This document shows, one piece after another, positions 1 through 64,000 of a DNA stretch of 64,000 nucleotides. The notes under the pieces are model-generated. The model did no database searches, was not told the DNA's origin, and was given only the letters and a program-made list of their open reading frames with translations. This DNA comes from Thermodesulfobacteriota bacterium. Lineage in GTDB: Bacteria; Desulfobacterota_D; UBA1144; Nemesobacterales; UBA2774. Location of the stretch: assembly GCA_965216785.1 (NCBI GenBank), contig OZ244197.1:1504001-1568000 (forward strand), read 5' to 3'. Each line of letters starts with the position of its first letter. Within the stretch, counting starts at the first letter, position 1. The position numbers and the translations under genes were made by a program.

Positions 1-41
1 CGAATAACACTTGCTCCGATTAATGCTGTATTCTTATTGTC

Positions 42-794
42 ATGGAAGAGCTGGCTGAGAAAATTGCCGATGCGAGAGAAAAATTAACAGGAGCTTCGAA
101 TATACTCGTGCTCACGGGCGCCGGTATATCCGCGGAGAGCGGCATCCCCACATTCAGGGGCGAGGAAGGGCTATGGCAGAATTTCAGACCAGAAGAGCTC
201 GCGACACCCGAAGCCTTTTGGAATGACCCCAAGCTGGTTTGGGAATGGTATGAGTGGCGGAGAAGTATAGTCAAGCAATCTAAACCCAATCCCGGTCACT
301 ACGCTCTTGCCGAGCTTGAGTCCGAGACACACAATTTCACTCTAATTACACAAAATATCGACGGTCTCCATCAGATGTCGGGGAACAGAAATATCATAGA
401 GATTCACGGCAACCTGTGGCAGGTGCGCTGCACTAAATGCGGCGACATTGTGGAGAACCATGACGTGCCCATGGCAGAGCTTCCGCCCAAGTGCGCTAAG
501 TGCGGCGAGATCGGGCGTCCCAATGTTGTCTGGTTTAACGAGATAATCCCTATGGAGGTCATAGACCGCTCACTTAAGGCTATTGAAGAGTGTGATGTAA
601 TGCTCATCGTAGGCACTTCCGGGATTGTCGAGCCAGCCGCGTCAATGGGCCTTGTAGCCAAGCAAACCGGTAAATGCGTAATCGAGATTAATCTAGAGAT
701 GACGCCGAGCTCTGCTCTTTACGACCTCACTTTACTCGGAAAATCAGGCGAGATACTCCCTCTGCTCTACACGACTGAGCGTACTTACAGTTAA
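42..794 (+). CDS. cobB: NAD-dependent protein deacylase (sirtuin, class III)
   Basis: GAGISAESG, TQNIDGLH, HG motif, two CxxC Zn ligand pairs, GTS; YxxR (YEWR) typical of desuccinylase-type CobB. Confidence 0.93.
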   Translation: MEELAEKIADAREKLTGASNILVLTGAGISAESGIPTFRGEEGLWQNFRPEELATPEAFWNDPKLVWEWYEWRRSIVKQSKPNPGHYALAELESETHNFTLITQNIDGLHQMSGNRNIIEIHGNLWQVRCTKCGDIVENHDVPMAELPPKCAKCGEIGRPNVVWFNEIIPMEVIDRSLKAIEECDVMLIVGTSGIVEPAASMGLVAKQTGKCVIEINLEMTPSSALYDLTLLGKSGEILPLLYTTERTYS

Positions 795-811
795 GCTCTT
801 CCAGCTGTTCT

Positions 812-1777
812 TTAATTAAAGTCTATGGATTTATTTCCGGCGAGTCTTAAGGCTACTTTTATTGCCTCAATCATGCTCGTCGGGTCGGCATGTCCGTCCC
901 AGGCTATATCAAAAGCCGTTCCATGGTCGGGGGAGGTCCTGATTATAGGAAGACCGAGCGTAACATTGACCCCGTCTTCAAAGGAAATCATTTTAAACGG
1001 CACTAGCCCCTGGTCGTGATACATTGCCACCACAGCGTCCCACGTGCCCTGGTTTGCGTAGTAAAATAGGGTGTCAGCAGGCATCGGCCCCGTCACGTCC
1101 ACTCCAATTTCCCGTGCCTTTAATACTGCGGGCTCGATGCTCTCAATTTCTTCTCTCCCGAACGCTCCTGATTCTCCGGCGTGCGGGTTCAGGCCGCATA
1201 CGGCTATCTTTGGCTCGGGGATTTTGAAAAGATTGATGAGTGAATCGTTTGCGGTAAGTATGGTGGAAAATACTCTGTCTAATGTTATTAACCCCGGCAC
1301 GTTCGATAAGGCGGTATGAATTGTCACAAGTACGACTCTAAAGCTTGGGCCCTCGAACATCATTACCGCTTCTTCCGCATTCGTCAGATCGGCGAGCATC
1401 TCCGTATGCCCCGGATAGGCAGAACCCGCCATATGTATTGACTCTTTACATATGGGCGCGGTTATAATTGCGTCAATCTCTTTATTTAGCGCTGCCTCTA
1501 CGGCTTTTTCAATGTATGCCAAACTAGCCCTTCCGGAAGCCTCATCCGCTTTGCCCGGCATTAAATCCTCTATCCTGAAATCTCCCGTTTCGATCAGTTC
1601 GCATTCTACTTTTCTGCCCACAAGCTTCTCGGCTTTTTCAAGCACACACGCGCTTCCGAACACTATAGGCTCACACTGCTCCTGTATTTCTTCAGAGCCC
1701 AGAGCCTTAACCACAATCTCAGGCCCTATGCCGTTTAGTTCTCCCATCGTTATTCCTATCTTAGGCTTCTTGCTCAT
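812..1777 (-). CDS. pdxA: 4-hydroxythreonine-4-phosphate dehydrogenase (PdxA family)
   Basis: GIGPE, TAPICKE, GHTE, LNPHAGE, AMYHDQG, RTSPDHGTAFDIA. Confidence 0.92.
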   Translation of the reverse strand: MSKKPKIGITMGELNGIGPEIVVKALGSEEIQEQCEPIVFGSACVLEKAEKLVGRKVECELIETGDFRIEDLMPGKADEASGRASLAYIEKAVEAALNKEIDAIITAPICKESIHMAGSAYPGHTEMLADLTNAEEAVMMFEGPSFRVVLVTIHTALSNVPGLITLDRVFSTILTANDSLINLFKIPEPKIAVCGLNPHAGESGAFGREEIESIEPAVLKAREIGVDVTGPMPADTLFYYANQGTWDAVVAMYHDQGLVPFKMISFEDGVNVTLGLPIIRTSPDHGTAFDIAWDGHADPTSMIEAIKVALRLAGNKSIDFN

Positions 1778-1798
1778 AACTTTTCTTTTGCAGGTTGC

Positions 1799-2560
1799 TC
1801 AAGCGCTTAAGTTAAAAAGCCTCTTTGTGTTAGCGCTTGTGATTTCCGCTAACTCCTCTAGCGTCACGCCCCTTACCTGGGCAACAGTTTCAGCTACATG
1901 TCTAACGTAAGAAGGCTCGTTTGTTTTTCCCCTATGCGGCACCGGGGCCAGGTACGGGGAGTCCGTTTCCACAAGTATCCTGTCATCCGGAATATTCTTT
2001 GCAGCCTCCCTGTTCTCCTCTGATTTTTTAAAAGTGACTATGCCCGAGAACGAAATATAAAACCCCAGGTCCAGGTACACCTCCGCCTGCTCGTAGCCCC
2101 CCGTAAAACAGTGAATTACTCCGGTTTTCGAAGATACATCCTCTTTCTTTAAAATTTCTGTTAAATCCTCGTCCGCGTCCCTTACATGTATCACAATCGG
2201 GAGCTCGTGTTTTTTGCCGAGCTTTATATGCTCTATGAGAGATTTTATCTGTACGTCCTTTTCGGAGTTCATATAGAAATAATCAAGCCCCGTTTCACCC
2301 ACTGCTACGACCTTGGGCTCTTCTATAAAGGATTCAAGCTCTCTTATTACTTCTTCATTGGTTGTACTTGCGTTGTGTGGGTGGATGCCGACGGCGGCAT
2401 AAATATTTTCATTTGAGCGGGCTATTTCTATAGTATTGGCGGATGAGCTCAAGCTCGATGAGATTGCGACAATCCTTTCAGTCCCGGCTTCTCGGGCTCT
2501 CTTTAACACTTCGGGCAGGTCTTCAAGGGAATCCAGGTGGGCGTGGCTGTCAATCAACAT
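1799..2560 (-). CDS. tatD: TatD family hydrolase/DNase
   Basis: DSHAH, GIHPH, GETGLD, HCFTG, ETDSPYL. Confidence 0.92.
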   Translation of the reverse strand: MLIDSHAHLDSLEDLPEVLKRAREAGTERIVAISSSLSSSANTIEIARSNENIYAAVGIHPHNASTTNEEVIRELESFIEEPKVVAVGETGLDYFYMNSEKDVQIKSLIEHIKLGKKHELPIVIHVRDADEDLTEILKKEDVSSKTGVIHCFTGGYEQAEVYLDLGFYISFSGIVTFKKSEENREAAKNIPDDRILVETDSPYLAPVPHRGKTNEPSYVRHVAETVAQVRGVTLEELAEITSANTKRLFNLSA

Positions 2561-3078
2561 TATTTATCGGATTTGTCTTTTATTAACTCAAGTGATGGAG
2601 AGGCGGAGTCGGATTTACCACTACCCTTTTCTTTTAAGAGGTCCTTAAGCTCACTCATAAACTGGTTCACGTCTTTGAACGAGCGGTAAACGGATGCGAA
2701 CCTTACGTAGGCGACTTCATCTATTTCATAAAGCTTACTTATCACCCTCTCCCCAATTTCCGTACTATCTATCTCGCGGTCTCCCCTTTCCTGAAACTCC
2801 CTTTCGAGCGACGATACGAAGCTCTCTATCACGTCCATGCTTATCGGTCTTTTCTCGCATGCCTTAGTCATTCCCGACACTATCTTGCTTCGGTCAAACG
2901 GCTCCCTCACTCCGTCTTTTTTAATAATCATGAGTTCAACTTCTTCTACTCTTTCATAGGTAGTAAAGCGGCTTGCGCAGTCAAGACATTCTCGTCTGCG
3001 CCTGATAGAGGTTTCGTCCTTAGCCAGACGGGAATCTATCACTTTACTTTCGAGGCTTGAGCAAAAGGGGCATTTCAT
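2560..3078 (-). CDS. nrdR: transcriptional repressor NrdR
   Basis: MKCPFC Zn ribbon, IRRRREC, RFTTYER, ATP cone, AYVRFASVY. Confidence 0.97.
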
Positions 3079-4326
3079 CTACGTCAGCCTATGTGAGTAA
3101 ATCGGGAATTTTTTGCACAGCTCTCGCACGTCGTCTTTAATACGGGAAAGCACTTTTTCATTTCCGGGGTTATTCAGAGCTTCTCTCATAAACGCTGAGA
3201 TTATTTCCATCTCTTCCTCTTTCATTCCCCTGGTCGTAATGGCCGGAGTGCCTATCCTTATTCCGCTCGCTACCGCAGGCGGTCTGGGATCAAACGGTAT
3301 TGCGTTTTTATTAACTGTAATCCCCGCCTGCTCGAGGGTCTCCTCGGCAATCTGCCCGGTAAGCTCAGTCTCCCTCAAGTCTACCAGCATTAGGTGGTTG
3401 TCCGTACCTCCCGAAACGAGCTTAAGCCCGCCCTCAGACATACATTCTCCCATGCGTTTTGCGTTTTTGACTATTTGTTTTTGGTATTCCTTAAATTCTG
3501 GTTCGAGCGCCTCTTTAAAAGCCACAGCCTTTGCGGCTATTACGTGCATCAGCGGTCCGCCCTGAGTCCCGGGGAACACTCTGCTGTTTATCTTTTTTCT
3601 GTGCTCTTCTTTCATCATTACCATTCCGCCCCTTGGTCCCCTAAGGGTTTTATGCGTTGTAGTGGTGACGTAGTCACAGTGGGGCACGGGGTTTGAATAC
3701 AGCCCTGCCGCTACAAGCCCTGCGGGGTGGGCTATATCTGCCATGAGCAGCGCTCCTACTTCGTCGGCAATTTCTCTGAATTTTGAAAAGTCTATGTCCC
3801 TAGGGTAGGCGCTAAAGCCGGCTACGATGAGTTTTGGCTTATGCTCGCGTGCAAGCTCTCTTATCTGCTCGTAGTCAATCAGGTTCGTATCCTCAGTCAC
3901 TCCGTAGGGTACGATGTTAAAAAGTCTTCCAGAGAAATTTACAGGGCTCCCGTGGGTCAGGTGACCCCCGTGGTCAAGGCTCATTCCCAGTACGGTGTCT
4001 CCAGGCTCGACGGCTGCGAAGTAAACTGCCATATTGGCTTGTGCTCCCGAGTGGGGCTGCACGTTTACGGCGTCGGCCCCGAAAAGCTCAAGTGCCCTGT
4101 CTCTAGCCAAGTCTTCAGCTGTGTCTACAAACTCACACCCTCCGTAGTACCTTCTCCCGGGAAGACCCTCGGCGTATTTATTTGTAAGTACAGAGCCGAG
4201 TGCTTCAAGCACAGCTTCGCTCACATAGTTTTCAGACGCAATCAGCTCCAGCTTGTACTCCTGACGCTCTGTTTCTGATATTATAGCCCGGGCTATTTCC
4301 GGATCGACTTTTTCTAGAATGGACAT
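3079..4326 (-). CDS. glyA: serine hydroxymethyltransferase
   Basis: [32 protein letters not shown]. Confidence 0.98.
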
Positions 4327-4356
4327 TAAGACACTAACCCCCTAATTTGAACCATT

Positions 4357-4385
4357 AGCGTATCAAATATTGATGTAGTTGGCAA
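4357..4385 (-). promoter_or_regulatory. sigma70-type promoter of the glyA-nrdR-tatD-pdxA run
   Basis: TTGCCA-N17-TACGCT with TG extended -10 on minus strand, 30 nt above the glyA ATG. Confidence 0.55.
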
Positions 4386-4605
4386 GCTTTCTCAAGCCTC
4401 GTACTCAATACAGAATCCGCAATTATTTATATATAGGCTTGATTGATTTAAGCAAGGGTTCAGTAGAATTGCCAGCCCATATAATCTTGATTAGACTTGA
4501 AAAGATAAGAAGGTTATTTATAAGCAGGGAATTCTTGGGTCTAAAACGTTATGCTATGATATGTAGTAAAATAGTATTAGAGTTGAAAATTGGTTAGGGA
4601 TTATC

Positions 4606-7600
4606 ATGGATGATCATATAGGTTCAGCAAAAACCGATTCAGAAAGTGAGGTTAAGGATAAATCCTCACAATCCAAAGACACAACAGAGCAAAAGCAAAA
4701 CACCCGGAATAACGGCGATATTAATGCTCAGCAAAATGCTCAAGACGAGCTTATGAAAAGTAAGAACCGCCTCGAGCTAATGAGTAATATTGCCTCTGAA
4801 TTTAATTCTCACGCTACCTTGGACTCGATAATCGAGAACGCGGTCCGGAAAATAAGCGAGTTTTTCAAGGATTTCCGAATAGTTTATTCAACTATAGATA
4901 GTAAGGGGCTTATGAAATGCAAGATCTCCAGCCAGCCCGAGAGTATGGGTAGTGTAGAGGGTCTTGAAGTAGACCTGTCCGCCGAGCCCGGGTACTTACA
5001 TGCCCTTGGTGCCAAAGGTGTGCTAGTCTCTGAGGATATTACTAAAGATGAAAGATTCAGCGCTTTTAAGGAAAAGCTTTTGAGCATTAAAGCAAGAGCT
5101 CTGGTGGATGTGCCCGTATTCGATTCAAGCGGCCTGGCTGGACTTGTATGTATCGATTCTCCCGAGCCGTATAAATGGTCCGAATACGAGATTAAGACCT
5201 TAAAGGAAGCTTCCGCAAATCTGGGTCTTGCCATCAAAAAAGCCCAAATCGAACAAGAGAGAAAGGAATACGAAAATTCCTTAAACAGAACTCTCCAAAA
5301 CTTATCGCGGAAGAATACATATGAATCAATTATTAGCTCTGTCACAAGATCCGTACATCAATCTATAAATGTCCAAGAAGTTTTCGAGCACGCACTTGAT
5401 TCCATGATTAAGAATATAAAAGGCGCGAAAAACATTTCTATTTATATGGTTGAGGATAAAGATGCGGTTCTTAGAGCTTACAGAGGATACGTTGGGAAAC
5501 ATATTGAAAGGATAAGGAGAATTCCATATCCGCACGGTTCAACCTGGAAGACCATTATCGAAGGCTCGCCCAGATATGTTCCGGACGTTGAGGCTGATGA
5601 CGTACTCGGTCAGGCAGGTAGAGATTTGGGAATTCAATGCTACATAGCCATGCCTATTAAATCTGAGGGTGAATCTGTAGGGTGTATACATATAGTTTCA
5701 TTTGATAAGGACCAATTTAGCAAGGAAGAATTCTCATTACTCGAGAAGGTAGTTCAGCAGTTGGAAGCCGCAATCAAAAACGCTAGACAGGCTGAAGTCC
5801 TTCGCCAGTCTGAAGAACGCTACCGCGCCTTATTCGACCAATCCCCCGTAGGGGTATATATATTCGATACCGATTTTAAGATTACAAACTGTAACAAACG
5901 TATGGAGGAGATTCTTGATACTCCTTATGAACATATAGTTGGGATAGACATTAGCACATTTAAAAACACTCGTATATTTTCACTTATAAAAGAAGTACTT
6001 AATGGACAGCCAGGCATGTATGAAGGGTTTTGCGAAGTATCGAGCGGGCCGGTTAGGCCGTATGTATGTATCAGACTCACGCCACTCAGAGATGAAAAGC
6101 AAAACGTAGTCGGCGGCATGGCAGTGATTGAGGATATAACAGAGCGAAGACTTGCCGAAGAGAAGCTGTCTATCCAGGAAAAGCGCATTCGGTCTCTCTA
6201 TGAAATTTCTGCTGAGCCAGGGTTCGGTATTGACCAGCAGATAATACAGACCCTAAAAACGGGCTGTGACATGCTCGGATTAGACATAGGTATAATCGGT
6301 CATGTTGTAGATAAAGTTTATACGGTGCTTTATTGCTTTGATCAGTCAAATACTATTACTCAGGGGCTTAAATTCAATTTAGACATAACTTACTGCAGTA
6401 TTACACTTGCCGAAAATGACGTCGTAGCTATGGATCATGTGAAGATCTCGGAATATAGAAACCATTCTTGCTATAAGGAATTTAAGCTCGAAACCTATAT
6501 TGGGGTTCCTCTAAGTGTTAAAGGTGAGATATTCGGGACTATAAATTTCTCGAGTCCGCAGCCCAGAGAGATACCGTTTAGCAATTCTGATAAAGAATTT
6601 ATTAGACTGATGGGTAGATGGGTCAGCACAATGATCGAACGGAAGCAGACCGAAGTCATGTTGAAAGACAAGGAAGAGCTGTACAGGACTCTAGTTGAAA
6701 ACGCTCACGATCTTATTATAGAGACAAAGATCGACGGGACTGTTGTTTATATGAATTCGAACCACAAGTACCTCCTTGGTTATGATAAACCGGATCTAAT
6801 GGGAAAAACGGTATTTGACTATATCCACGAGGACGATCGCAGGCCTGTGACATCTGAGTTCATGAGGGCTATAATGTCCGATAGCGCGGCGCATTCAGTC
6901 TTCCGGTTTAAGCATAATAACGGCGAGTGGCGCTGGCTTGAGAGCACGGGAAAGTCTTTTAAAACATCAGACGGTGAGCGACGCTGGGTTATCGATTCAA
7001 GGGATATAACTCAGCGCAAAAAGACCGAGGAGCAGATCCGGAAATCGCTCAAGGAGAAGGAATCGCTCCTTCGCGAGATACACCACAGGGTGAAGAACAA
7101 TCTTCAGGTTATATCGAGCCTCCTGAGTCTTCAGTCCGATTATTCAAAAGGCGTAGATTCCTCAAGGCTATTTGAGGAGAGTCAGAACCGAATTTCCGCA
7201 ATAGCGCTAATACACGAGCAGCTATACCAGTCAGAAGACCTTGCTGAGATTGATATGGGGGAGTATATAGCCGATTTAGCTGACAACCTGCTAACGGTTT
7301 ACGGGGATGAAGGCAGTAACGTCAGCGTGGAGTTCAACACTAATGATTTGAGTGTTGACATAGACACGGCCATACCTTGCGGGCTGATTATCAACGAGCT
7401 GTTTTCTAACTGCCTTAAGCATGCTTTTAAATACTGCGGAAAAGATGGTAACAAAAAAGAGGGACTGATAAGCGTAGGGTTTAATTCTTCTACAGAGGGT
7501 CAATATATATTAAGTGTTGCGGATAACGGGTGCGGGCTGCCTCCCGGATTGGATTTCAGGGAGACCGAAACACTCGGTCTTCAGCTTGTCTGTACCCTTA

Positions 7601-7686
7601 CGGATCAGCTACATGGAGACATAGAGCTAAGTGCCGGTAAAGGGGCAAAATTTGATATAAGGTTTCCCAACCAGGTGCGTAGTTAA
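4606..7686 (+). CDS. cytoplasmic GAF/PAS multi-sensor histidine kinase (HisKA_2 type)
   Basis: GAF-GAF-PAS-GAF-PAS, then EIHHRVKNNLQ H-box, NELFSN, DNG.G, LGL boxes; no obvious TM segment. Confidence 0.9.
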   Translation: MDDHIGSAKTDSESEVKDKSSQSKDTTEQKQNTRNNGDINAQQNAQDELMKSKNRLELMSNIASEFNSHATLDSIIENAVRKISEFFKDFRIVYSTIDSKGLMKCKISSQPESMGSVEGLEVDLSAEPGYLHALGAKGVLVSEDITKDERFSAFKEKLLSIKARALVDVPVFDSSGLAGLVCIDSPEPYKWSEYEIKTLKEASANLGLAIKKAQIEQERKEYENSLNRTLQNLSRKNTYESIISSVTRSVHQSINVQEVFEHALDSMIKNIKGAKNISIYMVEDKDAVLRAYRGYVGKHIERIRRIPYPHGSTWKTIIEGSPRYVPDVEADDVLGQAGRDLGIQCYIAMPIKSEGESVGCIHIVSFDKDQFSKEEFSLLEKVVQQLEAAIKNARQAEVLRQSEERYRALFDQSPVGVYIFDTDFKITNCNKRMEEILDTPYEHIVGIDISTFKNTRIFSLIKEVLNGQPGMYEGFCEVSSGPVRPYVCIRLTPLRDEKQNVVGGMAVIEDITERRLAEEKLSIQEKRIRSLYEISAEPGFGIDQQIIQTLKTGCDMLGLDIGIIGHVVDKVYTVLYCFDQSNTITQGLKFNLDITYCSITLAENDVVAMDHVKISEYRNHSCYKEFKLETYIGVPLSVKGEIFGTINFSSPQPREIPFSNSDKEFIRLMGRWVSTMIERKQTEVMLKDKEELYRTLVENAHDLIIETKIDGTVVYMNSNHKYLLGYDKPDLMGKTVFDYIHEDDRRPVTSEFMRAIMSDSAAHSVFRFKHNNGEWRWLESTGKSFKTSDGERRWVIDSRDITQRKKTEEQIRKSLKEKESLLREIHHRVKNNLQVISSLLSLQSDYSKGVDSSRLFEESQNRISAIALIHEQLYQSEDLAEIDMGEYIADLADNLLTVYGDEGSNVSVEFNTNDLSVDIDTAIPCGLIINELFSNCLKHAFKYCGKDGNKKEGLISVGFNSSTEGQYILSVADNGCGLPPGLDFRETETLGLQLVCTLTDQLHGDIELSAGKGAKFDIRFPNQVRS
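7023..7406 (+). repeat. 384-bp direct repeat, copy 1 (kinase DHp and start of HATPase)
   Basis: read base by base against 8825-9208: identical except A7342 vs G9144. Confidence 0.95.
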
Positions 7687-9488
7687 TGAGTGTATCTAAT
7701 CCGGAGTCGTTTACAGAAAGTCTCGAAAATTACAGGGAAATATTTCAGAATTTAAATGTTATGGTCACCATTCATGACGAACATGGTGATATAGCTGTCG
7801 TAAATAAAAGGGTTGTTGATTTTCTTGGATATGCCGAAGACGAGATGCTTTCAGTAAGCATTACCGATATGACTACTGCAGAATCTCACCCCTCGTTTTT
7901 AGAACTACTCGAAACTACAATACGAAGTGGTTCATCAACAAAGGAAGTATCTTTCAGAAAGAAAAACGGTGATGTGATCCCCGCAAAAGTGTCTTCAAAT
8001 CTGATTCGGATAAATGGCGAGAAATATATTCTGAGCGTAATGGATGAGGTGACAGAGCTCAAGGAAGTGGAAAAGGAGCTCACGGAAAAAAACCTGTTTA
8101 TCGACTCCATCATTGAGAATATTCCTAACACGATTTTCGTAAAAGATGCGAAAGAGCTTAGGTTTGTGAGGTTTAATAAGGCAGGGGAAGAGCTTCTCGG
8201 ATACTCGAGGAGTGAAATGCTGGGCAAGAACGACTACGACTTTTTCCCCGGAGAAGAAGCCGATTTTTTCACAAATAAAGATAGGGCTGTTCTAAATAGC
8301 AAAGAACTTTTAGATATATCGGAAGAGCAAATACACACAAAAAATATGGGTGTAAGGACGCTTCATACAAAAAAAATCACTATTAACGACGAACATGGGA
8401 ACCCAAAGTATCTCTTAGGAATTTCAGAGGATATTACTGAGCGCAAGAAAGCAGAGGATATGCTCCGGGAAAATGAGGAGTACTATCGTTCAGTAGTTGA
8501 AAATGCTCATGATCTCATAATAGAAACCAATAACTCTGGAACATTTATATATGTGAGTCCCAACCACAAGACTGTCTTAGGGTATGAACCTCAAGAGCTA
8601 GTAGGTACAAGCATTTTTAAAAACATTCATCCCGATGATGTAAAAGATGTTGTTTCAAAATTTTCACAAGCTGTTGTTAGTCAATCTAATGGCCACGGTA
8701 TTTTCAGGTACAGGCATAGTAGTGGTGAATGGAGGTGGTTTGAGACTAACGGCAGGCCCATTAATACTCCTTCTGGTCAGGTGAGGATCATCTTACATTC
8801 CCGCGACATAACAGAGCGTGTGAGGACCGAGGAGCAGATCCGGAAATCGCTCAAGGAGAAGGAATCGCTCCTTCGCGAGATACACCACAGGGTGAAGAAC
8901 AATCTTCAGGTTATATCGAGCCTCCTGAGTCTTCAGTCCGATTATTCAAAAGGCGTAGATTCCTCAAGGCTATTTGAGGAGAGTCAGAACCGAATTTCCG
9001 CAATAGCGCTAATACACGAGCAGCTATACCAGTCAGAAGACCTTGCTGAGATTGATATGGGGGAGTATATAGCCGATTTAGCTGACAACCTGCTAACGGT
9101 TTACGGGGATGAAGGCAGTAACGTCAGCGTGGAGTTCAACACTGATGATTTGAGTGTTGACATAGACACGGCCATACCTTGCGGGCTGATTATCAACGAG
9201 CTGTTTTCCAATTGTTTGAAGCACGCATTTACTCCGGTGATTTCTGGTACAACAAACGGAACTATAAAAAATCTAATATCCGTAGGATTCAGATCCGAGG
9301 CTAGTGGTGAACTTGTTCTCTCGGTGAAAGACAACGGCGTAGGACTTCCGGAGGGACTTGATTATAAAAATACCGAGTCCCTTGGTCTTCAGCTTGTTTG
9401 TACGCTTACAGATCAGCTCGGTGGTAGTATAGAAGTTAAGAACGGGGTTGGATGTGAATTCAGAATCACTTTCCCCTCTGAGGTTTGA
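7686..9488 (+). CDS. PAS-PAS-PAS histidine kinase (HisKA_2 type)
   Basis: three PAS/PAC repeats (DITERK-type linkers) plus EIHHRVKNNLQ and HATPase; start overlaps upstream stop (TAATG). Confidence 0.9.
   Translation: MSVSNPESFTESLENYREIFQNLNVMVTIHDEHGDIAVVNKRVVDFLGYAEDEMLSVSITDMTTAESHPSFLELLETTIRSGSSTKEVSFRKKNGDVIPAKVSSNLIRINGEKYILSVMDEVTELKEVEKELTEKNLFIDSIIENIPNTIFVKDAKELRFVRFNKAGEELLGYSRSEMLGKNDYDFFPGEEADFFTNKDRAVLNSKELLDISEEQIHTKNMGVRTLHTKKITINDEHGNPKYLLGISEDITERKKAEDMLRENEEYYRSVVENAHDLIIETNNSGTFIYVSPNHKTVLGYEPQELVGTSIFKNIHPDDVKDVVSKFSQAVVSQSNGHGIFRYRHSSGEWRWFETNGRPINTPSGQVRIILHSRDITERVRTEEQIRKSLKEKESLLREIHHRVKNNLQVISSLLSLQSDYSKGVDSSRLFEESQNRISAIALIHEQLYQSEDLAEIDMGEYIADLADNLLTVYGDEGSNVSVEFNTDDLSVDIDTAIPCGLIINELFSNCLKHAFTPVISGTTNGTIKNLISVGFRSEASGELVLSVKDNGVGLPEGLDYKNTESLGLQLVCTLTDQLGGSIEVKNGVGCEFRITFPSEV
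8825..9208 (+). repeat. 384-bp direct repeat, copy 2
   Basis: 383/384 identical to 7023-7406, offset 1802 bp. Confidence 0.95.
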
Positions 9489-9550
9489 GAGCGTTTAGAT
9501 TTTAAATCTAAAAGGGCTTTTATTATAAGTTCTTAAAATCTTGCAGTGAG

Positions 9551-9919
9551 CTATATGTTTAGCTGAACATCAAAGCTGCCGATATTTACTTTAGCCGCAA
9601 GCCCGTTTTTAAAGCATATATCTCGGACATCTCCCTGTAAGTCTTTAGGAACAAGTAAAGACAGCTTGACGCCGAGTTCGGATAGCTCTTTCCATTTCCC
9701 CACACGCTCCTCATTTATTGTCTCTTTTGTTTCAACCTCGACTACTTGAACCACCTGTCCATAGTTTACAAACACAGCGTCTGGGTATTTCCCCATGTGC
9801 TCAAAATTCTTTTCGGTCCCCGGGTTGATATGGACATCGCTGTAAAGACGGGAATATTTGCCCTTTATTTTTCTAATCACCCAATCGTGTAAAAACTGCT
9901 CATCCGTCGATCTTTCCAT
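9551..9919 (-). CDS. hypothetical protein, possible PD-(D/E)xK-like nuclease fold
   Basis: 122 aa ORF overlapping the nadK end; YPDAV...VEVET pattern. Confidence 0.6.
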   Translation of the reverse strand: MERSTDEQFLHDWVIRKIKGKYSRLYSDVHINPGTEKNFEHMGKYPDAVFVNYGQVVQVVEVETKETINEERVGKWKELSELGVKLSLLVPKDLQGDVRDICFKNGLAAKVNIGSFDVQLNI

Positions 9920-10769
9920 ATCTTTCTCCCCACATCAGCTTGGTCTTAAGAATTGTAAAGAAATCCCTAAACGGTGATTTTATTAATTTTACGGAAGACT
10001 CTGATTTATGGACCTCTACGAAATCACCGCTATTAAGCCTTACTCCAATCTGTCCGTCGAGTGTTAGATAAGTGTCGGGTTCATGAGTCGATACCTTTAT
10101 CTCTACTTTCATGTCGCTCGGTACGATCAAGGGCCTGTTCGTTAGAGTGTGAGGACATATAGGGGTAATAATTATTACGCGCAGTCCTGGATGGACTATC
10201 GGCCCGCCGGCGGACAAATTGTAAGCAGTTGAGCCCGTTGGAGTTGATAGTATTATGCCGTCTGCTTTATATGTCGTAACATGCGAGCCTTCAATATAGA
10301 TAGAAAGATCGATTACTCTTGCGACGGCTCCCTTATTTATAACGACGTCGTTCAGAACATCATAGGATTCAATAGTCTCTTGTCCCCTTCTGATTGAGGC
10401 CCGGAGCATCTTTCTTTTCTCAATTTCATAATCCCCAGAAATAATACGTTCCGCCATGGCTTGAATCTCATCCACGGTGACTTCGGTAAGAAACCCGAGA
10501 CCCCCTAAATTTATACCGAGTATAGGGGTGCCGTTCTTACATGCGATCCTGGCGACGCCAAGGAAAGTGCCGTCTCCGCCGAATACAAGGATGATGTCTA
10601 CAAGCTTGGCTATTTCCTCGTGAGTGGCTGAATTGTGATTCTTAATCTTTTTCGCAAGATCCTCTTCTAGATATACCTCAACCCCTTTGTCAGCGAGCCA
10701 TTCGCATAGTTCCCGGGTCAGGTCAAAAGTTTGCTGAAGGTTTGTCTTACCGATAATCCCTATTTTCAA
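9900..10769 (-). CDS. nadK: NAD(+) kinase
   Basis: GGDGT, LNDVVI, DGIILSTPTGSTAYNLSAGG. Confidence 0.96.
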   Translation of the reverse strand: MKIGIIGKTNLQQTFDLTRELCEWLADKGVEVYLEEDLAKKIKNHNSATHEEIAKLVDIILVFGGDGTFLGVARIACKNGTPILGINLGGLGFLTEVTVDEIQAMAERIISGDYEIEKRKMLRASIRRGQETIESYDVLNDVVINKGAVARVIDLSIYIEGSHVTTYKADGIILSTPTGSTAYNLSAGGPIVHPGLRVIIITPICPHTLTNRPLIVPSDMKVEIKVSTHEPDTYLTLDGQIGVRLNSGDFVEVHKSESSVKLIKSPFRDFFTILKTKLMWGERYGKIDG

Positions 10770-10899
10770 AATAGATTCACTCCGCTTGAAAATTTAAGTT
10801 TTAAACTCGCTTATAGGGCAAGAATTATTAATATACCACCCGCGCGGGGTAATCTAAAGATCACAGGCTATTACGCGCCTAACTCGGCACTCAGGTACT

Positions 10900-11998
10900 T
10901 CAGCCCGACATCCATACTAAGTAGTTTTTAATAAACTCACTTAAATCACCATCGAGCACTGGGTCTACATTGCCGGTCTCATACTCGGTTCTGTGGTCTT
11001 TTATCATCCTGTAGGGGTGAAGCACATAAGAGCGTATCTGGCTCCCCCAACCGATCTCTTTTTTCGTAGCGTTGAGCTCATCGATTTTCTCCATCTGTTT
11101 TTCTCTCTCAAGCTCATACAGCCGGGCCCTGAGTATCTTCATCGCCGTGGCTCTGTTTTGGTGCTGAGAGCGCTCGTTCTGACAGCTTACGACAATCCCG
11201 GAGGGTAGGTGAGTAATCCTTATAGCTGAGTCGGTCTTATTGACGTGCTGGCCTCCGGCGCCGCTTGCGCGGTAAGTGTCGACTCTTAAATCTTTCTCGT
11301 CCACCTCGACTTCAATACTTTCGTCTATCTCAGGGGATACGAATACAGAGGCAAAAGATGTGTGTCTTCTTTTATTGGAATCAAAAGGGGAGATGCGCAC
11401 AAGACGGTGAACGCCGCTCTCGCCCTTGAGGTACCCAAAGGCGTACTCTCCGTTCACCATGAAGGTCGCGCTCTTAAGCCCAGCGTCGTCCCCCTCCTGG
11501 TACTCAATCATATTTGTGGCAAACCCACTTCTCTCAGCGTAGCGAAGGTACATTCTTAGCAGCATATCAGCCCAGTCCTGAGCCTCCGTGCCGCCCGCGC
11601 CCGCGTTAATCGAAACGATTGCGTTTCTTGAATCATCAGCCCCGCCCAGAATCCTTTTAAATTCCAGATCTTCCACCTTGGCGGTTATTTCAGTTAATTT
11701 TTCCGTGGCCTCGCGGTATGCGTCCTCATCCTGCTCTTCTGAGGAGAGCTCTTCAAGCACTTCGACGTCCTCGAGCTCTAGCGAGAGCTTTTCCCAGGCT
11801 TCGATTGAGTCTCTTATACGCGCCTGTTCTCTCAGGGTTTCCTGCGCCTTTTCGGCATTGTCCCAGAACCCAGGGCTCCCAGTCAGCTCTTCAAGCTCCT
11901 TTAGTCGCGACTCCTTTCCGGGGAGGTCAAAGAAACTCTCCAAGTACAGCGAGTCTTCTCTTTAGGTCTTTGATCTGCTCTTTGTTCTCTCCTATCAT
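10900..11998 (-). CDS. prfB: peptide chain release factor 2, translated via programmed +1 frameshift
   Basis: SPF and GGQ motifs; ATG at 11998 (SD AGGAG) opens 23 codons MIGENKEQIKDLKRRLAVLGEFL ending CTT TGA C, and the +1 frame continues DLPGKE. Confidence 0.96.
11926..11941 (-). promoter_or_regulatory. prfB +1 ribosomal frameshift site
   Basis: GGAGAG-TTT-CTT-TGA-C matches the canonical internal SD plus CTT TGA C signal. Confidence 0.95.
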
Positions 11999-12322
11999 TG
12001 GGCTCTCCTAGGTATGATTAATATAATGTTCAATATTTCTAATTAGTTGCGGCTAGAAAATATTATAGAGCGTGATTCTAAAAATGCTATAAATTTACAG
12101 GCTCTATTTTCAAGACTCACCTAACTTTTGCTATGTTGAAATATTCAGGATGTTAGGTAGAGTCATATTGATTCTCAACCGCATAATTCACACACAATAT
12201 AGTGATAAACATTAGTAAATACAAATCTATTGTTATTGTATGAGAGTTATCCGTTTTGATCTGTGTCAAGGAACGAAGTCGGCCGAGAGTTTATTACACA
12301 ATTGATAAAAGGAGAAATCGAA

Positions 12323-13462
12323 GTGAAAAAATATCTGTTTACACCAGGGCCGGTAGCGGTACCGAGCGAAGTTTTGATAGAAATGGCGAAACCCATTATC
12401 CATCACAGGACAGCTGAGTTTGAGAGCATCTTCGCTGAGGTTAGAGAGGGACTTAAATACGTCTACGAGACAGAGCAGGAGGTATTCATACTGGCTGCTT
12501 CGGGTACAGGCGCTATGGAAGCCTCTGTTGTTAACACTCTCTCAAGAGGTGATAAGGCTTTGGTCGTAAACGGCGGTAAATTCGGAGAGAGGTGGGGGAA
12601 GATATGCAGGGCTTACGGCGTTGAAGTGGAGGAGCTTATGGTTGAATGGGGTAAGGAAGTTGACCCCGGGGATATAGAGAAAGCCCTTGAAGCAGACCCT
12701 TCGATAAGCGCTGTATTGGTACAGGCGAGCGAAACCTCAACTGGTGTTAAGCACCCTACGAAAGAAATAGCAGAGATTACCGGAAAAAGAGACGATGTAA
12801 TTCTCATAGTAGACGGCATAACAGGGGTAGGCGTCTTTCCGCTTCCCTTTGACAAGTGGGGCATCGATGTGCTCGTAGGAGGCTCTCAAAAGGCTTTTAT
12901 GCTTCCTCCGGGGCTTTCTTTTGCCGCGATGAGTGATAAGGCCTGGAAGTTTTATGAAAAATCCGATCTTCCGAAATTCTACTTCGATTTTAAAACCGCT
13001 TTAAAAAACGCAGAAAAAAACACTACCACATTTACTCCGGCTGTAACTCTGATAATAGGTTTGGCGGCGGTACTCAGAAGATTTATGGCGGAGGGTAGGG
13101 AAAATATGCATGCGCGCCATGAGAAACTGGCGCTTGCCACGAGAGAAGCTATGAGGGCAATCGGTGTTGAGCCATTTGTTCAGGACACTCCGAGCACAGC
13201 CCTTACAACGGTAATTGCCCCTCCGGACATTGGAGCCGGTAAAGTTATCGCGTCACTCAGAGATGATTATGGCATAACCGTTGCGGGAGGCCAGGATCAG
13301 GCTAAAGGGAAGATTTTCAGAATCTCTCACATAGGCGATATAGACAAGACCGATATTCTTTCAATTGTTGCCGCGATTGAGAGCGTGCTAGACGGGCTGG
13401 GTTACGATTTTAATTTCGGTGCCGCGACTAAAAAGGCTGCACAGATACTGAGTGAGGATTAA
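12323..13462 (+). CDS. class V PLP aminotransferase (alanine-glyoxylate/serine-pyruvate family; possible phosphoserine aminotransferase)
   Basis: TPGP, HHR, SGTGAME, SETSTG, GSQKAFMLPPG, FRISH; GTG start at 12323 after AGGAGA preferred over 12263. Confidence 0.88.
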   Translation: MKKYLFTPGPVAVPSEVLIEMAKPIIHHRTAEFESIFAEVREGLKYVYETEQEVFILAASGTGAMEASVVNTLSRGDKALVVNGGKFGERWGKICRAYGVEVEELMVEWGKEVDPGDIEKALEADPSISAVLVQASETSTGVKHPTKEIAEITGKRDDVILIVDGITGVGVFPLPFDKWGIDVLVGGSQKAFMLPPGLSFAAMSDKAWKFYEKSDLPKFYFDFKTALKNAEKNTTTFTPAVTLIIGLAAVLRRFMAEGRENMHARHEKLALATREAMRAIGVEPFVQDTPSTALTTVIAPPDIGAGKVIASLRDDYGITVAGGQDQAKGKIFRISHIGDIDKTDILSIVAAIESVLDGLGYDFNFGAATKKAAQILSED

Positions 13463-13549
13463 CCCCGGACGAATCAGCAATTTAGAATATAGTAGATTAA
13501 GGGCCACGCCGGCAAGTTTATAAAAGCTAGCAAGTAGTCAACTCTAGGA

Positions 13550-14473
13550 CTATTTGTCGTTCATGTTGTCATAGCACTGCTCGTTAGTTTCTTCACAGTC
13601 GATAGTCTCTACCTGAAGCGTTACGTGAGTAATATTAAATTTTTCAAAAAGGTTTTTCTTTATCTCACGTATCAGCTTTTCCCCTTTTTGCATATCATCG
13701 ATCACTAAATGAGCGCTCAGGGATTCAAAACCCTGTGTCAGGGTCCATACGTGCAGGTCATGAACGCTGATCACTCCCTCACAAGCGCAGATTGAGCTTT
13801 GTACCGAATTAAGATCAAGACCCTTTGGAGTTCCCTCAAGAAGAATATGGACCGATTCTCTAAACAGGACCCAGGCCCCCCTTATTATTAAGACCGAAAC
13901 AATGATACTGACAATGGAGTCTGCGTAATACCATTTTGTCTGTATCATAATGACACCGGCTATGATAGCCCCCACTGAGCCTAGCGCGTCACTCAATACG
14001 TGGTATAGCGCTCCTCTTATATTCAGGTTTCCGCTTTGATACTTATATAAGATATAAGCTCCTAGGAGGTTTATACCCAGGCCGATAACGGCGACTACTG
14101 TCATTTCAAGGCTCTTCACCTCGTGGGGGTTCTGAATTCTTTTAAATGCTTCGAACAGGATCCCGGCTGAGATCGCGAACAAGAGCAGGCTGTTAAAGAA
14201 AGCACCTATAATCTCGGCTCTATAGTATCCGTAAGTTTTTGTGTGTGTAGCAGGTCTCTGGGTTATCCATATCGCAACATACGCGACTAAGAGCGCGAAT
14301 ACGTCTGTTAGCATGTGCGCCGCGTCCGACAAAAGCGCAAGACTGCCTGTGTAGAAGCCGGCGCCCGCCTCTACGAACATAAAGCACGTCGTAAGCAAAA
14401 GCACTATGGTGAGCGCTTTTTTTTGATCCGCGCCGGAGGGTCCATGGTTGTGGTTGTGGCCGTGATGTCCCAT
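13550..14473 (-). CDS. czcD: cation diffusion facilitator (CzcD/ZitB-like Zn/Co/Cd efflux)
   Basis: His-rich N-terminus, SLALLSDAAHMLTD, TYGYYRAE, HVLSD, HDLHVW. Confidence 0.9.
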   Translation of the reverse strand: MGHHGHNHNHGPSGADQKKALTIVLLLTTCFMFVEAGAGFYTGSLALLSDAAHMLTDVFALLVAYVAIWITQRPATHTKTYGYYRAEIIGAFFNSLLLFAISAGILFEAFKRIQNPHEVKSLEMTVVAVIGLGINLLGAYILYKYQSGNLNIRGALYHVLSDALGSVGAIIAGVIMIQTKWYYADSIVSIIVSVLIIRGAWVLFRESVHILLEGTPKGLDLNSVQSSICACEGVISVHDLHVWTLTQGFESLSAHLVIDDMQKGEKLIREIKKNLFEKFNITHVTLQVETIDCEETNEQCYDNMNDK

Positions 14474-14481
14474 CTGAATTA

Positions 14482-14510
14482 AAAATACACACGCCCTACT
14501 TTGGAGTCAA
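14482..14510 (-). promoter_or_regulatory. sigma70-type promoter for czcD (near-leaderless)
   Basis: TTGACT-N17-TATTTT, 8 nt before ATG, no SD. Confidence 0.55.
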
Positions 14511-14539
14511 AGCAGTGGGCTCGTATTTAGCTTCTTTCC

Positions 14540-14845
14540 CTAAGACGCTTTTTTTTGAGCAGGACCGGCAAAGTGACGGTCGCGTATAGGGTCGTTGTCG
14601 AGATCTGAGATCAGATATCCGATCCGGTATTGATCTCCCGGGAAATAGTAGAGCCGTATACCCTGGGGCGTGAGTAGATACAGCCCGTCTTTTTTGGTGT
14701 CATCGGGCAATTCTACTTCATATATAGGGAAGCCGACGGTGCCGCCCCCGATATTTATCTGACGTCTCTCATTTCTTAATTTTTTTATGTTTTTCGCAAT
14801 ACCCCAGACCTTGGGGAAGATCTGGCCGTTTACAGTTATTTTCAT
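14540..14845 (-). CDS. hypothetical protein
   Basis: 101 aa ORF with GAGGT SD; no recognised motif. Confidence 0.65.
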   Translation of the reverse strand: MKITVNGQIFPKVWGIAKNIKKLRNERRQINIGGGTVGFPIYEVELPDDTKKDGLYLLTPQGIRLYYFPGDQYRIGYLISDLDNDPIRDRHFAGPAQKKAS

Positions 14846-14872
14846 TACTTACCTCGTTAAGATGATGTGTTA

Positions 14873-15235
14873 TTAGGCTGATATCTTGATTTCTGTAATA
14901 AGCCCCGTGCAGGTGATTATTTTATCTAAATTTTCGTTCCTGGGATATAAATAGCGGTGCTCGGGTTTTTCTCCGCAACTGCGGCAAACTTCCTCCTCCT
15001 CTGATATATCAACCCAGATTGCGCAAGCGCCGCAGTAATCTCCCATCTCCTCATACCAGGCTAAATGAGAATACAAGAGCTCATTCAATCCTCTCTTGCC
15101 CAGGGTGGAAGCCCACTCAGTCAGGTCCTGGGTAATTCTCTCTCTGAATTTAGGCGGAACCTCAGACAGGTCGCCCGAATAGATTTGGTCTTGGTTAACA
15201 TAAATTTTACAGCTAAAAGACTTTTCGCCTGTCAT
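14873..15235 (-). CDS. hypothetical protein with zinc-ribbon-like CxxC...CxxC
   Basis: YCGAC...VCRSCG in a 120 aa ORF. Confidence 0.65.
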   Translation of the reverse strand: MTGEKSFSCKIYVNQDQIYSGDLSEVPPKFRERITQDLTEWASTLGKRGLNELLYSHLAWYEEMGDYCGACAIWVDISEEEEVCRSCGEKPEHRYLYPRNENLDKIITCTGLITEIKISA

Positions 15236-15307
15236 ATTGGTAATTGATAAGGATACAGACTATTTAATAAACCCAAAAGAGGTTAAGTCTTTTGTCCCGG
15301 ATTTTTT

Positions 15308-17218
15308 TCAGTTGCTCATAGCCTCAGCGCCGAGCACGCTGGCCACAGCATCCTGTATCTGGTCCACTGAGAAGGGTTTCTTGATTATCTTGTACGAGCC
15401 TTCTGAAATCTCATCAGGAAGCTGTTCCTCTGAGCGTCCGCTTATAATTATCACAGTAGAGTTCGGGTCAATCGTTCCTATGTCTCTTAGTATTTCGACG
15501 CCGTCTTTTTTGGGCATCGAAAGGTCAAGGAATATAATGTCAAAATGGTTTTGCTTAATTAGCCCGAGAGCACTCTCACCGTTACCGGCTGTCATAACGT
15601 TGTGCCCCGTACTTGATAAACACTCCTTTATTATATCACGGATAAATTCTTCATCGTCCACGACAAGTATGTTCCCCTTTCTTCTAAGCTCCAGCACCTT
15701 CGCGCTCTCGACTTTTTGTCCTGTTTTAGTGCTGACGCTTTTGCTTAGAGTCTGCACATTTGGCAGGAGTATGGTGAAAGTGGTTCCTTTGTCAATCTCG
15801 CTGCTCACGTCGATTCGTCCGCCGTGGCGCTCGATTATAGCATAAATTACGGACAGGCCGAGCCCCGTCCCTGATTTTGTGCCTTCACTGAACTTTGTGG
15901 TGAAAAACGGTTCGAAGATTCTGGGCAGATTCTCACTGGATATTCCGCTGCCTGTATCTGAGAAGTCGATCCTTACGTTATTGCCTTCTAGTTTTGTGCT
16001 TATAGCTATGGCGCCGCCGCCCGGCATGGCGTGTTTTGAGTTAATTGCTAGGTTCAGGAAAACCTGCTGCAGCTCGCCCAAATTCAGTCTGATAGCCGGC
16101 ACTTTTTCGTAGTTCCGGAGAATCTTGATTCCCTCTGTTTCAAATGTGTGCTCGACTAGGCTAAGTGCGTCGTCAATAACGTTCTCTATCTGAGCGACCT
16201 GGAACTTCTCGCCCTTTTGCCTTGAGAAGCTTAGGAGTTTATTCACTATTTCGACAGCCCTATCTGAGGCTTTTTCTATAACATCGAGGTCTTTTCTCAC
16301 CCCCTCCATGTTATCTCTTGTAATCGCGAGACTCGTGTAGCCGATTATTCCCGAGAGTATGTTGTTAAATTCGTGCGCGACGCCTGCCGCGAGCTGCCCG
16401 ACGCCGGACATCTTAGCCGAATGGATAAGCTGCGCCTCGAGTTTTTTCTTCTCTGTAATATCTTCGGTCGCTACGATAACGCCGAATATCTCTCCTGTCT
16501 CAAAATCCACTAGCGGAGAGAGAGATACCTCAAGGAATTCATCTCCCGACTTAAGCTCGTGCTTAGTGGAATAGGAGGCTTCGCTAAGTATCTTTGGAAT
16601 AATAGTCTCAAAATTTATACCGTCTAAGAGGTCGCTGAGTTTCTCGCCAATGCAGTCCTTTTTAAAAATCTCCTTTGTCTTTGGATTCGCGCTCTGTATA
16701 ACAAGGTTCCTGTCAGTAGTGATAATACTTTCAATCGTGCTGTTAAGAGTGTTCTCAAGCTGACGGTTTCTTTCTTTAACTTTTTGTTCAAGGTTTGTGT
16801 TTAGCTCTTTTAAGTCGCTTAAAAGTCCCGTGTTCTGTTTGTACAGGTCGTATCTTTCAACAGCGTGCTCTATGACGCTTTTGAGTTTGCTGTAATCAAG
16901 CGGTTTGATAAGGTAGTCAAAGGCGCCGTTCTGCACCGCTTCCACAGCTGTTTCAAGAGAGGCAAACCCGGTCATTAGGATTACCGGAATATGCGGGTCT
17001 TTGTTCCTTATTTCCTCAAGTAGGTCTATACCGCTTTTTTTAGGCATTCTAATGTCGGAAATCACAACATCAAAAGACTTAACCTTTAAGAACTCGATTG
17101 CCTTCTCGCAGTTATTAGCGGCTAGTACTTCATAGCCTTCCTTAGTTAGGATGTCGGCAATGATCTTCAGAATCAGATGTTCATCGTCAACGACTAATAC
17201 CCTTTTAGTGTTGTCCAT
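15308..17218 (-). CDS. hybrid response regulator/histidine kinase (REC-PAS-HisKA-HATPase-REC)
   Basis: N-terminal VDDE/SDIRMP/KP receiver, GVAHEFNNIL H-box, GTGLGL, C-terminal VDDE/LDLSMP/KKP receiver; ATG at 17218 after GGAGAGG. Confidence 0.92.
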   Translation of the reverse strand: MDNTKRVLVVDDEHLILKIIADILTKEGYEVLAANNCEKAIEFLKVKSFDVVISDIRMPKKSGIDLLEEIRNKDPHIPVILMTGFASLETAVEAVQNGAFDYLIKPLDYSKLKSVIEHAVERYDLYKQNTGLLSDLKELNTNLEQKVKERNRQLENTLNSTIESIITTDRNLVIQSANPKTKEIFKKDCIGEKLSDLLDGINFETIIPKILSEASYSTKHELKSGDEFLEVSLSPLVDFETGEIFGVIVATEDITEKKKLEAQLIHSAKMSGVGQLAAGVAHEFNNILSGIIGYTSLAITRDNMEGVRKDLDVIEKASDRAVEIVNKLLSFSRQKGEKFQVAQIENVIDDALSLVEHTFETEGIKILRNYEKVPAIRLNLGELQQVFLNLAINSKHAMPGGGAIAISTKLEGNNVRIDFSDTGSGISSENLPRIFEPFFTTKFSEGTKSGTGLGLSVIYAIIERHGGRIDVSSEIDKGTTFTILLPNVQTLSKSVSTKTGQKVESAKVLELRRKGNILVVDDEEFIRDIIKECLSSTGHNVMTAGNGESALGLIKQNHFDIIFLDLSMPKKDGVEILRDIGTIDPNSTVIIISGRSEEQLPDEISEGSYKIIKKPFSVDQIQDAVASVLGAEAMSN

Positions 17219-19739
17219 CTTCCTCTCCTTTAACGTCATTATTTTTATTGCTTGGGAGCTCTATTGTAAATACCGTGCCTTTCCCCTTTTCGCTCCGGAC
17301 GATTATCCTACCCTGGTGCTCTTCTATTATCTTATAGGCAATCGATAATCCGAGCCCTGTTCCCATGTCTTTCTTTGTGAAAAACGGGTCAAATATTTTG
17401 CTCAGGTCTTCCTCTTCTATACCCAAGCCCGTGTCTTTGAAGCTCACATATACATTTTCAGTTTCTTGGTTAATCAACATATTTTTTTCCCAACCGGTCT
17501 CTATCGTTAGGTCACCACCCTCGGGCATTGCCTGTATAGCGTTTACTATGATGTTAATAAACACCTGCCACAGCTGGTTAGAATCGGCCATTATGTCCGG
17601 TACGTCTTCTTTTAAATTCTTGATAAGGTTCACGTTGTTATCCGAGAGCTGTTTTCTAATTAGTACTACTACGTTATCAACTACGTTATTTACGTTTACC
17701 TTTTCAAAATGGGGCGGCTCTGCCTTTGAAAACTTAAGCAGGCTGTCGATAAGGGTGTTTGTTCTTTCTATTTCGTGCTTTATGTAATCCAGATACTCCC
17801 CGACTACTTCTTCGTTTTCATCGTTTGTCAGATAGGTGGAGAGGTAGTATCTCGCCCCCTCGATAATGTTGAGCGGATTGCGAATCTCGTGAGCCACTCC
17901 CGCGGCAAGCTGGCCGATGGCAGACATTTTTTCCGCATGAACCAATTGATCCTGAGTGTCTTTTAGCTCGGTGTTTGCAAGCTCGAGTTTTTTCGCATAG
18001 TCCTCGACAAGCTTGAATGCGAGCGCGTTTTCTACTGCGATTGCGCTCTGGTTTGCAAGCAAGCGGAGCAGCGTGATATCCATAGTCGTATAAGTGAGTC
18101 CCGATTTTTTATCTCCCAGAGCAATGAACCCGATCAGCTGCTTCTTAAAGAACAGCGGCATTATTAGAGAAGCGTCAAATCTCTTAAACTCGTTCATAAG
18201 CTCCTCTGATCGGTTTATGTATTTCTCGTCGGCTATGAGGTCTTCTTTGAATATCTCTTTTTTATACCTGTTGAAGCTCTCAACAAGAACGTTTGTGCTT
18301 TCTATATTTTTATTCCCTTGTATATCTGTATTATCGCTGCTGTAGTAAGCCTCATAGATCCCAGTGTCTTCGTTATAAATTGCGACAGTTACCGGGCTTG
18401 AGAACATAGTGCTCTCGATCACGCTGATGATCTTGTCTATGATCATATCTATACTCAGAAGAGAAGTCATAGCGTAGCTCACTTCCTCTACCGTTCTTCT
18501 GTAGTCATATTTCTTTCTAAAAAACGTTAGGTCCACAATTTCCTGTATACGGTTTTTAAGCGGATTAAGCGCAAGTACCAAGAAGCTGCTCATGATCAGG
18601 AAGAAAGCCGGGTTCTTCCAGCCGCCGTGCTGTGCGTAGGCCATGTTAAAGGTTAGGACCATAAGAGCGAACACTGCGCCCACTGTTCCGGTTAGCAGTC
18701 CGTAAGTGATCGTTTTCTGTATGATTACATCAATATCGAAGAGTTTATGCTTGACGATGGCATAACCAATCGATAGGGGAAACAGTATTACTGGCAGGGC
18801 CATTAAATTAAAAGGTATGTTTAACTTGAAAATTGTAATGCCTACAGCCGCCGCGGCGGGAATTATCAGACCCAGTAAGCAACCTAAGAAAATAATCTGA
18901 GCTCTTTGCTTCTCTAAGGATGATTGTGAACGAAGGAATGTGAATAAAGACGAAAGAGGGAATATTGCGGCGCTTAATAGTAGATATATCCAGATAGAAA
19001 TATAAAGGATTTTCCATGTGCTGTAGGAATCGAAGAAAATCATTATAAGAGCGTAGATAGCCAGTGATAATATTAGAAACGGCAGCGTTGCGAAGTATCG
19101 GGATTTTTCTTTTATCTTAGTATCCGAAGGGAAGATGAACATCAGGTAAATCCCAAACATAGGGCTGAAAATCATCGCGAAAAATGTAATTTTGTCAAAG
19201 TAGTATGTAGCCTGCGCGTCAAATGAACCCACAAACCATATGCCAAGCGCAGTGCAGAAGAGGAAAAACGCTTTACTGGCTAAATCATCGGGCTTTATGT
19301 AAATTACAAAAACGCCGATTGTAAAAAATACTACCCCGATTAGATAAATGACCCCGAAGACAAGAAGCAGGTCTTTAGCAGAGAGTTTCTGTACTGGTAT
19401 TGTAATGTCGAAGAAGCGGTTGTTTCTCTCGATCGTATAATCAACTTTTTCACCGACTGATAGCGTACCGATAATATTTTCAATATCCACAGGAGCGGAT
19501 ACTTCCTGACCGTTGATTAGTATTACTTTGTCACTGAACCTTTTTAGCTTATCGCCGTTTACGGTCGAGGGGGCGATATCAGTGATAACCAGGTTGTCGT
19601 AGAAGAAAAACCCCGGGTATGTTTTGTCTACCCACTTGAGCCCAAGTATGAAATTGGCTATACAAAAGCTAAGCAGCACTACTACTACGATGCCGAATAG
19701 GGGTCTAGAAAAATTTTCAGAATTCTGCTCGAACGTCAT
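17205..19739 (-). CDS. membrane sensor histidine kinase (PDZ-like periplasmic domain, multi-TM domain, GAF, HisKA, HATPase)
   Basis: TM1, PDZ-like VILINGQEV...GEKVDYTIER, about 8-9 further hydrophobic helices incl. YAIVKHKLFDID, GAF (LANQSAIAVENA), GVAHEIRNPL, GTGLGL. Confidence 0.9.
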   Translation of the reverse strand: MTFEQNSENFSRPLFGIVVVVLLSFCIANFILGLKWVDKTYPGFFFYDNLVITDIAPSTVNGDKLKRFSDKVILINGQEVSAPVDIENIIGTLSVGEKVDYTIERNNRFFDITIPVQKLSAKDLLLVFGVIYLIGVVFFTIGVFVIYIKPDDLASKAFFLFCTALGIWFVGSFDAQATYYFDKITFFAMIFSPMFGIYLMFIFPSDTKIKEKSRYFATLPFLILSLAIYALIMIFFDSYSTWKILYISIWIYLLLSAAIFPLSSLFTFLRSQSSLEKQRAQIIFLGCLLGLIIPAAAAVGITIFKLNIPFNLMALPVILFPLSIGYAIVKHKLFDIDVIIQKTITYGLLTGTVGAVFALMVLTFNMAYAQHGGWKNPAFFLIMSSFLVLALNPLKNRIQEIVDLTFFRKKYDYRRTVEEVSYAMTSLLSIDMIIDKIISVIESTMFSSPVTVAIYNEDTGIYEAYYSSDNTDIQGNKNIESTNVLVESFNRYKKEIFKEDLIADEKYINRSEELMNEFKRFDASLIMPLFFKKQLIGFIALGDKKSGLTYTTMDITLLRLLANQSAIAVENALAFKLVEDYAKKLELANTELKDTQDQLVHAEKMSAIGQLAAGVAHEIRNPLNIIEGARYYLSTYLTNDENEEVVGEYLDYIKHEIERTNTLIDSLLKFSKAEPPHFEKVNVNNVVDNVVVLIRKQLSDNNVNLIKNLKEDVPDIMADSNQLWQVFINIIVNAIQAMPEGGDLTIETGWEKNMLINQETENVYVSFKDTGLGIEEEDLSKIFDPFFTKKDMGTGLGLSIAYKIIEEHQGRIIVRSEKGKGTVFTIELPSNKNNDVKGEEDGQH

Positions 19740-19763
19740 TTTATTTTACTAACTGCTCCATTT

Positions 19764-22523
19764 TTAGCTAATAACCGGACTCTTGCTATAAATATCCCAG
19801 TCGGTATTAACCCTTGATCCTAATTTTTCGATAGCTCTTCTTGACGCTATGTTATCTTCCAAAATCCATGTCAATGCGGCCCTTTCGTATCCGTTATGTA
19901 TCATTGCTTCACATGCCCTGCCTAAAAGACAGGCTCCGAGCCCCTTTCCACGGAATGTCGGTGATGTACCGACAATAGTTACCGCTCCCTTGTGAATCTT
20001 TCTAAGCTCAAGCGGAATCTTGATAAGCTTGAGGAGTTTTGTCTCCCCCGCGAGATCTCTGAAGATGGCCGCATAGTCCGGGAACGCCCCTACAAACCCC
20101 ACGGGCTCGCCGCGCTGCTCCGCAATAAGCCAGAATTCGGGCTCAATCAGTGACTTGAAGTCCTCGGCGAACTCTAAGAGCTCTTCGTATTCAAGGGGGA
20201 CGTAACCCCATTGCTTGGCCAGTGAAGCATTGTACAGATCGGTGACAGTACGAACTTCCTCCGTCCACTTAGACTTATCGAGCGGTCTAATGCGGATATC
20301 GGACAAAGAGGGATTGTGAGCGTGTCCGTGTACAGTTTTGATATTCTCAGGAGATTTCAGGTCAAGTGTGTAATGCACAAGGTTTTTAATAGGCGTAAAT
20401 CCGGAGTTTTTGAAATACTCGTGGTAGTAGGGGTGAGTGTATATCTGGAGGAATGATGGTATGCCACCATAATTACTTGCAAGGAACCCTCCTCCGAACA
20501 GTCCGAACAGTCCGTTCACAGGGCCCCTTACTTCCTTACAGCCTTCAGAGTCCAAAAACTCACTTGCCTTTCCAAGTAGCAGCTCCACAGCCACACTTTT
20601 GTCGGGAAGCGCTTCAAAGAATCCTACAAATCCTGTTTTAGTATTGTGGTATCGGTTGAAATATTTGTCTACAAATGCGCTTACTGTGCCAACTAGCTTA
20701 CCATCTTCTTCAACGATGAACCTCTTGCCATAAACTTTTCTCTGGTAATAGTACTTGTTGCTGATTAGCTTTATCTGATCCTTGATTAGAAAATACGGTA
20801 CCCAGGCGGGGCAGTCTTTATAAACCTCCCAGGAAAATCTTACGGATTTTTCTATATCTTCTTTAGAGCTGATTTCTTTGACCGAGTATTTCTCTCCGTC
20901 CTCATAGTTAAATGTAAAGGGTTTATCTATAATCCCGTATTTTCTTCCCAACTTCTCAAATACTTCAAGAGTAGTATCCAAGTCTTCCTGAGTATGAGTG
21001 GCCATAACACTAACCCTGAAGCGCTCGTGTCCTTTGGGCACTGCCGGGTGAGGAATAGCGTTTGTGTATATGCCCTCTTCGTGCAAATTCCTGCTCATTT
21101 TTTTAAGGGTAAGCTCGTCACCAATCATGACGGGGATTATCGCGGTCTCGCTCTGCGCGGTATCAAACCCAAGGCTCTTAAGGTTTTCCCTCATATACCT
21201 TATGTTTCCCCAGAGGTTTTTATGGAGCTCTTTATCCGTTTGCATGACCTCTATGGCAGCAAGTGCCGAGGCTGCGACTGAAGGCGGGAAATTGGTGGAG
21301 AAGAAAAAAGAGCGCGTATAATATCTTAGGAAATTCACAACCTCTTTTGTTGAGGCTACGAACCCACCGACTGCCCCCAAAGACTTGCTGAGAGTGCCCA
21401 TGACGAGGTCGACTTCCCCGGGTTTCATTTGAAAGTAACTCGGTGTGCCGCTTCCCATCTCTCCGACGACGCCTGTTGCGTGTGCTTCATCGACCATTAT
21501 TTTGGCTCCGTACTCGTGAGCCACTTCCGTTAGCTGCGCCAGCGGAGCGATGTCTCCGTCCATACTGTAAACGCCGTCTATCAGTACAAGCTTGCCCTGG
21601 AAATTATCAATGTTTCTTTTTAGTACTCCCCTGAGGCTCTCTACGTCTGAGTGCTTGAATGTTCTGAAAGAGCCCGCGGAAAGAATGCAGCCGTCTATGA
21701 TGCTCGCGTGCGCGAGTCTGTCTATGGCTGCCAGGTCGCCGTTTCTTACCAGTGCTTGAATGCATCCGAGGTTTGTTACATACCCGCTAGGGAATACCAA
21801 AGCGTCTTCACAGCCTTTGAGCTCTGCAAGCCTCATCTCGAGCTTTCTGTGTATGTCGAATGAGCCTGCCAGAAGAGGTACCGAGCCCGCGCCGGCCCCG
21901 TATTTATCCATCATTTTCTGCGCGGCGCTGATGACTTTGGGATGGGCGGTCAGGCCTAGGTAATTGTTGCTGCCCATCATGACCATCTCTTTTTCTTCCC
22001 CGGTAAAATCATCCTCGATCATAACCCTGTTAGAGGACATGGACGTAAGCGGTCTTCTGTATCTGATATAGCCCTTCTCCGTCATATCGGTGCGATACTC
22101 CCAGAACACGTCTGCTTTCTTAAAAATGTCGGGGTCCGGATAGTCAGGGAAATCGGCTAGAGAGTAGTTGTCGGAATTGAGCTTGTTAGAGCCTGACTGA
22201 AGATATTTTTTTATTTTAGATCTGTCGGATTTGGAAATATTTACAAACTTAATACCGAGTCCAATCTGCTCTGAATCGCTCTTTACGGAGTGCACAGCTT
22301 CACAATATACTTTAACAGGGAAAGAGGATTCAGAGAGGTCCAGCTCTAAAAAGAGTTTAGAGCCCGGCTTATAGAGCTCTTGGGTCTCAACAAACATCCC
22401 GTCTTCCGATAGGTCTGTTGCGATACCAAAAACTGTGCCGCTTCCCCGAAGCAGTACCTTGAAGCTTGCATGAGTTCTTTCGAATCTCCTGCGCTCGCCG
22501 CTTTTTTCAATTAAAATACCCAC
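19764..22523 (-). CDS. PilZ + PLP alpha-oxoamine synthase (SPT/BioF/Kbl/CqsA family) + YghO/bCerS-like GNAT fusion protein
   Basis: R12xxxR16 and D37xS39xxG42 PilZ motifs; GSNNYLGL, HASIIDG, VYSMDG, DEAH, GTLSK(380); C-terminal WVP, GFVGFFE, RGPVN, PYY, FRGKGLG, WILEDN; GTG start with GGAGG SD. Confidence 0.88.
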   Translation of the reverse strand: MGILIEKSGERRRFERTHASFKVLLRGSGTVFGIATDLSEDGMFVETQELYKPGSKLFLELDLSESSFPVKVYCEAVHSVKSDSEQIGLGIKFVNISKSDRSKIKKYLQSGSNKLNSDNYSLADFPDYPDPDIFKKADVFWEYRTDMTEKGYIRYRRPLTSMSSNRVMIEDDFTGEEKEMVMMGSNNYLGLTAHPKVISAAQKMMDKYGAGAGSVPLLAGSFDIHRKLEMRLAELKGCEDALVFPSGYVTNLGCIQALVRNGDLAAIDRLAHASIIDGCILSAGSFRTFKHSDVESLRGVLKRNIDNFQGKLVLIDGVYSMDGDIAPLAQLTEVAHEYGAKIMVDEAHATGVVGEMGSGTPSYFQMKPGEVDLVMGTLSKSLGAVGGFVASTKEVVNFLRYYTRSFFFSTNFPPSVAASALAAIEVMQTDKELHKNLWGNIRYMRENLKSLGFDTAQSETAIIPVMIGDELTLKKMSRNLHEEGIYTNAIPHPAVPKGHERFRVSVMATHTQEDLDTTLEVFEKLGRKYGIIDKPFTFNYEDGEKYSVKEISSKEDIEKSVRFSWEVYKDCPAWVPYFLIKDQIKLISNKYYYQRKVYGKRFIVEEDGKLVGTVSAFVDKYFNRYHNTKTGFVGFFEALPDKSVAVELLLGKASEFLDSEGCKEVRGPVNGLFGLFGGGFLASNYGGIPSFLQIYTHPYYHEYFKNSGFTPIKNLVHYTLDLKSPENIKTVHGHAHNPSLSDIRIRPLDKSKWTEEVRTVTDLYNASLAKQWGYVPLEYEELLEFAEDFKSLIEPEFWLIAEQRGEPVGFVGAFPDYAAIFRDLAGETKLLKLIKIPLELRKIHKGAVTIVGTSPTFRGKGLGACLLGRACEAMIHNGYERAALTWILEDNIASRRAIEKLGSRVNTDWDIYSKSPVIS

Positions 22524-22640
22524 AAGCGATCCTCCAAAAAAGCCGTCAACTTTTAGGGTCTTCTTTAATATACTTAATAAACTTCTTGATGCCTAGGCGA
22601 TAATTATCCTATAATATTGAATAAAATGCAAGCGGTTCGC

Positions 22641-22740
22641 TCTTCGGTAGCCCAACTACCATAGGCGAAAAATAATTTCGCCCTTAGGCTTGAAGCTTTG
22701 CGTCCTATCTTTTCAGATAGTTTGCCGTTTCGGAATGACC
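22641..22740 (-). promoter_or_regulatory. cyclic di-GMP-I (GEMM-I) riboswitch
   Basis: minus strand reads GGCAAAC-TATCT-GAAA-AGATAG-GACGCAAAGC-TTCAAGCCTAAGGGCGAAA...TTTCGCCTATGGTAGTTGGGCTACCG: GNRA-capped P2, GACGCAAAGC junction, CTAA/TATGG tetraloop-receptor-like element in P3, terminal ACCG. Confidence 0.92.
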
Positions 22741-22756
22741 TCATGACCCACTATAA

Positions 22757-22785
22757 AGTTTAGTGCAACTTTTAAATACGCGCAA
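22757..22785 (-). promoter_or_regulatory. sigma70-type promoter upstream of the riboswitch
   Basis: TTGCGC-N17-TAAACT about 15 nt above the aptamer 5' end. Confidence 0.55.
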
Positions 22786-22916
22786 TATATAATTATGAAA
22801 TGATATAGATGATATAAGGTTGCAAAAAAAGGTATCAATGTTTAAGGGATAGTAAGCATGGATCGCCTTAATAAAGGGGGTATGTGTGTGAGTAATTTTT
22901 ACAAATTATTAAAGAG

Positions 22917-23987
22917 TTATATTCTCGCTATTTTTGACTGTAGAAGGTGATCGACGAGAACAAGGTTTACCATTGCTTCCGCGATCGGTACCGCTCTTGG
23001 GCAAAGGCACGGGTCGTGTCTTCCTTTCACTTTAAGCTCTTTAGGCTTACCTTTCTTATCTACCGTATGCTGCGTTTTGGATATCGAAGAAGTGGGTTTT
23101 ATGGCTATCCGTACTACGAGGTCCTCGCCGTTCGTTATGCCGCCGAGCATCCCCCCGGCGTTATTCGATTTAAAGCGTAGGTTCCCTTTCTTGTCTTTAT
23201 ACATTACGTCGTTTGATTCTGAGCCCTTCATCTCCGCTACATTAAATCCGAGTCCCACTTCAAAGCCTCTTATGCCGCCTAGGCTCATAAGCGCCGCAGC
23301 AAGGTCTGCGTCCATCTTATTAAACACAGGGCTCCCGAGCCCTGCGGGCAGTCCCGTGGACACAACCTCTACTGTGCCCCCGATCGAGTCCCCCTCTTTC
23401 CTGACTTGGTCAATCAGCGCTATCATCTCCTCGGCTTTCTTTTTGTCAGGGCACCGTACGATGTTTCTTTCAATTTCTCTGAAGCTTATTTTCTCTGCCA
23501 CTACGTGACCCACTTGCTTTACGTACCCGTAGGTTTTTATCCCTTCGCGGCCAAGTATCTTCTTGGCTATAGCACCTGCCGCGACTCTCCCCACGGTCTC
23601 GCGGTTTGACGATCTCCCGCCGCCCCTGTGGTCCCTGAACCCATACTTAGCGTCATAGGTGAAGTCCGCGTGCCCCGGGCGGTAAGTGTCCTTTATATCC
23701 TCATAGGATTTTGAGATGGCGTCAATGTTCTCTACCATAATAGAGATAGGCGTGCCTAAAGTTTTCCCTTCGAACACACCCGAGAGTATCCGGGCCTTGT
23801 CGGGCTCTTTTCTCTGGGTAGTGATCTTACTCTGCCCGGGGCGCCTTCTGTCAAGCTCGACCTGAATCTCCTCTTCAGAGATCTTTAGGCCTGCGGGACA
23901 GCCGTCCACGACGACTCCTACCGCCTTGCCGTGAGATTCTCCCCAGGTTGTTATACGGAAAATTGTGCCGAATGAATTGCCGGGCAT
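22917..23987 (-). CDS. aroC: chorismate synthase
   Basis: GESHG, RPGHAD, GGGRSS.RET, KPTSSI, GRHDPC. Confidence 0.97.
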
Positions 23988-23994
23988 GAGGAAG

Positions 23995-24023
23995 ATTTTA
24001 TATTAAGGAATATTGCCTTGCAA
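23995..24023 (-). promoter_or_regulatory. sigma70-type promoter for aroC (leaderless)
   Basis: TTGCAA-N17-TAAAAT, 7 nt before ATG, no SD. Confidence 0.6.
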
Positions 24024-24119
24024 ATCCTGAGCCCAATAATAGAGAAAAACCTAAGAATTTTTAAGCCCCTGAAGGTGCGATATTGAGAAGCCTGCATACC
24101 GGGGTATATTGTTAGGGCT

Positions 24120-24776
24120 ATGACAGAGAAAATCGTTCTAGAGCTTGAAGATCTACTTAAAGACAGAGAATTTGAGGAAGGCGAGAAAAGACTAAAAGAG
24201 GCGCTAGAGATCGCCGAGAGAGAGTGGGGGAAGCTCGCTCTCTCGCTTGAGCTTGCGGGGGATATCGGGGAGTTTCGTAAAGAGGATTTTATGATCGGGG
24301 TGATCGAAGAGGACGTTATTATACGCAAGCCCCTTACGAGCCCGACTAAGTCGGTCTCGGTTTACGACCCGACATTTTACCCCATGTACTTTGTCGAAAA
24401 CCTGCTCACTATGGACGAAAGACTCGCAGGCACGGGGTACAGAACGACCCAGGCCCTATACGTCTATATAGAGCTTGCAACCAGGGCAGCAGAGAGGCTA
24501 GGGCTAACGGGCTCTTTCGCCATGTCTTTCGGCTCGGGCTACGCTCACGTGCGCACAGGCTGGATCGCCGAGAAGGGATATCCTGTAGAAAGGGGTATAT
24601 TCGAGAAGATGTTCTTCATGGATAGGAAAAAGCACTATGAATGGGATTTTCACTGGACCTCGGTAAGGGAAAAATTAAAGGAAATTCTTGATAAATGGAG
24701 CGCGTGGCAGTCAGATGAAAAACTGTTCCTTAAAGAAGTGAAATCACCCGCTATCGTAAGACCTATGCTGGTCTGA
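24120..24776 (+). CDS. hypothetical protein
   Basis: 218 aa ORF filling the gap between aroC and dnaB; no recognised motif. Confidence 0.75.
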   Translation: MTEKIVLELEDLLKDREFEEGEKRLKEALEIAEREWGKLALSLELAGDIGEFRKEDFMIGVIEEDVIIRKPLTSPTKSVSVYDPTFYPMYFVENLLTMDERLAGTGYRTTQALYVYIELATRAAERLGLTGSFAMSFGSGYAHVRTGWIAEKGYPVERGIFEKMFFMDRKKHYEWDFHWTSVREKLKEILDKWSAWQSDEKLFLKEVKSPAIVRPMLV

Positions 24777-24818
24777 TTCCCGAAATATTGATATAAACTA
24801 ATTTAGGTGGCAGCGGTT

Positions 24819-26174
24819 TTATAGAATGTCGTCTTCGTATTCTTCGGCCAGGTTCTCAAAACTGGGAACGCCGTGCTGCTCGAGGAACGCAAGGCTAACA
24901 GTACCCGTAGGGCCGTTCCTCTGCTTTCCGATAATAAGCTCTGCAAGACCGTCTTTTTCTTCGGCGTTTTTCTTGTAGGCGTCTGCTCTGTGTATGAACA
25001 TAACGACGTCCGCGTCCTGCTCTATTGCGCCGCTCTCTCTTAAGTCCGCAAGCTGGGGTCTTCTGTCGGAGCGTGCCTCGGTCTGTCTGGATAGCTGAGA
25101 GACTGCTATGACAGGGACGCTGAGCTCCTTTGCAAGAGCTTTGAGTGAGCCTGAGATTTCCGCAATTTCCCTTTCTCTTGACTCTGTTCTCCTGGAGCCC
25201 CTCATAAGCTGCAGATAATCCACTATGATGAGGTCAAGACCTTTATCTCGCTTTTGTCTTCGCGCTTTGGCTCGTATTTCCAGTACCGTGATTGCCGGGG
25301 TGTCGTCTATAAATATTTTTGCCTGGCTGAATTCGTCTGCGGCGTGAACAAGTTTTTCAAGGTCTTCATCCTTAATATAGCCGCTCCTTATACCGGAGAA
25401 GCTGACTTTGGCTTTATTTGAGAGCATCCTGAGCATTAGCTGTTCTTTTGTCATCTCGAGAGAGAATATTCCTACCGCAAACCCGTGATCAATAGCCGCG
25501 TGGGTTGCAAGGTTAAGACAAAACGAGGTTTTCCCCAGCCCCGGTCGCGCCGCAATAATTATAAGATCAGAGTCCTGAAGTCCCGAGGTCATTCTGTCCA
25601 GCTTTTCAAAACCCGTGGCAATTCCCGTTACGAGCTCTTTTCTCTGATGGAGCGCCTCTATTATCTCAAGCGCGCTTCCGGCAAGCTCTCTAGTGCCGTA
25701 AAAACTCGGCTTTATCTTGTTCTGGGCAATGTCCATTATCCGGTGCTCTGCGTGGTCGATGAACTCATCAATGTCCACATTGCCCTCGTTGCCTTTGTGC
25801 GCTATATCGGTCGCGGTCATAACGAGGTTCCTGAGGATGCTGGACTCTTTTACGAGCTTTGCATAATAGCCGACGTTTTCGGTAGCCGGGACAAGCTCGG
25901 TTAGGTAGGTGAGGTAGCTTGATTCGCCGACCTCTTCCATCAGATTGCCTTCTGCCTTTAAGTGGTCAAAGAGTGTGAGGAGGTCGATAGGCTTATTTTC
26001 TTTGTCCAGATCGATCATAGCGTTATAGATCTTTCTGTGCGCGTCCTTATAGAAATCCTCAGGTATCAGGATTTCGAGCACCTGGTTCATTGTGGTGCTC
26101 TCTATAAGTATCGCACCAAGCACTGCCTGCTCGGCTTCTATATTTTGAGGGAGCGGTCGGGTAAGCATCTCCAT
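24819..26174 (-). CDS. dnaB: replicative DNA helicase
   Basis: PQNIEAEQAVLG, AARPGLGKT, DYLQL, SQLSR, DLRESGAIEQDAD, KQRNGP; no intein. Confidence 0.98.
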   Translation of the reverse strand: MEMLTRPLPQNIEAEQAVLGAILIESTTMNQVLEILIPEDFYKDAHRKIYNAMIDLDKENKPIDLLTLFDHLKAEGNLMEEVGESSYLTYLTELVPATENVGYYAKLVKESSILRNLVMTATDIAHKGNEGNVDIDEFIDHAEHRIMDIAQNKIKPSFYGTRELAGSALEIIEALHQRKELVTGIATGFEKLDRMTSGLQDSDLIIIAARPGLGKTSFCLNLATHAAIDHGFAVGIFSLEMTKEQLMLRMLSNKAKVSFSGIRSGYIKDEDLEKLVHAADEFSQAKIFIDDTPAITVLEIRAKARRQKRDKGLDLIIVDYLQLMRGSRRTESREREIAEISGSLKALAKELSVPVIAVSQLSRQTEARSDRRPQLADLRESGAIEQDADVVMFIHRADAYKKNAEEKDGLAELIIGKQRNGPTGTVSLAFLEQHGVPSFENLAEEYEDDIL

Positions 26175-26245
26175 GGCATTTAATATTAAATCAAATCTCC
26201 TACTGTTCCAATAACGTGACTAAAAATAAGACTCTCATTCAGAGA

Positions 26246-26992
26246 TTAAATCCCATATTTAAGCCTTTCTGCCAGTACTTTGTTGAGCCCGGCCTCAATT
26301 ATTTTTTTCTGCGCAGATTCTACATCGTAGCGGACTCTCCTAAATTCTAAGCTTCCTCTGTCGTCATAAATTAGATAAGACGCTCTGGGGTCACGGTCCC
26401 TCGGCTGCCCCGCGCTCCCAGGGTTAACGAGGTGCTCGGCTTCTTCCTCAAGTTGAATCTCCAGGCTGATTTTATCCTCTGCAATCTTGCTTACATATAT
26501 GTCCTGGACTTTTTTTTCTTTCCGGCGGTACACCGCGCCTACATGAGTGTGGCCGAAAAAGCAGAGTCCGGCCCCGCGCAGCAAATCAAACTCGGGCTCT
26601 GCCTCTAATTGCCCTATTATATATTTATCGGGGTCTGAAATAGCTCCGTGGACAATAATAAAATTTCCGTAATCTTTACTCTCCGGAAGAGCGGCCAGAT
26701 ACTCTTTGTTTTCGTGAGTGAGATTCTCCCGAGTCCAGAGCGCCGTCTCACGGGCAATAGGGTTAAAATTTAGCGGCTCTTCTATTCCAGCGGCTACTTT
26801 ATCGTGGTTGCCTATGATTGAGGCTGCGGATTTTTCTCTCAGAAGCCCGACGCACTCGTTTGGCTCCGCACCGTAGCCGACTATATCGCCCAGCGATAGT
26901 ATGTGATCGCACTTAAGCAGATGTATCTCATCCAGCACCGCTTTAAGCGCCTGAAGATTTGAGTGAATGTCTGAGATAATGGCGTATTTCAA
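26246..26992 (-). CDS. calcineurin-like metallophosphoesterase
   Basis: SDIHSN, GDIVGYG, GNHD, GHTH, NPGS.GQPRD. Confidence 0.9.
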   Translation of the reverse strand: MKYAIISDIHSNLQALKAVLDEIHLLKCDHILSLGDIVGYGAEPNECVGLLREKSAASIIGNHDKVAAGIEEPLNFNPIARETALWTRENLTHENKEYLAALPESKDYGNFIIVHGAISDPDKYIIGQLEAEPEFDLLRGAGLCFFGHTHVGAVYRRKEKKVQDIYVSKIAEDKISLEIQLEEEAEHLVNPGSAGQPRDRDPRASYLIYDDRGSLEFRRVRYDVESAQKKIIEAGLNKVLAERLKYGI

Positions 26993-27016
26993 GAAGGAGG
27001 ATCCATTTGTACTTCT

Positions 27017-28345
27017 CTAGCCGATTAGTACAATTCCAATATCCATAACATTAGTACCGGTGGGTCCCGTAACGACCAGGTCGCCGATCTTATTGAAGAA
27101 CTCATAGGAATCGTTACGCGCAAGATGCTCCCTTGCGCTAACGTCTATGGCCCTTGCCCTAAGCCTGCTCTCGCCGTCACAAATGGCCCCCGCCGCGTCT
27201 TCTATCGGTCCGTCTATACCGTCAGTATCGCAAAAAAGGCCTACTATGTCGTGTCCCATAATCTCCATACAGAATGAAAGCGCTGTCTCTGTGCTCCTGC
27301 CGCCTTTGCCGCTTCCGTGTATTGTAACTGCCGTCTCTCCACCGAATATTATGCAGGAGGGTTTTTTCACAGGCATATCGAACCTCTCGATCTCAAACGC
27401 GATCGATGCGACGACTTTGGCGACTTCTCTGGCCTCTCCGTTTACCTGAGACGATAGCATGAGTGTGTTGTATCCAAGCTCCTTTGCTTTTTTAACGCCT
27501 GCCGAAAGAGAGATGTAATTACTTCCCACGATCAGCGTCTGTACGTTCTCGGGGTCGTATTCACCAGGTTTTAATGTCTCGGGGGCGTTTCCGCTGCGTC
27601 CTTCTTCAAGATGCACTACTACGTGGGGCGGGATTTCATGAACAACGTCCAGGGCCTCAATTACTCTCCACGCGTCCTCATATGTCGAGCGATCCGGTAC
27701 TGTATGGCCCGAAGCAATAGCGTCCAGCCTGTCGCTCACGACGTTTGAGAGTATAAGGGTGACAACTCTGGCCGGAAGCGCCTTTTTGAGAAGCCCGCCG
27801 CCTTTTATTTGAGATAAGTGCTTTCTTACCGCGTTCAATCCGTTCTTATCAACTCCTGAAGTGAGCAGGGCTTGAGTGGTCTTTCTGATATGGTCGAGCG
27901 TAAGCCCACTGGCTGGCAATTCAAGTAGCGCGCTTCCTCCGCCGGAGATAAGGAATATCACAAGATCGTCCGAGCCTGCATTCTCGAGTATCAGAGACGC
28001 CTCTTTAGCGGCGCTCAGGCTTCTTTCATCAGGTACAGGGTGGCTTGAGATATAGAAGCCGAGTTTGTTGAAATTAATTTCAGGGTTTGAATTTGAAACC
28101 ACAATGCCGCCGCTAAGCCGCTCACCGAGCGCCTCCTCGAGCGCCTCTGCCATGGCTGGGGCCGCTTTTCCGAATGCGATCGCGTATACGGAATTGAATT
28201 CATCCAGGTTGTATGTGGTTTCGCCTACGGTTAGTACGTTCTCTTTAAACGCTATGTGGTCTAGTACGCATTTTCTGGGATTAGCCGCCGAAACAGCTTC
28301 TTCAAAAATCTTTAGAGCGTCCGCTCTTGCTTGCTCTGTATTCAT
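27017..28345 (-). CDS. glycerate kinase family (DUF4147/MOFRL, TtuD/GckA-like)
   Basis: GKAA, HPVPD, ISGGGSAL, RKHLS.IKGG, GGET, TDGIDG, TGPTGTNVMD. Confidence 0.88.
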   Translation of the reverse strand: MNTEQARADALKIFEEAVSAANPRKCVLDHIAFKENVLTVGETTYNLDEFNSVYAIAFGKAAPAMAEALEEALGERLSGGIVVSNSNPEINFNKLGFYISSHPVPDERSLSAAKEASLILENAGSDDLVIFLISGGGSALLELPASGLTLDHIRKTTQALLTSGVDKNGLNAVRKHLSQIKGGGLLKKALPARVVTLILSNVVSDRLDAIASGHTVPDRSTYEDAWRVIEALDVVHEIPPHVVVHLEEGRSGNAPETLKPGEYDPENVQTLIVGSNYISLSAGVKKAKELGYNTLMLSSQVNGEAREVAKVVASIAFEIERFDMPVKKPSCIIFGGETAVTIHGSGKGGRSTETALSFCMEIMGHDIVGLFCDTDGIDGPIEDAAGAICDGESRLRARAIDVSAREHLARNDSYEFFNKIGDLVVTGPTGTNVMDIGIVLIG

Positions 28346-28376
28346 ATTCCCCCAATTACTGTAACGCTGTAGCTGC

Positions 28377-28862
28377 TCAGTCCTTTCTGAGCTCTTCTAT
28401 AATTTGATCTATTTTTTCTTTCGTTAGATTCTCGACAAGATCGTCATCGACGAGCATGACTGGCGCTGTGCCGCATGCTGCCAGACATTCTGCCTCCATT
28501 AACGTGATCTTTCCGTCAGAAGTAGTGCCGCCTGTGTGCACGCCCAGTTTGTCACACATATAGTGCTCGACCTGCTCTGCGCCCTTAAGCCCGCAAGAGA
28601 GCGTGCGGCATAGCCACACAACGTGCTTTCCGGGCTGCTTTCTAAAGAACATAGTATAGAAGGTAGCGACGCTCTGAACATTTGCCGGGGTCAGCCCTAA
28701 AATTTGTGCCGCCTCTTCCATGGATTCGTCAGTTAAATAACCAAATTCATTCTGAATTTCTCGTAAGACCGGTATGAGGGCGGATTGTTTGGTCTCTGAT
28801 TTCGCGACTATCGAGTCTATTTTCTCTTTAAGCTCTTGGGTAAATATCTTCTTGTCGGGCAT
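28377..28862 (-). CDS. nuoE: NADH-quinone oxidoreductase subunit E-like [2Fe-2S] protein
   Basis: VATFYTMF, CRTLSC, ECLAAC..AP ligands. Confidence 0.88.
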   Translation of the reverse strand: MPDKKIFTQELKEKIDSIVAKSETKQSALIPVLREIQNEFGYLTDESMEEAAQILGLTPANVQSVATFYTMFFRKQPGKHVVWLCRTLSCGLKGAEQVEHYMCDKLGVHTGGTTSDGKITLMEAECLAACGTAPVMLVDDDLVENLTKEKIDQIIEELRKD

Positions 28863-29054
28863 TTATTAGCACTCCGGTTAAGCTCAGGTAAAGGTACCCA
28901 GAATTAGTGGAATAATCTTACATAGAATAGGGCCATTCGCAAGATTTAAGGAAACGTGAGTACATTAAATATTGATAGAGACAAAATATATGGATAAATT
29001 TAGTAACCATAATTTCATTAGTCAGGTTATATCCTTTTATAAGACGGAGAGGTT

Positions 29055-29534
29055 ATGTTAGGAATTTTCAAAAAAGTTTTTGACGGCTCGAAAAAAGGGA
29101 AATCCGCGCTAAGCGCCGAAGAAAGGGAGCTAAGGCTCAGAACCGCCACCTGCGTATTATTGCTCGAGGCCGCGACAGCAGACCACAACTTTTCTGAGGA
29201 AGAGCAGAAAAAGGTGCTGGATATCCTCAAGGCCAGATACAATATGACGGATGAAGCTGTAGAAGAGCTAATTGAGAAATCGGAGCGGGAAAGGGAGCAT
29301 TCGACTGATCTCTGGTACTTCACGAACCAAATTAACGAGAACATGGACAATGAAGAGAAGTACAAGCTGATGGAGCTCGTGTGGGAAGTGATTTACTCTG
29401 ACGGGACTCTGGATAAGTTTGAAAACTACGTTGCGCACAAGCTTCTGACTATGCTAAACCTCGACCATTCGACGTTCATCGAGCTTAAAATGAAGGTCAA
29501 GAATGAAAGTAATAACCAAAGCCCTGTGAAATAA
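29055..29534 (+). CDS. TerB family protein
   Basis: ATCVLLLEAATAD...EE, WEVIYSDG.LD.FE pattern. Confidence 0.8.
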   Translation: MLGIFKKVFDGSKKGKSALSAEERELRLRTATCVLLLEAATADHNFSEEEQKKVLDILKARYNMTDEAVEELIEKSEREREHSTDLWYFTNQINENMDNEEKYKLMELVWEVIYSDGTLDKFENYVAHKLLTMLNLDHSTFIELKMKVKNESNNQSPVK

Positions 29535-29641
29535 ATAACCTTAGAACGCTCTTAATTTTTAAACGGAGCATGCATTCGCTTCAATCAATAGTAAGAAACA
29601 CCCTTTAATGTATAGGTTTTAACAGGTACATATTTCTTATA

Positions 29642-30982
29642 TTGTCACTCTTGGATAAAATATCTTTCAATCAAGTGCGTACGCCTGAAGATATGGAAAA
29701 TAAAAAGAGAGTAGCCGTTGTCGGAGGCATTAGAACCCCGTTCATAAAAGCGGGCGGGGATTTTAAAGCTCTTTCTTCGCTTGATTTAGGAAAAATACCG
29801 GCAAAAGAATTAATTAACCGCACTGAGATCGACCCGGGGGAAATAGACCAAGTCGTATTCGGAACCGTAATCCCAACCATTAAGACCTCAAACCTGGCAA
29901 GAGAGATTGCTCTTGGCTCGGGTGTGCCTGCGAGTGTGCCTGCGTTTACAGTAACGAGCGCGTGCGCATCTGCAAACCAGGCGTTTACCTCGGGAGTGGA
30001 CAGCATATTATCAGGTAATTCGGACGTTGTGCTCGCAGGCGGAGTAGAATCGATATCCGATTTTCCGGTGCTCTTTTCAAAGAAGTTTCGGGATTCATTT
30101 TTCGCCTCGTCAAAGGGCAGTAATATCTTTCAGAAAACAAAACCGTTTTTAAAGATGGGCGTAAGCGATATCGCCCCTGATGTGCCCTCTATCTCAGAGC
30201 GTTCGACCGGGCTTACTATGGGAGAAAGCGCTGAAAAAATGGCTATGATACACCGGATCAGCCGTGAGGACCAGGACCGCTTTGCGCTAAGAAGCCACGG
30301 GCTTTGTTCCCAGGCAGCAACTGAAGGGGTGTTTGACGAGGAGATTGTACACACATTCATACCGCCCGATTACGCAAAAGTCCTCACGGCCGATAACAAC
30401 GTGAGAGAAGGCCTTGAGATTCAAACGCTCTCTGAGCTCGAGCCTGTTTTTGACTCGCAGTACGGCACTATTACCGCGGGGAACTCCGCTTCTCTCGCGG
30501 ACGGCGGGGCTGCAATACTTTTAATGTCCGAAGAAAAAGCAAAAGCCTTAGGTTATAAGCCTATGGGCTATGTGCGCTCGTACGCTTACGGGGCGGTCGA
30601 CCCGGGGGACGAGCTCCTCATGGGCACTGCATACTCGACGCCAAGGGCGCTTGAGCGCGCAGATCTGACGCTCGGGGAGATAGATCTTGTAGAAATGCAT
30701 GAATCATTTTCCGCGCAGGTTCTTTCTAACCTAAATGCGTTTGCGTCCAAGAAGTTTGCACGGGAGAAACTGGGTAGGAGCCAGGCTATAGGCGAGCTGG
30801 ATATCAACAAGCTGAACGTTTCCGGGGGCTCAATCGCCATCGGCCATCCGTTCGGGGCTACAGGGGGGAGGCTCATCATTACGCTTCTTCACCGTATGGC
30901 AAAGAGGAGCGCTAACTTCGGGCTTGTCACTCTATCGGCGGCGGGAGGGATCGGCGTTTCGATTGTATTCGAAAAAGAGTAG
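29642..30982 (+). CDS. fadI: FadI-like thiolase (second catalytic Cys replaced by Ser)
   Basis: RTPF, SACAS, MGESAE, TAGNS, HESF, GHPFGATG, but C-terminal LSAAGG; alternative start ATG 29693. Confidence 0.85.
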   Translation: MSLLDKISFNQVRTPEDMENKKRVAVVGGIRTPFIKAGGDFKALSSLDLGKIPAKELINRTEIDPGEIDQVVFGTVIPTIKTSNLAREIALGSGVPASVPAFTVTSACASANQAFTSGVDSILSGNSDVVLAGGVESISDFPVLFSKKFRDSFFASSKGSNIFQKTKPFLKMGVSDIAPDVPSISERSTGLTMGESAEKMAMIHRISREDQDRFALRSHGLCSQAATEGVFDEEIVHTFIPPDYAKVLTADNNVREGLEIQTLSELEPVFDSQYGTITAGNSASLADGGAAILLMSEEKAKALGYKPMGYVRSYAYGAVDPGDELLMGTAYSTPRALERADLTLGEIDLVEMHESFSAQVLSNLNAFASKKFAREKLGRSQAIGELDINKLNVSGGSIAIGHPFGATGGRLIITLLHRMAKRSANFGLVTLSAAGGIGVSIVFEKE

Positions 30983-31005
30983 TTTTAGCAAAGGCTCAGG
31001 TAAAA

Positions 31006-33162
31006 ATGAACAGCATAAATATTGAACCGTTAAAATCGGGAGTCTCGATCCTCAAAATCAACACACCGGAAAGTGACGAAAACTTTCTTTCCTGGGACTG
31101 TATAGAGAAGCTCGAGGAGTTCCTGGATACCATTGAAAGGCAGCTGGACATGGTTGAGAGTGACGATGAGATTAAGGCCGTGATACTGCTTAGCGGAAAA
31201 GAGGGGAGCTTTATAAGCGGGCCTTTGTTCAGCGAGTATTTGAATTTTACTTTAGCTGACGAGGGAAGGACCTACTGCCTGAGACTACAGGACCTGTGCG
31301 ACAAGATAGAGAATTCGAGGACGCCGTTCGTTGCAGCAATTAACGGCAAATGCCAGGGTATAGGGCTTGAGCTTGCGCTTGCCTGTAACTTTAGGATCGC
31401 GTCCGGGACAAATAGAACACTCCTTTCCATGAACCAGATTGACTACGGGCTAATCCCTTCAGCGGGAGGTATTCAGAGGCTCGCTAGGATATTAGGGACA
31501 AAGCAGGCTCTGGATTTGATTCTCTCGGGTGAGCAGGTTGACGCCGATGATTCTATGGACACGGGTCTTGTGGACGAGCTTGTGCCCGAGGAGCTGCTGC
31601 TCAGGATTTCCGAGGCCCGGGCAATTGAGCTTATTACAAAACAATCGCATCAAAAGAGGTTCAGCTTAAAGGGGATACCCGGCACGTTAATAAATGAAAA
31701 CCCTGTTGCGAGAAAGATGCTTTTTAAAAAGATCAGAGGCGAGATCAGAGTAGAGAAAGAACAGAGTAAGAACGCTCAAATGATGGCTATTGAGGCGCTT
31801 GAGATAGGTATAAACAGCAGCAGCAGAGGGCTTCACGCCGAGTCCGTTTATTTCGGAGAGCTTGTTGTGACCGGGTATGCGAGACAGCTCATAAAAACAG
31901 AGATTTCGATTCAGGATGTAAGGAAAAGCGATCTGAACACGAAAAGTGGCAGCGAGACTACGGATAGTCTGGAGAAAGCTGCCGTGATTGGGGAATCCGC
32001 TGGGGCTACAAGCATGGCCTCGCTACTTGCTGATAAGGGAACGGCGGTGAGGCTCCGGTGCACAGACGATCTGGCTTGCGGGCGCGTATTAAAAGGATGC
32101 CGTGATTACTTCACGGAAAAATATGAAGAGTATGCGCAAAAGGACATGATACTTGAGAAGAAGCTCGATCTAATTAGCCCGTCCTCTGAGTATACGGGGT
32201 TTAAGAGGGCCCGTTTTATCGTTGAAGCGGAGTCAGAGGACCTTGAGACTAAAAAGAAAGTATTGAGTGAAGCGGAGTCCGTAAGCGTAAGTGACGCCGT
32301 GTACCTTACCTGCTCGTTTGCTCTCCCCGTTTCCCGCATCGCTCAGGACTGCCGGAGGCCCGATAAGGCTGTCGGCATGAATGCGCTCGGACTGTTAAAT
32401 GAGACGGAGCTCCTTGAGATTTCGGCTTCTGAGCGAACGTCAAAGGAAACGGTAGCTGAAATAGTGGGTATCGTAAGACGCCTTGGTAAGACCCCCTTGG
32501 TTGTTAAGGACGGGGCCGGGTTCTATACCTCCAGGGTATGGCTCTCGTACTTGAATGAGTCCCTCCACCTTCTTAGCGAAGGAGTGCTGTTTGACGATAT
32601 TGAGGAAGCTATGACCGGGTTTGGTTTTGAGGACGGACCGCTGAGCGCAATAGACGAGGCCGGGTTCACACTTGTGCGGGACGGGTTGAATATACTATTT
32701 GAGCAATACGGCGAAAGGTTAAAGCCCCATCCTTATCTAGATATTATGATTGACGACGGCAGGCTGGGCGCCGCCTCTGAAAGAGGATTCTACAAATATA
32801 TTAAGGATGAAAAGCGGTTTGATAAATCAATCTATAAGCTTCTTTCTATTAATGAGCGGGATATCGAGGGCGTGTCTCTTGATTATATACAGGAGAGGCT
32901 TTTACTTTCAATGGTCAACGAGTCTCTAATATGTCTGGAGCAAGGGGTTCTGCCCGGAGCAAAGGAGGCGGACGTCGCCTGTGTGCTGGGGCTCGGATTC
33001 CCGCGCTACAGAGGGGGTCCCTTCAGGTATGTTGATGCGGACGGAGCCGCCGAGACGCTTAAGAAGCTTCATAATCTGAGTGTAAAATACGGCGCCCGCT
33101 ATACCCCGCCGCCTCTTCTAAAGGATATCGCGGTAGGGCCGAATAGGTTCTATGAGGACTGA
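31006..33162 (+). CDS. fadJ: FadJ-like fatty-acid oxidation complex alpha subunit, catalytically degenerate
   Basis: crotonase domain (AAING.C.G.GLELALAC) plus HAD-like domain (VEA..EDL, KTPLVVKD, GLGFP...GGPF); key residues substituted. Confidence 0.8.
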   Translation: MNSINIEPLKSGVSILKINTPESDENFLSWDCIEKLEEFLDTIERQLDMVESDDEIKAVILLSGKEGSFISGPLFSEYLNFTLADEGRTYCLRLQDLCDKIENSRTPFVAAINGKCQGIGLELALACNFRIASGTNRTLLSMNQIDYGLIPSAGGIQRLARILGTKQALDLILSGEQVDADDSMDTGLVDELVPEELLLRISEARAIELITKQSHQKRFSLKGIPGTLINENPVARKMLFKKIRGEIRVEKEQSKNAQMMAIEALEIGINSSSRGLHAESVYFGELVVTGYARQLIKTEISIQDVRKSDLNTKSGSETTDSLEKAAVIGESAGATSMASLLADKGTAVRLRCTDDLACGRVLKGCRDYFTEKYEEYAQKDMILEKKLDLISPSSEYTGFKRARFIVEAESEDLETKKKVLSEAESVSVSDAVYLTCSFALPVSRIAQDCRRPDKAVGMNALGLLNETELLEISASERTSKETVAEIVGIVRRLGKTPLVVKDGAGFYTSRVWLSYLNESLHLLSEGVLFDDIEEAMTGFGFEDGPLSAIDEAGFTLVRDGLNILFEQYGERLKPHPYLDIMIDDGRLGAASERGFYKYIKDEKRFDKSIYKLLSINERDIEGVSLDYIQERLLLSMVNESLICLEQGVLPGAKEADVACVLGLGFPRYRGGPFRYVDADGAAETLKKLHNLSVKYGARYTPPPLLKDIAVGPNRFYED

Positions 33163-33242
33163 TTTTGTAGTTTGGGGCATAGAGTAATGTGTATATTTGA
33201 AATGAGTAGTTATAATTTATAAAAATTTCCTCCGGGTGCAGG

Positions 33243-34121
33243 ATGACATCGAAATCTAAATCCAGAACAAACGTAGAACCAAAGAGAAAAATATCCTATA
33301 TAAAACCTTTGATTATAGCGCTTTCGCTAGTGGGACTAATACTGTCCGCCTACCTGACATACCTCCATTATACTGAAGGTCAGGCGGCTTTCTGCTCGGA
33401 AGGCTCAGCGTGTGATGAGGTAAGACAGAGCGATTTTTCCACTATCCTCGGCATACCAGTAGCCCTCTTTGGCATGCTGGGCTACGGTGTGATAATTGTC
33501 CTTAGTCTTGCTTCTATCTCTAAAAAGAGAAGGTGGCTTTTGCTTTACATCTTTTCTCTCGGCGGAGTTACGTTTTCTGCTTATCTAACCTATGTTGAGC
33601 TATTTGTCATTGAGGCGATATGCAAGTACTGCGTTATTTCGGCGTTAATAATGACAGCTATATTCTTAATTGTCCTTTTCGGAAAGCATCAGTATTATCC
33701 TAAATTCTCAGGGGTTAAAACCACCCTGCTTGGGCTGTGTGTAGTTTTGGTCGTGCTCGTAGGCGCCTTCTCGTTTCAGTACGAGCAGCTGTCACAGGCA
33801 AAGCTTCCCAGCTATGAAATAACCCCTGCCGACAGCTACACAGTTAGCCTGGCAAAATATATGGGCTCTAGGGGAGCCACAATGTACGGCTCTTTTAAAT
33901 GCCCTCACTGTAACGATCAGAAAAAGATGTTCGGAAGCGCGTTTAAGTACATAAATTATGTCGAATGTCACCCACAGGGCCCCGAGGCTAACCCTTCGCT
34001 GTGCTTTGCGAGGGGAGTGCAAAATTTCCCCACCTGGGAGATAAACGGCCAATACTATCAGGGAGCTATGTCACTTGAAAGGCTGTCCGATCTGTCCGGG
34101 TTTGAGAAGACCGGGCAGTAA
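33243..34121 (+). CDS. VKOR-thioredoxin-like fusion disulfide-bond formation protein
   Basis: VKOR loop cysteines (FC...AC), CKYC, then Trx-like CPHC, VECH...C, FPTWEING. Confidence 0.9.
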   Translation: MTSKSKSRTNVEPKRKISYIKPLIIALSLVGLILSAYLTYLHYTEGQAAFCSEGSACDEVRQSDFSTILGIPVALFGMLGYGVIIVLSLASISKKRRWLLLYIFSLGGVTFSAYLTYVELFVIEAICKYCVISALIMTAIFLIVLFGKHQYYPKFSGVKTTLLGLCVVLVVLVGAFSFQYEQLSQAKLPSYEITPADSYTVSLAKYMGSRGATMYGSFKCPHCNDQKKMFGSAFKYINYVECHPQGPEANPSLCFARGVQNFPTWEINGQYYQGAMSLERLSDLSGFEKTGQ

Positions 34122-34327
34122 AGTGGCTGTGTCCGTCATGTAATTCATACGCTAAGCCCAATCTGCCGGATGACTGCGAGTCTCCCTTGGTATACGCTTA
34201 AAGCACAGCTTTAAACACCTTCTTTATTTCCCTTTAGATTTTATAGTTTTTGCGAAATTATGATTTACATGCTCTGCTCTATGCATTATATTATAAGTGT
34301 CGGAAAAACTTTATAATATCAAAGGTG

Positions 34328-34627
34328 ATGGTAATGACACAGCCTAATATAGATAAAGATATAGAGAGCCTTAAGGACAATGTGGCCAATCTTCGCGCTG
34401 ATCTTGCTCAAATTACTCAGACGTTGTTAGATAAGGGGAAGAGCGAGACAGAGGTTGCGAAGGATAGGCTTATCGAAGAGCTCAAGTTCGAGCTCGACGC
34501 GGCCAAGGCCAAGGGCAAAGAGACTGTTGAGAGCGTTGAGAGCCAGATTCAGGAAAAGCCTTTTCTGAGTCTCCTCATAGCGTTTATTGTAGGTCTTGTT
34601 CTTGGAAAATTGTTTGACCGCAGGTAA
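34328..34627 (+). CDS. DUF883/ElaB/YqjD family tail-anchored membrane protein
   Basis: coiled N-terminus, IQEKPFLSLLIAFIVGLVLG...RR; ATG 34328 or 34334 preferred over TTG 34250. Confidence 0.8.
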   Translation: MVMTQPNIDKDIESLKDNVANLRADLAQITQTLLDKGKSETEVAKDRLIEELKFELDAAKAKGKETVESVESQIQEKPFLSLLIAFIVGLVLGKLFDRR

Positions 34628-34632
34628 GCCAG

Positions 34633-35103
34633 ATGAATATCCTCAGGGTACTATCACTCTTATTCAAATCCGAAGCGGGTGCCGCAAAAGCGGCTATGAG
34701 CCGGTTAATTGTATTCCTTATCTTATTTATGGTCGCGCTCGTAATAGCGGTTATGGGGCTTGGCTTTTTGCTATGGTCCTCATATCTGTATTTGTCTACC
34801 GTAATGTCTCCTTTCCTCGCTGCTCTCGCTACCGGAGGGGGAGCGATACTTCTTGGTGTGATAATAGTATTGGCGGCGGCTCTTATTACCGGCAGTAGTA
34901 AAAAAAGCAAAAAGGACAGGGCCCATAAAGAGTTCTTTAGCTCAGACGATCTGGGCAGCGCTTCAGAGTTTATTAGCGAGCACCCCCTGGAGTCAGGTCT
35001 AACCGCAGCGATGCTCGGGTTTATCGCGGGCTCCTCTCCCGATACGCGCCGCACGATTACGGAGCTTTTGATCGATTATAGACAAAACCAAAGAATGAAC
35101 TGA
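34633..35103 (+). CDS. YqjE/phage-holin-like two-TM membrane protein
   Basis: two TM helices plus C-terminal EHPL.S.L.A..LGF segment; follows the DUF883 gene as in yqjDE. Confidence 0.65.
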   Translation: MNILRVLSLLFKSEAGAAKAAMSRLIVFLILFMVALVIAVMGLGFLLWSSYLYLSTVMSPFLAALATGGGAILLGVIIVLAAALITGSSKKSKKDRAHKEFFSSDDLGSASEFISEHPLESGLTAAMLGFIAGSSPDTRRTITELLIDYRQNQRMN

Positions 35104-35104
35104 T

Positions 35105-35806
35105 TTACTCACCAGCTTTCTTCGTAGACTCTTTTATAAACCTTGCGAACATTGATCTTGATATTTCCGTATCTTCAAGCTCGGGGTGCCACTGCACTCC
35201 CAGTATGAAAGGGGCGTCTTGCGCTTCGATGCCCTCTACTATCCCGTCAGAGGTGAGAGCGTTTACTCTCAATCCGCCCCCGACTTTATTTACTGACTGG
35301 TGGTGGTAGCTTTTTACTAAGAAGTTTTCTCCTCTCGAGATCTCGTAAAGTATCGTGCTCTCCATAACCTCTATTTCGTGTAAGGCGCCTTTTTCGTGAG
35401 GGATTGCTTCGGGGACATATTCGTAAATATCCTGGTGCAGGGATCCTCCATAGAATACATTTAGCAGCTGCATACCGCCGCAGATGCCGAGCACGGGCTT
35501 TTGATCTTCTATCGCTTGCTCCAGAACCCTGAACTCGGTCTCGGTCCTCTCGATGCTCATGGGTCTAAGCTTTGGGTGCGGCTCTTCGTTATAAAACTTA
35601 GGGTCCATATCGCGCGAGCCCGGGAGCAGGAGGCCATCTACAGCGGCCATGGTCTCAATTATAAGCTCGTCGTTTCCGGTTACAGAGGGGACGAGTACGG
35701 GTGTGCCGCCGCCGCATATCACAGCGTGTGCGTATTTCTCTTCTATGACGAAATGCCCGTCTTTTAGGTCTGTAGTAATTGCGATAACAGGCTTGTTTTC
35801 TGGCAT
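35105..35806 (-). CDS. gamma-glutamyl-gamma-aminobutyrate hydrolase family (peptidase C26)
   Basis: GLLLPG..D, LGICGGMQ, SYHHQ, GVQWHPE. Confidence 0.9.
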   Translation of the reverse strand: MPENKPVIAITTDLKDGHFVIEEKYAHAVICGGGTPVLVPSVTGNDELIIETMAAVDGLLLPGSRDMDPKFYNEEPHPKLRPMSIERTETEFRVLEQAIEDQKPVLGICGGMQLLNVFYGGSLHQDIYEYVPEAIPHEKGALHEIEVMESTILYEISRGENFLVKSYHHQSVNKVGGGLRVNALTSDGIVEGIEAQDAPFILGVQWHPELEDTEISRSMFARFIKESTKKAGE

Positions 35807-36039
35807 GGGACTTTCTTTTAAACAGTGTCGTTAGAGCTAAAGATAAGTGCCGGGTAAAAGAAATGCAAGCCCGCTGTGATTTTTACAGTATATGATTGTC
35901 GTTTATAATCTACTTCCGGAAAGCCCGGACAAAACGGATCGGAATTCATTACATACGGCAGCTTGAGAGCGTTTTGTGATAACGCTATTTATAGCCTTGT
36001 CTATAGAGCTAATACCACATGTCGGAGATTTAAGACCGG

Positions 36040-37932
36040 ATGAACGATTTAGATGAATATAGCCGCCAGCTCTTAAGGGACTTAAGGGCGCTTGAGACAA
36101 TGATTGATTCCGGAATGATCGAATCCGGAGTGAAGCGGATAGGGGCTGAGCAGGAGCTCTACATTGTCGACCGCACCCTGAGACCCAAAGCTCTGGTTGA
36201 AGAAGTTCTTAAGAGACTCGATGATCCTCACTTTACGATTGAGATCGCCAAATTCAATATTGAAATAAATCTAGACCCTCTTTTGTTTAAAGGGGACTGC
36301 CTCACGGGTCTCAAACGACAGACTGAGAATCTGATATCCAAATTAAACAGTGTGCTAAGTGCCATGGGGCTCGATACCGTGATGGCGGGCATACTGCCCA
36401 CGATAAGAAAATCTGATCTTGAGGCTGAAAACCTTACCGCCGGCGAGCGTTACATGGAGCTGTGCAGGAATCTGAATACAGAGCGTCGGTCACCGTTTGA
36501 GTTCAGGATCAGGGGTACGGACGAGCTTATAGAGAGTCACGACACGCCCATGTTTGAGAGCTGTAATACAAGTTTTCAGGTACATCTTCAAGTAAGTCCC
36601 GATGAGGCTGTCGGTCTCTACAATCTGGCTCAGGCCATCTCGGCGCCCGTGCTGGCTTGCGCTGTCAACTCACCCATACTTCTTGGAAAACGGCTCTGGA
36701 ACGAGACCAGGATCGCGCTCTTTCAGCAGGCCGTAGACACCCGCGTAAGCTCTCACACGATGAGACAGAAAAGCGCCAGAGTCACTTTTGGAAAGGGGTG
36801 GGTCAGGGACTCGGTGCTTGAGATTTACCATGACAATATCGCCAGGTTCAGCGTCATCCTGGGACCGGAAATAAATGAGGATTCGCTTTCAGTGCTGGAG
36901 AGCGGCAATGTCCCGAAGCTCAGCGCGTTACAGCTTTTCAACACTACGGTGTGGAGGTGGAACAGGATTTGTTTCGGGACTACGGACGCTAAACCACACC
37001 TTAGGATAGAAAACCGCATACTTCCCTCAGGCCCTACTGTCAGGGACGAGATAGCGAACGCAGCTTTTTGGCTCGGACTCATGAACGGGATGCCGGAAGT
37101 GTATCCGGATGTTACAAGAATTATGGATTTTGACGACGCTAAGGATAATTTTGTCAGAGCAGCCAGAATCGGTCTTGACAGCAAGCTAAAATGGATGAAA
37201 GGCGCAGTATTTTCAGCGGATGAGATTATTCTGAACGAACTGTTGCCAATATCTAAATTGGGGCTAAGCAATGCTGGTATAATAGACGAAGATGCCGATC
37301 GTTATCTGGGTATCATTGAGGAGCGTGTACGTAGCGGGAAAACAGGAGCCAAGTGGATACTTGGTTCTTTCTCGGCTCTGCGTAAAGAGGTGAAAGACCC
37401 TGAAGCGCTGCTGGCAGTCACGGCGGGAATGATGAAGAGGCAGAAAAAGGGAGATCCTGTTCATATGTGGGAAAAAGCTAGGCTTGAAGAAGGCGGGAGC
37501 TGGTTTGAGAGGTGCGAGTATGTCGAGCAGGTAATGACGACTGATCTGTTTGTTGTACGTGAGGACGATCTAATAGACCTTGCTGCCGGTATTATGAGCT
37601 GGAAACACATTAGACACGTACCGGTAGAAAACAATGAAGGCAGATTCAGAGGTCTCCTTACTTCAGGAGCCGTGCTCAGTTTTTATGGGTCAAAGCTCGG
37701 TGAAGACCCCGGGCCAGTCCGGGTGAAGGATATTATGATTAGGGAGCCCCTGATTGTCTCGCCTGAGACGAAAACACTCGATGCGGTAAAACTAATGTTT
37801 GAGCACAAAGTAGGCTGCCTGCCGGTGCTCAAGGGCGGCCGGCTGGTGGGTATAGTCACAGAGCACGACTTTATGAACCTATCAGCGTTTCTTCTAAAGC
37901 ATCATGTAGACCATAACTCTGACACGGATTGA
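36040..37932 (+). CDS. glutamate-cysteine ligase family 2 (GCS2) with C-terminal CBS pair
   Basis: IGAEQE, E.AKFNIE, ESCNTSFQVHLQ, NSP, ETRIALFQQ, HLRIENR.LPSGPT; tandem CBS domains. Confidence 0.85.
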   Translation: MNDLDEYSRQLLRDLRALETMIDSGMIESGVKRIGAEQELYIVDRTLRPKALVEEVLKRLDDPHFTIEIAKFNIEINLDPLLFKGDCLTGLKRQTENLISKLNSVLSAMGLDTVMAGILPTIRKSDLEAENLTAGERYMELCRNLNTERRSPFEFRIRGTDELIESHDTPMFESCNTSFQVHLQVSPDEAVGLYNLAQAISAPVLACAVNSPILLGKRLWNETRIALFQQAVDTRVSSHTMRQKSARVTFGKGWVRDSVLEIYHDNIARFSVILGPEINEDSLSVLESGNVPKLSALQLFNTTVWRWNRICFGTTDAKPHLRIENRILPSGPTVRDEIANAAFWLGLMNGMPEVYPDVTRIMDFDDAKDNFVRAARIGLDSKLKWMKGAVFSADEIILNELLPISKLGLSNAGIIDEDADRYLGIIEERVRSGKTGAKWILGSFSALRKEVKDPEALLAVTAGMMKRQKKGDPVHMWEKARLEEGGSWFERCEYVEQVMTTDLFVVREDDLIDLAAGIMSWKHIRHVPVENNEGRFRGLLTSGAVLSFYGSKLGEDPGPVRVKDIMIREPLIVSPETKTLDAVKLMFEHKVGCLPVLKGGRLVGIVTEHDFMNLSAFLLKHHVDHNSDTD

Positions 37933-37941
37933 AAGAGCGAA

Positions 37942-39141
37942 TTGAGCGAAGTTAATCTGAAAAAGCGAATAATCGGAAGATACGGGGGAGAGACGCAGGG
38001 TCCTACAATAGTTTGTATCGGAGGCCTTCATGGTAATGAGCCAGCGGGCGTGCGAGCGCTCGAATATGTGCTTGACCGGCTCGAAAAAACAGGCGCGCCG
38101 TTCAAAGGGCAATTGATAGGAATAGCGGGTAATCTGAGTGCTCTGGAAAAGGGCGTCCGGTATATCGACCAAGACCTCAACAGAATATGGCGGCCCGCGG
38201 ATGTGGACAAGCTCTTGTCGGGCGGAAACAACTTACCTGTGGAAGATGCTGAAGAGGCTGAGAGAAAAGAGTTAATCGATGTTTTTTATGAGTACTGCTC
38301 TAATAAGGAGTCCCCTATTTATTTCCTTGATTTACACACGACTTCCTCGGACGGGAGCCCGTTTATAACCATTGCGGACACGCTTAGAAACAGGGCTTTT
38401 GCCCTGAATTTTCCGGTCCCTATAATTTTGGGTATTGAAGAGCGTCTCGACAGCACACTTCTTAACTACATAAACGAACATGGATATATTGCTATAGGTT
38501 TTGAAGCGGGCCGTCACGACGAGCCTTCTTCGGTACACCACTGCGCGGCAGCGATATGGATAACCCTTGTCAACGCCGGATGTCTTGACGTGAGAGACGT
38601 TTATGAGCTTGACGAAAGCCTCTCCAGATTAAAGAGCGCCGCAAGCGACTTGGGCGGGTTCTATGAAGTACGTTACCGTCACGGAATTGAGAACGACACA
38701 GATTTTAGGATGGAGCCTGGATTTAAAAATTTTGAAAAAATCCGCAGAGGCGATCTGCTGGCCAAAAGCGGCGCGAGGGAGATTAAGTCCAATGAGAACG
38801 GAAGGATCTTCATGCCTCTGTATCAGAAGCAAGGGGATGACGGTTTTTTCATATTAAAGAGAATCAACCCGCTCTGGCTAAGGTTGTCATCTTATCTCAG
38901 AAGACTCCATGCAGGAGCGGTGCTTCCACTACTGCCGGGAGTACAAGGCGAGGATGGGAAATACGAAACGCTCGTGATTAATAATAAAATAGCCAGATGG
39001 TATGTGATTGAGTTTCTGCACCTCCTGGGTTACAGGAGAAAGACCCGTGAGAGCGGGAATCTGATAGTAAGAAAAAGGGCTTATGATATAAAAAGCCCCC
39101 GGGATTACAGACTCTCGAACAAGACTCTTAATATAAAATAG
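37942..39141 (+). CDS. succinylglutamate desuccinylase/aspartoacylase family (M14-like)
   Basis: GGLHGNE, DLNR, DLHTTS, FEAG.H. Confidence 0.88.
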   Translation: MSEVNLKKRIIGRYGGETQGPTIVCIGGLHGNEPAGVRALEYVLDRLEKTGAPFKGQLIGIAGNLSALEKGVRYIDQDLNRIWRPADVDKLLSGGNNLPVEDAEEAERKELIDVFYEYCSNKESPIYFLDLHTTSSDGSPFITIADTLRNRAFALNFPVPIILGIEERLDSTLLNYINEHGYIAIGFEAGRHDEPSSVHHCAAAIWITLVNAGCLDVRDVYELDESLSRLKSAASDLGGFYEVRYRHGIENDTDFRMEPGFKNFEKIRRGDLLAKSGAREIKSNENGRIFMPLYQKQGDDGFFILKRINPLWLRLSSYLRRLHAGAVLPLLPGVQGEDGKYETLVINNKIARWYVIEFLHLLGYRRKTRESGNLIVRKRAYDIKSPRDYRLSNKTLNIK

Positions 39142-39227
39142 CCCGTCCTGTATCGACTAAATCCGCAATAAAAAGTTTTAAGAAAAAAATCTCTGTGAGA
39201 AAATCATTTATGCATTATTCTTAAGCT

Positions 39228-39752
39228 ATGGGAAGCAAAGAATCATATATATATAAAGGGCTTTACTTTATTCTAGTGTCATTACTTTTGGCCGCGGCTT
39301 TTTATTTCGTGTTCGGGGTTATATTCCGGTACGGGCACCCTTTCTTTAATTACTCTATTTTCCCTGTGTTTTTGGCTTCCTACATAGTGTTAACAGTAAT
39401 TGTTTACCTGATATCGTTTAAAGACAATTTTAAGGATGAGACCCAAAAAAGCACAGGTAGAACAAGAGCCACAGTACTAGTTATGGTGGCGGCGCTTGTG
39501 CTTTCTGCGCTATTCCCCGCGACCGCTCTTTTTGGCCTTTACCCTGTGACTATGGCTATGTTTCATCTGCTGATACTATTTTACGCTGGCATAGCTGTGG
39601 CCGCGCTCAGCCTCTCCGGAGTTATCACTCTATGGAGAAACGGCGCAGTGTTCTCGGCGCTCAATAAAAGCGTATTCACCTTCTCCGTTGTGATATCGCT
39701 TGGTATCTCGTACATGACTTTATACCTTTTCAGACTTTTACCTCTCTCTTAA
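39228..39752 (+). CDS. hypothetical membrane protein
   Basis: 174 aa with about 5 hydrophobic segments. Confidence 0.7.
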   Translation: MGSKESYIYKGLYFILVSLLLAAAFYFVFGVIFRYGHPFFNYSIFPVFLASYIVLTVIVYLISFKDNFKDETQKSTGRTRATVLVMVAALVLSALFPATALFGLYPVTMAMFHLLILFYAGIAVAALSLSGVITLWRNGAVFSALNKSVFTFSVVISLGISYMTLYLFRLLPLS

Positions 39753-39791
39753 TCAGGTAGTTTATAATTAATAATTCGGGGAGGTTTAAAT

Positions 39792-40130
39792 ATGAATTCC
39801 AGATTCAAGCTTTATATCATAGCACTTTTATTAATTCTGCCGCTCTCGGCATGCTCTCTTTTTAACCCCTTTGTCGGTAAGTGGAAGTCGGGCATTATGG
39901 AGCTTGATTTTAAAGCCGACAAAACCTTTAAGCTTGTTATTGGTAGCACTATCTCGATCAACCTTGAAGGCGACTACAGTTATGATGAAGAGACTCTAAC
40001 GTTGAGTATCGAGGGAGATACGGATGTTACTTTCTCCTACACCTTTAAGGACGGAAACAAAGAGCTCGTGCTCGTGCCGAAGAGCGATTTTGAATACATA
40101 AAGACTAAAATCGAGCTTAAAAAACAATAG
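39792..40130 (+). CDS. putative lipoprotein (small beta-barrel, lipocalin/DUF5640-like)
   Basis: lipobox PLSAC, VGKW...F..D.TF...G.Y pattern; GGAGG SD. Confidence 0.7.
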   Translation: MNSRFKLYIIALLLILPLSACSLFNPFVGKWKSGIMELDFKADKTFKLVIGSTISINLEGDYSYDEETLTLSIEGDTDVTFSYTFKDGNKELVLVPKSDFEYIKTKIELKKQ

Positions 40131-40164
40131 TTTGCTTACACATTTTTCCCTTTAATATAATCAA

Positions 40165-42198
40165 ATGATACAGCTATCCGGTATATCTTTATCTTTTGGC
40201 TCAAGAGAGATATTTAAGAGCCTGAATTGGAACATCAAACAGGGTAAGAGAATCGGTCTCTTCGGCCCAAACGGCGTTGGTAAGACTACGCTCCTAAACA
40301 TGATAGCGGGCAGGTTTGCGCCTGATGAGGGCAAGCTTTCAATCCCGCCATCACACGTGATCGGCTATCTCCCTCAGGAGGCTCAGGAGATAGCTACAGA
40401 CAAAACCGTTGTGTCTGAAGCCCTGAGCGCGTTTAAGGACATAAAGGAGCTTGAGCGTGAAGAGGAAAAGCTCACGAAAGAGCTTGAATCGAGTAGGGAT
40501 GAAAGCTCCCCTGAGTACAAAAAAATACTTCTGAGACTGGACTCCGTGCACGAAGAGCTCCGCTCCAGGGACTCGCACACGGTACGTTTCCAGGCTGAGA
40601 AGATGCTCACGGGGCTTGGCTTTGAAGCGGGAGAGTTGGAAAAAGAGCTCGGTACTTTCTCGGGCGGATGGAGGATGAGAGTGGCGCTTGCAAAGCTCCT
40701 TCTTAGAAAGCCAAACGTCCTCTTGCTCGATGAGCCGACGAACCATCTGGATATTGAAAGCATCGACTGGCTCGAAGGTTATTTGCAGAGGCTTGAAGGA
40801 AGCGTGGTGCTGGTGTCTCACGACCGCTATTTTCTGGATAGAATGGTGAACACTATAGCGGAGCTCGAGGGCGGGCAGATTACAGAGTACGCGGGGAATT
40901 ACTCTACATACCTCACTGAAAAGAGCTCCAGGCTTGAAATACAAAAAGCGGCTTATGATAATCAGCAGAGAATGATAAAAGATACGGAGCGGTTTATCGA
41001 GAGGTTCCGCTACAAGAACACGAAGGCAAAACAGGTGCAGAGCAGGGTTAAAATGCTCGAGAAGCTAGAGAGGCTCCCCGAGCCCGCAAGCGAGGGCGCT
41101 CAGGTTCATATTAAATTCCCGGAGCCAGAGCGATCGGGCAAAGTGGTGCTGGAACTATCTGAATTCACAAAAATCTACCCCGGTGTAGGCGGGGTGGAAA
41201 ATGAGGTGTTTTCAGACGCGGGACCGCTTAGTATTTCGAGAGGTGACAAGATTGCTCTAATCGGCAAAAACGGCGCGGGCAAGAGTACGCTGTCACGGAT
41301 ACTTGTGGGCGAAGAGTCGTTTTCCGGGGATAGAAAAATGGGGCATAAAGTCGAACTGACTTTCTTTGCACAGCACCAGGCCGAGACGCTCGACCCTAAA
41401 AACAATATCCTAGAGGAGCTCGAGTCTGAGAGCAGGGGAAGGAGCGAAACCGAAATCCGCTCGCTCCTGGGAGCTTTCCTGTTCTCGGGAGAAGAGGTTT
41501 ACAAAAAAGTCGGGGTGCTTTCCGGAGGGGAAAAGAGTAGGGTGGCTCTGGCAAAGACGCTTTTATATCCTAAGAACTTCATGATCCTGGACGAGCCTAC
41601 GAACCACCTGGACATACAGTCAAGAAATGTTCTCGTAGACGCGTTAAGGCAGTACGGCGGCACCTTTGTTATTGTAAGCCACGACCGGCATTTCCTTGAC
41701 CGTGTGGCAAATAAGATCTGGTACGCGGAAGATAAGAAAATCGTCACCTACCCCGGTACTTATTCCGAATTCCGTTATCACCAGGACCTAAGGGAGGGCG
41801 GGGGCGAAGCTGCTGACTCAACCCGGACCGAAGCTATATCCGGCACTAAAAATATTGGTCGTAAAAACCCCGAAGAAACAAAGCGTGAGTCTGCTCAAAG
41901 ACGCAACCGCCTGTACAGAGAGTTAAAGGAGCACGGGCTCGAGGGAATGGACAACTGGAGCGAGCTTACGCACGCTCAGCTAAAAGACGCGCTTTCGGAG
42001 CTCGAAGTGAAAATCCACGGGTTTGAAGAAGACAGGGATAAACTGGAGCAGTTTCTGGCAGACCCCGAGAGCTTTAAAGACAAGGAGCGGTCCGAAGAAG
42101 CCGCTCAAGATTTTAGCAGGCTAAACGAACATCTTAAAAAGCTATACGAAACCTGGGATTCGGTATCATCTCATTTAGACAGTATCTCCGTAGAATAA
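40165..42198 (+). CDS. ABC-F family ATPase (YheS/Uup-like)
   Basis: two NBDs (GPNGVGKT, GKNGAGKS; SGG; DEPTNHLD), no TM, C-terminal coiled coil. Confidence 0.93.
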   Translation: MIQLSGISLSFGSREIFKSLNWNIKQGKRIGLFGPNGVGKTTLLNMIAGRFAPDEGKLSIPPSHVIGYLPQEAQEIATDKTVVSEALSAFKDIKELEREEEKLTKELESSRDESSPEYKKILLRLDSVHEELRSRDSHTVRFQAEKMLTGLGFEAGELEKELGTFSGGWRMRVALAKLLLRKPNVLLLDEPTNHLDIESIDWLEGYLQRLEGSVVLVSHDRYFLDRMVNTIAELEGGQITEYAGNYSTYLTEKSSRLEIQKAAYDNQQRMIKDTERFIERFRYKNTKAKQVQSRVKMLEKLERLPEPASEGAQVHIKFPEPERSGKVVLELSEFTKIYPGVGGVENEVFSDAGPLSISRGDKIALIGKNGAGKSTLSRILVGEESFSGDRKMGHKVELTFFAQHQAETLDPKNNILEELESESRGRSETEIRSLLGAFLFSGEEVYKKVGVLSGGEKSRVALAKTLLYPKNFMILDEPTNHLDIQSRNVLVDALRQYGGTFVIVSHDRHFLDRVANKIWYAEDKKIVTYPGTYSEFRYHQDLREGGGEAADSTRTEAISGTKNIGRKNPEETKRESAQRRNRLYRELKEHGLEGMDNWSELTHAQLKDALSELEVKIHGFEEDRDKLEQFLADPESFKDKERSEEAAQDFSRLNEHLKKLYETWDSVSSHLDSISVE

Positions 42199-42301
42199 AC
42201 CGCTTACTTCTCATATTATTCTATCTTAAGCTCCACCTAACTTTAGGCATGTATTATGGGATGAGTTTAGCCGTCTTTTGATTCACAGAACATGTCGGGG
42301 A

Positions 42302-43171
42302 TCAAGACCTGCCGTATGCCATATTCTCGAGCCTTCTGATGCGCTCTTCCATGGGCGGATGTGTGCTGAATAGCTTCCCTATTCCGCCGTGAAGAGGGCT
42401 CGCAATGAGCATATGAGATGTGCTGTCGGCGACCTGCTCGCTTACCTGAAGCGGAACCCTGCCGGAGGCGGCTCCGAGTTTTCGGAGCGCGTTTGCCAAA
42501 GAGATGGGGTTGCCGCATATCTCGGCCCCGCCTTTGTCGGCTCCGTATTCCCTGGTTCTAGAGATCGCGAGCCTTATAATAGTGGCCGCAATCGGCGCCA
42601 GTATGGCCATTGCTATGAGAGCAAAGGGGTTTGCGCCCCTGTCCCTTCCGCCGCCCCCTCCGAAGATGGCCGCAAACTGCGCCATGTAGGCAAGATACGT
42701 TATGGCCGTCGCAAGAGTGGCCGCGATCGAGCCGATCAATATGTCTCTGTTCTTAATGTGGGCAAGCTCGTGAGCAAGAACGCCCTTGAGCTCGTCACGG
42801 GTGAGCAGTCTCATAATCCCCTGTGTAACAGCAACCGCGGAGTGGTTATAGTTTCTCCCTGTAGCGAAAGCATTTGGCTGGTCCTGAGGGGTGATATACA
42901 CCTTTGGCATTGGGAGTCCCGCGTTTTGTGCGAGCTCCTGTACGTCTCCGTAAAGCTCCGGGGCGTCCTCGTACTTTACCTCTTTACCTTTGTAGAGGGA
43001 AAGCACTATCTTGTCGCTCCACCAGTAACTGGCAAAGTTCATGACGAGCGCGATGATAAGTGCTATCGTCGCTCCGCCCTGGCCCCCGAAATATGCGCCG
43101 ATCGCGAGCAGAATGCCCGACATCCCGGCAAGTAGTATTACGCTCTTAAGAGTATTCATAACGAGTTTCAC
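42302..43171 (-). CDS. htpX: zinc metalloprotease HtpX
   Basis: PNAFATG, HELAH, SRTREY.AD, FSTHPP. Confidence 0.95.
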   Translation of the reverse strand: MKLVMNTLKSVILLAGMSGILLAIGAYFGGQGGATIALIIALVMNFASYWWSDKIVLSLYKGKEVKYEDAPELYGDVQELAQNAGLPMPKVYITPQDQPNAFATGRNYNHSAVAVTQGIMRLLTRDELKGVLAHELAHIKNRDILIGSIAATLATAITYLAYMAQFAAIFGGGGGRDRGANPFALIAMAILAPIAATIIRLAISRTREYGADKGGAEICGNPISLANALRKLGAASGRVPLQVSEQVADSTSHMLIASPLHGGIGKLFSTHPPMEERIRRLENMAYGRS

Positions 43172-43291
43172 CTCTATAAATGGATATCACTAAAAACCCT
43201 TTATTTAAAATATATTATCAAGATAATGCCTAAGCCCCAAAATTCAAGTATCATTTCATGCCTATAAAATCGGTTTTGACGGGAATTTTAA

Positions 43292-43606
43292 ATGATTGGA
43301 CAAATAATATGGCCGTTGCTAAGCGGGTTTACTAATGCGTTTTTGCTCACGAGAGTGGTACAGTACTTTCTTAAGTTTACAAAGCTGCCGGGTAAAACTA
43401 GAGCTTATATTACATTTTTTCTTATCTCTTCAATTGACCTTATAGGCCTGGTAATATACTTCGGCGATATCAGAAACGGCCTTTCGGCATTGCTCTTTTT
43501 TTATATGCCTTTTCTAGTTATGTGGCTTATGAAAGACTTATTGGAGGCTTCTAGATTAGAAAGGGAGAAGGCAGAGGAAGAAAAACAACCAGGACGAGCG
43601 GAATAA
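43292..43606 (+). CDS. hypothetical membrane protein
   Basis: 104 aa, 3 hydrophobic segments, charged tail. Confidence 0.65.
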   Translation: MIGQIIWPLLSGFTNAFLLTRVVQYFLKFTKLPGKTRAYITFFLISSIDLIGLVIYFGDIRNGLSALLFFYMPFLVMWLMKDLLEASRLEREKAEEEKQPGRAE

Positions 43607-43608
43607 CT

Positions 43609-43896
43609 ATGGACATAACAGACAGAAAGAATAATAAGATCGATATAGTGCTAACTCTCTACGGCGATATACTGTATGACCTGAGCCAAAAAATCGGCCG
43701 TAAGGACATAGACTACGACGCCGTAAAAAGAGCTGCGCATGAGGTGCTTGACGAATCTCTCACAGATATGGACCTTTCCTCAATACTTAAGCTCGAGGGC
43801 AGCTTAAACGGAAAATTCCCGGGTGTGCAGAGCCGCTTAAAGAAACTCCTTAAAGTCCAGGTAAAGAAGCGTATCCTTAACGGGCAGGCTGAATAA
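43609..43896 (+). CDS. hypothetical protein
   Basis: 95 aa ORF 2 nt after the previous stop. Confidence 0.65.
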   Translation: MDITDRKNNKIDIVLTLYGDILYDLSQKIGRKDIDYDAVKRAAHEVLDESLTDMDLSSILKLEGSLNGKFPGVQSRLKKLLKVQVKKRILNGQAE

Positions 43897-43949
43897 TTCT
43901 TCTAAGCAGTCACAATTTTTTCATATTTAAAACGGTTTAGACATACTCT

Positions 43950-43978
43950 TTGACATCTTTTTTATTCTTTACTAGAAT
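43950..43978 (+). promoter_or_regulatory. sigma70 promoter for purC
   Basis: TTGACA-N17-TAGAAT. Confidence 0.75.
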
Positions 43979-44044
43979 CTTCATCTGAGGTTCCAAATCT
44001 TATATCAAGGGAGAGGGTATATTACGTCACAGGAAGGAGTTTTA

Positions 44045-44914
44045 ATGCAGACGGAGTTTCTGGGAGTAGGCGCGCCTAAAAGGGGAAAAGTGCGCGATAT
44101 ATACGATTTGGGGGATGAGCTCCTCATAGTAGTATCGGACCGTATATCGGCGTTTGACGTAATTTTGCCGCAGGGAATTCCCGGAAAGGGAGCGGTGCTG
44201 AATCAGATCTCAAAATACTGGTTCAACAACACGGCCGATATAATACCGAATCACCTCATATCAACAGAGGTTTGCGATTTCCCGCACGAGTTCCACGCTT
44301 ACGCAGATGTTCTCGAGGGAAGGAGTATGCTCGTGCAGAAGACAAAGCCGCTTCCGGTCGAATGTGTCGTCAGGGGATACATTACAGGCTCTGGCTGGAA
44401 GGAATACCAAAAGAGCGAATCCGTTTGCGGTATAGCGCTTCCGTCAGGACTCGTGGAATCGGACAAGCTGAAAGACCCTATATTCACACCTTCCACTAAG
44501 GCCGAAGAGGGCGAGCACGACGAGAATATAACCTTTGAGCAGACGGTAGAGCTGATAGGGCAGGAGCTTTCTGAAAAAGTAAGGGACGTAAGCATAGCGC
44601 TCTATTCCAAGGCAAGAGACATAGCGGACAAGAAAGGGATAATAATCGCCGACACAAAGTTTGAGTTCGGTCTTGATGACGACGGACAGTTGATCCTGAT
44701 TGACGAGGCGCTGACGCCCGATTCATCAAGGTTCTGGCCAAAGGACGACTACGAGCCCGGAAGGGGACAGAAGAGCTTTGACAAACAGTTCGTAAGGGAC
44801 TATCTGAGCTCGATTGGGTGGGACAAAAACCCTCCTGCCCCGGACCTCCCGGAAGATGTGATACTAAAGTCATCAGAAAAGTATCATGAAGCCCTGGACA
44901 GACTTATTAAGTGA
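44045..44914 (+). CDS. purC: SAICAR synthetase
   Basis: [52 protein letters not shown]. Confidence 0.97.
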
Positions 44915-45076
44915 AGCGGGTTTGTTAACTGAGTCAGGCTTAAATTTGAGTATACTGATCGCCGGTGTTAATCTCGGTTATGACTTTTAGATAGGAATGA
45001 GATGATGCGCCGAATCTATGCGGGTTATTCCACTCGTTTGTATTCGTATCGATACTAATTTGTGTGGTCATTCAAA

Positions 45077-45895
45077 ATGGAATCTGTAAGCATACTGGGA
45101 TGTGGCTGGCTTGGGCTTCCTCTGGCAGAGAGCCTGCTTGAGAGGGGCTATAGGGTGAAGGGGTCCACTAGAAATTTTGCTCATCTGAGTAATCTTAAAC
45201 CAAAAGGAATAGAGCCTTATTATATATCGCTTAACCCGTACGTGATCGGCAGGAACATTAGTGAATTTCTTTCCTCAGAGGTGCTGATACTCAACTTCCC
45301 GCCCGAGAGAAGAGAGGATATAGAATCCTATCACGTTACCCAAATCGAGCACCTTATATACGAGCTTAAGTATAGTCCTGTGAGTAAGATAGTGTTCATA
45401 AGCTCAACATCGGTCTATCCGAATCTTAACCGCGAAGTAGTTGAGAAAGATAGTGTTTCACCCGAAAAACCCTCTGGGAGAGCACTCCTTTCCGTAGAGC
45501 GGTTACTTCTGGGTAGCGGCGATTTCGAGACTACTGTAATAAGATTCGGGGGGCTCATAGGGTATGACCGAAAGCCAGGGAGGTTTCTATCCGGAAGGAA
45601 GGGGCTAACGGGCGGAGACTCCCCCGTGAATCTCATACACCGTGACGATTGTATCGGGGTTATCGAAACCATAATGGATAAAGGTGTTTGGGGAGAGAAT
45701 TTTAACGCTTGCGCCGATATGCATCCCAAAAGAAAAGACTACTACTCTGAGCAGGCGAGGATCGGGGGTTTTGATCCCCCGGAGTTCAAAGAGGATGAAG
45801 CAAGCGATCATAAAATCGTAAGCTCCGCGAAGCTAAAGAGCCATACAGGTTATGAATTTAAGTATCCCGACCCTTCGAAAATAGAAGAAACTTAG
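45077..45895 (+). CDS. atypical SDR / NAD-dependent epimerase (YeeZ-like)
   Basis: ILGCGWLG, SSTSVY, NLIHRDD; ATG 45077 preferred over GTG 45062. Confidence 0.85.
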   Translation: MESVSILGCGWLGLPLAESLLERGYRVKGSTRNFAHLSNLKPKGIEPYYISLNPYVIGRNISEFLSSEVLILNFPPERREDIESYHVTQIEHLIYELKYSPVSKIVFISSTSVYPNLNREVVEKDSVSPEKPSGRALLSVERLLLGSGDFETTVIRFGGLIGYDRKPGRFLSGRKGLTGGDSPVNLIHRDDCIGVIETIMDKGVWGENFNACADMHPKRKDYYSEQARIGGFDPPEFKEDEASDHKIVSSAKLKSHTGYEFKYPDPSKIEET

Positions 45896-46157
45896 TACGT
45901 CCTCGGTGCTATAGATCCTATATATAGCTTGGTTTTATTGCTTGTTCTGTTATAATTAACTGTATTGAATAGTTATATCACCATTGGGGTATCAAAAATA
46001 AACCAAATCAGCCTAGAGGAAACCTCTTCCAGGTTTATCAACTTTTTGTGTAAACAGACCATATGACATCAATATATAGCATATATATTGAAGCTGAGAT
46101 AAGAGCGCTGAACGAGGGCTGCAGTTCAAAATCCACAGGAGGATATAGCATACGCAT

Positions 46158-47129
46158 ATGCAAGAATCCGTAAGTTACCAAAACGGTGTTAAGAGAGAGC
46201 TTGAGTTTGAGGATAACGCGATAATAAAAGAGCTCTACGGTCAGCAAAACACAAACCTGAAGGAAGTAGAGAACCTATACGGTGTGAAGATCCATTCAAG
46301 AGGCGGTAAGCTCAGCTTCGAGGGGGAAGACCCTGAGGTACAGTCGGCTCACAAGCTCCTAAAGGAGATTTACGGGCTAATTGAAAAGGGTTATACCCTT
46401 AACCCCGGAGACCTGGAGCTTGCCTCGCGAATAGTGGAAGAAAACAAGATTAAGCTTGAGGATATATTTCTGGATACCATATGCGTATCTACGAGAAAGA
46501 GGATAATTGCTCCCAAGAGTCTAACTCAGAAGCTCTATATAGAGTCGATACGAAAACACGATATAGTGTTTGGAGTCGGCCCGGCGGGAACGGGAAAGAC
46601 CTATCTTGCAATGGCTATGGCGGTGTCGGCATTCGTAAATAAAGAAGTGAACCGAATAATACTGACAAGGCCGGCAGTTGAAGCCGGAGAGAAGCTCGGA
46701 TTCCTACCCGGCGACCTCACACAGAAAGTAGACCCGTACTTAAGGCCGCTATTGGACGCGCTTTTCGACATGCTGGACTACGACAAAGCCACTAGGCTTC
46801 TTGAGAAAGGAGCGATAGAGGTTGCCCCGCTCGCGTTTATGAGGGGAAGGACCTTAAACGACGCGTTTGTGGTGCTGGACGAGGCACAGAACACGACTTC
46901 GATGCAGATGAAAATGTTTCTTACAAGGCTCGGTTTCAGTTCAAAAGCTGTTATTACAGGCGATACCACCCAGGTGGACCTTGCTTCTGATGAGAAATCG
47001 GGGCTACTTGAAGCAGAGAGATTGATCAAGCAAATAAATGGTATTTCCTTCGTTTATTTTTCCAAACACGATGTAGTCAGACACCCACTTGTGAGAAAAA
47101 TAATTGAAGCTTATGAAAATATCTCGTAA
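46158..47129 (+). CDS. phoH: PhoH-like ATPase (YbeZ)
   Basis: GPAGTGKT, RPAVEAGE.LGFLPG, FMRGRTL, DEAQN, VVRHPLV. Confidence 0.95.
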   Translation: MQESVSYQNGVKRELEFEDNAIIKELYGQQNTNLKEVENLYGVKIHSRGGKLSFEGEDPEVQSAHKLLKEIYGLIEKGYTLNPGDLELASRIVEENKIKLEDIFLDTICVSTRKRIIAPKSLTQKLYIESIRKHDIVFGVGPAGTGKTYLAMAMAVSAFVNKEVNRIILTRPAVEAGEKLGFLPGDLTQKVDPYLRPLLDALFDMLDYDKATRLLEKGAIEVAPLAFMRGRTLNDAFVVLDEAQNTTSMQMKMFLTRLGFSSKAVITGDTTQVDLASDEKSGLLEAERLIKQINGISFVYFSKHDVVRHPLVRKIIEAYENIS

Positions 47130-47181
47130 GCTTTGTGTTATAATTTTACTGTGAATTTTTTCTACTAATCCGGAGGCGTTA

Positions 47182-47634
47182 ATGTACAGATTGTTTATCA
47201 TACCGGCATTGCTCGTTAGCATGTTTTTATATTCTGGGTGCACGCATGAATGGAAGGATCCGGAAACTTCTCTTGCGGCGATGAATATCAGCATTGCCGA
47301 TCTTTTGACAAACCGCGATATTTATGACAGCGCAGGTGTAAGGGTAATAGGCAGAGCGTGGTACGTTACACGAGGCAATATTGTTGAAAACGATGACGGA
47401 AGCCAAGATATTTATACTATGTTTGTAATCGCGGACAGGAAAGGGACTGGTATAGACGTTTATGTGCCCGGGGAGGCACCGGTAAACGAAGGTGATTTTC
47501 TTCGTGTAGTCGGTATATATAGAAAGCAGTTTCAGCCAGAAGGCGACTATTTTTCAAACAGGATTGACGCAGTCAGACTTGAGTCATGGCAGCCCGGAAC
47601 CAATTATTGGATAAGAGAATTCGAATTTGATTGA
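47182..47634 (+). CDS. putative lipoprotein with OB-fold-like domain
   Basis: lipobox LYSGC; ISI.DLL...Y...V.V.G...GD..RV.G pattern. Confidence 0.65.
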   Translation: MYRLFIIPALLVSMFLYSGCTHEWKDPETSLAAMNISIADLLTNRDIYDSAGVRVIGRAWYVTRGNIVENDDGSQDIYTMFVIADRKGTGIDVYVPGEAPVNEGDFLRVVGIYRKQFQPEGDYFSNRIDAVRLESWQPGTNYWIREFEFD

Positions 47635-47665
47635 TTCCGCCCTTCGTAATTACTTTAGAGTTATC

Positions 47666-50204
<2,539 letters not shown>

Positions 50205-50211
<7 letters not shown>

Positions 50212-51803
50212 TTAACCTGTGTAACTGAGATTATGTCGGGCAGCTGTCTTATCTTTTCTATGACTTCTTCAGATACCGGGGAATCTACGTTGGTAAAAAC
50301 CATTGCCCTTCCGCCTATTGCTTCCCGGCCCAAATGCATGCGCCCGATATTCACACCGTTTTCTCCGAGTACCGAGCACATAGCGCCAATAAACCCTGGT
50401 TTATCGTTGTTTTCGCTCACAAGGAGGTAGCCGCTGGGTACAACGTCTATGGATACGTCGTTAACCCTTACGAACCTTGGCTCTTCTTTGCCGAAAATCG
50501 TACCCGAGACGTTGCTTTCGCCTTCTTCGGTTCTTACTTTAATTGTAATCAAGCTTGTATAGTCTTTTGTTTGGGAGGACTTTGATTCTATTACCTTTAT
50601 CCCCTTATCCTCCGCTATAACTGGGGCGTTTACAAAGCTCACCGGGGTGTCCATCATAGGAGTGAGGAAGCCTTTGAGCGCCGCAACGGTAATGGGGTTG
50701 GTATCAAATTCCGAAACCTCTCCATCGTACTCTATGTGGATCTCTTTCACGCCGCCTTTACATAGCTGACCCTGCAGGCTGCCGAGAAGCTCGGCCAAAT
50801 TTAAATAGGGTTTCATTACTTTAATCACGTCAAGGCTTACGGAAGGCATGTTAACGGCGTTATTTACTACGTCGTTTACAAGAAAGTCCGCTACCTGCTC
50901 TGCGATCGCGAGCCCTACTTTTGTCTGCGCCTCTTCAGTAGAAGCTCCGAGATGAGGGGTAAAAACCACATTCTCTTCAAGCGTAAGTAAAGGGTTTCCT
51001 TCCTCCGGGGGCTCGTTTACATAAACGTCAAATGCCGCTCCTGCAAGCTTGCCTTCGCTCACGGCCTCTGTTATATCCTGTTCGTTTGCGACTCCGCCCC
51101 TTGCGCAGTTGATGAGTATTAATCCTGGTTTTGTCTTTTCGAATGTGTCTTTATTTATAAGGTCTTTGGTGTCTGGGGTTAGGGGGGTGTGAATTGTTAT
51201 GAAATCCGCTCTCTCAAGTAGCTCGTCCAAGCTTACAAGCTCGACCCCTAGTTTTTCGGCGGCTTCTTTCGTAAGATACGGATCATAGGCTATGACATTC
51301 ATCTTAAGCCCGATCGCCCTGTCGGCAACGAGCTTTCCTATGTTTCCAAGCCCGATGCAGCCAAGTGTCTTGCCATATATCTCAACCCCTTTGAATTTGC
51401 TCCTCTCCCATTTGCCCGACATAAGCGACGCGTGGGCCTGGGGGATTCTCCTGGCAATCGACAGCATGAGCGTGATTGCGTGCTCGGCGGTCGTGATCGC
51501 GTTTGCCTCGGGGGTGTTCATGACGACGATGCCTCTTTTTGTAGCTGCTTGGACATCTACGTTGTCTACACCTATTCCGGCGCGTCCAATGGCTTTAAGC
51601 TTTTTTGCCGCATCAATTACGTCGGAGGTTACTTTTGTCGCGCTTCTTACTATGAGAGCGTCGTAGTCGCCGACTATATCGAGCAGCTCCTCTTTTGGCA
51701 TACCTTTTTTTACGTCTATCTCCAGCCCGCCCGCAGATTCGAGAATGCTCAAACCTTCCTTAGCCAGACCGTCCGTTATTAATACTTTCAATTTTGCCTC
51801 CAA
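50205..51803 (-). CDS. serA: D-3-phosphoglycerate dehydrogenase
   Basis: VRSATKV, RAGIGVDN, GLGNIG, NCARG, TPHLGAST; ASB and ACT domains. Confidence 0.97.
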
Positions 51804-51861
51804 AAATACTTTTACAATTTTTGTATCAGAATTGTTCAGGGGATGATCTCAACGGCATAAC

Positions 51862-51890
51862 AATATATGCGAGCTATGAAATGTTGTCAA
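51862..51890 (-). promoter_or_regulatory. sigma70 promoter for serA-hisZ-purA
   Basis: TTGACA-N17-TATATT on minus strand. Confidence 0.7.
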
Positions 51891-52068
51891 TCCGGCGGGG
51901 GTTCTATAAAAGACAGCAAAGCTTAAGAGCGCTAAATCCAGCGTCGTAATTATGTGTTAAACCCGGCCTTTCTGAGTAGCTGCGGGATAGTTCCCACAGC
52001 CTGTGAGACGAAAAGAACTGCTTAAAAATTGTGAAGCGCTAAGTGTTAAGTTAATATTTGGGGCACTC

Positions 52069-52836
52069 ATGGACGAAGCGAAGATGACTTTTATTGATCA
52101 CCTCAGTGAGCTCAGGAGGCGTATACTCTGGAGCTTGCTCGCCGTGGCAATCCTATTTGTGCCGGCCTATTATTTCTCAGCGGAAATTTTTGATTTCCTC
52201 ATGAAGCCTCTTATAGAGAATCTTCCCGAGGGGAGCTCTCTTATTTTCACGCGGCCTGCCGAGGGATTTACGACCTATCTGAAGGTGTCCTTTTTCGCCG
52301 CGCTAATAGTAGCTGTGCCATTCATTCTGTACCAGGCGTGGAGGTTCATAGCGCCTGCTCTTTATAGGCAGGAAAAGCAGATCGTTGTGCCCTTTATTTT
52401 GTTCGGATCACTCTTCTTTGCGGCAGGCGCCGCTTTTTGCTACTACGTCGCTTCACCGCCTGCGTTTAAGTTTCTCTTAAACGAATATTCCTCTGATTAC
52501 GTAAAAGCCTTTCCCACAATCAGAGAGGGGCTGTCGTTTTTCATGGCGTTAATTTTCGGATTCGGCCTGGTGTTCGAGTTCCCGCTTATTATCTTCGTAC
52601 TGGCTAGAGTCGGCATCGTTACGAGCTCCTGGCTCAGGCAGAAAAGAAAGTACGCTCTTCTCGTAAGCGCTGTTGTAGCCGCAATCCTTACGCCTACGAC
52701 GGACGCGGTGTCGATGATGCTGATGTTCGTTCCCATACTGGTATTCTATGAGCTTGGAATTTTGGTTGCGTGGCTCTTCGGCAAGAAAAAAGTAGAGGCT
52801 CCTGAAGAAGCGGACGCTGACACTCCGTTCCCGTAA
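52069..52836 (+). CDS. tatC: twin-arginine translocase subunit TatC
   Basis: HL.ELR.R, YQ.W.FIAPALY..E, FEFP, TP.TD, FYE; ATG 52069 preferred over GTG 52003. Confidence 0.95.
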   Translation: MDEAKMTFIDHLSELRRRILWSLLAVAILFVPAYYFSAEIFDFLMKPLIENLPEGSSLIFTRPAEGFTTYLKVSFFAALIVAVPFILYQAWRFIAPALYRQEKQIVVPFILFGSLFFAAGAAFCYYVASPPAFKFLLNEYSSDYVKAFPTIREGLSFFMALIFGFGLVFEFPLIIFVLARVGIVTSSWLRQKRKYALLVSAVVAAILTPTTDAVSMMLMFVPILVFYELGILVAWLFGKKKVEAPEEADADTPFP

Positions 52837-52837
52837 G

Positions 52838-52866
52838 TTGACAATTTTACTTATTGAAAATAAAGT
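52838..52866 (+). promoter_or_regulatory. sigma70 promoter for the acyl-CoA ligase gene
   Basis: TTGACA-N17-TAAAGT. Confidence 0.65.
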
Positions 52867-52938
52867 TTCATGGTGATAAAACCAGGCTATGCCGCGCATT
52901 GCGGCGAGTCTTAAATTTAATTTCGAGAGGTACATGTC

Positions 52939-54660
52939 ATGCCCCCCAAAACCGCCAAGAGTAAAAAGCCCAAGGACCTAAGACACCCAATTACCTACAA
53001 GAGAGAGAGCGGGAAATTTGACGTCGAATGGTACAAAGGACTTGATAAGACCAACTGGGTGCTGCCAAAGGTGCTGAAAGAGCAGGCCAAGAAGCTAGGA
53101 AAAAAACCGTTCCTTCAGTTCGGCTCAAAGAAGCCTCTTAGTTTTTATCAGACGAATCAATTAGCTAACAAAATAGCAAACGGACTCATCGAACTCGGTA
53201 TAGAGAAAGGCGATAAGGTGGCCGTATATATGCCAAATTCCGATGATTACGTGATCACGTGGTTCGGCATACTAAAGCGGGGCGCTGTTATGGTGCCGAT
53301 TAATACGGCTTATGTGATGGACTTCCTTGAATACATCATTGATAGCTCCGATGCAAAGGTGCTATTCATTGCCGAGGAATACCTCGATCGTATGCCCCCT
53401 ATTGCCAAGAAGCTCAAGAAGCTCGAGCGCGTTATCGTGTGGACAAGGGACGGGGGAGAGAAATTCAACAAGCACGGCTATAACTTTAAGAAAATGATTT
53501 CTTACTCGAAATTTATAAACTCTCAGAAGAGTGCCGAGCCCGATGTCGAAGTAACCTTCATGGATTTTGCGAGACTCATGTATACCTCGGGCACGACGGG
53601 CCGCTCCAAGGGCGTTGTGCGACCGTGCGCCGCCGATTACTCAAGCGCCCGCAATTACGCAGAGATCATGGACGTCGGCCCTAAGGATGTATGCTTCACG
53701 TGCCTTCCCCTCTTTCATTCTAACGCGATGGTCATGACTGTGTACCCGGCCCTGATAAAAGGAGCCAAAGCGGTTGTCGAAGAAAAATACAGCGCCAGCA
53801 GGTTCTGGAAATGGATGGTTGATTACGGGGTTACGAAATTCAATATAGTCGGTACGGTCTCGTACTTTATGTGGAACACCCCTCCCGTGCCAGAGGAGAA
53901 GCAGCACAATGTGAAGCTCGTGCTGGGCTCCCCAGCTCCCCATGACATTATCGAGGACTTTATGAAGCGCTTTAATATAAAGTTTATGGAAGGCTACGGC
54001 CTCACCGAGATAGGCCAGTGCACATGGATGCGCCCGGGCGAGCCTTTCAGAGTGGGCTCTTGCGGTAAGGAGGCTCCTGGGTATGAAATTAAGATCGGAG
54101 ACCCCGAGACGGATGAAGAAGTTCCAAGGGGTAGTATCGGGGAGATTATCGTGCGTCCAAGGACCCCTAACCTGATGCTTCACCAGTACTACAAGATGCC
54201 GGAGAAGACAGTGGAGGACTTCAGGAACTTCTGGTTCCACACTGGGGATGCGGGGAGGATGGATAAACAGGGCTATATCTATTTTGTAGACAGAGTTAAG
54301 GATTACATCCGTAGACGCGGCGAGAACATAAGCTCTTTTGAAGTTGAGAAGATCGTAGGCTCCTACCCCGATGTCGAGGAGTCTGGAGCGATAGGCGTGA
54401 AATCCGAAGGTGGCCGTTACGCCGAGGACGAGCTTATGATCGTAGTCGTTCCTAAAAAAGGTAAGACCATCGACCCGGTAAAGCTTATGCAATTTTTAGA
54501 GAAAAGGATGCCGAGGTTCATGATCCCGAGGTTTATTAGGTTCGATAAGTCTCTTCCAAAGACAGGTACACAGAGGGTCCAGAAAAACAAGCTACGCGAA
54601 AAAGGTATAACCAAAGACACCTGGGACGCCCAAAAAGCCGGCTATAAATTTAAGAAGTAG
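52939..54660 (+). CDS. ATP-dependent acyl-CoA ligase (CaiC-like)
   Basis: YTSGTTG.SKG, PLFH, YGLTE, WFHTGD, DR.KD.IRRRGENISS.EVE. Confidence 0.9.
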   Translation: MPPKTAKSKKPKDLRHPITYKRESGKFDVEWYKGLDKTNWVLPKVLKEQAKKLGKKPFLQFGSKKPLSFYQTNQLANKIANGLIELGIEKGDKVAVYMPNSDDYVITWFGILKRGAVMVPINTAYVMDFLEYIIDSSDAKVLFIAEEYLDRMPPIAKKLKKLERVIVWTRDGGEKFNKHGYNFKKMISYSKFINSQKSAEPDVEVTFMDFARLMYTSGTTGRSKGVVRPCAADYSSARNYAEIMDVGPKDVCFTCLPLFHSNAMVMTVYPALIKGAKAVVEEKYSASRFWKWMVDYGVTKFNIVGTVSYFMWNTPPVPEEKQHNVKLVLGSPAPHDIIEDFMKRFNIKFMEGYGLTEIGQCTWMRPGEPFRVGSCGKEAPGYEIKIGDPETDEEVPRGSIGEIIVRPRTPNLMLHQYYKMPEKTVEDFRNFWFHTGDAGRMDKQGYIYFVDRVKDYIRRRGENISSFEVEKIVGSYPDVEESGAIGVKSEGGRYAEDELMIVVVPKKGKTIDPVKLMQFLEKRMPRFMIPRFIRFDKSLPKTGTQRVQKNKLREKGITKDTWDAQKAGYKFKK

Positions 54661-54672
54661 GCACCTTCTATT

Positions 54673-54743
54673 CCCTCCTTTCTCAAAGGAGGGTTAGGTA
54701 GGATTAGTTGTCTTTGTAGTTATCCTGAGCTTGTTTCAGGATC
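54673..54743. repeat. two adjacent short palindromic (REP-like) elements
   Basis: CCCTCCTTT-CTC-AAAGGAGGG (54673-54693) and ATCCTGA-GCTTGTT-TCAGGAT (54722-54742). Confidence 0.55.
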
Positions 54744-54886
54744 CCATCTTTTTTATCCGCTATAGCGAGCATTGTGCATATCCGGACGTTGCCATTCGCG
54801 TAGTTCGGAAGGGTGGAGTAGCCCCCCTGCTTTATTTCTCAATTTTAGGTAGAATGGTATTTAACACTTTCAGTAAGGAGGGTCAG

Positions 54887-55555
54887 ATGAGAACTGTATC
54901 AGTATTACTTTTAGTAATATCAATAATATTTATGTCGGCGGGCATCGCAGCTGCAGGGGAAGCTCTCAATGTGGCTGACTTTAAAAAGCTCTACGACAGC
55001 CTGCTTTCAGGAAAGACCCTGGTGAATGAAACCCAGGAGGGCAACACTGTCGTGAAAAAGGAGAGGCACTACGGCGCCGCAGTAAACACCGGTGACGGCG
55101 ATTTCGATATACCCGTTAAGAAAGTCATTACCTATACGGTGAACGACGATGTTACGGCTACCATAACAGTAGACATACTAGATAGGGTAAACGACATTGG
55201 CGGCGTGGCCATAATTCAGGAGGAGATAACGGGCATGAGCGTTCTTGAAGCGGGCGAAGAGAAACCCGAGGCCGCCACCGGAGTAGAATTCGGCGGCGTG
55301 TACAGGGTAGGTACGAACGACAAGGGCGGTTTTGACGTTCATAACTTCGCGCTTTCGCCTTCTCTGCTTCTGGACGGAGATTCGGTGAAGCTCTCGGGCT
55401 CGATGATTTCTTTCTCTTGCTACTCACAGACGGATAAATCCGTATGCGAGCTCAATGTACGCGACTTTAACCTTGGTGACTACGAGCCTTATCAAGGCTT
55501 TAAAGTAGGCGAGCCAATAGGCGGGGATTATACGGAAGTGTTTGTAAGTAAGTAG
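54887..55555 (+). CDS. secreted hypothetical protein
   Basis: ATG after AAGGAGG; signal peptide MRTVSVLLLVISIIFMSAGIAAA; TTG 54731 start rejected. Confidence 0.75.
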   Translation: MRTVSVLLLVISIIFMSAGIAAAGEALNVADFKKLYDSLLSGKTLVNETQEGNTVVKKERHYGAAVNTGDGDFDIPVKKVITYTVNDDVTATITVDILDRVNDIGGVAIIQEEITGMSVLEAGEEKPEAATGVEFGGVYRVGTNDKGGFDVHNFALSPSLLLDGDSVKLSGSMISFSCYSQTDKSVCELNVRDFNLGDYEPYQGFKVGEPIGGDYTEVFVSK

Positions 55556-55595
55556 CTTGATGTTAAAGAAAATATCTGCCGGAGGATATACAAAT

Positions 55596-55982
55596 ATGAA
55601 AAATATTATCTATGTGTTCACAATATTGGCGTTTGTAATAATACCTATGAGTTATGTAACAGCCGACCCGGTGGTTGATCCTTCGACTATCAGGAACCAG
55701 GACAAGTACTATAGGGACAACGCCGAGTGTAAAGCCCTTGCTAAGGAAAATAAAGGCGGAGTAGGTAACGTCGCAAAAGACACTGCAATCGGAGCGGGTG
55801 TCGGGGCGGGAACGGGCGCTCTGCTCGGGGCGATCGGCGGCGGAGTAGGTAAGGGGCTGGGCATAGGAGCCGTAGTCGGCGGAGTTGCGGGCGGCGGTAT
55901 GAGCGTATACAAAAACCACAAGAGCTATGATGAGATTTACAAGAACTGTATGCGCGGAAGAGGCTACAGGGTGCTCAACTAA
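55596..55982 (+). CDS. glycine-zipper domain exported protein
   Basis: signal peptide, GxxxG repeats (GAGVGAGTGALLGAIGG), flanking Cys pair, C-terminal CMRGRGY; GGAGG SD. Confidence 0.8.
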   Translation: MKNIIYVFTILAFVIIPMSYVTADPVVDPSTIRNQDKYYRDNAECKALAKENKGGVGNVAKDTAIGAGVGAGTGALLGAIGGGVGKGLGIGAVVGGVAGGGMSVYKNHKSYDEIYKNCMRGRGYRVLN

Positions 55983-56002
55983 AACAGCCCTTTTGATATA
56001 TG

Positions 56003-56833
56003 TCAGTAACTGAAGTGCTTTATCTTTTCACCCTTTTCACCGATCTCGGTCATCGCATCGATGCCGATTTGGAGATGTATGTCAGACCAGTCCTTCGTGA
56101 CCTTAAGGTCTGACTCCTCGGTCTTGACTCCCTCGGGTGTTATGGGGACGTCAGAAACCAGCAGAAGCGCTCCTCGGGGTATATGGTTGTGGTGGCCTAC
56201 GATAAATAATGTGGCCGTCTCCATATCGATAGCCATAACAGTAAGTGATTTAAGGTACTCCATGAAACCTTCATCGTGCTCCCAGACTCTTCTGTTAGTT
56301 GTATATATAACTCCTGTCCTGTACTCATATCCAAGATCAACTATCTTTTCGGATACGAATTTATGAAGCTTAAATGAGGGCAGGGCCGGTACTTCCTTGG
56401 GGAAATAGTCACTACTCGTTCCTTCTCCTCTTATAGCTGCAATAGGAAGTATGAAGTGTCCGATTTCACTTGATTTTTTAAGTCCCCCACATTTGCCTAA
56501 GAAAAGCACTCCTTTAGGCTCGGCGGCTATAAGGAGGTCCATTATCGTAGCTGCGTTTGGGGAGCCCATCCCGAAATTAATTATGGAGAGCCCCTTGGAG
56601 TTTGTAGCAACCTGCATGGGTTTATCTTCCCCGTAAATCCCGCAGCCGAACATTTCTGCAAACCTCTGGACATAAAATTGGAAATTGGTGAGCAGTATGT
56701 AGTCGCCGAATTTATCAAGCGGCATACCTGTATAGCGCGGGAGCCAATTTCTAGCGAGTTCAGTCTTTTCCGTTATCGACATTCCGGGGTTTGATATGGA
56801 TTCTCTGAATTCATTCATAGTATTCTCAGACAA
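56003..56833 (-). CDS. amn: AMP nucleosidase (short, Bacteroidetes/Chlamydiae-type)
   Basis: WLPRYTG, LLTNF, GMGSPNAA, GKCGGL, IRGEGTS, TTNRR.WE, IDMETAT. Confidence 0.88.
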   Translation of the reverse strand: MSENTMNEFRESISNPGMSITEKTELARNWLPRYTGMPLDKFGDYILLTNFQFYVQRFAEMFGCGIYGEDKPMQVATNSKGLSIINFGMGSPNAATIMDLLIAAEPKGVLFLGKCGGLKKSSEIGHFILPIAAIRGEGTSSDYFPKEVPALPSFKLHKFVSEKIVDLGYEYRTGVIYTTNRRVWEHDEGFMEYLKSLTVMAIDMETATLFIVGHHNHIPRGALLLVSDVPITPEGVKTEESDLKVTKDWSDIHLQIGIDAMTEIGEKGEKIKHFSY

Positions 56834-56921
56834 ACTGAAGTATCTGTCAGACTAAATATAAATTTAGCCCTTAGGCTGCGTTATTTCAATCGGAATTCAT
56901 GAAGTGTCCGGTATAGTTCGG

Positions 56922-57647
56922 TTAGCGGCCAACCCTGTTCTCGAGCACCAATATAATAAGAAAGCCGATAAAGAACATTGTTGTGGCAAAAGCATTGTCG
57001 CGGCCTTGGTGGGCCTCGACAAGGAGCTCCTCGGTCACGAGGTAAAGAAGCGCCGCTGTAGCGAAAGCAATTACAATTTCGAGACTGTGTCCGGTTAAGC
57101 CGTCAAGGAAAAAACCTCCGAGTGAGGCGCCAATAAGTACCAGCGTTGCGAGCATGACCGTAACCCCGATTACCGTGCTCTTGCTCTTTCCCCCTTTTGT
57201 GAGTGAAGAGACTACTGAAATCGTAAGAAACAATAGCTCTATGGTTAACGCAATCGTTATCACGATGCCTTCTTTAACGCCCACATCAAAGCTCACTCCC
57301 ATCAAGAGCCCGTCAATAAACACGTCCACGCCCGAGGCTACAACCAGTCCGCCTGAGCCGCGGGAATGTTCACTTGACTCCTTTTGCTCGAATTTGTCCG
57401 TAACGAATCTGACCAGTAGCATGAGCCCGACTCCCAGAAAAAAACCTATAAGAAGTGAGGCGAGATGAATGTTCCGAGTAAGCTCGGGAAGAAGCTCCAC
57501 GCCTACGGCTGCAAACACAACCCCTGCCGCGAAGTGCTGAACGGATATTCTGGTCTTTTCCCCGGGGGATCTGTAGGCGGCAATGGTGCCTCCTATGATC
57601 GTAGCAATTATGGGTATGAGGGTATACGTCAGTATGGTCGAGAGCAT
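56922..57647 (-). CDS. ZIP/GufA family metal transporter
   Basis: QHFAAGV, D.FIDG, E.LFL, LYLVTEELLVEAH. Confidence 0.85.
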   Translation of the reverse strand: MLSTILTYTLIPIIATIIGGTIAAYRSPGEKTRISVQHFAAGVVFAAVGVELLPELTRNIHLASLLIGFFLGVGLMLLVRFVTDKFEQKESSEHSRGSGGLVVASGVDVFIDGLLMGVSFDVGVKEGIVITIALTIELLFLTISVVSSLTKGGKSKSTVIGVTVMLATLVLIGASLGGFFLDGLTGHSLEIVIAFATAALLYLVTEELLVEAHQGRDNAFATTMFFIGFLIILVLENRVGR

Positions 57648-57813
57648 TTTTTCGGGTCTCTTTGGTCTAAATAAAACTTAACCGGTAAGTTCCTACGTAT
57701 CTAATTTAGTCCAAATGTACACTAAATAGGAGGCGGGACTAATGAGAGCTCTCTTGATTTCCGGGCGCAACTTTATTATATGTATATTGATAGACGGTTA
57801 ATAGCCGAGGGGT

Positions 57814-59238
57814 ATGAAAATGAATAAATATTATATGTTTGTCTTTATAGCTACAATATTGCTGATAGGGTGTAGCAAAGAGGTATACACCGACCCTGAT
57901 CTTGGGGGACTGTACAACAGAGCCGCTTCGCGCTCACATATAGAGGGAAACCCTGTTATCGTTATACCGGGGATACTGGGCTCTAAGCTGAGGGACGGTG
58001 AGTCGGGCCAGCTTGTGTGGGGGGCCTTTGAAAAAGGGGTTACCAATCCCGAGACTCCCGAAGGCGCAAGGCTAATAGCTATCCCGATGAAAGAAGGGGC
58101 GCCGCTGAGTGAGCTTACAGACAGCGTGCACTCTGACGGTGCGCTCGATATTGTTAAAGTAAGCCTGTTTGGGCTCCCGATCGAGCTAAACGCATATGTG
58201 AATATATTAAGCACTTTAGGGGCGGGCGGATATCTGGACGAGCAGATCGCCGCAAATGATCTGAACCAAATTGATTACGGGGACGACCACTTCACATGCT
58301 TTCAGTTCGATTATGACTGGAGGCTCGATAACGTAGAGAACGCAAAGAGGCTCGGGGAATTTATAAAGGAGAAAAAGGCTTATATTCTTGAGGAATATAA
58401 AAAACGCGGTATAGAACGAGATGACGTGAAATTCGACATAGTCGCGCACTCCATGGGCGGGCTGCTTACAAGGTATTTTCTGCGCTACGGCCAAGAAGAC
58501 CTGCCCCCGGACGGCTCACTGCCCGAGCTTACGTGGGCCGGGGCCGAATACGTAGAGAAGGTGATAATCATCGGTACCCCTAACGCCGGAGCTATTGGCT
58601 CTATAGAAACTCTGGTAGAGGGGCGCGATATCGGGCCGTTTCTTCCCAAGTACGAACCCGCGATCATAGGGACATTCCCCTCACTCTATCAGCAGCTGCC
58701 GAGAACAAGACACAATGCCGTACGAGACGAAAACGGTGTTAGCGTAAACCTGGCTGACCCAGAGACCTGGGAGCTTTATGAGTGGAGTCTCCTGGACCCA
58801 GAGCAGGACAGGGTGCTACAGTGGCTCTTGCCCGATGTACCCGAAGCTTCACAAAGGCGCGCGATAGCTCTTGATCATCTCACAAAATCCCTTGAGCGAG
58901 GAATACAGTTCCAGGAGGCTCTGGATGTGCCGGCAAAGCCGCCCTCGGGGTTAATTCTATACCTCATTGCGGGGGACGCAATTCCGACGGGGGCGGGGAT
59001 TACTGTATCCGAAACCGGTGAGATTGAGGTTACAAACTACACCCCTGGTGACGGCACGGTTACGCGCGCAAGCGCCCTTATGGACGAGAGAGTAGGCGGA
59101 CAATGGAATTTGCACCTGGTGTCCCCAGTTAAATGGTCAAACGTGATGTTCCTCTTCACGGACCACCTGGGGCTCACAAAAGATCCGGCGTTCAGCGATA
59201 ACGTGCTTTATCTACTTCTCGAGCACCCGATGAATTAA
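57814..59238 (+). CDS. lipoprotein alpha/beta-hydrolase (LCAT/phospholipase A-like)
   Basis: lipobox LLIGC, IPGILGS, YDWR, AHSMGG, GTPNAG, GDGTV, C-terminal His. Confidence 0.82.
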   Translation: MKMNKYYMFVFIATILLIGCSKEVYTDPDLGGLYNRAASRSHIEGNPVIVIPGILGSKLRDGESGQLVWGAFEKGVTNPETPEGARLIAIPMKEGAPLSELTDSVHSDGALDIVKVSLFGLPIELNAYVNILSTLGAGGYLDEQIAANDLNQIDYGDDHFTCFQFDYDWRLDNVENAKRLGEFIKEKKAYILEEYKKRGIERDDVKFDIVAHSMGGLLTRYFLRYGQEDLPPDGSLPELTWAGAEYVEKVIIIGTPNAGAIGSIETLVEGRDIGPFLPKYEPAIIGTFPSLYQQLPRTRHNAVRDENGVSVNLADPETWELYEWSLLDPEQDRVLQWLLPDVPEASQRRAIALDHLTKSLERGIQFQEALDVPAKPPSGLILYLIAGDAIPTGAGITVSETGEIEVTNYTPGDGTVTRASALMDERVGGQWNLHLVSPVKWSNVMFLFTDHLGLTKDPAFSDNVLYLLLEHPMN

Positions 59239-59346
59239 CTCTACGGGAATAATTTTCAATTGATTCCCTAGTTGATAGTCAGGAACTGTCCTGTAGATTT
59301 ATACTGCTGTTTTAAATCCGTATGATTTCAGGAACCGGAGAGAATT

Positions 59347-60321
59347 TTGCCCAAAAACCGCTCACTGAGAGAAATATTAAAAAATTCTAAAAAGGCGCTT
59401 CTTATAGGCATAGGAGGGGGCGGGGATATTGTGGGAACGATACCCACAGGGGATCTGCTGGGTATGTTCGGAGTTGAGTGTGTTTACGGGGGTATATCGT
59501 GGGAGCGCTCAGTATTTGACCCTGTGCCGGGGCCGAGGACTTTTGAAGAGACAAAAAACGTTAAGAAATTGAACGATGTCGTTTGGTTCGCAAACCCAAA
59601 AACCACTACAAACACAGGGGTTAGTTACGCAGAGAGCGGGTTCTCACGTGTTTTGGGCGAGGAGACGCTTTTAATAGGGATTCACAGCGGGCCGGAGGCT
59701 GTGGCACAGGGCATTGTGGATGCCTGCCGTAAGCTCGATGCCGACTTGGTCATAGGGGTTGACGTGGGCGGAGACGTGCTGGCGCAGGGCGACGAGCCGG
59801 GGCTTATGAGCCCTCTTGCCGATTCGCTAATGACTGCGGCCCTTTACATCGTAAACCGTGATATCCAGACTGTTATGGGACTATTTGGTTTTGGAAGCGA
59901 CGGAGAGCTAACACATAGCGAGCTTGAACGCTCGATGAAAGTGCTTGCCAAGGAAGGGGGCATACTCGGGAGCTGGGGCATCACGCAAGACGCTCTTAAA
60001 AGGCTTGAAGAGATGATCTCTAGCGTGCCTACTGAAGCGAGCCGCATGCCCGTCTTATACGCAAAGGGCGAGTTTACGGATACTACGATAAGAAGCGGCA
60101 GGCGCAACATATCGCTTTCAATGTCTTCTACCGTTACTTTTTACTTCTCGACAGAGGTAGTTTATGAAAAATTGTCCAGGCTTTCTCCTTGCGTTTGCGG
60201 TTGTAAGAGCCTTGAGGAAGCAAACGACGCTCTTCATGCAATCGGTGTTCATACCGAGCTTGATATTGAGCGGGAGAGGTTAAAAGACGATGAGGGCCAA
60301 AGTAGTACCTCCCCTAGATAG
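59347..60321 (+). CDS. DUF1152-like protein
   Basis: GIGGGGD, DVGGD.L, SPLADS, G.DGEL motifs. Confidence 0.7.
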   Translation: MPKNRSLREILKNSKKALLIGIGGGGDIVGTIPTGDLLGMFGVECVYGGISWERSVFDPVPGPRTFEETKNVKKLNDVVWFANPKTTTNTGVSYAESGFSRVLGEETLLIGIHSGPEAVAQGIVDACRKLDADLVIGVDVGGDVLAQGDEPGLMSPLADSLMTAALYIVNRDIQTVMGLFGFGSDGELTHSELERSMKVLAKEGGILGSWGITQDALKRLEEMISSVPTEASRMPVLYAKGEFTDTTIRSGRRNISLSMSSTVTFYFSTEVVYEKLSRLSPCVCGCKSLEEANDALHAIGVHTELDIERERLKDDEGQSSTSPR

Positions 60322-60524
60322 ATTCTGCTATTTGTGCTTTAAAGCTTTGAGCGCATAGCTTGGCTCGCTTATTTCTACGCAGAATTAGCCAAGAACACTG
60401 CGGTGCAAAACTATAATGCAATTTAGTCTCTTGGTGGATTACGCCTAAGTTTGACACTCCCGATATATCGTGTTAAATACTTACGATTTTTTAAATTTCT
60501 ACCCTGAGGTAAAACACCCTTAAA

Positions 60525-61802
60525 ATGAGTGTGGAAGAAGTAAGTCATTATTCGGTAGAGCAGTTTTTTATCGCATTTGCACTGATACTCATAGTCTCGA
60601 AATTGTTCGGTGAGGCGGCAGAGCGCATCAAGCAGCCCTCAGTGTTGGGAGAGCTTGTCGCGGGCATAATACTTGGCGGAAGCGTGCTTGCCGTGGTTCC
60701 TTCGGTCTCCGGTATGTCAGGGTACGAATTATTTCACATATTGGCCGAGGTAGGGGTAGCCATACTCCTGTTTGAAATAGGTCTCGAGACCGATCTGAAA
60801 GACCTGATAAGGGTCGGATTTACTTCAACGATTGTTGCGATTGTGGGCGTAGTGGTGCCTTTTGCGCTTGGTTTCGGAAGCATTTTAGCTTTTGAAAAAT
60901 TTGGTCTGCTGCATGGTATAGACCCCTCTCTACACATACTTATCGCGATTACGGCAGGCGCCACGCTTACGGCTACGAGCGTCGGTATTACCGCGAGGGT
61001 GCTCTCTGACATGAACCGGCTTCAGAGCGGGGAAGCTAAGATAATTCTGGGAGCCGCTGTTATTGACGACATACTGGGTCTTATCATATTGGGTGTCGTG
61101 AGCGGTCTTATCGAGTCCTCAAAATCAGGCAATGGTGAGATGGCGATTTCAGCAGCGGGCGTTGGGTTTATAATACTTAAGGCGTTTGGATTTTTGGTTG
61201 TAGCTATAATTATCGGGAATCTTACTTCCAAGAGGCTTTTCGATCTTATAGACAAGATGCGCGTACGTGGAGTGCTGCTATTATTTGCGCTTGCTTTTGC
61301 ATTAATATTTTCCTACCTGGCGGCGCTTGTGGGCTTAGCCCCGATTGTTGGAGCATTCGCTGCGGGTCTTGTGCTTGCAAACACCAATCAGTTTAAGCCT
61401 ATAGAGGAGCGGCTCAAGCCTGTTTCAGACGTATTTACACCAATATTTTTCGTTATGGTAGGCGCTGCTGTAGATATTAGGGTCTTTAACCCTTTCGTAA
61501 GCGAGAATATTCCGATATTATTAATTGCTCTAATACTTTTCATTGTTGCTGTAGTGGGTAAATTTGTTAGCGGTTGGGTCGTGTTTCAGAAAGGAATTAA
61601 TAAGACAGCGATCGGTTTTGGAATGATTCCAAGGGGTGAGGTCGGGCTTATTTTCGCTCAGGTCGGACTTACTTACGGCGTATTTACCTCAGAGCTTTTT
61701 TCCGCTGTGACGGTAATGGTTATGCTGACCACTTTTATTGCGCCGCCGCTTCTTAAGATGGCGTTTTCGGGGAGCGATGAGGGTGCTCAAGAGTCAGCCT
61801 AG
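60525..61802 (+). CDS. CPA2 Na+(K+)/H+ antiporter (NhaS3/NapA-like)
   Basis: P.VLGEL.AG, LLFEIGLE, ATSVGIT, AAVIDD, GMIPRGEVGL. Confidence 0.9.
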   Translation: MSVEEVSHYSVEQFFIAFALILIVSKLFGEAAERIKQPSVLGELVAGIILGGSVLAVVPSVSGMSGYELFHILAEVGVAILLFEIGLETDLKDLIRVGFTSTIVAIVGVVVPFALGFGSILAFEKFGLLHGIDPSLHILIAITAGATLTATSVGITARVLSDMNRLQSGEAKIILGAAVIDDILGLIILGVVSGLIESSKSGNGEMAISAAGVGFIILKAFGFLVVAIIIGNLTSKRLFDLIDKMRVRGVLLLFALAFALIFSYLAALVGLAPIVGAFAAGLVLANTNQFKPIEERLKPVSDVFTPIFFVMVGAAVDIRVFNPFVSENIPILLIALILFIVAVVGKFVSGWVVFQKGINKTAIGFGMIPRGEVGLIFAQVGLTYGVFTSELFSAVTVMVMLTTFIAPPLLKMAFSGSDEGAQESA

Positions 61803-61822
61803 AGATTTAACAGGAGATATTT

Positions 61823-62344
61823 ATGATGCTAAATAAAAGAAATTTTTCAATTACGCTTTGTGCACTGGGGCTATTCGCCGTATCAGCGACGAGCTCGTTT
61901 GCAGCGGATGATTTACTGAGCGTAAACAAAACCGTATTTATACAGATCGTACTGTTCCTCATAGCTATTTATATTTTGAATAAACTTGTGTTTAAACCCT
62001 TCTTAAATCTTATGGACCGTAGAGACAAACTCACCCGCGGAGCTATAGAAGAGGCAAAGGAGCTTGAAGAGAAAGTCGCTCACATAATAGAAGAATACGA
62101 CGCCAAGCTTGCCGAGGCCCGCTCGCTTGCTGTAGAAGAGCGAAACAAGATCGTGCAGGAAGGGCAGAGCGCCGCAGATGACATTTTGAGTAAGGCCAGG
62201 GAAGAAACATCAGAACTCTTGCACGAGGCCAAACATAAGCTTGAGGCAGAAACTGAGGAGATTAAGAATAAGGTTAAAACGGATGTGGATGATATAGCTC
62301 AGGATATCGCCTCAAGAGTACTGGGTAAGGAGATCGCGTCATGA
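61823..62344 (+). CDS. ATP synthase F0 subunit b'
   Basis: TM VFIQIVLF..YIL.K..FKP followed by coiled coil; precedes atpF; extra signal-like N-terminus. Confidence 0.85.
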   Translation: MMLNKRNFSITLCALGLFAVSATSSFAADDLLSVNKTVFIQIVLFLIAIYILNKLVFKPFLNLMDRRDKLTRGAIEEAKELEEKVAHIIEEYDAKLAEARSLAVEERNKIVQEGQSAADDILSKAREETSELLHEAKHKLEAETEEIKNKVKTDVDDIAQDIASRVLGKEIAS

Positions 62345-62895
62345 CAGAGTTTGAAATACTTAACCTATTAATAGCAGGAGCCTCTGAAGGCGGAGGGTTT
62401 GATTGGGGTTTTGTGACTGAGCACACAGTAAACCTGTTAATTCTACTTGCTGTGATCGTTTATTTTGCTAAAAACCCGGTGAAGGATTTTCTGGTCGCAA
62501 GAAGGGCAAACATAAGCAGCGAGATAGATGAAGCCCAAAAAACCATAAAGGAAGCCAAAGAAAGATACGAAGAATATGCCCAGAAACTGGAGGGAATTGA
62601 GGGGGAGATCGCGAGTCTTAAAGATACTCTTGTGAAGCAGGGGGAGACGGAAAGGGACGAGATTGTAAAACAAGCGAGTCAAACCTCGGACATATTGAGC
62701 AAAGAGGCTAGAGACACTATAGAGCTTGAGGCGGAGAGGGCGAAGCAAGAGATTCAGTCAGAGGTTGTCGCGCTTGCTATCGGTATTGCGGAGAAATTAA
62801 TAAAGGAAAATCTGGGCGAATCTGAAAAAGAGAAATTGCTCTCAGAGTTCACTAAAAATGTAGAGGAAGAAAAATGGCATCAATCGCAACATTAA
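62341..62895 (+). CDS. atpF: ATP synthase F0 subunit b
   Basis: VNLLIL...YF...P...FL..R then coiled coil, A...AEK.I. Confidence 0.9.
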   Translation: MTEFEILNLLIAGASEGGGFDWGFVTEHTVNLLILLAVIVYFAKNPVKDFLVARRANISSEIDEAQKTIKEAKERYEEYAQKLEGIEGEIASLKDTLVKQGETERDEIVKQASQTSDILSKEARDTIELEAERAKQEIQSEVVALAIGIAEKLIKENLGESEKEKLLSEFTKNVEEEKWHQSQH

Positions 62896-63416
62896 GAGAT
62901 TTAACGGAAGCGCTGATCGAGAGCTCTAAAGAACTCTCAAAGCTCGATAAGGTAACGGCCGATATGGCTGATTTCTTTGAGCTTTCAAAATCATCCGATG
63001 AGCTAAGAAATATACTCTGGAGCACTACGTTTGAGCTTAATGAGAGAAAGTCTATAACTGCGGATATAAGCGCTAAAAGGGGATATGACGGTCTTACAGC
63101 TAACTTTTTGAATCTGGTAATAGAGCTTGATAAGTTTAAGTCGCTGATAAAATCTGAGCAGACGACAATGGGGAAATTGCTTAAGGCCTCTGGAAGGATA
63201 AGGGCCCAGGTTACGACAGCGAGTGAGCCTACAGAGGATGAAATCAGTCGGATTAAGAGTGCGCTGACCAAAGCGGTGGGGCAGGACGTCGAGATAACGA
63301 CTAAGGTGGATCCGGAGATTTTGGGGGGAGTAATCACAAAGGTAGAAGATAAGGTATATGATGGTAGTATTAAGACCCAGCTCGAGAGGATTCGAGGGGT
63401 GCTCACACAATCATAA
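62874..63416 (+). CDS. atpH: ATP synthase F1 subunit delta
   Basis: VDPEILGG....V.D.VYDGSIK.QL. Confidence 0.92.
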   Translation: MASIATLRDLTEALIESSKELSKLDKVTADMADFFELSKSSDELRNILWSTTFELNERKSITADISAKRGYDGLTANFLNLVIELDKFKSLIKSEQTTMGKLLKASGRIRAQVTTASEPTEDEISRIKSALTKAVGQDVEITTKVDPEILGGVITKVEDKVYDGSIKTQLERIRGVLTQS

Positions 63417-63480
63417 AGGAGTTTATTGCGAAACGAATAAAAGACGAATTGAGTCATAAACGCTACAAGGAGCAGATAAT

Positions 63481-64000
63481 ATGCAGGAAATGAAGATAGA
63501 AGAAATAGGGGAAATATTAAAAAATAGGATAAAGGGTTACGAAACCAAGATAGAGACTTCTGAGGTTGGAACCGTAATTTCAGTCGGTGACGGAATTGCC
63601 CGTGCCTACGGACTCGACCAGGCAATGGCAGGGGAGCTTGTAGAGTTCTCAAGCGGCATCATGGGGCTCGTGCTCAACCTTGAAGAAGACAACGTCGGTA
63701 TCGCGCTCTTCGGTGAAGACAAAGAGGTGCAGGAAGGCGACCTGATCAAGAGAACGGGGAACGTTGCCGATGTGCCTGTCGGTGAGGCTATGAAGGGCAG
63801 AGTGGTAAACGCTCTCGGGCAGCCGATAGACGGTAAGGGTGAGATAGCCTCTGATGATGTAAGACAGATTGAAGTTAAGGCTCCGGGTGTTATTTACCGC
63901 CAGTCGGTTAACGAGCCTCTTCAGACCGGTATTAAATCGATCGACGCTATGATCCCGATCGGTAGGGGGCAGAGGGAGCTTATATTGGGCGACCGTCAGA
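63481..64000 (+). CDS. atpA: ATP synthase F1 subunit alpha (runs off the window end)
   Basis: own translation: [10 protein letters not shown]...[14 protein letters not shown]...LNLEEDNVG...[13 protein letters not shown]...[25 protein letters not shown]; AGGAG SD. Confidence 0.97.

Follow-up and report, generated by a model that had tools for sequence, protein, structure and literature searches.

Joint exchange of an oxoamine synthase and a kinase sensor half marks a likely new cell-to-cell signalling system, with predicted c-di-GMP control, in uncultured Dadabacteria

The window, a stretch of 64,000 nucleotides from a genome of the Dadabacteria phylum, carries on its minus strand a compact one-directional array of a promoter-like site and riboswitch, a PilZ-AOS-GNAT fusion enzyme and two histidine kinases (HK1, HK2). 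This arrangement, with a gap of 24 nt followed by an overlap, was the starting claim of the original prediction, and ORF, Pfam and RF01051 searches found it present and intact. The 24 nt separate the synthase from HK1, while HK1 and HK2 overlap by 35 nt counted from the first ATG of HK2 or by 14 nt counted from the ATG at 17218, which is preceded by a purine-rich RBS-like stretch. The locus proteins retain their H-boxes, REC aspartate motifs and PLP lysine. The features are as follows:

22757-22785, minus strand: predicted sigma70-like promoter (-35 at 22785-22780, 17-nt spacer, -10 at 22762-22757)
22643-22736, minus strand: c-di-GMP-I (GEMM-I) riboswitch aptamer (RF01051, 81 bits vs a cut-off of 35)
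22524-22642, minus strand: AT-rich leader of 119 nt, 3' of the aptamer, conserved in family f1
19764-22523, minus strand: PilZ-AOS-GNAT fusion ORF, 919 aa, predicted signal synthase
22197-22496, minus strand: PilZ domain with RxxxR and DxSxxG motifs (Pfam)
20919-22178, minus strand: PLP alpha-oxoamine synthase (AOS) domain of a PigH-containing clade
19779-20906, minus strand: YghO-like GNAT, predicted N-acyltransferase, C-terminal 384 aa of the fusion
17205-19739, minus strand: HK1 ORF (PDZ/TM/GAF kinase), 844 aa
18783-19739, minus strand: HK1 residues 1-319, the variable part (TM1, extracytoplasmic PDZ-like domain, TM2 to mid-TM8)
17205-18782, minus strand: HK1 residues 320-844 (TM8-10, GAF, HisKA, HATPase), tracking the host lineage
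15308-17239, minus strand: HK2 ORF (REC-PAS-HisKA-HATPase-REC hybrid), 643 aa, likely start 17218
14540-15235, minus strand: two small ORFs of 120 and 101 aa, no known family, 3' of the kinases

No DNA-binding regulator was found in the locus. The 120-aa ORF shows a weak zinc-ribbon match, and both small ORFs trail the kinases in most related Dadabacteria loci, including those with an orphan HK1. Elsewhere in the window, tandem PAS/HisKA_2 kinases (4606-7686 and 7686-9488) have a common 435-nt stretch with 95.6% identity, indicating a recent duplication or gene conversion.

Hexamers and spacing of the promoter are conserved in 10 out of 11 aligned upstream regions; a consensus promoter scan did not list the -35/-10 pair at 22785-22757. 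In GEMM-I aptamers, G20 is associated with specificity for c-di-GMP and A20 with specificity for cGAMP, as given in excerpts of PMC6140456. The locus aptamer keeps G20, A47, and C92 and is thus of the c-di-GMP type; a cGAMP-type riboswitch is ruled out by G20 in the window aptamer as well as in its aligned homologues. The 119-nt leader contains no clear intrinsic terminator, and folding of this region yielded no consistent expression platform. Conserved AT-rich motifs occur in the leader and its homologues, among them, for most relatives though not for the window, what may be a second promoter of the extended -10 kind. Genome-wide, seven c-di-GMP-I riboswitches, the locus aptamer among them, and four GGDEF matches were detected. 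The other six aptamers (G000:C1 231122, 985665, 1671427, 1802318, 2805880, and 3113739) are followed by a pilM-like type IV pilus operon, by large proteins that look secreted and by an ORF of 2822 aa (labels assigned by eye), i.e., a regulon of the surface/adhesion type.

Pfam resolves the fusion into PilZ (residues 10-109), Aminotran_1_2 (179-521), and Acetyltransf_1 (781-902) domains. Its AlphaFold model reached a mean pLDDT of 84, and a Foldseek search with the full model returned only AOS structures among the matches listed. Both PilZ motifs, RxxxR and [DN]xSxxG, are kept in 27 of 29 aligned rows (duplicate rows included); RxxxR and DxSxxG being the c-di-GMP motifs of PilZ, the domain is a candidate c-di-GMP binder. 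A 139-aa ORF at G000:C1:703983-704402, absent from the matches of the PF07238 genome search, has PilZ-like motifs as well.

In the AOS domain, the residues H272, D345, H348, K380, and R503 are all present, and V215 aligns with V79 of ThAOS, thus showing Val instead of the Ser102 of Spt. Excerpts of PMC11906848 describe V79 as a determinant of amino-acid selectivity, a position occupied by Val in Kbl and by Ser in Spt, and report that wild-type ThAOS accepts Gly, Ala, Ser, and Aba, from which we infer a small amino acid as substrate. The domain scored below every NCBIfam cut-off (BioF 399 of 426 bits, Spt-CFB NF047600 373 of 640, CqsA-type NF005526 194.6 of 428), and CqsA was among the weaker AOS matches in the PDB (E 2e-34 vs 4e-87 for the best). 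In trees that took in E. coli Spt, Kbl and BioF, Spt-type proteins of Pedobacter and plasmid homologues, the AOS fell into a clade with the PigH-position genes of prodigiosin-type clusters (SH-aLRT 97-98), separate from the Spt clade (support 99-100). Forcing the window AOS together with Spt was rejected (AU p=0.00096). A constraint uniting PigH and Spt was not rejected (AU p 0.3), leaving the deep branching order unsure. Membership in the Spt/ceramide synthase group is consequently rejected by the tree, the AU test and the Val at the selectivity position. A role as BioF is unlikely, considering that the other AOS of the genome groups with E. coli BioF/Kbl and adjoins a BioA-like gene (assigned by eye). 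Related AOS proteins of other phyla (P0060, P0073, P0075, P0076-P0118) carry PilZ, REC, FAAL-ACP or FemAB-like domains, and the PilZ-AOS fusions among other phyla form a second, separate clade.

The GNAT domain was predicted to be YghO-like, which is borne out by 22% identity (E 2e-30) to YghO of E. coli BL21 and 27% identity to the gene beside Pedobacter spt. YghO, which we take to be the bCerS orthologue, lies in BL21 next to spt, ACP, FAAL, and epimerase genes, a context fitting this assumption. In the Caulobacter model, as far as excerpts of PMC11087976 present it, bCerS acylates the amino-ketone 3-ketosphinganine before its reduction. Based on this order and on the YghO-like GNAT, an N-acyl amino-ketone is the likeliest product predicted from the domain content: the AOS would couple acyl-CoA or acyl-ACP with Gly, Ala or Ser as the small amino acid, and the GNAT would acylate the amine to give an N-acylated amino-ketone lipid. 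This agrees with the product proposed in the original prediction, whose wording “oxidised-ceramide-like” holds only as a loose analogy, given that the AOS is not Spt and has Val at the selectivity position. A true ceramide is unlikely in view of an AOS that is neither Spt nor CqsA but part of the PigH-containing clade. Fusions of Spt-like and YghO domains exist as well (P0069-P0072); the PilZ-AOS-GNAT fusion arose separately from them.

The nearest cultured homologues, the PigH-position genes, share 40-44% identity with the AOS including an N-terminal extension. Their PigH label rests on gene order and on neighbors annotated PigD and RedY, the name itself being in part our assumption. The window protein differs from them in lacking an ACP domain and a pig cluster and in its selectivity loop (GCR vs SVP). 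This kinship would suit an antagonistic metabolite of a PigH-like secondary metabolism, sensed by HK1 to trigger self-protection, all the more as killer/immunity pairs also form swappable cassettes. However, tblastn found no PigD, PigF or PigM match in the genome and only partial or generic matches to the other pig genes, i.e., no prodigiosin pathway, and the window locus holds no exporter, transporter or resistance gene, leaving this explanation highly improbable in our view.

The source names of close homologues read Candidatus Dadabacteria. Extension of the analysis to 120 genomes of the Dadabacteria phylum revealed synthases in 38 of them (36 at E<=1e-101, plus two with partial copies) and sensor matches in 42, of which 40 were of the orthologue type and two only a paralogue with 24-25% identity. 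The prediction that synthase homologues are syntenic with the kinases held throughout: HK1 lies directly downstream of the synthase in 37 of the 38 synthase-bearing genomes from six families, always within ~3.5 kb and on the same strand, and in the 38th (G026) the contig ends at the synthase, so that every synthase with downstream DNA is followed by HK1 (37/37). Kin genomes are not independent in this count, family f1 sharing a whole conserved neighborhood; the synthase-kinase module is embedded in unrelated flanks in G036, G045, G046, G050, G027, and G028. In four of these (G036, G045, G046, G050) it lies among REC-HD and GGDEF-type genes, a hint of feedback on c-di-GMP.

HK1 was found without a detected synthase in three genomes, namely G034 (74% complete), G052 (contig starting inside HK1), and G040, and orphan copies without an adjacent synthase occur in G028 (second copy), G034, L165, L167, and L168. 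In G040 (L048:7972-9084), the first ~37 AOS residues are fused to a Methyltransf_20-like methyltransferase, with the riboswitch kept. This family has PilZ- and cNMP-fused members, and the G040 enzyme may resemble the signal synthase PhcB; no protein named PhcB was found in the plasmids, the Atlas or the searched papers.

The slot between AOS and HK1 is variable. It is occupied by a fused GNAT in f1, G041, G047, G049, and G050, a free YghO in G051, an OleD-like reductase in G045 and G028, a zinc dehydrogenase in G046, and a methyltransferase in G044 and G054, and it is empty in G036, G038, G048, and G058. The GNAT is thus one of several interchangeable tailoring genes, and relatives would reduce, oxidise or methylate the product instead, giving rise to different specificity groups. 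In loci without a fused GNAT (L042, L043, L044, L045, L144, L145, L146, L147, and L149), a gene for a TIGR04551-like putative outer-membrane protein adjoins the AOS and might serve to import or export the product.

With respect to the receptor side, Pfam recognizes GAF, HisKA, and HATPase domains in HK1 and the series REC, PAS, HisKA, HATPase, and REC in HK2, the predicted relay partner of HK1. The GAF/kinase core of HK1 thus agrees with the original prediction; the PDZ domain claimed along with it gives a weak PDZ_2 match in the window (E 0.089) and a clearer one in orthologues. Residues 1-413 match only PDZ-protease models in NCBIfam, and the AlphaFold model of residues 1-420 (pLDDT 88) comprises ten long helices, the first of them followed by a beta domain, in agreement with hydropathy. 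The sensor module is widespread (5109 clusters at E<=1e-10, part of GAF being included in this number) and also drives RsbU, cyclase or kinase outputs. A metagenome scan covering 27 of 64 parts led to 80 loci being examined. Among the 14 closest, nine have a synthase directly upstream, three are orphans after aroC, and two come without upstream DNA. The 66 distant ones include 20 with an Lnt-like N-acyltransferase gene, in 11 cases confirmed by Pfam as the upstream neighbor, spread over at least two deep groups and with catalytic-type motifs in 10 of the 11. These pairings (L172, L173, L175, L178, L179, L182, L185, L188, L196, L199, L228, and nine more of L171-L236), whose sensors carry RsbU or kinase outputs, possibly represent a separate undescribed module; they could fit a sensor for N-acylated lipids, a housekeeping lnt being possible as well. 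Among 80 AOS loci from a scan that covered 3 of the 64 parts into which the genome collection is divided, the sensor was encountered only at the Dadabacteria locus, and none of the Spt+YghO loci in this sample carried it. In L052, L053, and L156, a PDZ-TM sensor kinase that is a paralogue (24-27% identity) adjoins a dnaE-like gene, with no synthase nearby.

A rival reading is that the product is a membrane-resident ceramide-like or amino-lipid which HK1 monitors in the cell's own envelope or on contact as a self/kin check, no diffusible autoinducer being involved. YghO-like GNATs adjoin spt in ceramide loci, bCerS acylates 3-ketosphinganine in the model cited above, the sensor is predicted to be mostly intramembrane with its ten helices, and distant sensors pair with Lnt-like genes. 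We nevertheless consider this rather unlikely: the AOS falls outside the Spt clade, the locus contains no CerR, ACP or FAAL gene (the best CerR match in the genome, with 27.5% identity, lies away from it), and a structural role gives no clear reason for the frequent replacement of tailoring genes between congeners.

The strongest link between the enzymes and the sensor emerged from comparison of closely related genomes. In four independent within-genus swaps, the enzyme or enzymes and HK1 residues 1-319 were exchanged together, with the break at the same motif; HK1 1-319 is only 31-46% identical across these swaps, in contrast to 85-91% for the remainder of HK1 and 87-95% for HK2. Domain-by-domain comparison identified G095 as a mosaic. 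It groups with G005, G047, G049, and G050 in the trees of AOS, GNAT, and sensor alike (support 99/100/100), the five genomes coming from five genera in two families, whereas they scatter by host lineage in the HK1-cytoplasmic and HK2 trees (AU p 1e-40 and 1e-36; groups named after the domain comparison had been seen). Sliding windows place the breakpoint at HK1 residue 320: G095 and G022 are 20-40% identical before and 65-100% after this position. The same break separates G046 from G036/G045 (sensor 45-46%, with a different tailoring gene and an AOS that is unchanged at 90-93%), G038 from G054 (AOS 48%, sensor 36%), and G040 from G051 (sensor 44%). DNA alignments show the same swap edges as the protein comparison, and a breakpoint common to four different assemblies makes misassembly unlikely.

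Across all 33 congeneric pairs, HK1 residues 320-835 are 85-98% identical. Sensor identity drops to 31-46% in 10 pairs, representing the four events G095, G046, G038/G054, and G040/G051, and the enzymes changed in all 10; in the remaining 23 pairs it ranges from 60 to 93%. The pair G006/G011 is a milder case along this trend (AOS 96, GNAT 76, sensor 60, C-part 98% identity). For every segment preceding HK1 residue 320, similarity is lower between groups I and II than within them, with no such gap after it, and the groups also differ at AOS active-site loop residues. With HK2 held constant, AOS divergence correlates with that of the sensor (partial r 0.68) and hardly with that of the HK1 C-part (0.13; 325 non-independent pairs).

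This co-swap supports the pairing of signal and receptor put forward in the original prediction, though the physical adjacency of the enzyme genes and the sensor half allows one recombination tract to carry both without a functional link, so that linkage alone could also give the pattern. Enzymes and kinases might then be merely co-regulated c-di-GMP targets, jointly exchanged by hitch-hiking under selection on one part. The riboswitch was found in 24 related loci, in every case upstream of the HK1 position and in five of them 3' of the AOS, between AOS and HK1; in contrast to the order given in the original prediction, its constant position is thus the one upstream of the kinases. The orphan HK1 copies likewise suit hitch-hiking, as does the pair G036/G045, in which sensors are 92% identical and only G045 has the in-locus reductase. 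Yet HK1 follows every synthase with downstream DNA, group II alleles of enzyme and sensor stay together across genera over 51-63% sensor divergence, and a deep sensor swap that left the enzymes unchanged was seen in none of the 33 congeneric pairs, making hitch-hiking an improbable account of the whole.

We thus favor the reading that the locus encodes a signal synthase and the membrane receptor cognate to it, with a probability of roughly 0.6. Counting against this pairing are the orphan HK1s, the wide distribution of the sensor module, the G036/G045 exception, and 10 other synthase- or HK1-bearing loci, some truncated upstream, in which the search found no riboswitch. In addition, a lipid carrying two acyl chains might fail to diffuse, and the window locus encodes no exporter. 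The co-exchange of synthase and sensor likely marks a new cell-to-cell signalling system in uncultured Dadabacteria, for which c-di-GMP control is predicted. In such a system, c-di-GMP would affect expression via the riboswitch and the enzyme itself via PilZ. HK1 residues 1-319 would recognize the product of their own group, phosphate would pass from HK1 to the first REC domain of HK2, and the output would lie outside the locus, possibly in c-di-GMP turnover enzymes.

In the alpha-hydroxyketone quorum-sensing systems CqsA/CqsS of Vibrio and LqsA/LqsS, the gene for a PLP alpha-oxoamine synthase adjoins that for a multi-TM histidine kinase, and it is the linkage of an AOS gene to a membrane histidine kinase in 37 of 38 genomes which the Dadabacteria share with them. 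Apart from the failed CqsA-type cut-off, the present locus differs by its PilZ and GNAT domains, riboswitch, PDZ-10TM-GAF sensor, second hybrid kinase and variable tailoring genes. The ceramide pathway of Spt, bCerS, and CerR shares the combination of AOS and YghO-like GNAT, and is set apart by the clade, the selectivity residue and the pathway genes missing from the locus, as described above. A variable block bounded by conserved sequence and extending from the gene that makes the signal into the 5' region of the receptor kinase is reminiscent of agr (Staphylococcus) and ComQXP (Bacillus); excerpts of PMC3673130 and PMC4408185 describe, respectively, the agr hypervariable region from 3' agrB to 5' agrC and the comQXP polymorphism. 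Here, a predicted enzymatic, lipid-like metabolite of a diderm would take the place of a ribosomal peptide, a synthase-HK1 gap of only 24 nt not matching the peptide signal of such a cassette, and no homology is claimed. By analogy, the locus would work like CqsA/CqsS with agr-like specificity groups, outside the CqsA, Spt, and PigH systems. The open literature searched, to which most subscription papers do not belong, contained no description of this combination, and excerpts of PMC11334938 mention neither Dadabacteria nor such fusions.

More tentatively, and with odds somewhat short of even, the products may be c-di-GMP-gated N-acyl amino-ketone autoinducers re-tailored into strain-specific types, with the PDZ-10TM family acting as a general receptor for N-acylated lipids across phyla, an extension suggested by its pairing with Lnt-like acyltransferases elsewhere. 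A signal-receptor pair at this locus would, if true, constitute a signalling chemistry not described in the searched papers, in an uncultured and widespread phylum, and would put signal production downstream of c-di-GMP at both the RNA and the protein level. The window locus versus G095 or G005 would supply natural cognate and non-cognate pairs. The system would further extend agr-like specificity groups to a non-peptide signal, receptor residues 1-319 being the region to which specificity maps, and provide the first ligand hypothesis for a large orphan family of membrane sensors.
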